DNA from: Girardia tigrina | Lineage: Eukaryota | Direction of reading: 5' to 3' | DNA length: 52,544 nt | Assembly (NCBI GenBank): GCA_001938485.1 | Contig: MQRK01234177.1 | Span: 12,923 to 65,466, forward strand | Shown here: piece by piece, positions 1 through 52,544 of the stretch | Numbering within the stretch: the stretch's first letter is position 1 | How the letters are laid out: each line of letters starts with the position of its first letter | Notes under the pieces: generated by a model | Databases searched by the model: none | The model's input: only the letters and a program-made list of their open reading frames with translations | What the model was told of the DNA's origin: nothing | Made by a program: the position numbers and the translations under genes

Positions 1-308
1 GAATAATTGAAAACTGAGGGTACACTAAAATTGTCTTTTCTGACCCAGAAAAGTTATTTTGTCCTTTTGAGTGCATTATGAAAAGTGCTTAGTATTTTTT
101 TTTAAATTCTGTTATTTTCCTATTTAAAAGTTGTTAAAATTGAGAAAGAAATGATTGTCAGTTTGGGCTAGGTCTAGTGAGTATTGAGGATTATGCAGAT
201 GTTCCAAAGCAAATCTCAATAAAAAGAACTTTAAATAGAGTAAAAGCACGAACTCACACACCCAATCCAACCACTCCTCGGTTTCCAATACCAGAGAAGT
301 ATTAATGT

Positions 309-820
309 ATGATACTTCATGATTCTGGAGAGGATGATCCAGACAGAATATTGGCGATTGGCGAAAGAGAACTTTTCGTGGAGTTAGACAAACACACAAT
401 ATTTGGGGATGGCACCTTTGACAAAACACCATATATGTTCTATCAGTTGTGCACATGGCACGCAAAGCTTGGAAATTCATATCCACCTTGCATTTATTTC
501 TTTCTTCTGAGAAAAAATCAAGAGACATATAGAAGAATGTTAATTATACTGAAAGACCTTCTTCCGAACTGGTCTCCTCAGAAAATCCTCATTGACTTTG
601 AAAAAGCTTGTAAATTAATAGCACAGGAAGCATTTCCTACAGCTGAAGTCAAAGGATGCTATTTTCACTTGTGTCGAAGCCTTGATAGGAAGGTTGTATC
701 AGTTGGATTGAAAACTGAGTTTGATTCTGATCATGATATCAAAGTCAGAATCTGCTATTACATTTGTTCCACCAAATGACGTTGTCAATGTCTACAGAAC
801 ACTTATGCTGGAGTTTCCAT
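309..820 (+). mobile_element. Mutator/MULE DDE transposase fragment (frameshifted, truncated)
   Basis: ORF 309-779 has MULE motifs FGDGTF, YFFLLRKNQETY, LIDFE and GCYFHL. It continues in a shifted frame as FVPPNDV. Confidence 0.85.
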
Positions 821-920
821 TACCCATTTGTCACATTACCCAGTTGTTCCATTACCCAGTCGTCCCGTTACCCAATTGTCTTATTACCCAATTGTCAATT
901 ACCCAAATGGTATTACCTAA
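819..920. repeat. Short tandem/subterminal repeat, core (a)ttaccca(a/g)(t/a)tg, about 7 copies
   Basis: ttaccca units recur at 15-18 bp spacing immediately after the MULE fragment. Confidence 0.7.
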
Positions 921-2458
921 TTGTCTGGGAATCGTTGTATACATAGAAACATTTTGTTTATTGACCCATTTCTTTTCTAGAAAGTTTTTGTCATGGAAGA
1001 ATAAGATGTTTTCATTTGGTATTCCTGCAAACAAATTTGGAATCCGTCAACATATAATATGTGTCTTTGGTCATAAAACTTGGTCTTGAGTGATCACTAT
1101 AGTTTCACTATAGATTCAGATACGCCGTAATCTTGAATTTCTTGAATTGCTGATTGCGATCCACTATAAACTATTAAATAGGGCACTTTTGTGGATACAA
1201 AAGTTTGAAAACGAGTCATTGTTAAATTGAACTTGTTCATGAGAAAATTAGTAACGGTATTGATTTTATTGAGTTGATTACCTGGTTTGATTCGATTTTA
1301 CCTACAATAATGAAATTTTAGAATGACCAAGAAACGATCTTGAGTGAAAAAAAGTTGATAAAATCGGATTTGAATGTTTAAAATTACTTGGACAATAATA
1401 ATTCATTAACTTCAGTTTTAGAATTATAGCTGCAAAGAAAACTTAAACTTAATTTTGTATGGATTAGTGGTCAGATTCTATTTTAGAGAATTACTTTGGT
1501 TAACACATGTTTTCATGGTGATTGCTTTTCTTTATAATTACATTACTTCTTCGATGACTTTAGTCCGGCCGATTACTCGATAACTAAATGAAAATCAGAT
1601 CTAACCAAAACTTCAACTAGGATGTAATACTTCAATCGTTATCAGTAAAAGAATTCCGTCAAAATAAAAAATAATCACTTAAAAACGTTTTCCATAAAGT
1701 GCATCCTATTATTGATCAGATAATCCATTTCAGTATCTATACCCTGATATGATATCTTAAAAAATTTTAAAAAGTCATCAGGAAAAACATTTCAACCCGT
1801 CTTGAATAAATAACTTATTTTAGTTAAGTTGACATTGAAGATCAAATTTGAAAACAAGTTCAGTCTCACTTTGGATTCAGAGTAACTCAAAGATGAGTAA
1901 TCTTTTTTTAATATCCTATCAATATCTCGTAATACGAGTAGTAAACTGAATTTGATAATCAAGATCCATCATTAAGTACATAGTTTACCCATTATCAATT
2001 ACTTCAGCTAAAAATTTTATAAATAAATATACCAAGGACCAAAACAGTGGTATAAAACTGCGGTACCAAAAATGGCCTGGGACCAAAACGGTGGTACAAA
2101 AACGGTATGTACCCATTTTAAATTGTACATAAATATAGTATATTCATTTGAATGTGTTGAACCTAGAATGGTTATTTTTCGACCCAGGTAGAAATTGGTA
2201 TTTTTGATTAGCAATATTTAATCATTCGAACATAATTAAAATAATAATAATGAAATTATAATAATCTTATAAGTTTAATTTTTGCATTTACCAATTCCAA
2301 TCAATTCTAAAATAACTTTTTTTATAAAAAAAGTATATAATTGATATTTTCAAATAATGAAAAAATTAAAATCAATTTTGTTATAATTAAGTTAAATTTT
2401 AATACAACTATTTTTTAAAAGAGAGTATTTAAATTAATATTGTCGAGGTCTTGTGTGT

Positions 2459-2498
<40 letters not shown>

Positions 2499-2867
2499 AT
2501 ATATTATGTATAAATTATATACCATACGGTAATTTGAAAAAACAAGATATATATATATAATAAAAAAAAACAATGGATGTCTAAGGATCCACTTTCGACC
2601 ATTCCTGGGAATGAGGAACTATTTCCTCATTCCCTGGAATGGCTCCGAATTTTGGGATCCCATTGTTTCTATTTTGTTTTGAAAAATATTAAAAAAAAAT
2701 ATATATAAAAAAATAATATGTATCTAAAAAATCAAAAAAATATACGTACTTGGATTTTGCGTAGAGGGGAAAATATGAATTTTGGGAAATATTCCCTTTT
2801 TATAAAGAAATAAAAGTCGAATTTTCAGTCGACTAATCAAAATTGAAATATTATCGAGAAATATTAT

Positions 2868-3042
2868 CGGCCTAATGGCCTTTCAAATATAATAAATCAT
2901 TCCTTAATGGGAATTAAAAATAATACGGCCTTAATGGCCTAATCAATTTTTTTGATGGCCTTAATGGCCTTTGAAAATAATGAAATATAATACGGCCTTA
3001 ATGGCCTAATCAATTTTGATGATGGCCTTTATGACCTTTGAA
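2868..3042. repeat. Tandem array of GGCC-ttaat-GGCC units in a ~66 bp higher-order repeat
   Basis: ggcc(t)taatggcc occurs about 5 times; aatacggccttaatggcctaatcaatttt occurs at ~2922 and ~2988. Confidence 0.75.
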
Positions 3043-4827
3043 ATTAATTAATTTTTTTATAGTAATAATAATAAAATAATAATTTTTATATTTTTTATAT
3101 TGTAAGCTCTAGTATAAATAGAGCAATATTTTTATATAACGGACGCAAAAAAAAGAGGAATAAAAACTAAAAGTAAAAAAAAAAAATTAACAAATTGTAA
3201 TCGGATCACGTATTAATACGTTTTGAGCAAATTAATGCTAGAGAGCGGATCACGTATTTATACGTTTTGATAGATTGTTAGTGGAGCGGGGGATACGTTA
3301 AAATATGGGTTCCAATATACTTGAGTTTTCGCTATATAGCGTCTGTAGGGTTGTAAACATGCAGGTAAAAACCTTTTGAGAATAATAGATGGGGTGTACG
3401 ATGGGTACCGAGGTAGTGTTATTCATCACAAAAATAGTCGAAGATAACGGTACATATAACGGTCTACATGCAACACTAAGACGAAGAATAATAATTTTTT
3501 TTAGATATCACACCCTAAAACAATACTAATTTTTATTTTACATTTATAAATAATTTTTGTGTATAATTTGTAAAATAAAGGATGTTATGTAAAAAAATAT
3601 GATTTTTTTCAAAACTTTCCTACTTTATATGAAATTCTGCACTAGTTTAACAATGAAGAATACATTTCTAAATATAATAAAATAAAATGTAATAAAATAA
3701 ATAATTTGCAAAATGAATTATTGAAATCAAACAAATATTTATTATCGTTACCAGCACTAGTACGCGGCCGAAAACTGCCCGATCACAATGTGTTAAATTA
3801 AGATTCCTGTATAGGATTTTGAAATTAGTTTCTAAGCTGTATAGCACCTTATATTCTCGCCTCCAATCATACAAAAGTTGTACAAACCTTTGCTCAAGAC
3901 TGTAATTGTAATTTGAAATAAACGATTATTGAAGAAGTTTTGTTATTTATTGGAGTCAAAGAGTTCATCGAGTTTAAACGTTGGGTCAGATAATTGAGCG
4001 CCGAACTCCAAACGAATCCTTCTGATTTCTGTGTTCAAAAACAAATCCAAATTAAATACTCAACAATATATCCTAAAATAATTAAATTTATAATATTTTA
4101 ATTTAATTATATTACTATAATTTTATAAAATTTTAAAGTACTGTTTTTATATTTCTCTCTCGAAAGTTTTAATATATTGATATTTAATTTTAAAGATATT
4201 TTTACAATTTTGTCAGACATTTAATTCATCAATTAATAATAGAAATTCATTTAAAGTTCTTATTGTTAGGATAATTAAATTAATACCAATACATATTTAT
4301 ATTTAAATTCACATCTCTATTTATAAATATATAAAGGATCCATTATATGATTATATAGACTCCTGAAATTGTTTGAATCAATCAACGTAATTATAAATTA
4401 CGCGCATAATTTAATTTTGATTGGAAATAAACATTTCTTTGAGTTCCGATTTTTAATGGATAATTCTTACACTTATAAAGTAAAGATTTTAAATAATTTA
4501 AACTAAATGCTCAGGTTTTAGAAAGTAACATAAAAATTATTAATTTCAATAAATATTTTCGAAATTAAAAGGTAATAAATATTTTAGAAAGATAAAGAAA
4601 CTTTTTTCGAATAATCATTATTAACAAGACAGAAATATAAACAAATTAAAATTACGCAAATCAGGAAAGGTCTTTTGAGTGTTGCACTGACTCTAAATGT
4701 GTTCTTAATAATTGTGTCAGTGCTCTTAACAAGCATTACTCATAAAAATTTTGAAAATATTAAATGAACATGCATGTTTCTTATTATTTCCCTAATACTA
4801 GTAATTGTAAGGTACTTAATATTTCAG

Positions 4828-4981
4828 AAGAGTCGTACTTGGTGTTTCAGATTACTCAGGTAATTATCGAAAAATGGAACCGTTTTTAGGAGAGGTTCAA
4901 TGGCATTTATGTCTATGTCTGTTATTGGCATGGATAATTTGTGCCGCCTGCTTAATTAAAGGAGTAAAATCCTCTGGAAAA
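4828..4981 (+). CDS. SLC6 exon (end of EL2, TM4)
   Basis: tttcag acceptor; [51 protein letters not shown]; gtaaat donor. Confidence 0.92.
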
Positions 4982-7900
4982 GTAAATTTTTATGTCTGTT
5001 TTCAGCTAATAGAAAAAAAATAGGTGGTTTATTTTACGGCTTTATTTCCGTACGTTGTCATAATCATTATGGTCGTCAATGGTTGTTTGCTAAAAGGTTC
5101 CAGAAAAGGAATAGAATATTATATAATTCCAAAATGGGATTCACTTTTAAAAATTCAGGTATTAAATGCATTTAATTATTTGAGTTCGAAAAATAAAAGA
5201 ATGATTTTAACACATGATTTCTAAATTTTTCTTTCATACTTTGTCAAAATAACTTTTTTCATTCAGTGTTGTTTCTCGTTAGCTCTTTAAATTCTTTATT
5301 TTATTAAATTTTTTAAAATAGTTTTAAAAATAAGTCATCCTAGACAAAAATAAATACATATACTATGTAATTATTAAAGTTTTGTAACTCCATCATAAAT
5401 GTTTATCATCTTTCTTGGGAGAAGATATTTAGAAAATTATTTATTACAACTAAAAAAGATAATTTTTATCTTCAACGAATTTACAATGAAATCAATTGCA
5501 TTCTCGATGGAGACATAGTTTACCTCAGAACATAGTCTAATTATGTAGCCAAATTCATATTTGGAAAGTTTGTGCTGAAGATGATCCACATATTGGACGG
5601 CCTTCATATGAAGAAGATGAGAAGATACAAGTTGTTCTTAACGAAGACCCATGGGCTTTAAGAAGAAAAAATTCTGAGAGCATTTTTAATAATAAGACGA
5701 TTATGAGATGACGATTGATTTAAATGGGAAATAGCCAAGATTTCTATATGCAGATCTCATATGCGCTAACCGATGCAACAAGAACGAAAAGAGTTACCAT
5801 GTGTGAAATTTAACAGTAGTACAGCAAATATTTCCTTCTCGCCTAATTACCACTGATGAAAGCTGGACAAATTGACAGAACAGTGGACAACAACGGTACA
5901 AATCTTGGCTAGGTGCTTGAGATCAACAAGTGACAAAAACAAAAATATGCTTACCCTCAAGAAATATCTTGAACTTGAAATGCACTATTCTTATGAATGT
6001 TCTGTTATTTCATAAGACTGTTGTTGCAAATTAATACCGTAACCTATTTCGAAAACTAATTACGGAAGAACTTGAATAATAATTATGTAATAATTGAATA
6101 ATAGCACAAATTTGTAATGACTATCTTTATCCATAGCACGACAACGACATGTCCCATATAACTATCATTATGCGAAACAAGATTACACAGTTTTGTTTGA
6201 AAATTTTCGAACATTCATCGTACTTAAAAGTCTTGCTTATCTCAGATTTTAACCTTTCTTAATCCAAAAATTTTTTTATTACCTCAAACAACGGGCAAAA
6301 TTTAAGTAGACGCAATTCTTCAGGCATAGCATCAACAAGCTACCATGAAGGGAGCAAACAATCTATAAATCTCAATGGTAACTATTTTAAACATTGGTAA
6401 GACGATGATGATTAGATAAATTGTTGCTTTTCACTTTTAATTGACATTTCAGCAGAAATGTTTGAGTCAAACTTGTAAAATATATTTAAGCGGATTTTTC
6501 AATAACAATTAATCTGTCTTAAATAGATTTAAATGATGACTTTATACTCAACTTTAATAAATTGAAAGAGAGACTTGTTGGGATAATAATACATGGATTA
6601 AATGATTTTCTAAGTAATGTCGCACAAGAAACTCACTCGCAATATATTTTAGATTGATCTGATCTACAAACCTTATTCACGTGTCCAGTCAATATTGCAA
6701 CCATTACTCAATCGTCAATGTTATAGAATTTGTTTAAAATAGTATACAATAATTTTTATTATCATAAATAATAATATCATTGAAAAAACTAAATTTTATT
6801 CTTGCAATATATTTCGGTGAATTTTCCACCACCATCAGGTTTAATTAACTACAATTAAATATTAAAATGATTATAAAATCAAGTGATGCAATAGCCAATA
6901 AAATAATCTTAACAAAGTGGAAGAGTGACATGCATGATATCATGCTAATCAAAAATTCTCAATAAGCTGGTTGAGACTGCCGATTGAACATTGATTTTAG
7001 GCCAACGTGACGTAATTAAAAACGCTCCTTAGAATTTAGGTCACGTTGCATTAAAATTAATGTTCATTTGGCAGTCTCAACCAACTTATTGAGAATTTTT
7101 GATTAGCGTTATTTCAAGCAATCGATTACACAATCTTTTTTCTTTTATATACAGGTGAATTAATTATTAATGAGTGACTTGAAGATGTAGGTTGATACGT
7201 TGAAATATATTGTCAATAAATATATTTTTTAATGGATGAGTTTTGGTTTTCATAGAAAATTATCATCCGGATTTTATTTTATCAATAATCATTTTTAAAA
7301 TTATACCATATAGTTACTATATTTTTATACAGAATCTTCAAAACACTGACAAATTAAACTTGTGTGAATCTAGTGGTGTTCTACAATGTGATAAGCATCT
7401 ATTTTCATTTTTAATAATAAAAATATTACTAAATGGAATACTTTATATTTTGACAAATGAAATGTGATTTGAACGTTTTTTTAGGCATGGTCAGATGCAG
7501 CTACTCAGATCTTTTATTCACTCGGAGTAGCATTCGGAGGACTTTTGACAATGTCTAGTTATAATAAATTTCACAACAATTGTTACCGGTATTTCTTAAT
7601 GCTGAAATATATAAATTAATTTGTTTTCAAAATTATTAATTAATTAAAAAATCATATATATATATATATAATGCAAACAAAGGCCATTTTTGATTTTGAA
7701 ATTTATTGACAAGTCATAAAGTGATTAATTACTATTTATATAGTTGAAAACTATTATATCATACGTCACAAAAACATGCTTTTTTCATTAAAAATAGTAT
7801 TTCTTTTAATTTTTTTTCAATGATATTTAAAAAACTTTAATATGATTAGATGAATCACATTGCACGTTTAAGCATGGTTTATGATGCTTTATTAACAATG

Positions 7901-10900
7901 CTTCGGTAATAATCCTTTCATAATTTGTGTCAAAATTATTTAAAATTACTTAAAAATCTTCATTATGATCCATAGATTACCTTTACATTTTTTAATATGG
8001 CTCAATATCAAATTATTTCTATTCGATTGAGTATGTTCAGCAATTCTAGTACGGAGAAGACGATTTGTCTCTCCAATGTACAAGGCTTCGCACTTGTGAC
8101 ATTTGAATTGATAAACTAGATATGCCTTAATACACAAAGGAGTTTTTGATTTGTTTGAAAAATAGTTCCGGCATTTATTAGTTTTACAAAAATTACTCTC
8201 AATTTTAAGCCAACAGGTGTTCCATGTTCTAAAAATCGTTTGAACTCTTTTTCTCTCTCTGAGTACGGTAATTTTAGATTGATAGTCATTTGATTATCAA
8301 TGTCATTTTCCGAAGTTATATTTGATGTATTATTTGATTTTAAGTAAATGGATTCAAATCAAATTTTATGATTTTATTTAAATACTTTTTATTAAATCCA
8401 TTTTTAGAAAGCCTATTATGAAGTTCATCAACTTCATTATCAAAAATCTCAAAGGTTAATGTTAAACCCCAAACTCTATGTACCAAACCTTTAATCATGT
8501 TACTATTGTATTTTGGGTCAGAAAAACTGTTTGGACAACTGTAAAAACCGGTAACAGTTGGTTTTCGATATATTCGAGTCTGATATTTATATTTAATTCT
8601 TACAATTAATACGTCCAAAAATGATAGTTTACTAGTATTTTCCATTTCAAAGGTAAATTTGATATTAGGGTGAAGACCATTTACAAACTCTATGTAACAC
8701 GCGAAAAGTTTATTTTCAAAACACTGTTTCATTAATAATATTCAAACAAAATATTTATCAAAAAATCATATATTAAATATTTTAAATATTTAAATATCCA
8801 ACACTTTCACCAGATTCGTCCATAGATGAATCTGAATTCACAATGTAATCATTTAGATAAGACGGTCTTCGTCTTTCTCTACTAGACCTACTGTTCAATG
8901 ATTGTTCCTCTTATGTTTGATTGTCTAGTGGTGATGCAGTTTCCTCTATATTCATATAGTGTCAGGCTGTCTAGGTCAAATGTCTGCAATATGTCTTGGA
9001 CCGCAAAATCCGTTAAAATTAACTAGATATTTCCATTGATCTATTCTTTTCACGACGACACCCTTGGCCCATTGATGTGTACATAGTGTACTGTTTTCCG
9101 GTTTTACCCACACTAACTGATTCTCAATATAATCTGAGTTTCCACAAAACGGTTCCTTTTCGCTTCTTCCAATTATATATAGTAGGCAAATAGCTATACA
9201 GCGCCGAGCTTGGTGTTTCTTTTCCTTCAGATGGCGTGTTATTATACCACCATAAGGCTTCCAATATGTTGATATTTTATCTGGACGTAATTATTTTGAT
9301 TGTCCTGTGATTCTTTTCTATTATTCCGTTGCAGTTAGGTCGATTGATGGCATGATACATGACTCAAACGTTCCACTTTTCCATTAGCTTGTTGAATTCT
9401 ACTGAATGCAATGTGGTATAATTATCGATAATTAGTTCTTCGGGAGACCCGCGTGCACAAAACAAACTTGAGAATTCTAAGACAATTGACTTGACGTCTT
9501 CAGCCTTAATTAATTTCCATATCGCAAAGCGTGAAGGACCACAATCGATTACACTTAAAAATTTTTGTTGATTGTACTTTGTAACATCTGCAGCAAGTCT
9601 TGTCCAGTTTTCGTTGACGCTCAGCCTACCGGTTTTCCATTTTACGGGTGCCGGATCGATGGATTGACATTTTGGACATCTTGAAATCAGATCCTTGATA
9701 TCCGCGTTAGATACACCTATTCCTTGCTTCGCACATAGATATCGCATTCTGTTTGCGCCCAAATGACTCTTATCATGAAGTTGCTGCAGCTTGAGTAGAT
9801 CGTCCTTAACCGATAAAAACAATTGCTTCTTTTTAATTGTTTTGGGATTCTTGTCAACTCGTCCGCCTTGTTATCTTCTCTACTAACAAACTCGATCTTC
9901 AACTCAATCTCATACTCCTGACACAGCTCCTTGATCATCGACAGTTTTCGTTTTATTAAAAGCTCAGATGAAGTCTTGGTATTTAATTTTTCGCGATTTG
10001 AGATTGTTGAGGTTATCCACAAAACTACTGACTTATTATCCAATTTTACAATCACGCTCCTTAAACCCCATTTCAAACATTAAGTTTAAACCCTTTACAA
10101 CAGCTTCTAGTTCTGCTACATTAATATGTCTAGAATCATCAGTTTTTCTCAACCATGATGCATCCTCGATTATATTCCCTTTGACTTATAAGGCCGCACC
10201 AATGGTTATTGAACTTGCGTTGAACCATATAATACCTTCCCTGCAGTTATCAATGACCCATTAGTTGTAAACTAATAGAAGACCCCACTTAGTTGTCGCC
10301 TTGTCCTCCGAAAGTCGGCCCGTCTTCCCGATCGTACCCAGATAAAGGGGGCACGCCGGTCTACTCATCGTTTATTTCCATTTCATTTATTTCCAGGAGG
10401 AATAACAAACATCTTTGTTTATAACATTTATTATTATTTTAAAATTTACACATTTTTTATAACACTTTTGGATGTGTTTAAACAAGCGTCTTTATGTTTT
10501 TAGTTTTTTCTTTTTCAATTATTGGAGTAACACAATGAATTCTACCAAATAAATAAAGTAAAAATTGCAGCATAAAATGGCAATGAAGTTTATCCTGATG
10601 ATATAAATGTACATAAAGTACAACGATGGTTTGAAAATTTTGAAAATGTAATCTTTAAACACATTTTTTTCTTTGTCGGATCGAGTACTTGTTCGAGGCA
10701 CTATTCACATTTTGTTAAAAATTTACTATTGCTTTTTAATTTCGTAATCAGTATATTTATTTATAATTTAGAGATGCTCTTACGGTATCAATAATCAATT
10801 GTGCAACAAGTTTTACTGCTGGATTCGGAATATTCTCTGTCATTGGATATATGTCGGTAGAAACTGGTAGATCAATAGAGGATACGACGACCAGTGGTAC

Positions 10901-13900
10901 AGGGTTAGCTTTTGTCGCTTATGCGCAAAGCTTATCTACCATGAAAGTGGCACCATTGTGGTCTATTTTATTTTTTGGAATGTTAATAACTTTGGGAATC
11001 GATTCTCAATTCGGAGGAATGGAAGCTATATTTACCGGTCTTCAAGACGAATTTCCTATTTTAAAGAAAACACATTTCATTGACATTTCTTTCAAACTGG
11101 TAGTTCAAATTTTACTCTTTTTTCTCGGGATTCCATGTATATCAAAAGTAAAATATAAAAATTGTTAAAAACAATTTTATAAAATATTAGGGAGGAATAT
11201 ATATTTTCACAGTAATGGATACATATTGCGGTAGTTTTTCGTTGTTGATCATTGGACTAATGGAATTAATTGCCGTTGTTTACTTTTACGGTGAGATTTT
11301 TTAATTTTTTCTAAATTATCTTTAAATCAATTAATGGGATAAGAATAATAGGATCAAAGACACTATATCTAATTGATGTAAAGTGTCCATATGATACGAA
11401 AAAGAACATGGCCAACAACAACACCAGGAATCTGGACCATTTCCAGAACTTGGCGGAAATTTGCCGTCGGGCCATGCCGGAAACCATGTTGTCGGTGCAC
11501 ACTCTTCAGGTGGGTGCATTAGGAACTTGGCCGAAGAGGAACACTGATATATTGACAACCCTAAAGATCCCACCAAAGGTGATACGACGAATTGTAATAG
11601 GCTGCTCTGTATCCAATCTTAGATACTCGACAGCTTTATGGATGTATCACCGGGACGGTGTGATCCTTACTGGGACTCAAAAATTAAAAAATAGTGATAG
11701 AGGACATTAAAAGAACCTCATGAATTGATGCTCATGATGGAGGAAAAGAATTATAAGCATTCAGAGCCTAAGGATACTGAGATATTTTGATATAGCCGCC
11801 CTGGATGCACTCCTACAGTCATACAACTTTAGGATTCGAGTGCAACAGGGGAAAAAAGATCAAGTACAGGATAACGATGACGAAACACAAGTATCCCTCC
11901 AATATAGGAGGAGGGTTGGAGACTCGTCTGAGGATGAAAACAACCCATCATTGGAGGAAAAATTATCCTCCGATGATGAGTTGATAATGTGTGAGTAGAA
12001 ATGTCGGACTTGGCGGAAACGATCACCCAATTGAAGGATGCGGGGGGAGGCCGCGAGTAAAGAACCCCGTGAAAATCAGGGCACATGATGAAGATGGCTT
12101 CGGCCCGAAACATGGTGCGAATGAATTCATGTTACAACCGGGCACTTTTGTTCATAAAAAATTAACTTTTAATTTCTCAAAATTTTATTAGATAAAAATG
12201 CTTTAACTAATTTTTAAAATAAACATTAGTTTTCAAAATATATGAAATTCAATAAGTTAAATAGTTTACTAATATTATTAATATTATAATAAATATTATT
12301 AAAATTTATAATTATAAAACTTTAATTAATTAGTATTCAAACATTAATCGCATTAAATTAATTTCATTAGATTTAAATAAATAATCAGTAACATATAAAT
12401 CCCATCTGAGTAGGAGAGTCACCAATCTAAACACCATACAAACTTCCGAATTATGATGAGGAATATTTCAAATTCACTATGTTGAGATTGGTATGTTGAA
12501 TTTGTATTTTGGGCTTGAATGTTAGCATCCGTTATGTTTGATCGTGTTTTGTGTTTAGTCAATTTTATTTTCACACGATTAGCAGGTGTAAGTTGAATCA
12601 AAAACGCTCAAAACTTTTTATGCAAGATTTCTCAAATTCGAAAATTTCTCTTTTGTGAAATAAGTATTATATAAGTCTACTTTTGATTCTGATGTTTCAA
12701 AAATGTGTTTCAATTTGAGATTACATTATAAGTCAACCATTTATTATGTAAGAAATATATTTTGTAATAAATTTTATAATATATTTTGTAAATACTTAGG
12801 CTGTCCCAAAAGTCCTCAGGTGACCTTTACAAACGCACTAATATTTTACCAAATTTAACCAAATTTGGACAGAATATTATTCAGACTGTCAAAAATACTG
12901 TGTTAAAATTTCAAAGCATAAAATTTAAATAACGTAAAATTTTGTTTTATTAAAGGATTGAAATTTTAAAAGTGCAGCGAATTCAAATCAAGCGGTTTTT
13001 AACAATGGAACCAAATAAATGTTGCCAACGTTTTTTTGTTCTAACTCAAAGTAAAAGAGGATTCTCTGCTTCAGAAATTCTTCAGCAACTTCAGCAGGCA
13101 TGGGAAGACGCAAATCACCCAGCACTGAAAACTATTCAACAATGGTTGACTGATTTTAAAAACAGAAAAGCGGACATCCTTCGACTTTTCATCAAGAAGT
13201 GGCAGGCCGTCATTAATAGACAATGAAAAGATTAAAGCAGTCAAAGAAGTGATTGATGAAGCTCCAAATGCGTCTTTGCGTTATATTGAAAATGAACTTT
13301 CTTTAGTCAAAAATACAGTCCACAAAATTTTGCGTGAAAAACTTCATTACAAAAAAAGTTTGCTCTGTTTTGGTCCCTCACGAACTTTCTGCTGCTAATA
13401 AACAACAACGTATTAACACTGCAAAGCATATACGCCATGTAATTTCACAGATGGTTGATAGAGTATATTCCAACATAGCGATCGAGGATGAGACATGGGT
13501 CTTTTTCCAAGGTAGAGGAAAGAAAAAAGATCACAAAGTTTGGATTCCTTCTAATGCTGTTCCACCAAAAGTGATAAAGCCATCGCCAATGACTGATAAA
13601 AAATCTCGTTTTCGTAACCATTTACCTGCAACAAACGTTTTAATGTAAAAGCACTGCCATATGCTACCAAGATTGATTCCGAGGCGTATGTCAACTTTGT
13701 TCATGACACCGGTGAAAATGGCAGAAACTAAAATCTAACAACATCAAACTAAAGGAACTTAAGTGGTGGTATGATAATGCAAGACCTCATTCTAGCAAAG
13801 AAACAACTCTTTTTTTTGAAAGAAGAAAAGTTGAAAAAAATATCAATCGCCCTATAGTCCAGATTTTAATCTGTGTGACAGATTCTTGTTTTCAAAAATG

Positions 13901-14302
13901 AAGAAATGTTTTAAAAATCATGTTTTCAAATCACATGAAGAAATTGAAGAAGCTTGTAAATTCTTTTTTTAATTCTTTATCAACAGGAACATTAAAAAAT
14001 CAACTAGATAAACTTTTTTACTATTGTCAGTTGGCTATTGACAACAATGGTGAATATATTGTTGCTTAAGAAATTTTTAAAATATATTTTTAAATAAATT
14101 TTTCAATTCACTGCATCTATTTTTTTGTTGGTTAATAATATTATTTTTTGGTAAGTTTCAAATTTTATGCTTTGAAATTTTAACACAGTATTTATGACAG
14201 TCTGAATAATATTCAGTCCAAATTTGGTTAAATTTGGTAAAATATTAGTGTGTTTTTAAAGGCCACCTGAGGACTTTTGGGACAGCCTAAGTATATATAA
14301 TA

Positions 14303-14349
<47 letters not shown>

Positions 14350-17300
14350 ATTTGATTAAAGCTTTTTTATATAATTATTGGACATGTTTCGATGTTTACA
14401 TCATCATCAGTAATTTTCGGATGTTTAGTATATGAATATTGAATTGTTTGAATAATGCAATTTTTTTTACAATTTTAATAAATATAATTTACTTTAAAAG
14501 GTGACAAATAAATTATACAATAAGGTATACAAACAAGCAAATAGAACACAACATTAGGGTAACATTAGACAAATTATGTACAGATGCACGAGTTAAAAAA
14601 ACAATTAAAAGAAGAAAATACTGAAGAATACAAACAAATCATTNNNNNNNNNNNNNNNNNNNNNNNNNNNNNNNNNNNNNNNNNNNNNNNNNNNNNNNNN
14701 NNNNNNNNNNNNNNNNNNNNNNNNNNNNNNNNNNNNNNNNNNNNNNNNNNNNNNNNNNNNNNNNNNNNNNNNNNNNNNNNNNNNNNNNNNNNNNNNNNNN
14801 NNNNNNNNNNNNNNNNNNNNNNNNNNNNNNNNNNNNNNNNNNNNNNNNNNNNNNNNNNNNNNNNNNNNNNNNNNNNNNNNNNNNNNNNNNNNNNNNNNNN
14901 NNNNNNNNNNNNNNNNNNNNNNNNNNNNNNNNNNNNNNNNNNNNNNNNNNNNNNNNNNNNNNNNNNNNNNNNNNNNNNNNNNNNNNNNNNNNNNNNNNNN
15001 NNNNNNNNNNNNNNNNNNNNNNNNNNNNNNNNNNNNNNNACTTAAAATTTTTAATTAAAATATTTTTTGCCATTATTACCCAATAATATTTTCATAAATA
15101 ATAATGTTTAATTTATTTGTCACCTTTTAAAGTAAATTATATTTATTAAAATTGTAAACAAAAATTGTATTATTCAAACAATTCAATATTCATTTACTAA
15201 ACATCCAAAAATTGCTGATGATGATATATGTAAACATCGAAACATGTCCAATAATTATATAAAAAAGCTTTAATCAAATTATATTTTCGAAATACTAAAC
15301 TTGCGTTCACAAGACTCAATAATATATAATATAATATATTTTGTAAAAGTGTAATGAATCTCGCAAGCTGAAAAATTGTTTAAAGAGGGACACATGCAGC
15401 CAGCGGTTTGGTCACCCTAGATATGAACGAAAGTCTTTTTCTGAAGATTCTACAACTTTCATCAAAAAATCCTTTATCCTTTCGTCGTCTGGTTTGGTGA
15501 ATGAAATTATAATTAAAATGAAATAAGAATTGTTACATTAATAAATGTTACTACTTAATGGTTCTTTCTGCATCATAACTCAAAAAAAACATTGTTATAT
15601 TTTAAAAATCCATAACTATAAGGTTTTAAATTCATGACTATTGGAAATAAATTATTATTCTTTCACTAAACAGTGAAAAATATTCTTTTAAAGCCGAAAC
15701 GCAAATGGAATTATCTTTAAATTCATACATCTTTTTAAATTGAAAATTGAATACAAAATTTGTTAATATTTTTATGTTCTATCTTAAGATAATATGATTT
15801 TTTATTTTTAACGTAGTCAATATATTTTTGCTGTATGATTGTATTAATTTTAAAAATTTATTTAATTTATATTTAAAATATCTTTACTTATCGTTTATAT
15901 TTAAAAATTTAATGACAATTTATATTGGAATAACTTTTAATAACAATTTAATGTCGTACACTTAATAATACAATATTAAAAGAATTAAAAAATATAACTT
16001 TTTTTCTCATCTTGCTATTTTATCTTTTATTTTATTCATACATTATTGTTTATGGTATACAATAAATTTTTAATTCAAGGAATCAAAAACTTAATGAAAG
16101 ATATCAAAATGATGTTGGGATTTAAGCCAGGATACTTTTGGATTGCCTGTTGGACCGTAATAACTCCACTAATTATAACAGTAAGTTTTTATCTTTTAAT
16201 CGTTTTATAATTATTATAATTATTATAATTATTATTTATAATTAAAAATGAAAATTTATTTTGGTTATTCAGACAATGACACAAATAATAAATCAAATTC
16301 ATTTTAATCCAATAATTTATTGGTTAGATGTTATTTAATATTAGTATATTTCCGTATAGATTGCTAGTTTAGTGCATGTTGTGATCTGATGATGTGATTA
16401 TTATCTCTAAACTTATTTTTTACCCATTTTATATATTCTTTAAAAGTTATTACTAATTAATAAGTTATCAGCTTTTATTTACATCTTAAAAAGTATAAAT
16501 ACTTAAGTATTACACTAATAAAAAATTCTTTTAAGACCACCAAACAATTATCAATAAGAATTAAAATTTGCCAAATTTTAATGAAATTCAAAACTTGAAA
16601 GCCAATTGAAAACGTTTATTAATTTCGACGGTTTAACCTTCATCGTCAAAACAAATGATTTTTCAAACGAAATTTACCTATATAGTGCAGTTAATGATTA
16701 TGCAATCAATACGTCGTAATCAGTACATCATTTAAAAACTCTCAGCAAAGTTGTAGAAAGTGCAGTTTGAACGTTAATTTTAGGATCCAAAGATCTAATA
16801 TATAACGCTTCACATGTCACTCTCTCACAATAATTTTTAAATTGACTTAAAAAAAGTGCACTTAAAGTGCACTCAATTTAAAAATGACTTAAAAAAATGC
16901 ACTTAAAGTGCACTCAATTTAAAAATTATTGTGAGAGAGTGACATGTGAAGCGTTATATATTAGATCTTTGGATCCTAAAATTAACGTTCAAACTGCACT
17001 CTCTACAACTTTGTTGAGAGTTTTTAAATGAGGTACTGATTACGTATTGATTACATAATCATTAACTGCACTATATAAGTAAATTTCGTTTGAGAAATCA
17101 TTTGTTCTGACGATGACGGTTAAACCGTCGAAATTAATAAACGTTTTCAATTGGCTTTCAAGTTTTGATTTTAATAACTTGCCAATTTTATTTCAATTTA
17201 TTTTAATTAAATTATTGAATAATTACTTTTTTAAAAAAATGTCTGTTTGATAGTCCCAAAACCTAATTTTTATTCCCTTATGTGATGCGGTCAATAAGTA

Positions 17301-20300
17301 TCCGATCTAAGGAAAAAAATCTAAGAGCAGATGTTGAATATAGCAGTGTCATCAAGTTCTTTGTGTTGCAGAAGATGACGTGCAGTGAAATTTGCGATCT
17401 TTTGTAGTCAAATTGCCTACATGACTCCTCATCTTTGACAACTGTTTAATATTGGGTCAGAGATTTTAAAGCTTGTCGCACCTCCATTTATGATGAAGAA
17501 AAATCAGGTCAGCCTCAAAACATTGTTGACACAATTGATTAAAAATTGCAGAAGATGGTCGAAGCAGAGTAGCGAATTACCATGAAAATGCTCTTTACAA
17601 AGCCCAACATCAGTACAGACTTCGCCAAAATGGTCCATGGGTATCAGAAAACTGTGCTCCAGATTCATAACCCGCTTCTTGACTGGTGAAATGAAGCTAA
17701 ACCACTCGGTATTTAATCGGAACTACCTGAACCTGCGGCACCAGCATGGTGAGACTTTCCTGACTGATTAAATTATGGAGGATGAAACTACTCGCAGTGT
17801 GTATTTGCGAGAAACAAAGCGTGAGTCAGAAGAGTAAAAAATACCTGGAGAGAAGCCATTTTTAAAGATCCGAACGAGGAAAAACTATGGACGAAAGACG
17901 ATGCTTCCATGTTCTGGGATTATAAAGGTGTTTTTCTCATGTATTTTGCATATAAAGGCATCACCATCAACGTTGCGTATTATAGCCAACTTGTTGCGAC
18001 CATCACAAAGATTTGACGGAAGTAGAAGAACACGCCACAATTTTTTCTTTACGAACATGCACAAGTGCAAACGGTGGGCATTTCTCGGGCCATAATTGAA
18101 GGTTCTGCGCTAATGCTTTTCGATCATCAGAGGTACAGCCTAGATTTGGTACCGAGCGATTTTATCTCTTCAGGCATCTAAAGAAGAACTTGAGAGGCAT
18201 TCAGTTAGGATAGAAAAACGATTTGAAGGTTGCCTTGGAGGATTTCTTCGCCATATAAGTTTTCAAAAAGGCGTTTATTGAGTTAATTATCTGTAGTCGA
18301 GAGTGTGCTGAACGAAGTTGACTTTATGTTTAAAAACGATGGCTATATACTTCAAGCTTGTTGTGTTATAAAAATAGCCCTTTTCGGAATTTGTTTTCTT
18401 AGTAAGAAAGGGTACTTATTGAACGCCCTACGCAACTTTGCTAAACATAAATAATTTAGAAGTAATTATCTAAAAATGTATATTATCTAAAATTAGTTTA
18501 GCAGTGCAAGAAAAACCTTTCATGAAGTAAGACTGATTGTAAGATTGATATTAGCAATAGAATATTTTTAGGCTATTTTTATTGATAACAAAGCAGAACA
18601 GAAGTGAATCATTAACTTTTATTGGATCTTGGTATTGTAAATTGTGGTTAACTTTTCTTGGTTATCAATACTTAGCGAAAATTCTTTAATTATTAAGATA
18701 TTTAGTTTAAAATACATTTGTTTAATTGGAAATTATATTTTAGTATCACGATATATCAACTAAATTAAATAATTAATAATTTAATTTATATATTTCATAG
18801 TTTCTCCTCATCATAAGTGTTGTTCAACACAATCGAATTACATATAATAACGACAATCTTCCTAGATGGGCGGAGGTACTAGGAATTTTAATGGCACTAG
18901 TCAGTATTTCAGCCATTCCAGTGTACTTCGGGTATCACGCAATTTTCAAAGGATTTGTAAGTTTTATAAAAGTTTTTAATTTATCATACACGCGAGGAAT
19001 ATTTTATATGGTGTGCTTATTTGAGTATGTTGAAATTTTAATTGGGATTCACCAACCCAGCTATAAATTTGGTGCTTTATTGTATTAGCGTTAACTGATC
19101 ATTCGAACAGAATTGACTGTTTAAAAAATTTAATAGTCATATAAAATATTATTTTAAAAAGTACCTTTATGTCTTGAGGTATAATATAGGGTAATTTCTA
19201 ATTTGAATAATATTTTTCAAAAAATAAAAGAAGCATGTTTAATCTTTTAATTAAAGGCATTTTTGGGGTTTGAATAATTTTCAAAAACGTTAATTATGAT
19301 TAAGGATTTTATCAAATATTTTAAAGTTAAAATAATAATAAATATTAGGAAATTTGTTTGAATAATAATTATTAAAAATTCAGAAACTACACTAATTAGA
19401 ATAATGACTAATGTTGGACGAACTTCTGATAGTTGTGACGATTATAAATGTAACAGTAATAAATGAGTGCATTGTAATTGTGTCGGCGCTCTTAACATTC
19501 ATAAAACAATTATAAGTTTTTATCAACACTATTCCTTTAATAAAAAATTAATTATTATATCTAATACACTTTGATATTTGATTTATGCGAAATAAGATGA
19601 GTTTTTTTATGAAAATAAGAGAATTTAAATAAGTTTCTTTCAATCTCTTGATTTAATGAATTTCTGGTTTCAATGTTAACATTTGCATAAGCTCCGTCTA
19701 CGGCTTATCGTTTAAAGAGACCATTTTGGAAGAAAAGTAATTAAAAAATTCAAATTAAGCGTGAGTTGGTAGATATTTTTGTCTATCATTATAATAATTG
19801 ATATACAAAACAATTTTTATTTGAAAAATTATTTAATATTTTTTAAACGTTTTAAAATAACTTTGTAAGATTATTCTTTCTTTCTTTTTCATTTTAAATT
19901 CCGTATTTTTAAAACACTTTGAAAGTTGTAAAGTGAACATTAGGGAAATATTTAATATTTTTATTTTAAAATATCGATATAATTTATTTATATATCAACT
20001 CTTTCTTCGAATTGACAGTCTATTTACCACGGTATTCTCAAATTCTTTACTATTTTTTATAAATAATTTGATACACTTTCCTGATAAGAATTTACTAAGT
20101 ATGTCTTGATTTAATAACATTACTATTAACAACAGCAGCATCATCATGCTCAATAAACCTCTTGATTAATGTTACCATCATTTAAAACCCTTAAAGTGAA
20201 CTCTAGTTCCCCGGGGGACACTGCGTTGAAGTATTTTCGACTGGCTTAACACAGGTTACCAAAGTATCAGGTCCCCACATACTCCTATAACTTTCTCAAC

Positions 20301-20961
20301 ACTAATAAACATGTAATCGCTAAAAAATACCCGTGGAGTGGATGCAAAATCTACTCAGTAAACTGCTGAATTAAGATAAACTTACTATGAAAATCGAAAA
20401 TCAGAAAGCAGCTGAAGGATAAAAGCTAGAACAAATTAATTTAAAATAATAGAATCTTTGAAGCCCCCTATATTTATTATAGGCACTCAGTTTTATCATA
20501 AAATCTGAGACAATATAAAAATCTCATGATAAAAATGACTATAGTTTGATTTGGTTATTCTCCCGACAGAGTTTATTTTACTAGAACTATTTTAGGATGA
20601 CAAACACAAAAAATAACAAAGTTTAGAATCAAACCAAAGTAAAATTTACTGTATATTAAATTCACATAAAACGTTTAATAATATTTTATTAAGAATCTAA
20701 ATATTCTTTACTTTTATTTCTATAATTACATTTATTTGTTATTTTACATCAATTTATGACGCTTTACTAAATTATATATATTTTTTTATTTTGTAAGTTT
20801 GAGGAATATTTGTAATGTTGTGTGTTTTGCTTTTGACTGTAGAATGTTGTTTTAGAAGTGTGACTCTCTTATACAGATGGTTGATTTATATATATATATA
20901 TATATATATATNNNNNNNNNNNNNNNNNNNNNNNNNNNNNNNNNNNNNNNNNNNNNNNNNN

Positions 20962-20993
<32 letters not shown>

Positions 20994-21435
20994 TCATTTT
21001 GTCTAAAAATAATTTTATGTTAATTTCAAAATATTTAATAAAAAATATTTTACTTAAAAAAGTTTCAACAATTGATATTTGGAATAATATTTCAAATAAG
21101 TAAATTTTAATATTTTTATATATTTTTTATTAAAGCAGAAAAATGAATATTTTTTATTTGGAATCTTTTAAACACGCTGTTCAATTTTTTAAAAAAAAAT
21201 AATAAATTTCTAATTAGTGTTTTGTATTTACTGTTGATTAATTTTTAATAATATTATTTTTGTCAAGACTAAAACTTCAACTGAATGTTGGGGACCTGCA
21301 AATTTAAAATACTGGGAGGACGATGAACGATACTCAGAAAAATTGAGGTCCAAGTAACTATAAAATGAAATTACGAATGAAATTAATAATATAAATTTTA
21401 GGAAGAAGAAGGAATTGGAATTAACAGCATTCTAA
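4828..21435 (+). CDS. SLC6 / neurotransmitter:sodium symporter, amino-acid-transporter-like. Spliced; the 5' exons (TM1-3) are not in the window.
   Basis: GT-AG exons join in frame: 4828-4981, 5024-5158, 7485-7588, 10772-11147, 11191-11290, 16080-16180, 18801-18956, 21268-21353/21357, possibly 21402-21435. Motifs: [62 protein letters not shown]. Confidence 0.95.
5024..5158 (+). CDS. SLC6 exon (TM5)
   Basis: 135 bp; [45 protein letters not shown]; follows a 42-bp intron. Confidence 0.93.
5480..6400 (+). mobile_element. Heavily degenerate mariner transposase remnant
   Basis: Recognisable fragments: EDDP.IGRP (~5577), LITTDESW (~5843), HDN (~6137), SDF (~6242), with many stops and frameshifts. 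Confidence 0.6.
6944..7107. repeat. ~164 bp imperfect palindrome (MITE-like / fold-back)
   Basis: gctaatcaaaaattctcaataag.tggttgagactgcc... is the reverse complement of ...ggcagtctcaaccaacttattgagaatttttgattagc. Single-arm relatives occur at ~21735-21800 and ~49500-49560. Confidence 0.85.
7485..7588 (+). CDS. SLC6 exon (TM6)
   Basis: 104 bp; [35 protein letters not shown]. Confidence 0.95.
7860..8732 (-). mobile_element. Penelope-like retroelement: RT C-terminus plus GIY-YIG endonuclease (degenerate)
   Basis: [24 protein letters not shown]...YRKPT; [29 protein letters not shown]; [13 protein letters not shown]. Confidence 0.92.
8780..10262 (-). mobile_element. Ty3/Gypsy-type LTR retrotransposon 3' fragment (RNase H plus integrase, start of 3' LTR)
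   Basis: RNase H-like [32 protein letters not shown]. Integrase HHCC (HDKSH..CPKCQ), [18 protein letters not shown] purine run is followed by TGTTGGATATTT starting at 8803. Confidence 0.88.
10772..11147 (+). CDS. SLC6 exon (TM7-TM9)
   Basis: [27 protein letters not shown]...GLAFVAY...[12 protein letters not shown]...LGIPCISK. Confidence 0.95.
11191..11290 (+). CDS. SLC6 exon (TM10)
   Basis: [34 protein letters not shown]; follows a 43-bp intron. Confidence 0.93.
11400..12130 (+). mobile_element. Possible non-LTR retrotransposon remnant
   Basis: GC-richer island. [20 protein letters not shown] resembles the post-RT region of LINEs, but no catalytic motif was seen. Confidence 0.35.
12795..14291 (+). 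mobile_element. Full-length mariner (DD34D-type) with ~130 bp TIRs and TA target duplication; transposase frameshifted
   Basis: TA|cttaggctgtcccaaaagtcctcaggtg...cacctgaggacttttgggacagcctaag|TA. Motifs: [30 protein letters not shown]. Confidence 0.95.
14377..14414 (-). ncRNA. Minimal type I hammerhead ribozyme motif
   Basis: Minus strand: atta CTGATGA T GATG taaa CATC GAAA CATG TC caat. The core-proximal stem I pair is an A-C mismatch. Confidence 0.75.
14644..15039. other. Assembly gap (others at 20912-20961 and 41896-42258)
   Basis: Runs of N. Confidence 1.
15211..15252 (+). ncRNA. Minimal type I hammerhead ribozyme motif
   Basis: ATTG CTGATGA T GAT atatgtaaac ATC GAAA CATG TC CAAT. GUC triplet; predicted cut after 15248. 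Confidence 0.78.
16080..16180 (+). CDS. SLC6 exon (TM11)
   Basis: [33 protein letters not shown]; gtaagt donor. Confidence 0.93.
16612..16654 (-). ncRNA. Hammerhead ribozyme motif, mutated copy
   Basis: Minus strand: gtt TTGACGA T GAAGG ttaaa CCGTC GAAA TTAA TA aac (C3U plus one stem II mismatch). Confidence 0.6.
17102..17144 (+). ncRNA. Minimal type I hammerhead ribozyme motif
   Basis: GTT CTGACGA T GACGG ttaaa CCGTC GAAA TTAA TA AAC. Intact core, 5-bp stem II, palindromic loop III; predicted cut after 17139. Confidence 0.8.
17279..18432 (+). mobile_element. Degenerate mariner element
   Basis: Decayed TIRs gcggtcaataagtat / gtacttattgaacgc. Motifs: [34 protein letters not shown]. Confidence 0.82.
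18801..18956 (+). CDS. SLC6 exon (TM12)
   Basis: [52 protein letters not shown]; gtaagt donor. Confidence 0.9.
21268..21357 (+). CDS. SLC6 C-terminal exon
   Basis: [29 protein letters not shown] with the WGP motif. It may instead splice at 21353 to 21402-21435. Confidence 0.8.
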   Translation, partial: TKTSTECWGPANLKYWEDDERYSEKLRSK

Positions 21436-23348
21436 TATTTTTTGGATAAAATATGATAATTATTTCCAAATGTTTTTGTAAAAAATATTTAATAAAATGA
21501 TCTTTATGTTGACTTTCTTAAATGTTACATAAATTCATAAAAATACAAAAAAAATATTTTTTAAGTAGATAAATATTTTATATTAAAGACAAAATAATAT
21601 CGTTTCGAATATTTTAAAGTGATAATATATTCTTACTTTCAACTATCATTGTCATTTATTAAAAAGTCAAAATAAATACAAAGAGAGGATTATATAAACG
21701 ATTATACGAAATTATTTTTATCAAAAACAATTTGATAAGCTAGTTGAGACTGTCGATTAAACATTGATTTTAGAGCAACACGACCTAATTAACAATGCTT
21801 CATAAAACCTATCTTCAATGACTATCAAAATGCTCACAGACAATCTTTAATAATCAATTTACACATTTGTGTGCGTTCAGCACTAGTTTTTCTTGACATT
21901 TATATTCATAAACAATATATGAACCAATTGATTGAATATTCGAACATAATTAAAATAATAATTTGATAAGTTTAAATTTTCAAAATTAAGTTTAATATTT
22001 TTTAAAAAAAGAAAAAACATTTAATTAGATATAAATAAAACTAATAAAATTTTAATTAAATTCATTTTTAACAATTTGAAAATATTTTTATTATTTTCAG
22101 TTTTTATAAAGAAATTGTTAAAATTATTATTTTTAATTAATATTTCTAGAAATGAAATATTTTTAAAAGACTTAGAAAAATTGTTCTAATAATCATGATT
22201 AAAAATAGAAAAAAATCAATTAAAGAGATGTCTAACGGAGAACGATCTTTCGAGAGTTGGAATGACTCTAAATGTGATAATAATAAAAATTTAAATGAAA
22301 ATTGTGTCATTGTTCTTAACACCTTTATTAGCGACACGAAAGGCCTAAGTAAATGTTAAATATTGAAACTAAGACTACGATATGTTCAAAAACGTTGAAA
22401 GAAAACACGTCCCAGCAAAAACTATGTCAAAAAAACGAATCAGCGAAATTTTTAATACTTAATTAATTATGATAACATTTTTTTATTAAATACATTTCGT
22501 CGTAGAAATTATGCTACAGTGAATTGTAATCCAAAAACAAATTGTTCGTGTAAAACATGGCACCTGTCCTTTAATGAACTTATCAGTACATCTCATCTAA
22601 TAATATGGTCATTTTGGGTTCAATAAAAAACAAATGGACTTTTAGTGAAGAAGTAATTGAACAGATTATAATTGGTTATCAACTTCTACCAAAGAAGCGA
22701 AAATATCACGACTGTGCAAATTTATCATTTTAAAAACATTTTTCAATAACTTTGTAACATGCTAAACAATTTTATTTGCATATTTATAATAATTTTTGCT
22801 GCTTATTTTAATTTTGACAAATATATAGATTGAGTACTGAAAATAATTTTATTCAAATTATATTGAAAACATTATTATTTTACTTTATTATATTATTTTA
22901 GATTTAAAATTTTAGTTTTTAATCATTTGAAAAACCAAAATGTGTAAATAATCTATGAAGCTTTCTAGGTATTTTTAATTATTACAGAAGATTCATAAAA
23001 TTATACGCAACAAAAGCTAAGACGTTGGAATAACTATGTGGATTGAACAAACACGAACTGTTATGGACGATGTCGTGGGATTTAGCGTTTTCATCAATGA
23101 AGAAAGCTTTAACAATTTTAAAAGTTCCAAGATTCTGACAAAGATTCCAAGGAATGACATAAATCCACATGAAAGTTTTAGGATTTGTTAAAAAAATCAA
23201 ATACAATTGTTAGATTTTACTCATTCAACACAAACGTCATCCTTAACAAACTGAGTTAATATCTCAGAATTATCTCCTGAAACAGCACATAAAATAATAA
23301 GAATAATATTGTAATAGGTAACAGTACATAAAAATTAACTTTTACAAC

Positions 23349-23860
23349 TGTGAGGAATATTTTAAATTGTTTGAATGTGTAAATGTATGGATGATGTATG
23401 TTGATTTAAGTATGTTGAATTTAGAATGGTGATTCTCCCACCCAGATGGAAATTGGCATTTTTTATTTAAATTTAAAGTGATTGACTATTCGAACATAAT
23501 TAAAATAATCATTTTATAAGTTCATATCTTTAATTTCAGAATTAAAATTAAGTTTAATATTTTTCAGTAAAATTTAAATTAAATGCATTTTTAATAATTT
23601 GATGTCATTTTTATAATTTTGAGATTTATTGAAAAATGATAAAAATTAATATTTTTAATTAATATTTTTTAGAGGTTAAATATTTTAAAAAATAATTTTG
23701 AAAAATTGTTCGAATAATCATGATTAAAAACAGAAATAAGAAAACCAATTAGAATGATGGCAAATGATGAAAGACCTTCTGAGAGTCATAATGACTCTAA
23801 ATGTAATTGCAATAAAGATTTAAACGAGACTTGTTTAAATGTTCTTAATAACAACTTTTA
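23349..23860 (+). repeat. Representative copy of an unclassified dispersed repeat family (TGTGAGGAATATTT...TCTCCYACYCAGATGG...)
   Basis: Related copies at ~2150, ~12150-12470 (-), ~19300, ~21940, ~27553, ~27784, ~51030 and ~52267. Confidence 0.75.
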
Positions 23861-24474
23861 GTAATTTATTTTATAAAAATAAAAGGTAAATGTTTAAGGA
23901 AATTTTTCTCTTGATTTTTTAAATTATTCCGATTTAGAGGAACTCTTTTGGACAACCTTCATTACGAGGTTAATTTGAAGTAACAATTTTTGTAAAAGAA
24001 ACACGTCTTTTCAATCATTAAATATTTTATTATAATATGATAAATATTTTTTAATAAAAAAGATGTTACTTTCAAACTTCTTCTTTCAATCAATTGCAAT
24101 TTTATGAGAACTCTTTTTATTAAAATTAGTTTTTCATTATTTTTTTAATATCAGATTTAATTTAATCTTTTGAAAAACTAATTGAGTAACTTGTAAATAT
24201 TTTGTTTTACTGATTAGAATTTGATTCGGCAGATAAAATCATTTATTATTTTCGTTCATTTGTGAGATTTTTCAATATTTTTTATCGAAATGTGACAGAA
24301 AATGATGAAACTACATTTCTGTTAAACAATATATGTTTAAATTAATTTAAAATTATTAAATGAATAAATCAAATTAATATTTTTGAAATTAATAATTTTG
24401 AAAATAAATTCCTCTTAAATATTACAAATGAATATTTAAGTGTTGAATTTGATTAATGTCATTTTTAAAGCTTT

Positions 24475-25654
24475 ACTTTGCACATTTTGAATGTTTATTA
24501 ATTGGTTTTAGTTTCTTATTTATAATGATTCACAAAAGAGCAACTCATAGTCGTAATCAAAGCCCTTCTGTAAAACAGAAAGCTCATCCTTTGAAACGAA
24601 AGATTCTATTTTTACTATGTAACCAATGATTGACTTACTCGATCGACTCAATTCTGAATGCTCACTAATCCCGGGTTTAAGATGACGATTTGTCTCTCAA
24701 ATGTACAAATTTTTACACCTATGACAATGAAATTTATAAATCACATTAGCTTGCAATCCACCCATCGTTTTCGAGAGGAAGCTTTGAACTTTGGGTGTGA
24801 TTGAAATCAATTCGACACTACTTATATTCTTGCAAGTATTTGTAGTGTCCTCATTTGTTTTAGTAATCATCATCATTATCTTTTAACATTCTATATACTC
24901 TTATACTACATCCTATAATGTTTTCCTTTCTTCTTACAAGTAAAAATTGTCTTTCAAATAGTCATAAACCTTTCTGGCTTCTGTATGAAATAACAAAAGA
25001 TAAAAATAAGTTGACGGAATTCGATTTAGAAAACCAATCACCAAGTCAAAGCACACCATTTTTTAAACTAACACAGAATAAATTTGCCAATATTTATAAA
25101 GGTTAAAATGAATTAAATTTCTGAAAACTTAATTAAAAATACACTAAAAGAGATCAATTTCATTCTAGTAAACAAACCATGGGCAGTTATCGATTGCCGT
25201 TTGAGAAAACGATATAATTACTCGATCATCCCAAACTTTAAAGGTAATGGTAACTGTATAAGTATAGATAGTAAACTTAATTAGTATAAAGGAAATAGAT
25301 ATATTTTAATCACTTTTCTATACTGTACTATAATATAGTATTCTAGAATGAATAAGAAATTAAGTACGATATACCTTTAATAATTAAAAAATTTATTAAT
25401 TACGTTTTGGAGAACTTATAATTCAACATTAAATAGACAACAAAAAAACAAAAACTTCCTTTTAGAATTCTGCGAAACATAGAATGATAAAATGAAAAAT
25501 TGTCAAAATAAGTGACTTTGCACATTTTGAATGTTTATTAATTGGTTTTAGTTTATTATTTATAATGATTCACAAAAGGGCAACTCATAGTGGTAATCAA
25601 AGCCCTTCTGTAAAACAAAAAGCGCATCCTTTGAAACGAAAGTTTCTATTTTTA
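24475..25654 (-). mobile_element. Penelope-like remnant: GIY-YIG fragment between 140 bp direct repeats
   Basis: Direct repeats 24475-24614 and 25515-25654. Minus strand ANVIYKFHCHRCKNLYI*ETNRHL...ISEH at ~24660-24750. Confidence 0.75.
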
Positions 25655-26603
25655 AGTACAAATTGTGGGAATTATTGAAATTGATACGGGATTGCTGGAT
25701 TAACTCTTCTTCTACAAGAGAGGCATTATGAAGCTACCTTCAAAATGGCTACTAATTATACAAAAAAACGGTGCATATTTGAATCCAAGAGGACAATCCG
25801 AAACATGAATTTCACGCCAAAATAATGTATTTCTTTTTCCCCAACCTAATATATATATATATATATATATATTGATCAAACATCACAACCTTTTTATAAA
25901 TACTCAAAAAGGAAATAGAACCACTGTTACAATGCTAAATATTTTTATTTGATCATCACTTATTATGAAAAAAAATATTTAAACATGATTTTGTGTTTCT
26001 TTGAAGACAGTGCGAAGAAAAACTAGTTTGACAAATTTTGTTTATTTTAATTTAAATATTAAAGAAAATTTTCTAAGATTTTAATTACTTTTATAAAACC
26101 CTTAATAGTAAAGTATTAAATGAAAGTAATGGGAAAATAAATTTTTAATTCTTAGTATTTCTTGAGATAAAAAATATTTCCTGAATATTTAAACAGATTA
26201 CTAAAGAAGAGAAAGGATAAAAAAGAATTTTAAGTCAAATTTTAAAGATTCAGTTGAAAAAAATAAAGTTAAATCCGAAAATTTAAAAATTATATTTAAA
26301 TGTATTATTTAATAGTTATTAACTTGACAATGTTTTAAATCTTTATTAAAAAAATATTATTAATCAAATTATACATTTATAAGAACATAAAAAATAAATA
26401 ATCAATAAAATTTTCGAAAAATTAACTTGGGACTAAACATCGACTTAAAATTTTCAGGTCTTATATCTTTCTGTTTCATTTGTAATATAAATAAAACAAA
26501 AATATAAATAAATTTATATAATATTCTACTGATAATATAAAGTAAATTACAAGTGGGACTAATAGTATATAAGAAATAATTGGATTATATTCAAGAAAAT
26601 TAG

Positions 26604-27014
26604 GATTTCAATCCAAAATGAATCATTGTCTTTACAAATACGGTTTGAAAGGCGTTTCTTATGAGATCTTTAAGCAATTATCATGCCAACAATGTCTTCA
26701 TTATTTGGGCTTCGCTCGACAACAGAAATCCAAAAACGAAAGCAAATTCCTGATTGACTCGGATGATGTTAATAATGTCGACAATTTCCAAGAAAGATGT
26801 AATAAGTGGTACAGTTCAGACGATTGTTCCAGACTGTGGAAGTGTTGTTCTGATGCTGATGTTTGTTGCAAAAAACAAATAAATTGGCATAACAACTTTA
26901 CTGGAAATATTTCCATTTGTCCTATGGTATGGGACGGGTTTTCCTGTTGGAATCAAGGATCATTGGGAGAGATCGCCAAACAGAAATGCCCAGACTTTAT
27001 TCTTTTTAAATCGA
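26604..27014 (+). CDS. GPCR exon: Cys-rich extension plus first half of the hormone-receptor domain
   Basis: LWKCCSDADVCC...CPMVWDGFSCW...CPDF. The start is either the acceptor at 26603 or the ATG at 26618. Confidence 0.88.
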
Positions 27015-30000
27015 GTAAATCTTTCACTATTTTAAAGTATTTTTAAATTGAAATTAGTCATTATTGTTAGATGTTAAATTTCATTTTTTATTATTTTCTT
27101 CTGTATACAAAATATTTTTTTCAAAACGATTAATGACAATTATTTTATATTTTTTTAATGTAGAATAATTTTTGCATTCTCTTTATATTTTTTATTTTTT
27201 TCTTAAAAAAAGGAAGAAAATATAAAAAATATTCTATTCATGTTTCATTATTTCTTCATATCCACTTTATTATGAAAAAAATATATTTTTAAAATTATTT
27301 TTATTATTATTATTATTAGCAAATAAAAATTGAATTGACTAAAAATGAAACTAAAATTAATAATAATATTAGTAATTTATAAAAAAGAACAAAGTAATGA
27401 AAATTGCTGTGTAATTAAAATTTTTAATTGATGATACAGTTTGACTGATAAATTCACTTGAATTTGATCAATTAATGAAGAATGTTATGCTTCAAAAGTT
27501 GGATATTATTTTATGTTATTTCAATAATTCGAAGAATATCTTGGGAAATAATTGTGAGGAATATTTTTGAATGGTGTTTATTATATGTTGTGTTTTCTAT
27601 GTTGTTTTTAGGATTGTGTTTCTCCTACACAGATGGAAGATTGATTTTTTAATAATTTGAACCATCGAATTATGCGGAAAAATTTAAAATATAAATAACA
27701 ACTTTTAATTAAAAAAAATGAATTTTAATTAATAAATATATAATAAAACTTTAACCAAAATATTTTAAATCTTTTGGAAAGTTGTGAGGGAAACTTATGA
27801 ATGTTGTGAGTTTGTTGTTTGTATGGTGTTTAGATTGGTGACTCTCCTACTCAGATGGGATTGATATGTTATTGATTGATTACTTGAATCTAATGAGATT
27901 AATTTTAAGTACTAATTAATTAAAAGTTTGATAATTATAAATTTTAATAAAATTTTAGTAAGACAATTTTAATTTATTGAATTTAATATAATTTTAAAAC
28001 TAAAGTTTATTTTAAAATTTACATAGTACATTTTTATCCAATAAAATTTTGAGAAATTAAAAGTTAATATTTTTTATCTCAATAATTATATCAAATATTT
28101 GAATATAGACACAAAAAACATATTAATCAAGAACGATGCTTCCCGCTGATTGTGCTACTGATAATGATTCTGTTTGTGTTGTAAATAAATGTTTTCACGT
28201 AAATTATGATGTTGATAATAAAAGTGATATAAAATATTTTAATAATGGATTGAAACGTAAAAAATTATTTAATCATAAATAATATATTTTAAATTAATTA
28301 AAATATTTTTCAAAATAATTTTAAATTATTTTAGTAAGGAATTGTAATTTAAATTTGTTTGAATAATTAGAGATTTAAATTTATCAATCAAGAACGATGT
28401 CTAACTACGAAAGTTTTGTGGAAAATTGTTCTAGGGGAAATCCGAGTTGTGATGTCAAAAATGTATTGGAAATCATTTTAGTGTTCTTAATAATAATCAT
28501 AAAAAAAGATACTTCTAGAATCCGTAGGTTTAACTATTAAAATAATTCGATTAATGGAATAATAAAATAAAATAAAATAATTCGATTGGAATAATTTTCT
28601 CCAAAAGATCTCTATTTAAATCATTGTAAGTTTCATCCAACACCGACATTCGCTGATCATACAGAAACACTGTACCGTTTATTTGATTATTTCTATTTAA
28701 ATTTTGATCTAAAATCGATTTGAGTTTGATAATATCGACGAGAAGAATTATTTGGATATTTTTTTCGCGAGGAAGGAAACATTAAAGTCATATTATTTTC
28801 CTTCACAACACATTAATCTTTTGCTCTTTCATTCATTATTATTTTTTATTTTTAAAATAAAGGCTTTAAAATTGACATTAAATTCCGTACAACGTGGTTT
28901 TGAACCAGGAAAATTAGTAAACAAATGTCATACTTTTGACTTTGTTTAGCATACGTTATTGCCACAGGAATAATTATTACAAATAGAAAAATTATAAAAA
29001 TACGTATTACAACATAAATAAATAATATTAAATAAATATTCATCATTTTATGTCTTTAAAGAATATTAAAGAGATCCCTAAATAATAATCGTTAAAATAT
29101 TCAGATAAATTTGCCCAAAAGGCTTGCTTACCAAACGGTACATGGCAGACTTCCCTTAATGGAATCGGATGGACGGACTATTCCCAATGCACAGATATTC
29201 AGGTTAATTTTATTTTTTATCTGTTTTCTGAAAAATTCAAAAAATTATGTGTATATTAACCAATTTTAATTTAATTAACATATAATAAAATATTCATGAA
29301 TAATATGCCTAATTACAGATGAAAAATAAAATAAATTCACCAACCCTCGATGTTCTTATCACAATTTTAAGCATACTTTTATTTTTAAATTCAATAAGTT
29401 CTGTTTATTGCCTATAAAAAAAATATTTTAGAAGTTATCGTAAAATTTTATCTTTTTATATTATGTTTTTTATATTGTGCTTATTTAACCTTTTTACTAT
29501 AGAGATAATTTTGAAAAATGTAATGTGTACACATAAAAACATGTAAAACTTATAAATACAGATGCATGATTAACACCGAACTGTTAAAAACTTCGGGTAA
29601 ACGTCGGACAAGGGTCATTTTTACCCTTTTTATTTTTTTCATTTTGTATGAAGATGAGAATCGTATGATCTTCAATAAGTTTATGCTGTAAACAGACAAT
29701 TCAAATCGTTTGTCAACTAAAAAAAATCCAAAATTCAATATTTGAAAATTTTAAATCTGTAAAATTGATACAATATTTACAAATAGTTGTTACAAGTAAA
29801 GTTTTTTTTTGTTTTATGGAACATTTGCCATCGACGAATCTCATGTATTTATTGAAGACATTTTCTATCTTGTTTAAACATCCAAGAATAAACCAGTATC
29901 ATCTTCTTACATCTCAAGAATCTATTGAAGTAGAGATATAATCATTGTTGATAGCCAAAGGTTTCTCTGCTTTTGTTGATAATGGGTTAGTTAATTCCTC

Positions 30001-32073
30001 TACCAGTTCCTCTACCTTGCAGTTACTTCCTTAAATAAAATCCAACTACTGATGGCTGCAAGTTCCTAAATATTTTAAAAAAACTTATCATACCATCTAC
30101 AACATCCACATCTAATAGTTTATATTCTTGTCAATTGATGTATACTCCTTTATGTGTATATTATCATCATCATCTTTCCCAAGGGATGGAAATGCATTTA
30201 CTAAGTATTTTGAGTCTAAAGCTACTGCAAGCCAAACTTTTATGCCAAATTTATATGGATTGTAAAACATATAATTTGTAAATTTGCATCTATCCCTTGA
30301 AAGAAGCTACCGTTCATCAGTAATTAAAGTTGGTTCAGGAAAATACATATAAATACAATTTGTAATAAGAACATTCAATATTTCAGATGTATCTGCTAAC
30401 TTAATTATCATTTAACAAAGTCATAAAATTTCATGATTTTATAATTAATAGAAAAACGGTTACATACATTTGCAACTGAAAATCAATGCTACGGAGTTGG
30501 ACTAAAATTATCCGACTTCGATTCCGACTCAAACTCTTTATTTTTAAAATGAGTGACTCCGACTCCTTTTTAGGTCAATTTACAATATTTATTATTATTT
30601 TGGTCGGAGTCGCAGTCGGTGACGAGTTTCCGTACTCCGACTACGCAGCCCTGCTTAAAATGTATCAGAGTGACTCCTCTGGATGTTTTAGCATTAAGAG
30701 ATACATCTGATACAATTCATGTCAATCATGAAATTACTTTAACAACAGTCGTGATGTAACAAACTTATATTTCGTCGTCCTTTGACAACAATCATTTTTA
30801 AAAGATTAAAATACAAATCAGGAATTTTGAAAATGTATTTTCCAAATAAATAGATTTTAGATAAAAATATAAATTTATATTGTTCATGTAACTTCTCACC
30901 GTTAATTTCAATAAAATAAAAATTTCTTTAATTTACAACTCACATAACACAATATTCCGTTTTCCAAAGAACAACTAAAGACTTTGCAAGATGATGCCTT
31001 AAAAATCTACTTAGAAAATATCAATATAGAATATGTTAAAATGTATGAACTTTAATATCGACATAGAGTTATCATAAATATTGAAAATGTCCGGCAATTA
31101 ATAACTTTTAACTAGAATTAACACAATATTAATTTCTATTAAATTAGATAAAACCCCCATTTTCCCATTTTCCCATAGCGAAGGTTATCGTTTATTTATT
31201 GTCATAGTTTTGTAATAAATTATAAAATATTCAAAAGATTTTATTATAAAACAAAAATAAGAAAGCAAGAGAGATTTATAATTTGTTTTTATTTCTCGTT
31301 TTATACAACCTCCTCAAGAATTAAGAATTAAGAAATTTATGATAAATATTATTGTAATGACCACTTTTATTTTTTACATACTTTATATTTATTTATGTAA
31401 ACAACTTATTAAACTATGTACAATTAAATGTAGCCTATCTCTGTATTTATATAATTAAATACATATTTTTATATATTATTTATTTCATTTCAAAAAACTT
31501 TAAGTTGTATATAATAGTGGAATGTAAATTTTCAAAATAAAGAGAAAATAAAAAAATTCAATTTTAAAATAGCTAATCAATATTTATAATTCCATATTTT
31601 TTATAAAAATCTGGTCAAAAAGAAAACGAAGAAAAGTTCCTCTACAAAAAATTGTTTGAATAATTGTTATTTGTGTTAGAAATAAAATTGGTGTTAATGA
31701 ATTTTAATTTTGATCAATTTACCCAACAGTAGTAAAATATTAAGTTCTAATATTCATAAAACTCCAATCCCTTCGAGAATTCGTAAGATTGTATTTTTTA
31801 ACTTTATAACCTATATTCTATCCCGTTTAATCTTTGATAGTTATTTAAAATAGTTTATTCTTATTAAAATTATAGATTCGATATCTTTATTTTGGTTCAT
31901 TATAAACTTTAGTAAGTGCAAAAGAAGCCTGTATAGAATTTAATTAAAGGTTTATACAATTTCTTTTGTACAGTTATAAAAAACTATTAATTTAATTTGA
32001 AATGAAATAATAATATCGATGAAGTGTTTCAATCTTTTATTTCTCATTTAACCATAACTCATATTTTTCCGTT

Positions 32074-32110
<37 letters not shown>

Positions 32111-32891
32111 TTTTAAAATGTTATTAAAATGATATTAAAATGTGAAAAATGATGAATTATCAAATATATTTTTAAGAGATTAGTCACTTGGCGCCCATAG
32201 AAATCTAAGACATGGTCAGTAAAAACTGTTTTTAAATATTCAATCCGATTTGGATCAAGAAACTTTTTAGAAGGTTATATATTATTACAAGTTATATGTT
32301 AATTTATATCATTGATGCTCCGATAATGTTACTAAAGGTACGGGAAGAATGAGAACACTAAATGAGATCTATTTAAAAAGATATCTTTGATTATATTTTA
32401 TATCATATAAATTACAAACACAAGTACGTTTGATGCTTCATGAATTTATAAAGTATCTTCCTGCCACATGAGAAGTATAAATGTACTCTATAAACATACA
32501 TTTACGTCACATAAGTGTCTTATTGACCGTGTAAAGCTAGAAACAATTTGGAAAATTCTGTATTAAAAAATAACTATTTTGACGTGTTGGAGTATAAATT
32601 AGACAAAAATGAATTATAGAAGTTAAAAATGTCATAAACAAAATAAAATCCATGTTAGATGTTTAAAAATTCTATTGTCCTTCATCATGCTAAGAAATAC
32701 AAAAAAAAGTTGATGTTGATGAAAAATATTTTTTTAGACTGATTTAATATACGATAAAATATTGGCTATAAATTAATATAATAGTTTGTTTTATTTTAGA
32801 ATAACTTAATTCCATTATGGATAGAAATATTTTTCCTGATTATGAGCATATCGGTTGCCGTTCCGGCCATGCTTCTTCTAATTTCCATAGA
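26604..32891 (+). CDS. Class B1 (secretin/calcitonin-receptor-like) GPCR: extracellular domain plus TM1; partial
   Basis: Exons 26604-27014 (CPMVWDGFSCW..G..AKQKCP), 29105-29202 (KACLPNGTW..WTDYSQC) and 32800-32891 (hydrophobic TM1) join in frame at GT-AG sites. Confidence 0.9.
29105..29202 (+). CDS. GPCR exon: second half of the hormone-receptor domain
   Basis: KFAQKACLPNGTWQTSLNGIGWTDYSQCTDIQ. Confidence 0.9.
29790..30400 (-). mobile_element. piggyBac-like transposase remnant
   Basis: Minus strand LITDER...RCKFTNYMFYNPYKFGIKVWLAVALDSKYLVNAFPSLGKD. Confidence 0.75.
30484..30653. mobile_element. hAT-type MITE with (gactcc/ggagtc) repeats
   Basis: Ends caatgctacggagttgg / ccgactacgcagccctg; flanked by near-identical 8-mers ctgaaaat / cttaaaat (likely target duplication). 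Confidence 0.7.
32800..32891 (+). CDS. GPCR exon: TM1
   Basis: NNLIPLWIEIFFLIMSISVAVPAMLLLISI; phase-2 gtaagt donor. Confidence 0.8.
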
Positions 32892-33196
32892 GTAAGTATT
32901 TATTTGTGTTTGTCTTTAATGATGTTAGAAGAATTTATATTAAGAAACAATATTAAATCTTTATAAAAAGCATTTCATTTGCTTGCTAAACTTGAACTAT
33001 CTTATGTTCAATTGCTTAAAATCATTTCACTAGATAACCGTTATAACTTATAACCGTTTCGAGTTTTAAAAATTGGAATTATTTTCTGCAATCTGTTCTC
33101 TTTTTGATCTAATTTTCCATTGAAAAGTGTTGATAAAAAAAATCTGTTGAGTCCGCTATTTAAACTCAAAAAAATAATACGTTTAATAAATACTTA

Positions 33197-33545
33197 CAGA
33201 GATTGGACACAATAAGGGAAACATTTAACATTTTGGCATTATAATCTTGAACATGGGATAAACAATCAAAATTTGACATATTTTAATGTTTTTATCATTT
33301 ATTAATTTTGTTTTGTAATATATTTATTGAAAAAAACGTTTCTCATAAAAATGACAACTCTCTTGGAGCCAAAGAAGCCAAATTGTTGATGCTTGTATGG
33401 CAGGAGCAAGCGTAACAGAAACCGTCCAAATACTTGGTGTTTCAGGATGTATAGTCTTAAACGTTATGAAGGCTTTTGAAAGAGAAACAACGACATTTTT
33501 AGCTAAGCACAGATTTGGATGAAAGTTTAAGTTGTTTTAGAGAGA
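33197..33545 (+). mobile_element. Tc1-like element, 5' fragment (TIR plus N-terminal HTH)
   Basis: ta|cagagattggacacaataag TIR-like end; RSQIVDACMAGASVTETVQILGVSGCIVLNVMKAFE. Confidence 0.65.
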
Positions 33546-33549
33546 CCGA

Positions 33550-34436
33550 TTGAGTCCTGATCAAGACAACGGTCCCTATAAAGATATTAGAATGGAAAGA
33601 ACAAAGAAATCGATACTGAAAGACAAAATTGTGACAAAAATAGATAACAAATATTGGATTCCGAGAACCATAAGGACAGAATTCGTGGAAGACGCTCACA
33701 AGATGCTGTGCCATACTGGTAGTAAAAAGGTTTATAACTATTTGAAAGATGATTTTGATATGGTTAATATGAGAGAGATAGTTAAGGAAATTGTAAAATG
33801 TTGCATAAACTGTCAAAAGAGAAAGACTTTAACCACAAAAACGAAAGAAAGTTTTATGAAACAATTCGCTGATGAACCATTTCAAAAGCTGTATATGGAT
33901 TTTTGCGGACAATCTAAAAGGACTTTAAATGGATATCAATATATATTAGCTATAATCGATCAATTTAGAAGGTATATAAGTCTGAATTCTGTAATTCATC
34001 AAGATGAGAAAACTGCACGGAAGGTACTGCTGGACAGATGGATTTGGAAATTCGGACCACCAAAAGAAATCCATGTTGATAGATGTTTAAATGTAAAGCA
34101 TTCGAATCGAGACTCTTCAAAGACACACTGAAGAGATTTAAAGCAGAAATAATTTACTCCAGTCCTTATCATCACAATACCAGTGGCATCATTGAAAGAC
34201 AATTTAGAACTATTAGAGATACTATGAACATAAGGATAAAAGATCAAGCCCACAAAGATTGGACGGAAATTTTGCCAGAAGTAGAATTTATGATGAACAG
34301 CACAATTCAAGTTACCACAGATATCTCACCAGCAGAAATGATATTTGGTAGGAAGCTAAGACATCGGTGGAAAGATACTAAGAAACAGAGTTGTAATAAG
34401 AAAGAAAAGAGCGAAAATACGATAGAGCCACAGTAA
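33550..34436 (+). mobile_element. Ty3/Gypsy integrase fragment (frameshifted)
   Basis: HKMLCH..CINCQ zinc motif; LYMDF, IIDQF, IHVDR, SSPYHHNTSGIIERQFRTI, SPAEMIFGR. Confidence 0.92.
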
Positions 34437-34949
34437 AAAGCAAAAGACATGAAAGAAGTTATGGATTGGAGCTAGAAGATAGTAGAATTTTGATCAGATA
34501 TGTTGAATGGCTAAAGCCATTTATTTTTGTTTGTGGAATAAGCTTTTTTAGAAAATTCAAATTTGAAATGAGTTTTGAACAGAAGTACAAAAGTAATTTG
34601 TCGACGGATAATTTACTAAACCAGGCGACGAAAAATTCGAACAATAAAAAGACTGATGTATTTTGTATTATGAATTTAATTTAGTATAACTTGGAACCAA
34701 TTTTTATCAACAAAACAAAACAGGCAAATATTCAAATCTTAAAAGAAATGTATATTCACGAAAATCCAATTATTAGAAATCGTTATGATCTAAATTTTCA
34801 ATCAATATTTGATTTAATTCCCGAACGTTATAAGCGTATTAATTATGAGTTGAATCTAACTTATTCTATTTTTAACCATCTCTGTCAAATGACAACAGAA
34901 AATGGTTCGGCAGACGTTATTTGATAGTTTAAATTCCATTTAAATTTTA

Positions 34950-35904
34950 ACGTCAATCTCGGGAGAATAGATTTTCTGTAATTACCCAAGACCTAGGGAC
35001 TCCACACCATCCTCCTGCGCTGATTCTTTGATCACATAGCATTTAATTTTTCGAATTTGATTGCAGTTTTTTTAGGAATGTCCGTTTTGTTTTTGTAGTT
35101 GAAGCATTTGATTTCATCTTTTTGATTCTACATTTTTGAATTAGAAAAGTATATTATCTGATTTAATGTATTTCTCGAGAAATTATTTGCAGGCTTTTTG
35201 GAGAGTTTCTTTTCTTTTTCACAACCTGAGAAAAAGTTTCTTTTCTATTGACTATTGGTTCTTCGTTCTCCTCCTGAACATATTCAAGTTTATGTACAAC
35301 ACTTTTGATGTATTCAATTTTCGTCGTGTCATACGGATAGGGAATTATGAAGTTCTTTCCTGCTTTTCAACTTGTGAGACAATAGTCTGTGCAGAGTCAT
35401 ATCGATTTTCTGGAAATACAGTATCGCTGGATCACTTCCTTTTTCATAATTGAACAAATTAACTAAGTCTTGGGTTAATAAAGAGGGTTTTTCAAAAGCC
35501 GCTTTTAACCGTTCATCATAGTTTGTGATCTTTGGATCCCCTGCTTCTTATATTTAAATCAACTTATCGACCCACTGTCTTTTGACAAATACATTTTGAA
35601 GAGCTTCTTCAATTTTTGAAATTTTGAAAAACGTATTAGAGTCAGTAATAAATTTTTTGATGTCTTGTTGTCCATTGAACGTTTAGGGAATCATGTGATT
35701 GAGGAAATTTGCGTAAGTCACCATGTTAAAAGACAAGACTCAATATATTGAATATCTGAGATACATATACAAATACATTATACATATATATAGGGAAGAA
35801 AAGAATATTCAAATGTTAACTCTGTTCTCGAAACCGTGTTCTAAATTTAATGATTAAATAATTTGTTCTTTACTTAATTTTATCTAATTTTGAAATATCC
35901 AACA
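34950..35904 (-). mobile_element. LTR retrotransposon 5' fragment: ~181 bp LTR (35724-35904), PBS-like site, decayed gag
   Basis: Minus strand TGTTGG...TTAACA is followed directly by TGGTGACTTACG. Gag-like TFNGQQDIKKFI and decayed knuckles IKCFN / IKCY follow. Confidence 0.65.
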
Positions 35905-36747
35905 TTTAGAAATCGATTATCTTCTTTGCATTTTAAATATTTAATTATATTAAACCAGAATACTATTGCTGACGAAATGTTGGGTAAATACAAGAAAAAG
36001 TAATTCAATATTTAAAAGGTTATAAACGTTAAGTTACAACCTTTGTTCCTGTATTAAATAATGATTCAGAAAGTGTATCTCAAGGCAAGGATTAGGAAAA
36101 CCATAAGCAAGATAAATTAATGAAATAATACTTGTTTATAATTAAAGTGCAAATTATTATTTATATATTTCAACAATTAATTAATTATTAGACATTATTT
36201 AATTTGGATTTAAAATATAAATATTATAATATATAAATTATCAAAGTAATAATGTCTAAATTAATTATCCTAATCTCATTTAAATCAAAAAAATAATGAT
36301 ATTTGATGGACTTTTACAGATAATGCTGATTGGAATGGAATTATTCGGATGATTAAATAATGCTGACAAATTAATGGAAGAAGATAATTGTTTGCCAAAA
36401 ATAAATTGGGATAATGAAGAGAGGATTACATAATCCTTTTAGCAACGGGATTCGATGACATTTTGAAGAACTTCAATTCTTCTTCCTGGTGTTTACAGGA
36501 AGGAGATTAATTATAAAAGTCGATTTCAGAAATTGGAAAGGCAGTAGACAGAAGGTCCTTTTTTCCACTGCAAATTGCATAAATGATAGATATTGGGTTC
36601 GTGATTAAAATCCAAAGTTGCAAACTTTATTTCTAATACAACTTTCATTATTCAAACAAATTTATGAGGAACAATATTTCAGTTACATAAACCTGATTTT
36701 CAAATTCTAAATATAACTAATCATATCGATGTGTATATATATACAGT

Positions 36748-39402
36748 CAGTGCTTTTTTTGTAAAAAAATAGGTGCCGGTACTAGGGTGAGCACATTTCT
36801 GTTCTGTCATTCAGGGATGCTATTTTTGAAGTGGACGAACGAGAATGCCGAAGGCACCTGAGCGCGAGCGTCGAAGACGCTAAGCTTCTCGCGATTAGGG
36901 GTTCTGGGGCGGAGCCTCAGCCGCCAACGCATTTTCAGGTATTTGGCTTGAAAAGAAGCTCGTTTTTGGACCATAAAAAAACTAATTTTGTCAATTGTGT
37001 TTTTCAAAACGAAAAAAGTAAGCGAATTTCAAAAAATCATGTTTTTTGCTTGTGAATGGTAAAAACTAAAAAGAATGGTGATGCAGCAACATTATATCAA
37101 GTTTTCTACCCACGTAGAATAATTTTATTTATTGGGATTTTGTTTGTTAGTTGGAGTGAAGGAAATTCCAGGACTGTCCCGGGCCTTGCGGTACATGTTG
37201 TTAACCTAGCCGGTACGGAGTTGAGGTCGTACATTTTTCGGAATCTAACACAGAAGTGATTTTGTAAGCAACTGATGCATAGATATTAATGATATCATTT
37301 ATTTATGTAAACCACAACTTCAAAGATACTAAAAGTTTAAAACAATTAAATTTGTTACATAAAATTGTATAATATTGCTATACAGTTGTAAGATTTAACT
37401 AACGACTTATTCTCAGTTTACTTTGAAAAATGTGTCTATTTTTCATTTGTTTTAAAAAAACTGTTATAAGTGAAAATTTAATAGAAATTTTATTGCCATT
37501 GGTGTGAAATAATTCATAATAATTTCCAAAGTTTTATCAAGTTTTCATCTGAGACATATTCACGTCTGTGTTCTTTGCTGTTGGTATCTATTGCTGAGTG
37601 TCTGCCTCGAAGCAGCCATGAATCAACGTATCTTGTGGGATCAAAACGTTGGAGTGGTAGTCCAACTAATCTTATAAATAAAAGTGAAGAAACAGTTGTT
37701 GTCATCAATGAAGCTCTTGTCGGGGTGATGATAAGATTCATTTGCGAAAATCCTCTTTCAGCTTCACTTGAAGAAATTGGGATTGTATTGAGAGCAATTT
37801 GCAAAAGAAGCAGTTTATCCGGAACACTTTTCTCGATAAGATATTCACGAAATCCACGAATCATTTTCTTTCGTTTAATTGCAATCTTGTTGACAAGTTT
37901 CTCATTTCTGCTTCGCCAAACGTTAAGTGAGTATCAATATTGTCTGGCCATTGTTTTACATCGAGCACTTGAGCCCAATCTGCCAAATTAGCATCTTCAC
38001 TGGAAAGCAACCTTTGTTCAACTGATTCTTTTAGTTTTTTTTAAAAAGCTTTCACATTAATCGGTGGATCATTTTTACAGTCTTTTTTATGAAGTGAAAC
38101 CCCTTTGAAAATTTTAGTATCTGCAGCAGTGGCCGCAATTTTATAATATGGGCCTGAAATAATTTGCCGTTCTTCAAAAACCTGTGCAAGAGCCTTGATC
38201 TTTTGATCTGCTCTGTAGAGGTCCATGTTGCGCTCTTGTAAATCTAAATTTAACTCTGACAATTCTTGGAGGGCATCGCACATCAATCCGAGGTCTAATA
38301 CAAATTCAGTAGAAGTAATTTTTCGCTGCAGACCTTCATATTTGCATTGATCTTTTTTGTCTCTGGTTGGATCAAGTTTTGCTTCTTCAAAATGTTGCAC
38401 CAATACTGCATAATCTTCCCAAACTGCTAAAACTGAACGGAAGCTGGATGCAACCCATCTCGTGCTTAACATTCTTCCAATTTTTAGCAACTCAGCTTCT
38501 AACAAATTAGCACATATTTGCAATTCTCTGGAATTTTTTGGCGAATCNTGATAAAGGACATACAATTTATCAATAAATGCCTTAAATCGGTTAATCCCCG
38601 AAACTTGTTTTACTGTATCACCAACAGATAGTTCCAGTCGGTGATTTGTACAATGCCAAACCAGAACAGATAGAAACTTTTCTCTCAGCAATTTCTTGAC
38701 TCCACTTTTGCATCCCAACATTACAGCTGCTCCATCACATGCAAGACAAACTAAATTTTTTTAGAAATTCTTCTGTTATCCCGTAGGAATTAAGGCAATT
38801 CAGTAAACAATCAAAAACTCCCTTTGCAGTTACACTTTCGAGTTCTACTAAATCCAAGAATACATTAAGTGGTGAGTTCATTCCACTATCTGTAAGACAA
38901 ACACGAATGTACACAATTAAAGTAGATTTCTAGCTAAGCGTTGTTGACTCGTCGATAATCAATGAAATTTTATTGTCTGACCTTACAATTTCTTTAGCCA
39001 ATTTTTTTCTCATTTCACAACTAATGTGATTCACTACGTTAATGCATGCATCGTTTGAATGAAGAATACGGCCCATCTCAATTCCGTTCAGTTATTGTAA
39101 ATCTATTTCAGATTCAAAATTATGAAACGATTGGTTTTCTTTGGCCACTTTATATGCTGTACAAAAAATCTTTGCCGTCACGATTTTTTCACGAGATAAT
39201 GCCTTTAACAACCCGTTCTCAATAGGTGCCGTCTCGGCTTCTGTTAGTATTTTAAGCGCAGCTTTGTGTGCAGCACTTTCCTTGTGATCGAATAATTTTT
39301 TTCGTAAAGACATTAGCTGTTGTTTTTTATATTTTTTTATTTTTCATCACTTGAAAAAGGTGCCTGTACGCCGTACCGGCGCGTACCGTCTCAAAAAAGC
39401 AC

Positions 39403-39404
<2 letters not shown>
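36748..39404 (-). mobile_element. hAT transposon (KIAA1586/ZNF862-like transposase), internally deleted and disrupted
   Basis: TIRs cagtgctttttt / aaaaaagcact with a subterminal gccggtac/gtaccggc pair. Motifs: IIDESTT, ACDGAAVMLG, HCTNHRLEL, STRW, and the dimerisation motif PISSSEAERGFS. Confidence 0.93.
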
Positions 39405-39441
<37 letters not shown>

Positions 39442-39574
39442 TAATTTATTCAATTTTGCATAAATCCTATTTTGTTTTTCTTTATTAATTTTTTCAATGT
39501 TTATTAATTAAAATTATTATTAAAATTATTTTAATGGACATGTCCTATAAAAATTCAGTTCCTAAATAATTTTT

Positions 39575-40075
39575 CTTTAATTTTAAAATTCAATTATAAA
39601 TTATTTTTTAATGAGAATTTTCGTTGACAATTAAATTCAATAAAACATTATAATTTTTATTTTAAAACTAGATTTTAAAATATTCAATAAATTATTTTTT
39701 AATAAAACTTTCCATTGACAATTAAATTCAATAAACATTATGATTTTTATTTTAAAAAGTGTTACAAGATATATCAAAATCTTCTTTACAATATTCTTAT
39801 ACTCTGAAACTGTTATTTTAATTGTGATTTTTTTTTAACCTAATTTTTATAAAAGTTCTATCAATTTAATTAATAAAATATTATCATTGCACTATAATTT
39901 TTTATAAAACTTATTTCATTTTAATTAGTAAAAATATTATCTATAAACTTAAATTTTTTATATATAATTTCCTTCAAAAGTTCGTTCAATTTAATTAGTA
40001 AAATATTATCATTACACTATAATAAAAACTTATTTTATAAAACTTATTTCATTTTAAGTAGTAAAAATATTATTT
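39575..40075. repeat. Two pairs of AT-rich local direct repeats (~90 and ~120 bp units)
   Basis: ttgacaattaaattcaataaa occurs twice; taaaacttatttcattttaa.tagtaaaaatattat occurs twice. Confidence 0.6.
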
Positions 40076-41425
40076 TTTAATTTATCTCAAATATAATTAT
40101 GATTTTTAATTTAAAAATATCAAAAATTTACAGTTCACCAAAAAGAACCACTAACAATAGAAATCGTCATTTATCCAATAAAATAGTATTTTCATAAAAA
40201 GTTTCACTAAATTCCTTGTAGGAATCATCCAAATCGCCATTATTCGAATTTGGTGCTATTATAACAATTTAACGACGTGCATGGCTTTCGTTCGATTTCA
40301 TCAACTTCCCAGGGTTTTTTGGCAACAGCACTGTGCGGACAGAATTATCTTGATGCGGGCTATCCAGATTGACCATGTAATTAAATGGATTTACTCCGGT
40401 CACTCCGAAATTTCACATTTCATAGCGTGACCGACAAACAAACATATAAACACACTTTTTAGACAAATTATATATATAATAGACTAAAAATTGTTTGCAC
40501 GTCATGCTCAAAGATCTACTACTTGCAATTGTAAGTAGTAGGTGATGTAAAAAAGGCATTTCAACAAAGTAATTTGTTTCACAGGTTATTCATAAAAAAC
40601 CTTAAAATTTAAAATCAAACTCAATGTGAATCTAAGAAAGCAAATGAGAAATTTTCTCTATTAAGAATTCAGAGTGATAAGATCATTTTCAAAGTTATTT
40701 GGATATAAAGCACTGACTTTGTTGGGTAAGAGTAATAAAATGAAGCAAAATATTTTTTAATATTTATTCCCTTTCAATTGATTGATTATCAACTTACAAA
40801 AGGCTTCAATTCATCTGAATTCAACAATTGCAATAATATTTGGGTAACAAATTTTTGATAACATAATAAAATTATTAATTATTAAATAAAATTTCAAAAG
40901 TAATTGAGTGACTTTCGTTTGCAAACATTCAGGTGAAGTGTGAAAAACTTTAAAAATTTCTAAATTTTTAAGTTTTTTTCCACGCGCGGCTGGCTGCCTA
41001 TAAACTTTCTAGTATTATATATATTCTAAATAGAAACAAGGAAAACTAGGTTGGACTTCATAACTTTTACTATTTATAATTTAATGGTATATATAATTTA
41101 ATATAATTTAAGGTGGTGAATATAAGATACAAAGATTACTTTTAAATTATAATATTTATCTTTGAATAAAGATACAATCAACTCAAAACGAAACAACAGA
41201 AATAAAAGTATAACATTTGAATACTTTGAAAGGTATTTGTTAAAAACTACCTGACTGATGTATAAATGTATGAGGGAGCTGAAAATATGATTGGATCGAT
41301 ATAATTATGTACGTTCAAAAGAGAATTCCGCAACAGCTGGACGATATAAATTTTAGAATTTTGTGAGGTATAACCGAATAATGTAAATGGATATACTGGA
41401 ATGAAACAAAAAAAATATTATTGTA

Positions 41426-41663
41426 TTGGGTTGAGGAATAAGTTCCTGATGTTTTTTGAAAAATTAAAATTTTATTTTTTAACAAAAAAGTTACTACAAA
41501 TTAATCACAAATATAATCTCCGCCATTGTTCACGACTTCTTCCCAACGTTCAACGAGTTTTACAATGCATCTTTGGTAGAAATCGCCCGGTCTTGACTCG
41601 AAGAATTCAGCCAACCAAATTTTAATTTTTCAAAAAACGGCGGGAACTTATTCCTCAACCTAA
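41426..41663 (-). mobile_element. Mariner-derived MITE (238 bp, ~45 bp TIRs, TA target duplication)
   Basis: TA|ttgggttgaggaataagttcc...ggaacttattcctcaacctaa|TA. The interior encodes a mariner C-terminus FESRPGDFYQRCIVKLVERWEEVVNNGGDYICD*. Confidence 0.9.
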
Positions 41664-41785
41664 TAAAAAATGTTGAAATTAGATAACGATAAACATTCTG
41701 TTTTCATATTATCAAATAAATTCTCTTAAAATCTTTCAGCAGTAAAATTTAGCTTTTGATTTTTTAAAATTTATTTTGTATTTTT

Positions 41786-42365
41786 TACAAGCTTTTATTA
41801 CGTTTCATTTGTTTGTTTGTTTGTTTGTCTGTATGGATCAAATCTTGCGATCGAAATTTCACCCACTTCCCGTTGTGCTGGTGACTTGAAATTTTNNNNN
41901 NNNNNNNNNNNNNNNNNNNNNNNNNNNNNNNNNNNNNNNNNNNNNNNNNNNNNNNNNNNNNNNNNNNNNNNNNNNNNNNNNNNNNNNNNNNNNNNNNNNN
42001 NNNNNNNNNNNNNNNNNNNNNNNNNNNNNNNNNNNNNNNNNNNNNNNNNNNNNNNNNNNNNNNNNNNNNNNNNNNNNNNNNNNNNNNNNNNNNNNNNNNN
42101 NNNNNNNNNNNNNNNNNNNNNNNNNNNNNNNNNNNNNNNNNNNNNNNNNNNNNNNNNNNNNNNNNNNNNNNNNNNNNNNNNNNNNNNNNNNNNNNNNNNN
42201 NNNNNNNNNNNNNNNNNNNNNNNNNNNNNNNNNNNNNNNNNNNNNNNNNNNNNNNNNNGGCTTTGATAATTCAGTCAAAAAATGTGGGAAGTGGGTGAAA
42301 TAGATACAGAACCGCAAATATATGACAAATTATAAAAGCTTGTACACCAAAAATTTTTTTGGTAT
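41786..42365 (+). mobile_element. DINE-1/Helentron-like non-autonomous element spanning a gap
   Basis: 13 bp inverted repeats tacaagcttttat / ataaaagcttgta, a (gttt)n microsatellite, an internal IR tttcacccacttccc / gggaagtgggtgaaa, and a 3' hairpin accaaaa...ttttggt. Confidence 0.65.
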
Positions 42366-42539
42366 GATATTATTATCTAATAATCCAATATGGATATTGA
42401 TTTTTTTATTTAATTTTTAAAATTATAATAATGGCTTTGTTGAAAATTTTCGTTTAATTATTTAAATGCTTAAATAAAACATTTAATGTAGACTCAATAT
42501 TGTATATGTTCATCCATTTAAATTGTTTACAAGAGAAAA

Positions 42540-43080
42540 AAAAGAGTTAGAAAAATATTTGTAACTTTTATAATCCAAAGAAAGCCTCACTTACAAACGC
42601 TTTGGTAGGTCATTCGACAACAGCGTATTTAATGTATTTAGCACAACATAACCTCATTAACTCAGTTCACGTATTTCATTGATGAATCGGTGATAAAAAT
42701 GTATCATACGCACAATCATCGTACTCCTTTGACGTCATTTTGTGGTGGTAAATCCAAAATGAAATCTAGTTTTTTTGGAAATATTGACACTTTTTTAAGA
42801 GTATGACCTAAAAATATAATCTCTTCATAAAACAAGAAACATTTTTAAACTTTAATATAAAGTTTGGGGTTTCAAGTATGTTCAACATTTCTCCTACGTG
42901 TCTAGCAAGTTTTTTATAACTACCGATTCGACTAAAATATCATCTGTAAATACCACCACGTATTTGTAACTGGTGAATAATAAGTTCATGTGACGACAAC
43001 ATTCTTCAGCTCAAGTGGCATTTTCAAAATTTGAATAATTTAAAAGAAGTGGTAAAAGGCGTTTTATAAATGTCGTTCTA
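42540..43080 (-). mobile_element. Possible highly decayed Tc1-like transposase
   Basis: Minus strand VVVFTDDIF resembles the Tc1 VxFSDE motif; the rest is too decayed to read. Confidence 0.35.
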
Positions 43081-45524
43081 TTCCATTTTCACGTGATAAT
43101 ATTTGTAGCCTTTTCGAGGTCTATTTCACTAAATATAGTTGCGTCATAAAATCTCCTAGTAATTTTTATTTTCATTATTTTCATGATTGAAAATGTTTCT
43201 TTTGATATTGCGTAGTCTTTACACAACAAATAACATTTATGCTGTTGCGAGGCAATTCTTCTAAATCTTTTTATAGTCTGAAGTAAAAACAGTACGTGTG
43301 TGCTTTGTTTAAATCTTTCAATTTTTGTGTACGTGACTATTGTCACAATTTCAATATTGAATAAAATTAACCTAGTTTTCTTGAATTTTTGTATGCTAAT
43401 TGATCTAAAAATCAATAAAAGTTCATTTAAACGTTAATAATAAATGCGATATGCAACAATCGGCGTATGAATATTACAATTTTCGAACGGAACAATCGGC
43501 AGTTTTTGCAGGTCGACAACCGGATTGTGTGTTCGATATGATTTTGAGTGAAATAGCCCGAGGATATCATTGATTGTTACAGAATATGCCCATGTCGAAA
43601 AAGTTCAATCGTTTGCCGTTTTGTTTGGTGATGAAAGTCAACGAAACGATTTCAAATAAAGAAAACTATTTGAATGGATGTATCAAGTCTGGTTTCAAAT
43701 TCTTCGATCAGAGTACGATTAATAAAAAAATCTCATCGGGATTTATGTTCTCATCCGTCATTTACGACTGTTGTGTCGCATAGTAAATATTCGGCCTTGT
43801 CTTTCTGAAGACAGACGCAAATATTTTGGTTGGAGAAATTACATAATTTGGAAAAGTTTCAGTTGATTAATTATAATACGACTGATTTGTATAAAATAGC
43901 TTTAAAATCTCATTTGATAAAAGATTATAATATTACTTCTATTACCGAAATTCAAGTTGTTCCATCATCGTTATTTATGGATCATATGGAAGAAACTTTT
44001 GAGTACGATATAGTCGATAAACGTGTGCATTGTCAATTAGTTTGTGTGATATTGAGAAATATTCTTAATTTGATTCTTTTGGGCACAAACCAAATACTTC
44101 CACCATCTGTTAAAGATGATAATAATTCAATAGCCGCGGATGTAAAATCAATATCGACATCTTCTCTAAATCAAATGTTTTCTCACGATTCTGTTGCTTA
44201 TTTAACTTTAAAACCCATTTATGACAAAAAAAATTGTGTCGTTTTGTTTATTAAATCTTGATCATTTGTTGCACCTGTGATGAATCAATCACCCACGGAT
44301 CAGAAAAATTCAGAAAAAGAATTTTCAATAATCAAAGCTGAAAAACCTTCCTCTGAAATGAAACATTCCGAACAAATAGATTTATCCACCAGTGATCAAA
44401 GAAATCAAAAGAAATCATATTCAACACTATTATCTAACTATGAATTATGGAAACATTAAAAACTGCATGATATCATGTGAACATGTAGCTGATCATGTGC
44501 CAACTAAGAAACCACTCCGTACATTCTGAGGCTACACCGTGAAAAAGGGAAAATATTCCCTCCACTAACAGTGACATAGGGGATGATTGTTCACGTTTAT
44601 TGATTTTATTGAATATGGACAGTCAGATGAAATTGAAGCGTCTTTTCGCCGAAACGATTTTGACAATAACAAATCGGTTAAAATTTTGCTTATTGTTATT
44701 ATGATTTGTAAATTCTCTTGATTCTGATTCAAACTCACAGAATTTATTTTCTATCATAGATAGTTTATCTCTGCATTTTTTTATCTTTAAGAATCTCATT
44801 TAATTTTTTATTGAGTCTCTCAATATTCTCCTTATCCATCTCAATAGTTTTTACTGACGTAAGTGCTTTATTTTCTGTTCTCTATAATATTTAAGAGTTC
44901 GTCCGCGTTCTTATTCAGTATCACGTGTGCTAACTGATTTATAACAAATGAGCATTGCTGGAATTCATGCGTAACTCCGCAGAATTTCCCAAATAGACAT
45001 TTAAGAGTAAAAAAAATTCTGGTAAAAATGAAAGTCGTTCATACATTGCATAGGTAAGTGATTTTTTCGGGAAATTTTTCTTCTTCAAAGCTAAACACTA
45101 ATTCATTAGCCTTTTTCTTGTGTTTCTGTAGATCTTCGTGATCTGACACTTTGCACCGAAATACATACACAATTTATTTGTATTTTGTGTAATTCTGGCC
45201 CCCAATCGTCATGCTCGAGTTAAAGACCCGAAATATCGACTCCGAATCAGTCAAATTGTTGAAAATTGCGATCGATTGAGTGTCGAAATCTAGAAATCGG
45301 CAAAGTGCCCCCCAATATTGAAACTTTATTTTAAACAGGGCTCTGATCGGAAAATAAACCGTAAATTACAGTCCAGGGAAAATTTCAGTCTCTCTTTTTG
45401 TTATTCTTGGTTTTCCACTCCAGAATCAGTGACAATATAAGCATATGAAGATTTTACCAGCCGCAAACAAGGCTCGGGAGCACATGGACCCTCAGTCACG
45501 GGGATTGCGTTGTTTGAATCTCGT

Positions 45525-45932
45525 TCAGTCTCGGGAATCATCACGATTATATCGAAGATCGTTTTTGGTGTCGAATTGAACAACAGTTTTTTTTAACGAT
45601 AGCGACGACATCAAACGTCTTTCTTTTGTTTTACACCATATCATTGTCTTCCGATATCGACTTGTGTGTAATAAGAGACTTTCTTCGAGCTTGATAATCT
45701 TTCCTGTTAAAACGTGATGACCGATGATCAATGATGGTAAATTATTTTTTGTAAAAAACGAATGGTTCCGCGTTGCACATCCAATCAATAATTTTAGTCC
45801 TCAAGAGGACTGTTTCTTGTTACACCGAGAATCTCGAGTGAATTGGAAAAACTACTTTTATCTTTCATTTAAAAATTGCCTTGGAGATCAATTATAAAAT
45901 GTTCTTTAATTTTATTCGCAGTTACACAACAG
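45525..45932 (-). pseudogene. CHTF8: CTF8 (Ctf18-RFC subunit) pseudogene
   Basis: EHFIIDLQGNF*...FTKNNLPSLIIGHHVLTGKIIKLEE...FDVVAIVKK.LLFNSTPKTI matches the CTF8 pattern (EW..ELQG, P.LI.GHH.L.GKI..LEKP, KI.F..RPKPI). It has an in-frame stop, an insertion and frameshifts. Confidence 0.8.
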
Positions 45933-46432
45933 CTGAAAATACACTTCTTATTATTGAATGAGTCAATTTTGAGTCTTTCATTTGAGGAATAACAATAACA
46001 CAAAACACTGGAAATTTCTATTATCTATTGAATATAATTAGCACGAAAATTTTACAAAATGCAACGCTGTTCGCAAGTTATTATTTAAACAAAACTCCGG
46101 AATTTTTCGGAATTTTATTAACAAAAAAGCATTTTTTTACTAATTTAAAGCAAAAAAATCTTTACATTTCACCTAATTTTTTATTTGTATTTTTATAATT
46201 CAATACGGAACAGCACAGTTTATCAAAATTTACTTTTCTATACATTATTTGTTTTCTATTAGGAATATTGTTTTTATACGTAAATTATATAATTTTAACT
46301 TTTTGATTGTTTTTTCTTATTATATGATTTTTCTTATTAAATTTATAATAATTAACTCAATAAATTTATTAAAATTCGATAAATAAATTACATTCCTTAA
46401 CTACTAACCAGTAGTGAATATAATTCCAACCA

Positions 46433-47518
46433 ATGTACTCAAACGATACTTTCGAGTCGGAACTCGTATCTCTACTGAAAGATTATATCGTTCACTATAT
46501 ACATATAAAACCGGAAAATATTTTGTTATTTTCTTTTGAATATTTCAACAGTCTCTATAAAAAATATTGCATGGATGAATCGCTGAATTATTTTGGACGG
46601 AAATCGCATACCGATTCCGCCATGTCAACTTCAAGAATCACAGTCACCAGCAGTTATAGTCGCAAACGAGTGGTATCATCAGAAAAATTACCCATAGAAC
46701 ATCCCGTGTCTCCAAATAATTTCGTTCCGGAATTCGATAAAACTCCTGAAACCATTGAAAAAATTAGGGAAGCCATTAAAGCGGTCTTTTTATTCAAAGC
46801 GTTAAATGATGACGATTTGAATCTCGTTGTAAGTAACATGTTTGAAAGAAAAACCAATCCTGGTGAAATTATCATTCAAATAGGCGAAGAAGGAGACTAT
46901 TTTTACGTTGTCGGGCAGGGAATTTTCGAAGTTTATATTATGAGCGATAAAGAACCGATTTGTGTGAAAAGTTTACATGGTGAAGGATATTTTGGAGAAG
47001 TTTCAATAATGTATGATTGTTTGAGAACAGCAACTGTAATTTCAAGAACTAATGGAATTGTGTATGGTTTAGGCAAAAAAACGTTCAAAGAAGTCATTTG
47101 TATTAAAGCGTTTGAAAAACGACGGAAATGTTACGAAATACTTCGAACGATTGACATTTTTACGAGCCTTGGAGAATATGAAATAAATCACATGGCAGAC
47201 TCATTGATTCGCAGACTGTATCGCTCTCATGAAAATATTATGGTTCAAGATGAGACAGCTGAAGAAATGTATATTATTGAATCAGGAGAAGTTTTGATTA
47301 CAAGACGCGATGAAGACGTGGAAAGAAATTTGTTTTATCTGCATCCGGGTGACTATTTCGGGGAATTATCTTTTGTGAATAATCAGACTCGCCATGTGTC
47401 AGCTCATGCAGTTACTGATGTAGAAGTCATGGTAATCACCAAAGAAGGATTCGAAAGATTACTTGGTCCTTGTATGAATATTTTACGAAAAAATATTGAT
47501 AGAAATAAATATATGTAA
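46433..47518 (+). CDS. PRKAR2: cAMP-dependent protein kinase regulatory subunit, type II-like, divergent and intronless (361 aa)
   Basis: Dimerisation/docking domain (LLKDYIV...P..L.F..EYF..L); two cyclic-nucleotide-binding domains (GDYFYVV..G..FGEVSIMYDCLRTAT; FGELSF....R); C-terminal FERLLGPCM; AATAAA at ~47550. Confidence 0.93.
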   Translation: MYSNDTFESELVSLLKDYIVHYIHIKPENILLFSFEYFNSLYKKYCMDESLNYFGRKSHTDSAMSTSRITVTSSYSRKRVVSSEKLPIEHPVSPNNFVPEFDKTPETIEKIREAIKAVFLFKALNDDDLNLVVSNMFERKTNPGEIIIQIGEEGDYFYVVGQGIFEVYIMSDKEPICVKSLHGEGYFGEVSIMYDCLRTATVISRTNGIVYGLGKKTFKEVICIKAFEKRRKCYEILRTIDIFTSLGEYEINHMADSLIRRLYRSHENIMVQDETAEEMYIIESGEVLITRRDEDVERNLFYLHPGDYFGELSFVNNQTRHVSAHAVTDVEVMVITKEGFERLLGPCMNILRKNIDRNKYM

Positions 47519-50500
47519 AATAAGTAATACTATATTTAATATATTTGAAAATAAAAGTATTCATATTTTTGATATCGTTTTATTATTTGTTTACTATGGT
47601 TTATATGTTTTGTAAATAAAGTGAGGGTTAAAAGACCCTTCCACAAAATCTAAATATTTTATAATGAATACAAATAAATACAATATAAATAAAAACAAAA
47701 GAATTTCTAAATATAATTTTTCTTCTGTTTTCTATTATTTTGCTTCACTATTTTTTTTAGTAAAAAATGTCGAATATGTATAACAAACGCGCTTCAATGA
47801 TTTCTAACCTTAGTCATTTAGAAGGAACCTTTCTAATTAATTTGACACTTAGCTTTCGCAAGGAAGGCGTTCAAAGATGTCTTCTAGAAAACTTATCCCT
47901 TAATAGGAGTTGTAAAGGATACTGATGATTTAGTGATTTATTTATTACGATTTGACTATTCGTATGCATCTTTTACTATTTTTATAAAATTGTTAAATAA
48001 TAATAGAAATACAAAAAAATAAAACACGTAAATATATGATCATAGGACATGTTTCGATGTTTTCTTGAGTCAAAAATTTAAATATCTACAATACTTTTCA
48101 AAATCTAATGATACAAGATACAAAACAGTCAAGTTTCCATGAGTATAGAAATTTTCAATCAAATATCTCCATTACACAAAAGATCATTGAAGGTCCTTTA
48201 CATTATTTATAATTTTGGAGAGATAGATCGTAATGACGAATATTTCACATTAAATACAGGAATATGATTTATTAAAATTAATTTTCGTAGATAACGGTCG
48301 TTAAGATATCACAATATTTACTTCAGATTGTAAAATGTCAAAACATAAATTGCTGTTAAGTCCAAGAAGTTCATATTTTACATTTATTCCTCAAAGATGT
48401 CTTCCTAGATCTGTCGATCTAAAGTATGACTGAAATTTTAAGATTGTAAAATCAAAGGAAACATAGAATTCGTCATGTTATTTCAGAATTTTACGATTGC
48501 TCATCGAAATCCTTATGATTTCAACTGACCATATGCTGCAATATGATTAAGGAAAGAGTTTACTTTGATTGAAATGTTGTGTAAATATCAGAAAGATATA
48601 CACAATAGAATTTTAAAACAAAAATAATACTTAAACGTAGAAGAATATTTATGGTGTAATTACACGATGATTCTGAATGGATGAGTGGAAAAGACGTATT
48701 ACTTAATGTAGAGAAGACGATAATGGATGTAGAAACCTCTAGATCAACCGATAATCTAGTGCTGATAGCGTAATGTTTTTTCAGTCATCATTTATAGCCC
48801 TAACGATGGAATTTCTCGTTCTCTCGTAAGAGAATTTTGATAAATGTTAGAAAAATAAACCGAATTATAATTGTCTCTTATTGTTTTTGACCAATCATGA
48901 CTTTCCTGATTTGACCAATCAGAGTGAACCATTTCATTCACTAGCCACTTGACAAATAATAATCAACACATACACTGGCATCGATTACAGTTAATTGACT
49001 CCATGAGTCATCGATTATAGGAACTATTGCTCCTTTTTAGAACTTGTTTGATTAATTAAAAACTGATAATTTCAAACAGTGTTTTAAATAAGTATTCATA
49101 AAATTTCATTTCATGATTTTAATTATAATTATAACTATTTCTAATTATTAAAAAAGTTATATTAACTCATCATTTCATGATTTTTTATTAGGTGGCAGAC
49201 AAATGAACTAAACTAGTTCGTACTGTATGCAGTTTTAACACAACAAAATGTTAAAATTAATTTTATAAATTTTTTATGAATATTTGAACAAGTTTTTCCG
49301 TGTGTGGTTTATAAATTACAACATGAAACGAGGGGTTAATTCGGTTCTTTTAAATTTCTACTATTTGATTTTAACTCTCGAAAGCTGAATTTTATTTTTG
49401 ATATATGACTCTGAAATTGTGAATTTCGACTAATTATTTATGAAATAAAGATTGTGTAATCGATTACATGAAGTAACGCTAATCTATAATTTTCAATTAA
49501 CTGATTGGAACTGTCGTAGGAACATTGATTTAGGGCAGCGTGACCTAATTAACAATGTCCTACATGACTCTCTACCATTAACTGTCAAAATACCTAAACA
49601 AATTCTTAAATTTATCAATAATATATTTAATTATCATACAGACATTTTTACCATAAAACCTTTTACGTGTTTGTTACGTTAAATAATTTTTAGATTACTT
49701 TCACGAAACTGTTGGGATATAAGGTGATTTTTAGATAAAATAGAAATTAAAACAAAGAAGATGTTTTTATAAAAATATTTATTTATTAAGTACAATTTTT
49801 ACAATTTCACAATTATTAAAAAGTAATTGAGAAAAACTTAACCTATTAAAGATTTTATATTTTAGATAAGAAGGGAGAAGAAAATTCTTCTGCCCTACTG
49901 ATTTTAGGAAAATATATAAAAAATATTTTAAATAAAATATATAATTATATTTAAATTTGCAGTTCGTACTTTTGTCTTTGTGGCAATTGATAGGTTTTTG
50001 CCTTTTAGTTTTATATTCCTTTTATCTCAAAAATACAGTTGATTTGTTTCTTAAGGAAATCAATTCGGCTTGATTTATTTTCATAATACGCTTTCATTGT
50101 CTCTCTTTACGGTTGAATCAAGTTTTCCTTCTTGTTGGATTAATTAAAATCTGTCTCTTTTGCTTCTTCAAAAATAACTCAAAACTATAATTTTCAAAAT
50201 ATAATTAATGGCGTCTTTCTTAAATTTTCGCTTCTTTTTATACTCCTTTTTTCCATCTTAATTTTCTTTATTTATACTTTAAATAATTTTAATTATCTTT
50301 TGTATAAAAATACTTTTTAACTTATTCCATATTATTTATTCTTTCTATCTATTTTTAATTTAATTATTTATATATATATATATATATAATTTATATTTAA
50401 TTTGATAAAAGATAAATAATTCTTATTTTATCTTGTTAATTAAAACAAACTTATTTTTGATATTTTTATTTAAAATTTATTTTTCCATATACCTAACAAA

Positions 50501-52544
50501 ACCATGTTAGAAAGTGCCACTTCTGTGAATAATTATAAAAAAAGAAAATATACATCAACAAGCAGGTTAAGTTAGTTAAATTATACTTATTCCTTTGCCA
50601 CGAGTATATTTGCTGCTTCAGTCAGCTAAACAGATACACCATTAACGGTGTTATTGTTTCAATTTTAAGAAGACAATTAATTAATTGGGCAAAAAGTAAA
50701 CAGGTTAAGATTTCGGCAAGTATGTTAAGGTTTCCTCAAAATTTTATGTTGTGTATATTAAGTAATTATTTACAGACATTTATTTTTATTATCAATATTA
50801 ATTTTTTCTGTTTTCAGAAACAGAAATGACATTATCTAAATAATTCATTTTAAACCGGTAAAATATTAATATTCATTAAAAATAAACCTGACAGCTGATT
50901 ATGTTAATTAATATAATAATATAAAACCAATGACATTTTATATATTGTGTTTTTGCATAAGTCTTTTATATTTTCATATATTTCATAAAGAACATTTTCA
51001 AATGGAGTTTATTGAATGTTATGTTTGGTATGTTGTTTTTAGGATTGTGTTTCTCCCACCCAGATGGAAGATCGATATTTTGAATGTTTTGAACCGTCGG
51101 ATTATTCGGACAATTTCAAAATATATATAGCAACTTTAAAATTAAATTACAGGGTTTTTCATTTTTATAAAACCTTAATTCCGTTTTTAGAAAACCTTAA
51201 TTCCGTTTTTAGAAAACATTAGTTATATTTATTTATTTTTGGGACTTAATCGAGATTTTTCATAAAATAAATATCATTTTCAGTTGTAAAATATCATGTA
51301 ACTTATATTGGTTTAATAAATCTTTATTGTTTTAAAAACAAACAGTAAAACATAAACAGAACAAGTTTTTCATTAAATAAAATCCTCGAGTCGTATTGCC
51401 ATATGAGACACATATGAGAATAATAACCCCTCATATCATACTCATCATTTGACAACAGATTAGTAACTAGATTAATAATACCCTCTTGATCTCGGGGAAT
51501 TTCCTTCTAACAATATCGATGTTTGAGCGTCGAAAAAAGCCCTCAAACTGATTCAGTTGAGGAGAATATGGTGGTAAGAACTTCACCACACACCCATTTT
51601 CATTTAAAGCTACTTTTAAATACTTTAAAAATACTTTTTTTTAAATACTTTTTTGTAGTGGCTACTTTGTATTTAATTTTTGTATTTTTCAAAGGAATTG
51701 TGAAAATATTTAAAAAATATGTATTTATAAATTAAAATTTCAAAAATTTTAGGGTTGAAAATATTTTAAATTAAAATCTAGTGATAATTTTATATTATTG
51801 AAACATTATAATAAAAAAAATGAAAATTTATTAAAATTAAATTTTATAATAACCAAAATGAAAAAGTTTGGTTAAGGATTTATTTAATGAAAATTTTATA
51901 ATAATAAATTGTAAACGTTTAGTAAAGATTTTTTTTGAAAATTATTAGGTTCGTAGTTTTGTTGCGATGAAATTTCCTAAAAAGACATTTTTGAAACTTT
52001 TATTTTATAACAATAAACATATTTAAAAACAAAAACACACCATTTGTTAAGTATACATTTATTTTTAAGACAATTATTTAAGTATTGAGAGAGGGTGGCC
52101 TGTGAAGTACTTTATATCAGACCTTTAGATCCTAAGATTAATGTGCAAACGGGTCTCTCGAAAACCTTATTGAGCGTGTTTAGATGACATAATAATCCAT
52201 TGATGACATAATCACTGCTTGCCTATATAAGCAGATTTAAAATTCATTTTTTCCTTGAGACCTGACTGTGAGGAATATTTAGTGTGTGGATGTTTTTGTG
52301 TAGTTTTTGTATGTTTAAATGTTGTATGTTGATTTGGGATTGTGCCTCTCCTAACCAGATGGATTGTCAATATTTAATTTTTATAATCTGAAACTAATTT
52401 ATTTAAAGTTAGATTTAATATTCATATTTTTAGTTTTTATTATTGTACTTTTTAAATAATTTTAATGATTTTATTTTTGTAAATTTTTAAATAATTAAAA
52501 TCAAATTAATGTTTAAAAATAACTATAAAAATATTTTATTTCAG

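Follow-up and report, generated by a model that had tools for sequence, protein, structure and literature searches.

A head-to-head pair of truncated Penelope-like element copies, each with a predicted minimal hammerhead, in Girardia tigrina

The stretch of Girardia tigrina DNA analysed here (52,544 nt of contig MQRK01234177.1, hereafter the window) contains an assembly gap flanked by two inverted arms, each with a hammerhead motif. The original prediction read this locus as a single inverted-repeat element, and we asked what the arrangement represents. The inverted layout is present, formed by three collinear blocks in which 14335-14522 is set against 15102-15294 at 92-95% complementarity without gaps. 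Pairwise alignment of the arms gave ~3% substitutions and two indels, one of 4 nt and one of 1 nt. The arms (14340-14522 on the minus strand and 15102-15294 on the plus strand) are ~183-188 nt long, not ~172 bp as first proposed. The motif that had been described, with CTGATGA, GAAA, CATG and TC, was found in both arms, pointing outward. Comparison with the element at 16.6-17.2 kb returned a best E of 0.08 and short AT-rich words only, in agreement with the earlier view that the two are not akin. The boundaries of the repeat are not the ends of an element, as the plus copy reaches 15321, beyond the repeat end. Instead of one element, the locus comprises two 5'-truncated copies placed head to head, the features of which are listed in Table 1.

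Table 1. Features of the head-to-head locus, with positions counted along the window
Feature	Position	Strand	Basis
(TA)n microsatellite, 3' flank of the minus-strand copy	14296..14349		direct reading; perfect TA palindromes listed
Inverted, heavily 5'-truncated PLE family copy, ~183 nt	14340..14522	-	90-94% identity to other family copies
Predicted minimal type-I hammerhead of the inverted copy	14375..14416	-	covariance model R1, 44.4 bits
5' end of the plus copy: last 33 RT codons, stop, 19 nt of 3' region	14525..14643	+	L052 ORF runs into the block
Assembly gap within the plus-strand copy, 396 N	14644..15039		flanks colinear, apparently belonging to a single unit
3' non-coding region of the plus copy, to the short-form end ...TTCGAAATA	15040..15294	+	full-length 95-97% matches at 29 other loci
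Predicted minimal type-I hammerhead: CUGAUGA, extra U, helix II, GAAA, loop CAUG, UC	15209..15254	+	descriptor; R1 53.5 bits
Optional 27-nt tail extension	15295..15321	+	in ~21/29 copies, absent in ~8
TA-rich tract, 3' flank of the plus-strand copy	15322..15343		direct reading

The arm was used to query the 1.43-Gb genome and returned 2,578 first-look candidates, compared with 207 for the block at 14525-14643; the 40 arm candidates that were scored were 95-97% identical. The family is young and high in copy number, and at most of its loci a single arm is found. Homology is lost stepwise upstream of a fixed 3' end (29, 26, 21, 18, 16, 12 and 9 loci), and the number of homologous loci continues to fall further upstream (20, 14, 11, 7, 6, 4 and 3). 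Variable 5' truncation combined with a fixed 3' end is a feature of Penelope-like elements (PLEs). Seen locally, two inverted arms of ~183 nt flank a gap, and the repeat is 95% identical and was assembled from short reads; such a picture could also be taken for a DNA transposon bounded by terminal inverted repeats (TIRs), a MITE, a foldback element or the artefact of a mis-oriented contig. However, most copies have only one arm, the 3' end is fixed and the 5' ends vary, and the plus copy extends 27 nt beyond the repeat. The inverted junction at 14522/14525 also sits in uninterrupted sequence to the left of the gap, and equivalent junctions occur at loci without N (L040, L054 and L020). Shared inverted termini of the kind expected for TIR elements and MITEs were not found, and we give this group of explanations almost no credence.

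Blocks 14525-14643 and 15040-15101, on the two sides of the gap, keep their order and orientation elsewhere in the family, as judged by coordinate comparison only. Seven copies, ungapped or with a different gap, place them 414-436 nt apart, and L057 has a shorter interval of ~247 nt; the gap in the window is entered as 396 N, and continuity across it depends on assembly scaffolding. By this comparison the flanks of the gap appear to be colinear parts of one unit, and the plus copy at 14525-15321 measures ~0.8 kb with the gap included. Upstream of the block, homology within the family extends for more than 1 kb and encodes a reverse transcriptase (RT). The L052 locus has an ORF of 380 aa that runs without a break into block 14525-14643; it matches RVT_1 (E 6e-10) and contains YVDD. 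The L052 RT is 51% identical (E 2e-90) to that of L068, a PLE of the same genome in which RVT_1 is followed by GIY-YIG on one strand. L033, L039, L004 and L044 each have the RT region, block B, block C and the arm in one contiguous stretch. The plus copy of the window retains the end of this ORF at 14526-14621 and the stop codon at 14622-14624, a TGA that 32 of 33 copies share. With both copies 5'-truncated, the locus has no intact ORF left. The RT is of the PLE type by RVT_1, YVDD and similarity to the L068 RT; these sequence similarities assign the window's family to the true PLEs. The earlier proposal of an independent Penelope-related family with the same inverted architecture is supported, and is strengthened by the RT of the longer copies and by the published PLE insertion signatures.

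The size of the plus copy raised the alternative of a short non-autonomous hammerhead retroposon of ~0.8 kb, such as an animal retrozyme or a SINE-like PLE hitch-hiker. Block 14525-14643 seemed to start at a fixed base in all matches, and units of 800-835 bp were measurable. In addition, the window's family has no TATA box upstream of the hammerhead, where five other lineages have TATAWA at -34 to -41. The sequence upstream of 14525 is, however, conserved in most other loci, so the plus copy is truncated at 14525, and the upstream RT is contiguous with the arm. Head-to-tail tandem arms were absent within 1.5 kb in 29 loci. Retrozymes resemble this family in their type-I hammerhead, whose helix III is weak, and in being related to PLE terminal regions (Cervera and de la Pena 2020; Li, Clavereau and Pollet 2026 preprint, 10.64898/2026.07.22.740005). 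They are short, non-coding units in head-to-tail tandem (10.64898/2026.07.22.740005), whereas the window's family is dispersed, is not tandem and has long copies that encode an RT. Barring misassembly of the RT-bearing loci, a non-autonomous unit of ~0.8 kb is refuted by the upstream flank comparison together with the RT ORF, and a retroposon of this type is a highly improbable explanation of the locus.

Within the PLE pair, the plus copy keeps the end of the RT and the 3' region and the minus copy keeps the last ~183 nt, so each ends in the 3' module of the family. This module consists, in order, of the minimal hammerhead, 46 nt, the optional 27-nt tail (in the plus copy) and TA repeats. The long and short 3' ends of the family are 27 nt apart, and an optional tail of 30-40 bp is a PLE feature that this extension matches, if just below the quoted range (PMC8557442). 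The minus copy lacks the tail and is shorter than both usual forms, terminating at ...AATTATATT with (AT)n immediately after. All three 3' ends observed in the family fall at ATA or TAT, and a TA-rich tract adjoins the 3' end in 23 of 29 copies. The GIY-YIG-bearing PLE family of the same genome likewise has two alternative ends, ~33 nt apart. Poseidon PAc of Anolis carolinensis is similar in having two alternative 3' ends split by a tail, an AT-rich target and a hammerhead ~50-90 nt upstream of the 3' end (PMC11167929). In contrast to the ATA/TAT ends seen here, which match the TA target, the initiation site of PAc lacks homology to its target (PMC11167929).

The two hammerhead motifs were then characterised. 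In the right copy CUGAUGA begins at 15215 and cleavage is predicted between 15248 and 15249; in the left copy it is predicted between 14381 and 14380, 3' of C17 (14381). Both have the catalytic boxes CUGANGA and GAAA with a U-H cleavage site, and a helix III of one pair closed by a palindromic loop, as in PLE minimal hammerheads, where such a loop would permit dimer formation. A full descriptor matched twice in the window and not at all in 200 dinucleotide-preserving shuffles. The left copy fails a strict descriptor at helix I only, its first helix I pair being an A.C mismatch, and its loop 2 is 4 nt shorter; in helix II of the right copy, an A replaces the G that is usual in the family. In covariance model R1, built on ten lineages, the left copy scored with E about 1e-10, the model having excluded this copy itself but included its close relatives. 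The Rfam hammerhead families (type I, II, III, HH9 and HH10) gave no match at the gathering score or at E<=10. Those models look for a helix III stem, which minimal hammerheads do not have, so the missing match does not weigh against the motif.

Comparison among lineages provided further support for the motif. Across loci selected by protein match (112 kb), 30 core-only matches (19 distinct) were found against 0.76 expected, nearly all of them with pairing. At least eight lineages have the hammerhead format in common with helices that differ, and five palindromic loops occur among them, namely CAUG in the window's family and CGCG, UUAA, CUAG and UAUA in others. Both arms of the window have an extra U, and an extra nucleotide is present in 10 of 10 aligned lineages, with the G10.1-C11.1 pair being G-C in nine of the ten and G-U in one. 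Helices I and II show compensatory changes across lineages (85% of cells paired, against 60% when shuffled and 18-46% when slid), a count that is partly circular because the descriptor that picked the sequences required some pairing. The changes are backed independently by the core-only matches and by a sub-lineage at L021 with a rebuilt helix II. Minimum-energy folding of the canonical copy recovered helices I and II, weakly (-7.4 kcal/mol), and energy-based dimer folding preferred another palindrome, AAAGCUUU, over helix III. These results place the motif beyond chance expectation, as a predicted ribozyme. As a separate matter, we considered whether the hammerhead AUG (A9-U-G10.1) is the element start codon behind a TATA box. 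This was rejected for the window's family, where the TATA box is absent and the AUG opens a frame of 13 codons only; in PAc, the ORF does start inside the hammerhead (PMC11167929).

Metazoan PLEs, including Cercyon of Schistosoma mansoni, have minimal hammerheads in which one base ahead of stem II is unpaired, and opposite-strand pairs of motifs separated by 100-700 bp have been reported among them (PMC4209133). The window motifs resemble them in CUGANGA and GAAA, the unpaired base between A9 and G10.1, the G10.1-C11.1 pair, the one-pair helix III with a palindromic loop and the short helix I (PMC4209133). They differ in a helix II of 4-5 bp, compared with the 7-8 bp typical of schistosome families (PMC4209133), and with the loop CAUG and a GUC site the sequence is a separate lineage.

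How did the two copies come to lie head to head? The presence of two outward hammerheads follows from this geometry, each motif being part of a 3'-terminal module. Such pairs are frequent. Among 30 loci with block B, about one third have an inverted copy upstream, at a distance of 0 to ~550 nt, and the truncation points of these partners vary (the window, L040, L054, L036, L053, L020, L017 and others). Adjacent inverted, 5'-truncated partial copies are a further PLE feature. The 5' ends abut, 0-5 nt apart in the window and directly joined in L040. In the tight pair at L020 the arms are mutual best matches (98.9%, rank 0 of 41 for both), and among 42 family members the closest relative of the left arm of the window is the right arm, although the left arm is no closer to the right arm than many other copies are. 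At four independent loci, the plus copy is cut at the same palindromic hexamer, GTATAC (14525 in the window), with a different inverted partner each time. This hexamer may mark a preferred joining site of two cDNAs produced by double-strand-primed insertion.

These pairs could have arisen by independent insertion of a second family copy beside an older one. Since the family inserts into TA tracts and every copy carries such a tract with it, clustering is expected, and tail-to-tail neighbouring copies do exist at L010 and L021. The arms of the more distant head-to-head pairs at L033 and L051 are no more alike than random members, and the divergence between the arms of the window could also be read in this way. 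In contrast, the copies meet at their 5' ends, a point that offers no TA tract as a target, and the abutting ends and nearest-relative arms of the tight pairs are not accounted for. The frequency of inverted partners also far exceeds the chance rate of ~0.1-0.2% for an unrelated neighbour within 600 bp, itself a rough estimate from ~2,600 copies in 1.43 Gb. We consider independent insertion decidedly unlikely. The original prediction held that the differences between the arms argue against a simple duplication; the differences are real, but taken alone they are compatible with a common origin, the right arm being closest to the left. With ~3% substitutions, two indels and many equally close copies, an origin in a single event is favoured, not proven. 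Collectively, the data suggest that the locus very probably holds two 5'-truncated copies of one abundant PLE family, joined head to head inside (TA)n, with a single insertion as the favoured origin.

The insertion architecture of PLEs was reportedly set out by Evgen'ev and Arkhipova in 2005. PLEs are described with an inverted 5'-truncated copy next to the 5' end, a tail of 30-40 bp, (TA)n targets and assembly problems (PMC8557442, Craig et al. 2021). The window agrees in its 5' truncation, inverted partner at the 5' end, tail of about 30 bp, (TA)n target and terminal hammerhead, and in the tendency to break short-read assemblies (PMC8557442). Unlike in that description, both partners are truncated and the locus has no direct pseudo-LTR; none was seen for the window's family. 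A PLE protein cleaves and extends both DNA strands, and reverse transcription starts at two internal sites bracketing the tail (PMC11167929, Frangieh et al. 2024). A PAc-type protein that nicks and extends both strands would give head-to-head copies (PMC11167929). In the window, the PLE protein would have nicked both strands of the TA tract, reverse transcription would have been primed on both nicked strands to give two cDNAs, and these would have been joined at their 5' ends to produce the pair. Judging from the literature, the hammerhead would belong to the terminal region recognised by the RT and might cleave weakly, as a dimer or with the help of protein. Published PLE minimal hammerheads cleave poorly in vitro (PMC4209133), and in Anolis no RNA-seq ends fall at the hammerhead site (PMC11167929). 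Being on opposite strands, the two hammerheads of the window cannot form one ribozyme dimer in a single transcript.

We also asked whether the family encodes an endonuclease. No GIY-YIG was found beside a family copy in 147 scored matches (150 of 2,832 candidates having been scored). By the geometry of L068, the position of any GIY-YIG domain would match the gap of the window, and the conserved RT stop lies only ~0.63 kb before the hammerhead. One reading is that this is an RT-only PLE family which, if there is no endonuclease downstream, spread by means of the GIY-YIG enzyme of sister families; we regard this as unlikely. If it were true, an endonuclease-less family would have spread to thousands of internal (TA)n sites. 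PLEs that lack an endonuclease are not known to occur away from chromosome ends. A role of GTATAC at 14525 as a splice donor between RT and endonuclease frames was discarded, as the protein similarity to L068 is unbroken across this point. No autonomous partner with the family's tail was present among 20 further loci from other GIY-YIG subgroups, where four other hammerhead lineages were found.

The pair in the window is a further defunct insertion of a high-copy retrotransposon, and its form has been published since 2005-2014; the head-to-head PLE layout with hammerheads has itself been reported (Cervera and de la Pena 2014; Craig 2021; Frangieh 2024). Alone it is of little import, with modest value as clean genomic material on the mechanism of PLE insertion. 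The family is useful in being young, with thousands of copies and three discrete 3' ends beside TA-repeat targets, and in its frequent head-to-head pairs, mutually nearest arms in tight pairs and one recurring joining point. These footprints fit the nicking and extension of two strands by PLE protein in vitro (PMC11167929), and a genome-wide survey of them could put that model to the test. For annotation, hammerhead palindromes of this type should be masked as PLE stubs and not entered as new RNA genes or TIR elements. The family was also present in assembled RNA contigs of two leaf-litter metatranscriptome libraries, with the unique flank devoid of coverage. Separately, L089 has an older relative of the tail next to a GIY-YIG relic and part of a mariner transposase; this sequence has only five matches in the genome, mostly duplicates.

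The inverted repeat of the Girardia tigrina window (G+C 27.6%; eukaryotic assembly of 1.43 Gb in 255,254 contigs) is real. The left arm, or minus copy, and the right arm, part of the plus copy, align in three collinear blocks, 14335-14522 against 15102-15294, at 92-95% complementarity. The claimed differences between the arms are also present, as a few substitutions, one 4-nt indel and one 1-nt indel in the pairwise alignment. The other palindrome at 16.6-17.2 kb had been described as unlike this one, and no significant similarity between the two was detected (best E 0.08). No gap interrupts the sequence at the head-to-head junction (14522/14525), which is therefore independent of the scaffold join. 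Continuity across the assembly gap inside the plus copy was checked using the coordinates of the flanking stretches in other copies of the family. The stretches 14525-14643 and 15040-15101 have the same order and orientation in those copies, and their spacing is 414-436 nt in loci L039, L033, L051, L037, L044, L049 and L056, fetched from the same genome, and 396 N in the window. The spacing of about 247 nt in locus L057 is probably due to a deletion.

Each arm had been predicted to carry an outward-pointing hammerhead ribozyme motif, and both do: CUGAUGA, U, helix II, GAAA, CAUG and UC are followed by CAAU, which pairs with the AUUG preceding the core. A descriptor combining the core with helices I and II of 3 bp or more and a palindromic loop 3 matched the window twice and 200 dinucleotide-preserving shuffles not at all. 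An Rfam search of the window returned no hammerhead at gathering score, nor at E<=10. Using a covariance model from ten lineages, the right hammerhead scored 53.5 bits and the left 44.4 bits (E about 1e-10), the left being itself outside the model with close relatives inside it. The descriptor result against shuffles, the covariance-model scores and the lack of significant similarity between the two window elements show that the motif did not arise by chance. Both hammerheads are slightly damaged. In the left one, the first pair of helix I is an A.C mismatch and the loop has lost 4 nt; in the right one, helix II carries A instead of the G that most family contigs have at 15226. Since the two lie on opposite strands, the dimer needed by such motifs cannot form; their pairing at the repeat is a by-product of the head-to-head geometry. 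In a sub-lineage of the family (L021:8-53 plus a second copy), compensating changes have remade helix II from GAUGU...ACAUC to GAUUUUU...AAAAAUC, with core, loop 3 and helix I unchanged.

Features of the studied repeat and of a third palindrome in the window
Feature	Position	Strand	Remarks
Plus-strand hammerhead	CUGAUGA start 15215	+	predicted cleavage between 15248 and 15249
Minus-strand hammerhead	14416 to 14375	-	predicted cleavage between 14381 and 14380
Plus copy	truncated at 14525	+	last 33 reverse transcriptase (RT) codons kept; stop 14622-14624
Inverted arms of third stub	6931-7015 and 7036-7120		86% complementary, 20 nt apart
Outward-facing hammerhead relic of third stub	6844-6800	-	core CUGAUGG, loop UAUA; E 0.07
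Outward-facing hammerhead relic of third stub	7173-7217	+	25.6 bits, E 5e-5

The arm gave 2,578 first-look candidates in the genome; identity was 95-97% in the 40 scored. Most loci contain one arm, not two, and upstream of the fixed end the number of loci still aligning falls stepwise (29, 26, 21, 18, 16, 12, 9). Such stepwise loss is what reverse transcription leaves behind when it starts at a fixed 3' end and the 5' truncation point varies, and is not the mark of a transposon with inverted termini. A non-autonomous unit of ~0.8 kb starting at 14525 was first suggested by the identical start base in 40/40 scored matches to block 14525-14643, but was overturned by conserved sequence upstream of 14525 in most other loci. 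Homology upstream of this block runs for more than 1 kb, with loci again dropping stepwise (20, 14, 11, 7, 6, 4, 3). In locus L052, an ORF of 380 aa, read in the element's orientation, enters the equivalent block and stops inside it. This ORF matches RVT_1 (E 6e-10), contains YVDD and shares 51% identity (E 2e-90) with the RT ORF of locus L068, which is followed by a GIY-YIG domain on the same strand. L033, L039, L004 and L044 each contain an unbroken run of RT region, block, 3' region and arm. Collectively, the RT ORF reaching the block, its match in L068 and the contiguity with the arm show that the family is a Penelope-like element (PLE) in its own right. The original prediction, which had inferred a Penelope-related family and proposed a search with the arm for an autonomous partner, is confirmed in its observation and supported in its interpretation, the RT being found within the arm's own family. 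The architecture and the ribozyme type have already been published.

Of 33 copies, 32 have TGA as the stop codon equivalent to that of the plus copy. A GIY-YIG domain, if placed as in L068, would begin about 326 nt past the equivalent of 14525, inside the stretch matching the gap. The genome yielded 2,832 GIY-YIG (PF01541) candidates; 150 of them were scored and 147 lay above the cut-off, and no copy of the studied family adjoins any of these 147. The 3' end of the family differs from the end of the inverted repeat: about 21 of 29 copies extend 27 nt beyond ...TTCGAAATA (window 15295-15321) and about 8 stop there. It directly meets TA-rich sequence in 23 of 29 copies, and the left copy in the window ends 9 nt earlier than the short form, directly at (AT)n.

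About a third of the 30 loci holding block 14525-14643 have an inverted copy upstream, with different truncation points and at distances of 0, 0, 32, 68, 136, about 390 and about 545 nt. With about 2,600 copies spread over 1.43 Gb, the chance of an unrelated copy within 600 bp is roughly estimated at 0.1-0.2%. The arms of locus L020 are mutual closest relatives (98.9%, rank 0 of 41 both ways). The closest relative of the left arm in the window is the right arm (96.6%, rank 0 of 41), but the converse is not true, and in the more distant pairs of L033 and L051 the identity of the partners is not special. Purified PLE protein cuts and extends both strands, and reverse transcription begins at two internal sites bracketing the tail (PMC11167929); the head-to-head layout observed here fits this cleavage and extension of both strands. 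The window pair may have formed in a single event on a TA tract, in which both strands read alike and reverse transcription would have been primed on both nicks.

In four independent loci (the window, L040, L054 and L017), the plus copy breaks off at one shared base inside the RT ORF, where the palindromic hexamer GTATAC begins (window 14525), and each is joined to a different, differently truncated inverted partner. GTATAC as a splice donor was rejected. In locus L050, about 40 nt upstream of the equivalent block, a snap-back junction fuses the RT ORF's end to the reverse complement of that same end, making a perfect local palindrome.

The GIY-YIG-bearing elements of the genome have hammerheads of the same format downstream of the endonuclease, each with an extra nucleotide ahead of helix II and a palindromic loop 3 (CGCG, UUAA, CUAG or UAUA). 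About 100 nt separate them from the 3' end, which again exists in a short and a long form, differing by about 33 nt, and borders on (TA)n. The hammerhead at window 16588-17168 is of the UUAA type (helix II GACGG/CCGUC, loop UUAA, site UA). As this type adjoins GIY-YIG matches in five fetched loci (L075, L078, L079, L084, L087), the window element is the tail of another GIY-YIG-bearing PLE family. In 112 kb of loci picked by protein match alone, 30 matches to the core only (19 of them distinct) were counted where 0.76 would be expected, and nearly all pair or sit one mutation from a pairing form. Across the ten-lineage alignment every helix shows compensatory changes, and 85% of cells pair, shuffles reaching 60% and slid partners 18-46%, a count that is partly circular because the descriptor picking the sequences required some pairing. 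The four hallmarks of minimal hammerheads described by Cervera and de la Pena (PMC4209133), namely covarying families, a base between 9 and 10.1, a G10.1-C11.1 pair and a palindromic 15.2-16.2, are all found here. TATAWA lies 34-41 nt ahead of hammerhead position C3 in 5/7 other lineages (L064, L066, L069-L072, L075, L083, L040, L086) and is absent 34-41 nt ahead of the core in the studied family. The AUG of A9-U-G10.1 opens a frame of only 13 codons in the studied family, and in the CGCG-loop copies among these loci, which have U at position 11.1, the frame closes after only 4 codons (MPKW), so that this AUG cannot be the start codon in those particular copies.

At L066:1376-1755, the (TA)n tract ending a GIY-YIG-bearing PLE copy has received an insertion of a head-to-head pair whose arms are very short and whose family is related (84% identity). 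An older, degraded relative of the studied family's hammerhead and tail at L089:1040-3190 retains the motif TTCACAAGACTCA and adjoins a GIY-YIG relic and a fragment of a mariner-type transposase (PF01359, E 5e-20); the genome contains only 5 matches to this sequence.

The studied family is present at 90-99% identity over window 15040-15400 in the assembled contigs of two leaf-litter metatranscriptome libraries (X5, X7), which do not cover the window's unique flank. This hints at the habitat of the organism or a close relative. Toward the 3' end, depth in X5/X7 reaches about four times its level at the hammerhead. Window 6800-7217 holds a third PLE stub, also head to head but older, with TATATA about 32 nt ahead of its plus-strand relic.

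Follow-up and report, generated by a model that had tools for sequence, protein, structure and literature searches.

A hammerhead-bearing palindrome of Girardia tigrina is very probably a short, dead, inverted insertion of a Penelope-like retrotransposon

A near-perfect palindrome lies on contig MQRK01234177.1 of the Girardia tigrina assembly GCA_001938485.1, within a stretch of 52,544 nucleotides (positions 12,923 to 65,466 of the contig) that is referred to here as the window, and each of its arms holds an outward-facing hammerhead ribozyme motif. The first-pass annotation took it for a non-coding, non-autonomous fold-back ribozyme element, transcribed from either strand into a long hairpin that cleaves itself, and the question is whether such an element or some other process has produced it. 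With a probability of roughly 0.93, a Penelope-like retrotransposon (PLE) has left a short, dead insertion here, in which the end of the element has been written twice, head to head; its source would be an endonuclease-bearing family of the Penelope/Poseidon type, and the product, heavily 5'-truncated and inverted, would stem from one retrotransposition event. The coordinates of its parts are collected in Table 1. The genome searched for related copies comprises 1.43 Gb of AT-rich sequence in a fragmented assembly of 255,254 contigs, in which N stretches were left as they are.

Table 1. Features of the palindrome and its borders (positions in the window)
Feature	Position	Strand	Remarks
TSD, left copy	16575..16588	+	AT-rich, 14 bp; 13/14 identical to 17200-17213
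Left arm	16588..16845	-	Inverted 5'-truncated PLE end without tail; stops at the tail-less site used by other copies
Left hammerhead	16614..16652	-	Probably inactive: C3U (16649), mismatch in stem II (16639)
Remnant of the GIY-YIG endonuclease C-terminus with stop, left arm	16728..16845	-	tblastn with family proteins; same peptide as right arm
Head-to-head junction	16846..16907	.	62 nt of filler; short hairpin on the self-complementary hexamer GTGCAC; 41-nt tandem duplication
Right arm	16908..17202	+	5'-truncated PLE end with tail; 98% identity to many genomic copies that extend upstream into the RT/EN ORF
GIY-YIG C-terminus, last 40 codons of the RT-EN ORF and stop	16909..17031	+	tblastn 95% identity, E 1.6e-18
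Conserved short palindrome	17047..17061	+	Contains A/G site 17053, which is hypervariable; sister families retain the motif
TATA-like box of pLTR, putative promoter	17071..17079	+	Inferred; upstream of the hammerhead, kept in sister families
Right hammerhead	17104..17142	+	Intact minimal type I; predicted cut 17139/17140
PLE ORF, first ~30 codons	17113..17202	+	ATG 17113 at the start of stem II, inside the ribozyme
PLE tail	17169..17202	+	~34 nt, right arm only
TSD, right copy	17200..17213	+	Begins with ATT, shared with the last bases of the tail

The two inverted arms (16588-16845, 258 nt, and 16914-17168, 255 nt) differ by 8 substitutions and one 3-nt indel, and their description as near-perfect copies is confirmed; the right arm is longer than had been claimed and continues through the tail to ~17202. 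A rare change (16932 G>T) is common to both arms, and each arm shows further private decay. Each arm reads from the last 38-40 codons of a GIY-YIG endonuclease and its stop codon into a 3' UTR/pLTR, which carries a minimal type I hammerhead, and then into the beginning of an ORF. Between the stop codon and the hammerhead lie a conserved short palindrome and then a TATA-like box, and a TATA box has been reported in the PLE pLTR (PMC3846280). The statement that the palindrome holds no coding remnant is therefore mistaken: both arms encode the GIY-YIG C-terminus, and an ORF opens with an ATG inside the ribozyme. The frame opened by this ATG runs into the N-terminus of the ORF in two longer copies (L020 and the sister copy L063).

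The parent family encodes a 540-amino-acid open frame, with one short N gap, that extends from the RT through to the arm peptide (L021/L033). Its Pfam matches are RVT_1 (E 6e-10) and a weak GIY-YIG domain (E 0.002, short of the curated cut-off). The DKG motif is found in the family, as is a CCHH motif, with both Cys located between GIY and YIG and the two His after them (translations of L021 and L027), and the pLTR carries a hammerhead that overlaps the start of the ORF, as in EN+ Penelope-like elements. The link to Penelope pLTR hammerheads made in the first-pass annotation is thus borne out, the arms belonging to an RT+EN PLE family. A CX2-5CxxC zinc finger in the RT-EN linker marks the Neptune, Nematis and Naiad clades (PMC8557442); because the linker of L027 is devoid of this extra zinc finger, its sequence points to the Penelope/Poseidon clade as the probable home of the family. 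The nearest named matches in the protein search are cnidarian RTs (36-42%), and no named reference PLE proteins are among the matches. No fetched copy, whether full-length or partial-tandem, is complete with the pLTR at its 5' end; L020 and L047 contain parts of the ORF N-terminus.

The borders of the insert are those of a PLE. It derives from the end of the element, lies between the two copies of a target-site duplication (TSD), bears a single tail and has a unique central junction. The 13/14 match between the TSD copies has a chance of 0.0004 in local flank DNA. Among the ten insertions of the family in which both ends are visible, nine have the tail at exactly one end, and duplications of 12-16 bp are found in seven other two-ended insertions.

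This architecture has already been published for PLEs (PMC4209133, PMC3846280, PMC8557442), and the object is known in kind. Penelope/Poseidon elements with inverted pLTRs (Arkhipova et al. 2013, PMC3846280; Craig et al. 2021, PMC8557442, Fig. 2) likewise combine 5' truncation, a head-to-head inverted copy and a TSD, have a one-sided tail of 30-40 bp and a palindrome where the inverted copies meet, and share a pLTR with a TATA box and the first ORF codons as well as a C-terminal GIY-YIG domain with CCHH. Unlike in those elements, truncation is extreme here, with almost nothing left beyond the two arms, and inversion looks dominant in the family. Pairs of minimal hammerheads that lie on opposite strands, at a distance of ~100-700 bp, have also been described (PMC4209133). 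A further parallel is Poseidon_Ac (PAc) of Anolis (Frangieh et al. 2024, PMC11167929), in which the ORF also starts where stem II begins, the cut follows ~26 nt later, the tail is bounded by two end points, and ATT is found at the target junction. RT initiation in PAc lies at 111-118, whereas the end points here, read from sequence alone, lie ~56 and ~90 nt after the ATG.

Several other PLE pieces are present in the window. A second head-to-head pair of arms at 14335-15294, interrupted midway by an N gap, belongs to a different and more distant family and is probably another inverted PLE stub; each of its arms has an outward-facing minimal hammerhead with a GUC cut site, a different palindromic stem III and the same architecture built from different stems, and no ORF match was found in these arms. 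The 190-bp palindrome at 6931-7120 belongs to a third PLE family and is made of the C-terminus of its endonuclease, with related pieces occurring singly at ~21706-21807 and 49444-49557, and decayed PLE RT/GIY-YIG fragments are found at 7830-8696 (-), 24466-24819 (-) and 52071-52184 (+). Elsewhere in the genome, arms of different PLE families adjoin at one locus (L048/L070 on G000:C221459, L024 and L045), which may reflect nested targeting of pLTRs. The remaining features of the window include 175-bp inverted repeats that flank a decayed ORF (12755-14331) and, by eye, look like a DNA transposon of the Tc1/mariner type; an intronless ORF of 361 amino acids with two cNMP-binding domains (46433-47518); an HRM (hormone-receptor) exon (26618-27046); two LTR-type integrase remnants (33550-34131 and 9364-9822); and a MULE transposase remnant (309-779).

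The right hammerhead agrees with the motif as it was first written out: it has a stem I of 3-4 bp, an extra U after A9, a stem II of 5-6 bp that starts with G-C, and a palindromic hexamer as stem III. Minimal hammerheads of metazoan PLEs (Cervera and de la Pena 2014, PMC4209133) have the extra base after A9, G10.1-C11.1, a short helix I and a palindromic helix III in common with it; by comparison, helix II here is 5-6 bp long and nearly invariant across four sister families, and helix I measures 3-4 bp. The left arm contains the mirror copy with two substitutions, as annotated. Both substitutions are private, being carried by 0 of 42 other arms, and C3U alters the catalytic core without a G8A partner. 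Only the core of the right arm is intact, so that the proposal of cleavage from either strand lacks support.

The checks proposed for these motifs gave divided results. A minimal-hammerhead descriptor, applied in a setting slightly looser than the right-arm motif requires, had no match in 40 composition-matched simulated windows, in favor of the annotated motif; the Rfam search (E up to 1) did not detect a hammerhead and returned just chance miRNA matches at the centre of the palindrome. Across four related families, 97.7% of cells are paired and stems I and III show 10 two-sided changes, as counted on a gap-free alignment; neither value is reached in any of 500 shuffles, a result that is not a probability since the sequences are related, and slid controls count far lower. 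Covariation among relatives is thus seen in stems I and III, and stem II, which barely varies across families, contributes little information. The single-strand fold of the monomer forms just stem II, with a z-score that is not significant, as expected for a minimal motif. When the palindrome is folded as a whole (predicted -405 kcal/mol), nearly all of the right ribozyme pairs with the left arm, which would support the suggested masking by the complementary arm.

The inserted copy would accordingly be inert, with a decayed left core and a right ribozyme paired in any read-through hairpin, and its hammerheads would be passengers of the pLTR. The hammerheads of the parent element would be under selection and probably act as dimers or with the help of protein. 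For minimal PLE hammerheads, monomers showed no cleavage and dimers cleaved weakly (PMC4209133); the ribozyme of PAc depended on protein, and insertion in vitro did not require the ribozyme (PMC11167929).

The arm search returned 3,234 candidate places; among the scored ones, identity to one arm is mostly 92-98%. At least 1,400 arms of the family are present in the genome. One 25-mer of the family occurs in at least 1,384 exact copies (586 with A and 798 with G at 17053), and the ribozyme core has 5,846 genome matches at up to two mismatches, sister families included. Exact ribozymes occur in outward-facing pairs 16 times at a spacing of 430-460 nt and 21 times at 250-280 nt, counts that refer to two 31-nt bins in which this family and one sister family are pooled; in the 430-460 nt bin there are no direct and no inward pairs. 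Inverted rather than direct pairing looks like the usual outcome in the family.

The central junction has a single match genome-wide, with up to 3 mismatches allowed, and the other inverted copies all differ in their breakpoints and spacings and are joined by overlaps of 2-16 nt or by short fillers. Palindromes of this kind therefore arise anew at insertion, time and again, and do not move as units. With a unique junction, there is no fixed palindromic unit in many copies of the kind that defines a MITE or fold-back element. Non-LTR retrozymes (bioRxiv 10.64898/2026.07.22.740005) have a type I hammerhead related to those of PLE pLTRs, but they are non-coding head-to-tail tandems, whereas a single inverted pair with coding remnants is present here, and no tandem retrozyme units were found. 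The first-pass reading of a MITE-like or retrozyme-like fold-back element, transposed in palindromic form and controlled through masking of its hammerheads, to which the long perfect hairpin that masks the ribozyme and the further short palindromic copies in the genome would lend themselves, is thus largely refuted by spacings and breakpoints that vary continuously around a junction found once, by arms that are RT+EN remnants with a mutated left core, and by ends that bear the ordinary PLE insertion signature of tail and TSD.

It is also very improbable that the palindrome is a chimera of two repeat copies created by assembly or amplification. The assembly is fragmented, and none of the listed contigs from independent runs spans the central junction, where the 41-nt duplication could be an assembly slip. 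Against a chimera, the TSD encloses the whole insert and the tail is confined to a single end; the arms share a rare variant and have each decayed privately; both outer junctions are crossed by contigs from independent runs (left, X2; right, X1); and the same structure is known in other animals.

A PLE insertion leaves the question of how its end came to be written twice. The GIY-YIG enzyme would have cut both strands of the AT-rich target ~14 bp apart, and each cut end would have primed reverse transcription from the end of the element, one cDNA starting at the outer site, with the tail, and the other at the inner site, without it. Both cDNAs would have stopped after 260-290 nt and would then have been joined head to head through the self-complementary hexamer and filler. 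PAc cleaves and extends both target strands, is predicted to act as a dimer and has two RT start sites that bound the tail (PMC11167929).

The strongest rival to this course of events is fold-back self-priming, in which one cDNA folds at the self-complementary hexamer and serves as its own template, the second arm then being copied as DNA from the first. This route has been proposed from palindromes at inverted junctions (PMC3846280) and is a fair possibility here, though less likely than not. The short hairpin at the central junction fits it too. It would also account for the rare G>T change found in both arms and for the lineage markers that arms share in general, those at 17142, 17143 and 17148 agreeing between arms in 10/11 pairs at each. 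Since lineage markers and rare variants are shared within an insertion, both arms come from one source element. Self-priming predicts, however, that arms are identical at insertion, yet they mismatch at site 17053 at the rate of independent draws, and the arms of one copy (L002) differ solely at this site over ~260 nt. Moreover, most other junctions are overlaps or fillers and not hairpins.

Site 17053 is unlinked to any lineage marker, although the flanking markers are mutually linked (r2 up to 0.86), and copies with A and with G have equal divergence (p 0.87). The arms differ at 17053 in 7/11 fetched pairs (one of them A/T), in 6/13 further pairs read by eye from the outward-pair matches and in 3/7 pairs among the 25-mer allele matches, with few pairs per sample, some of them selected for their resemblance to this copy; independent draws predict a mismatch of ~48%. 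The homologous site also differs between the arms of a sister copy (L062), and it stays A in a sister family that has G instead of T preceding it. On the element sense strand, 17053 and 17078 are two A/G sites unlinked to lineage markers, and single-base N calls occur there in L023 and L024. A literature search returned, as weak evidence, no report of a site of this kind.

Several sources of this variation were considered. The A/G allele does not track the presence of the tail (18/11 versus 6/4), and promiscuous ADAR editing was rejected on the basis of 65 singleton A>G against 56 T>C changes. A steady post-insertion hotspot is disfavoured by the equal divergence of A and G copies, and assembly mixing, as a cause of the missing linkage, by the occurrence of all four combinations of 17053 and 17078, 25 nt apart, among linked flanking markers. 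The pattern fits a change made per molecule at or before insertion, with arms that were templated separately. Tentatively, the arms may have been reverse-transcribed separately from two RNA copies of one source element, one per nicked strand, 17053 having been altered in each molecule so as to form a natural barcode. Taken jointly with separate templating, A-to-I RNA editing or cDNA deamination is a possible, if doubtful, form of the per-molecule change. RNA editing at 17053 is not established, as there is no general A>G excess and the surroundings of the site are not those of a classic ADAR target; cDNA deamination after fold-back, or a very fast DNA hotspot, may instead be the source of the variation.

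As a single stub, the palindrome matters little, being probably one among hundreds in the genome. The family is a source of data on the mechanism of head-to-head inverted insertion in PLEs (PMC3846280, PMC11167929), with many young two-armed insertions that combine a tail marker, TSDs, lineage markers and one independently varying site. Two-template priming and fold-back are thus computationally testable against each other on a long-read assembly. If the tentative reading of 17053 is true, separate templating would argue against fold-back self-priming, and the barcode would indicate a site-specific modification of PLE transposition intermediates.
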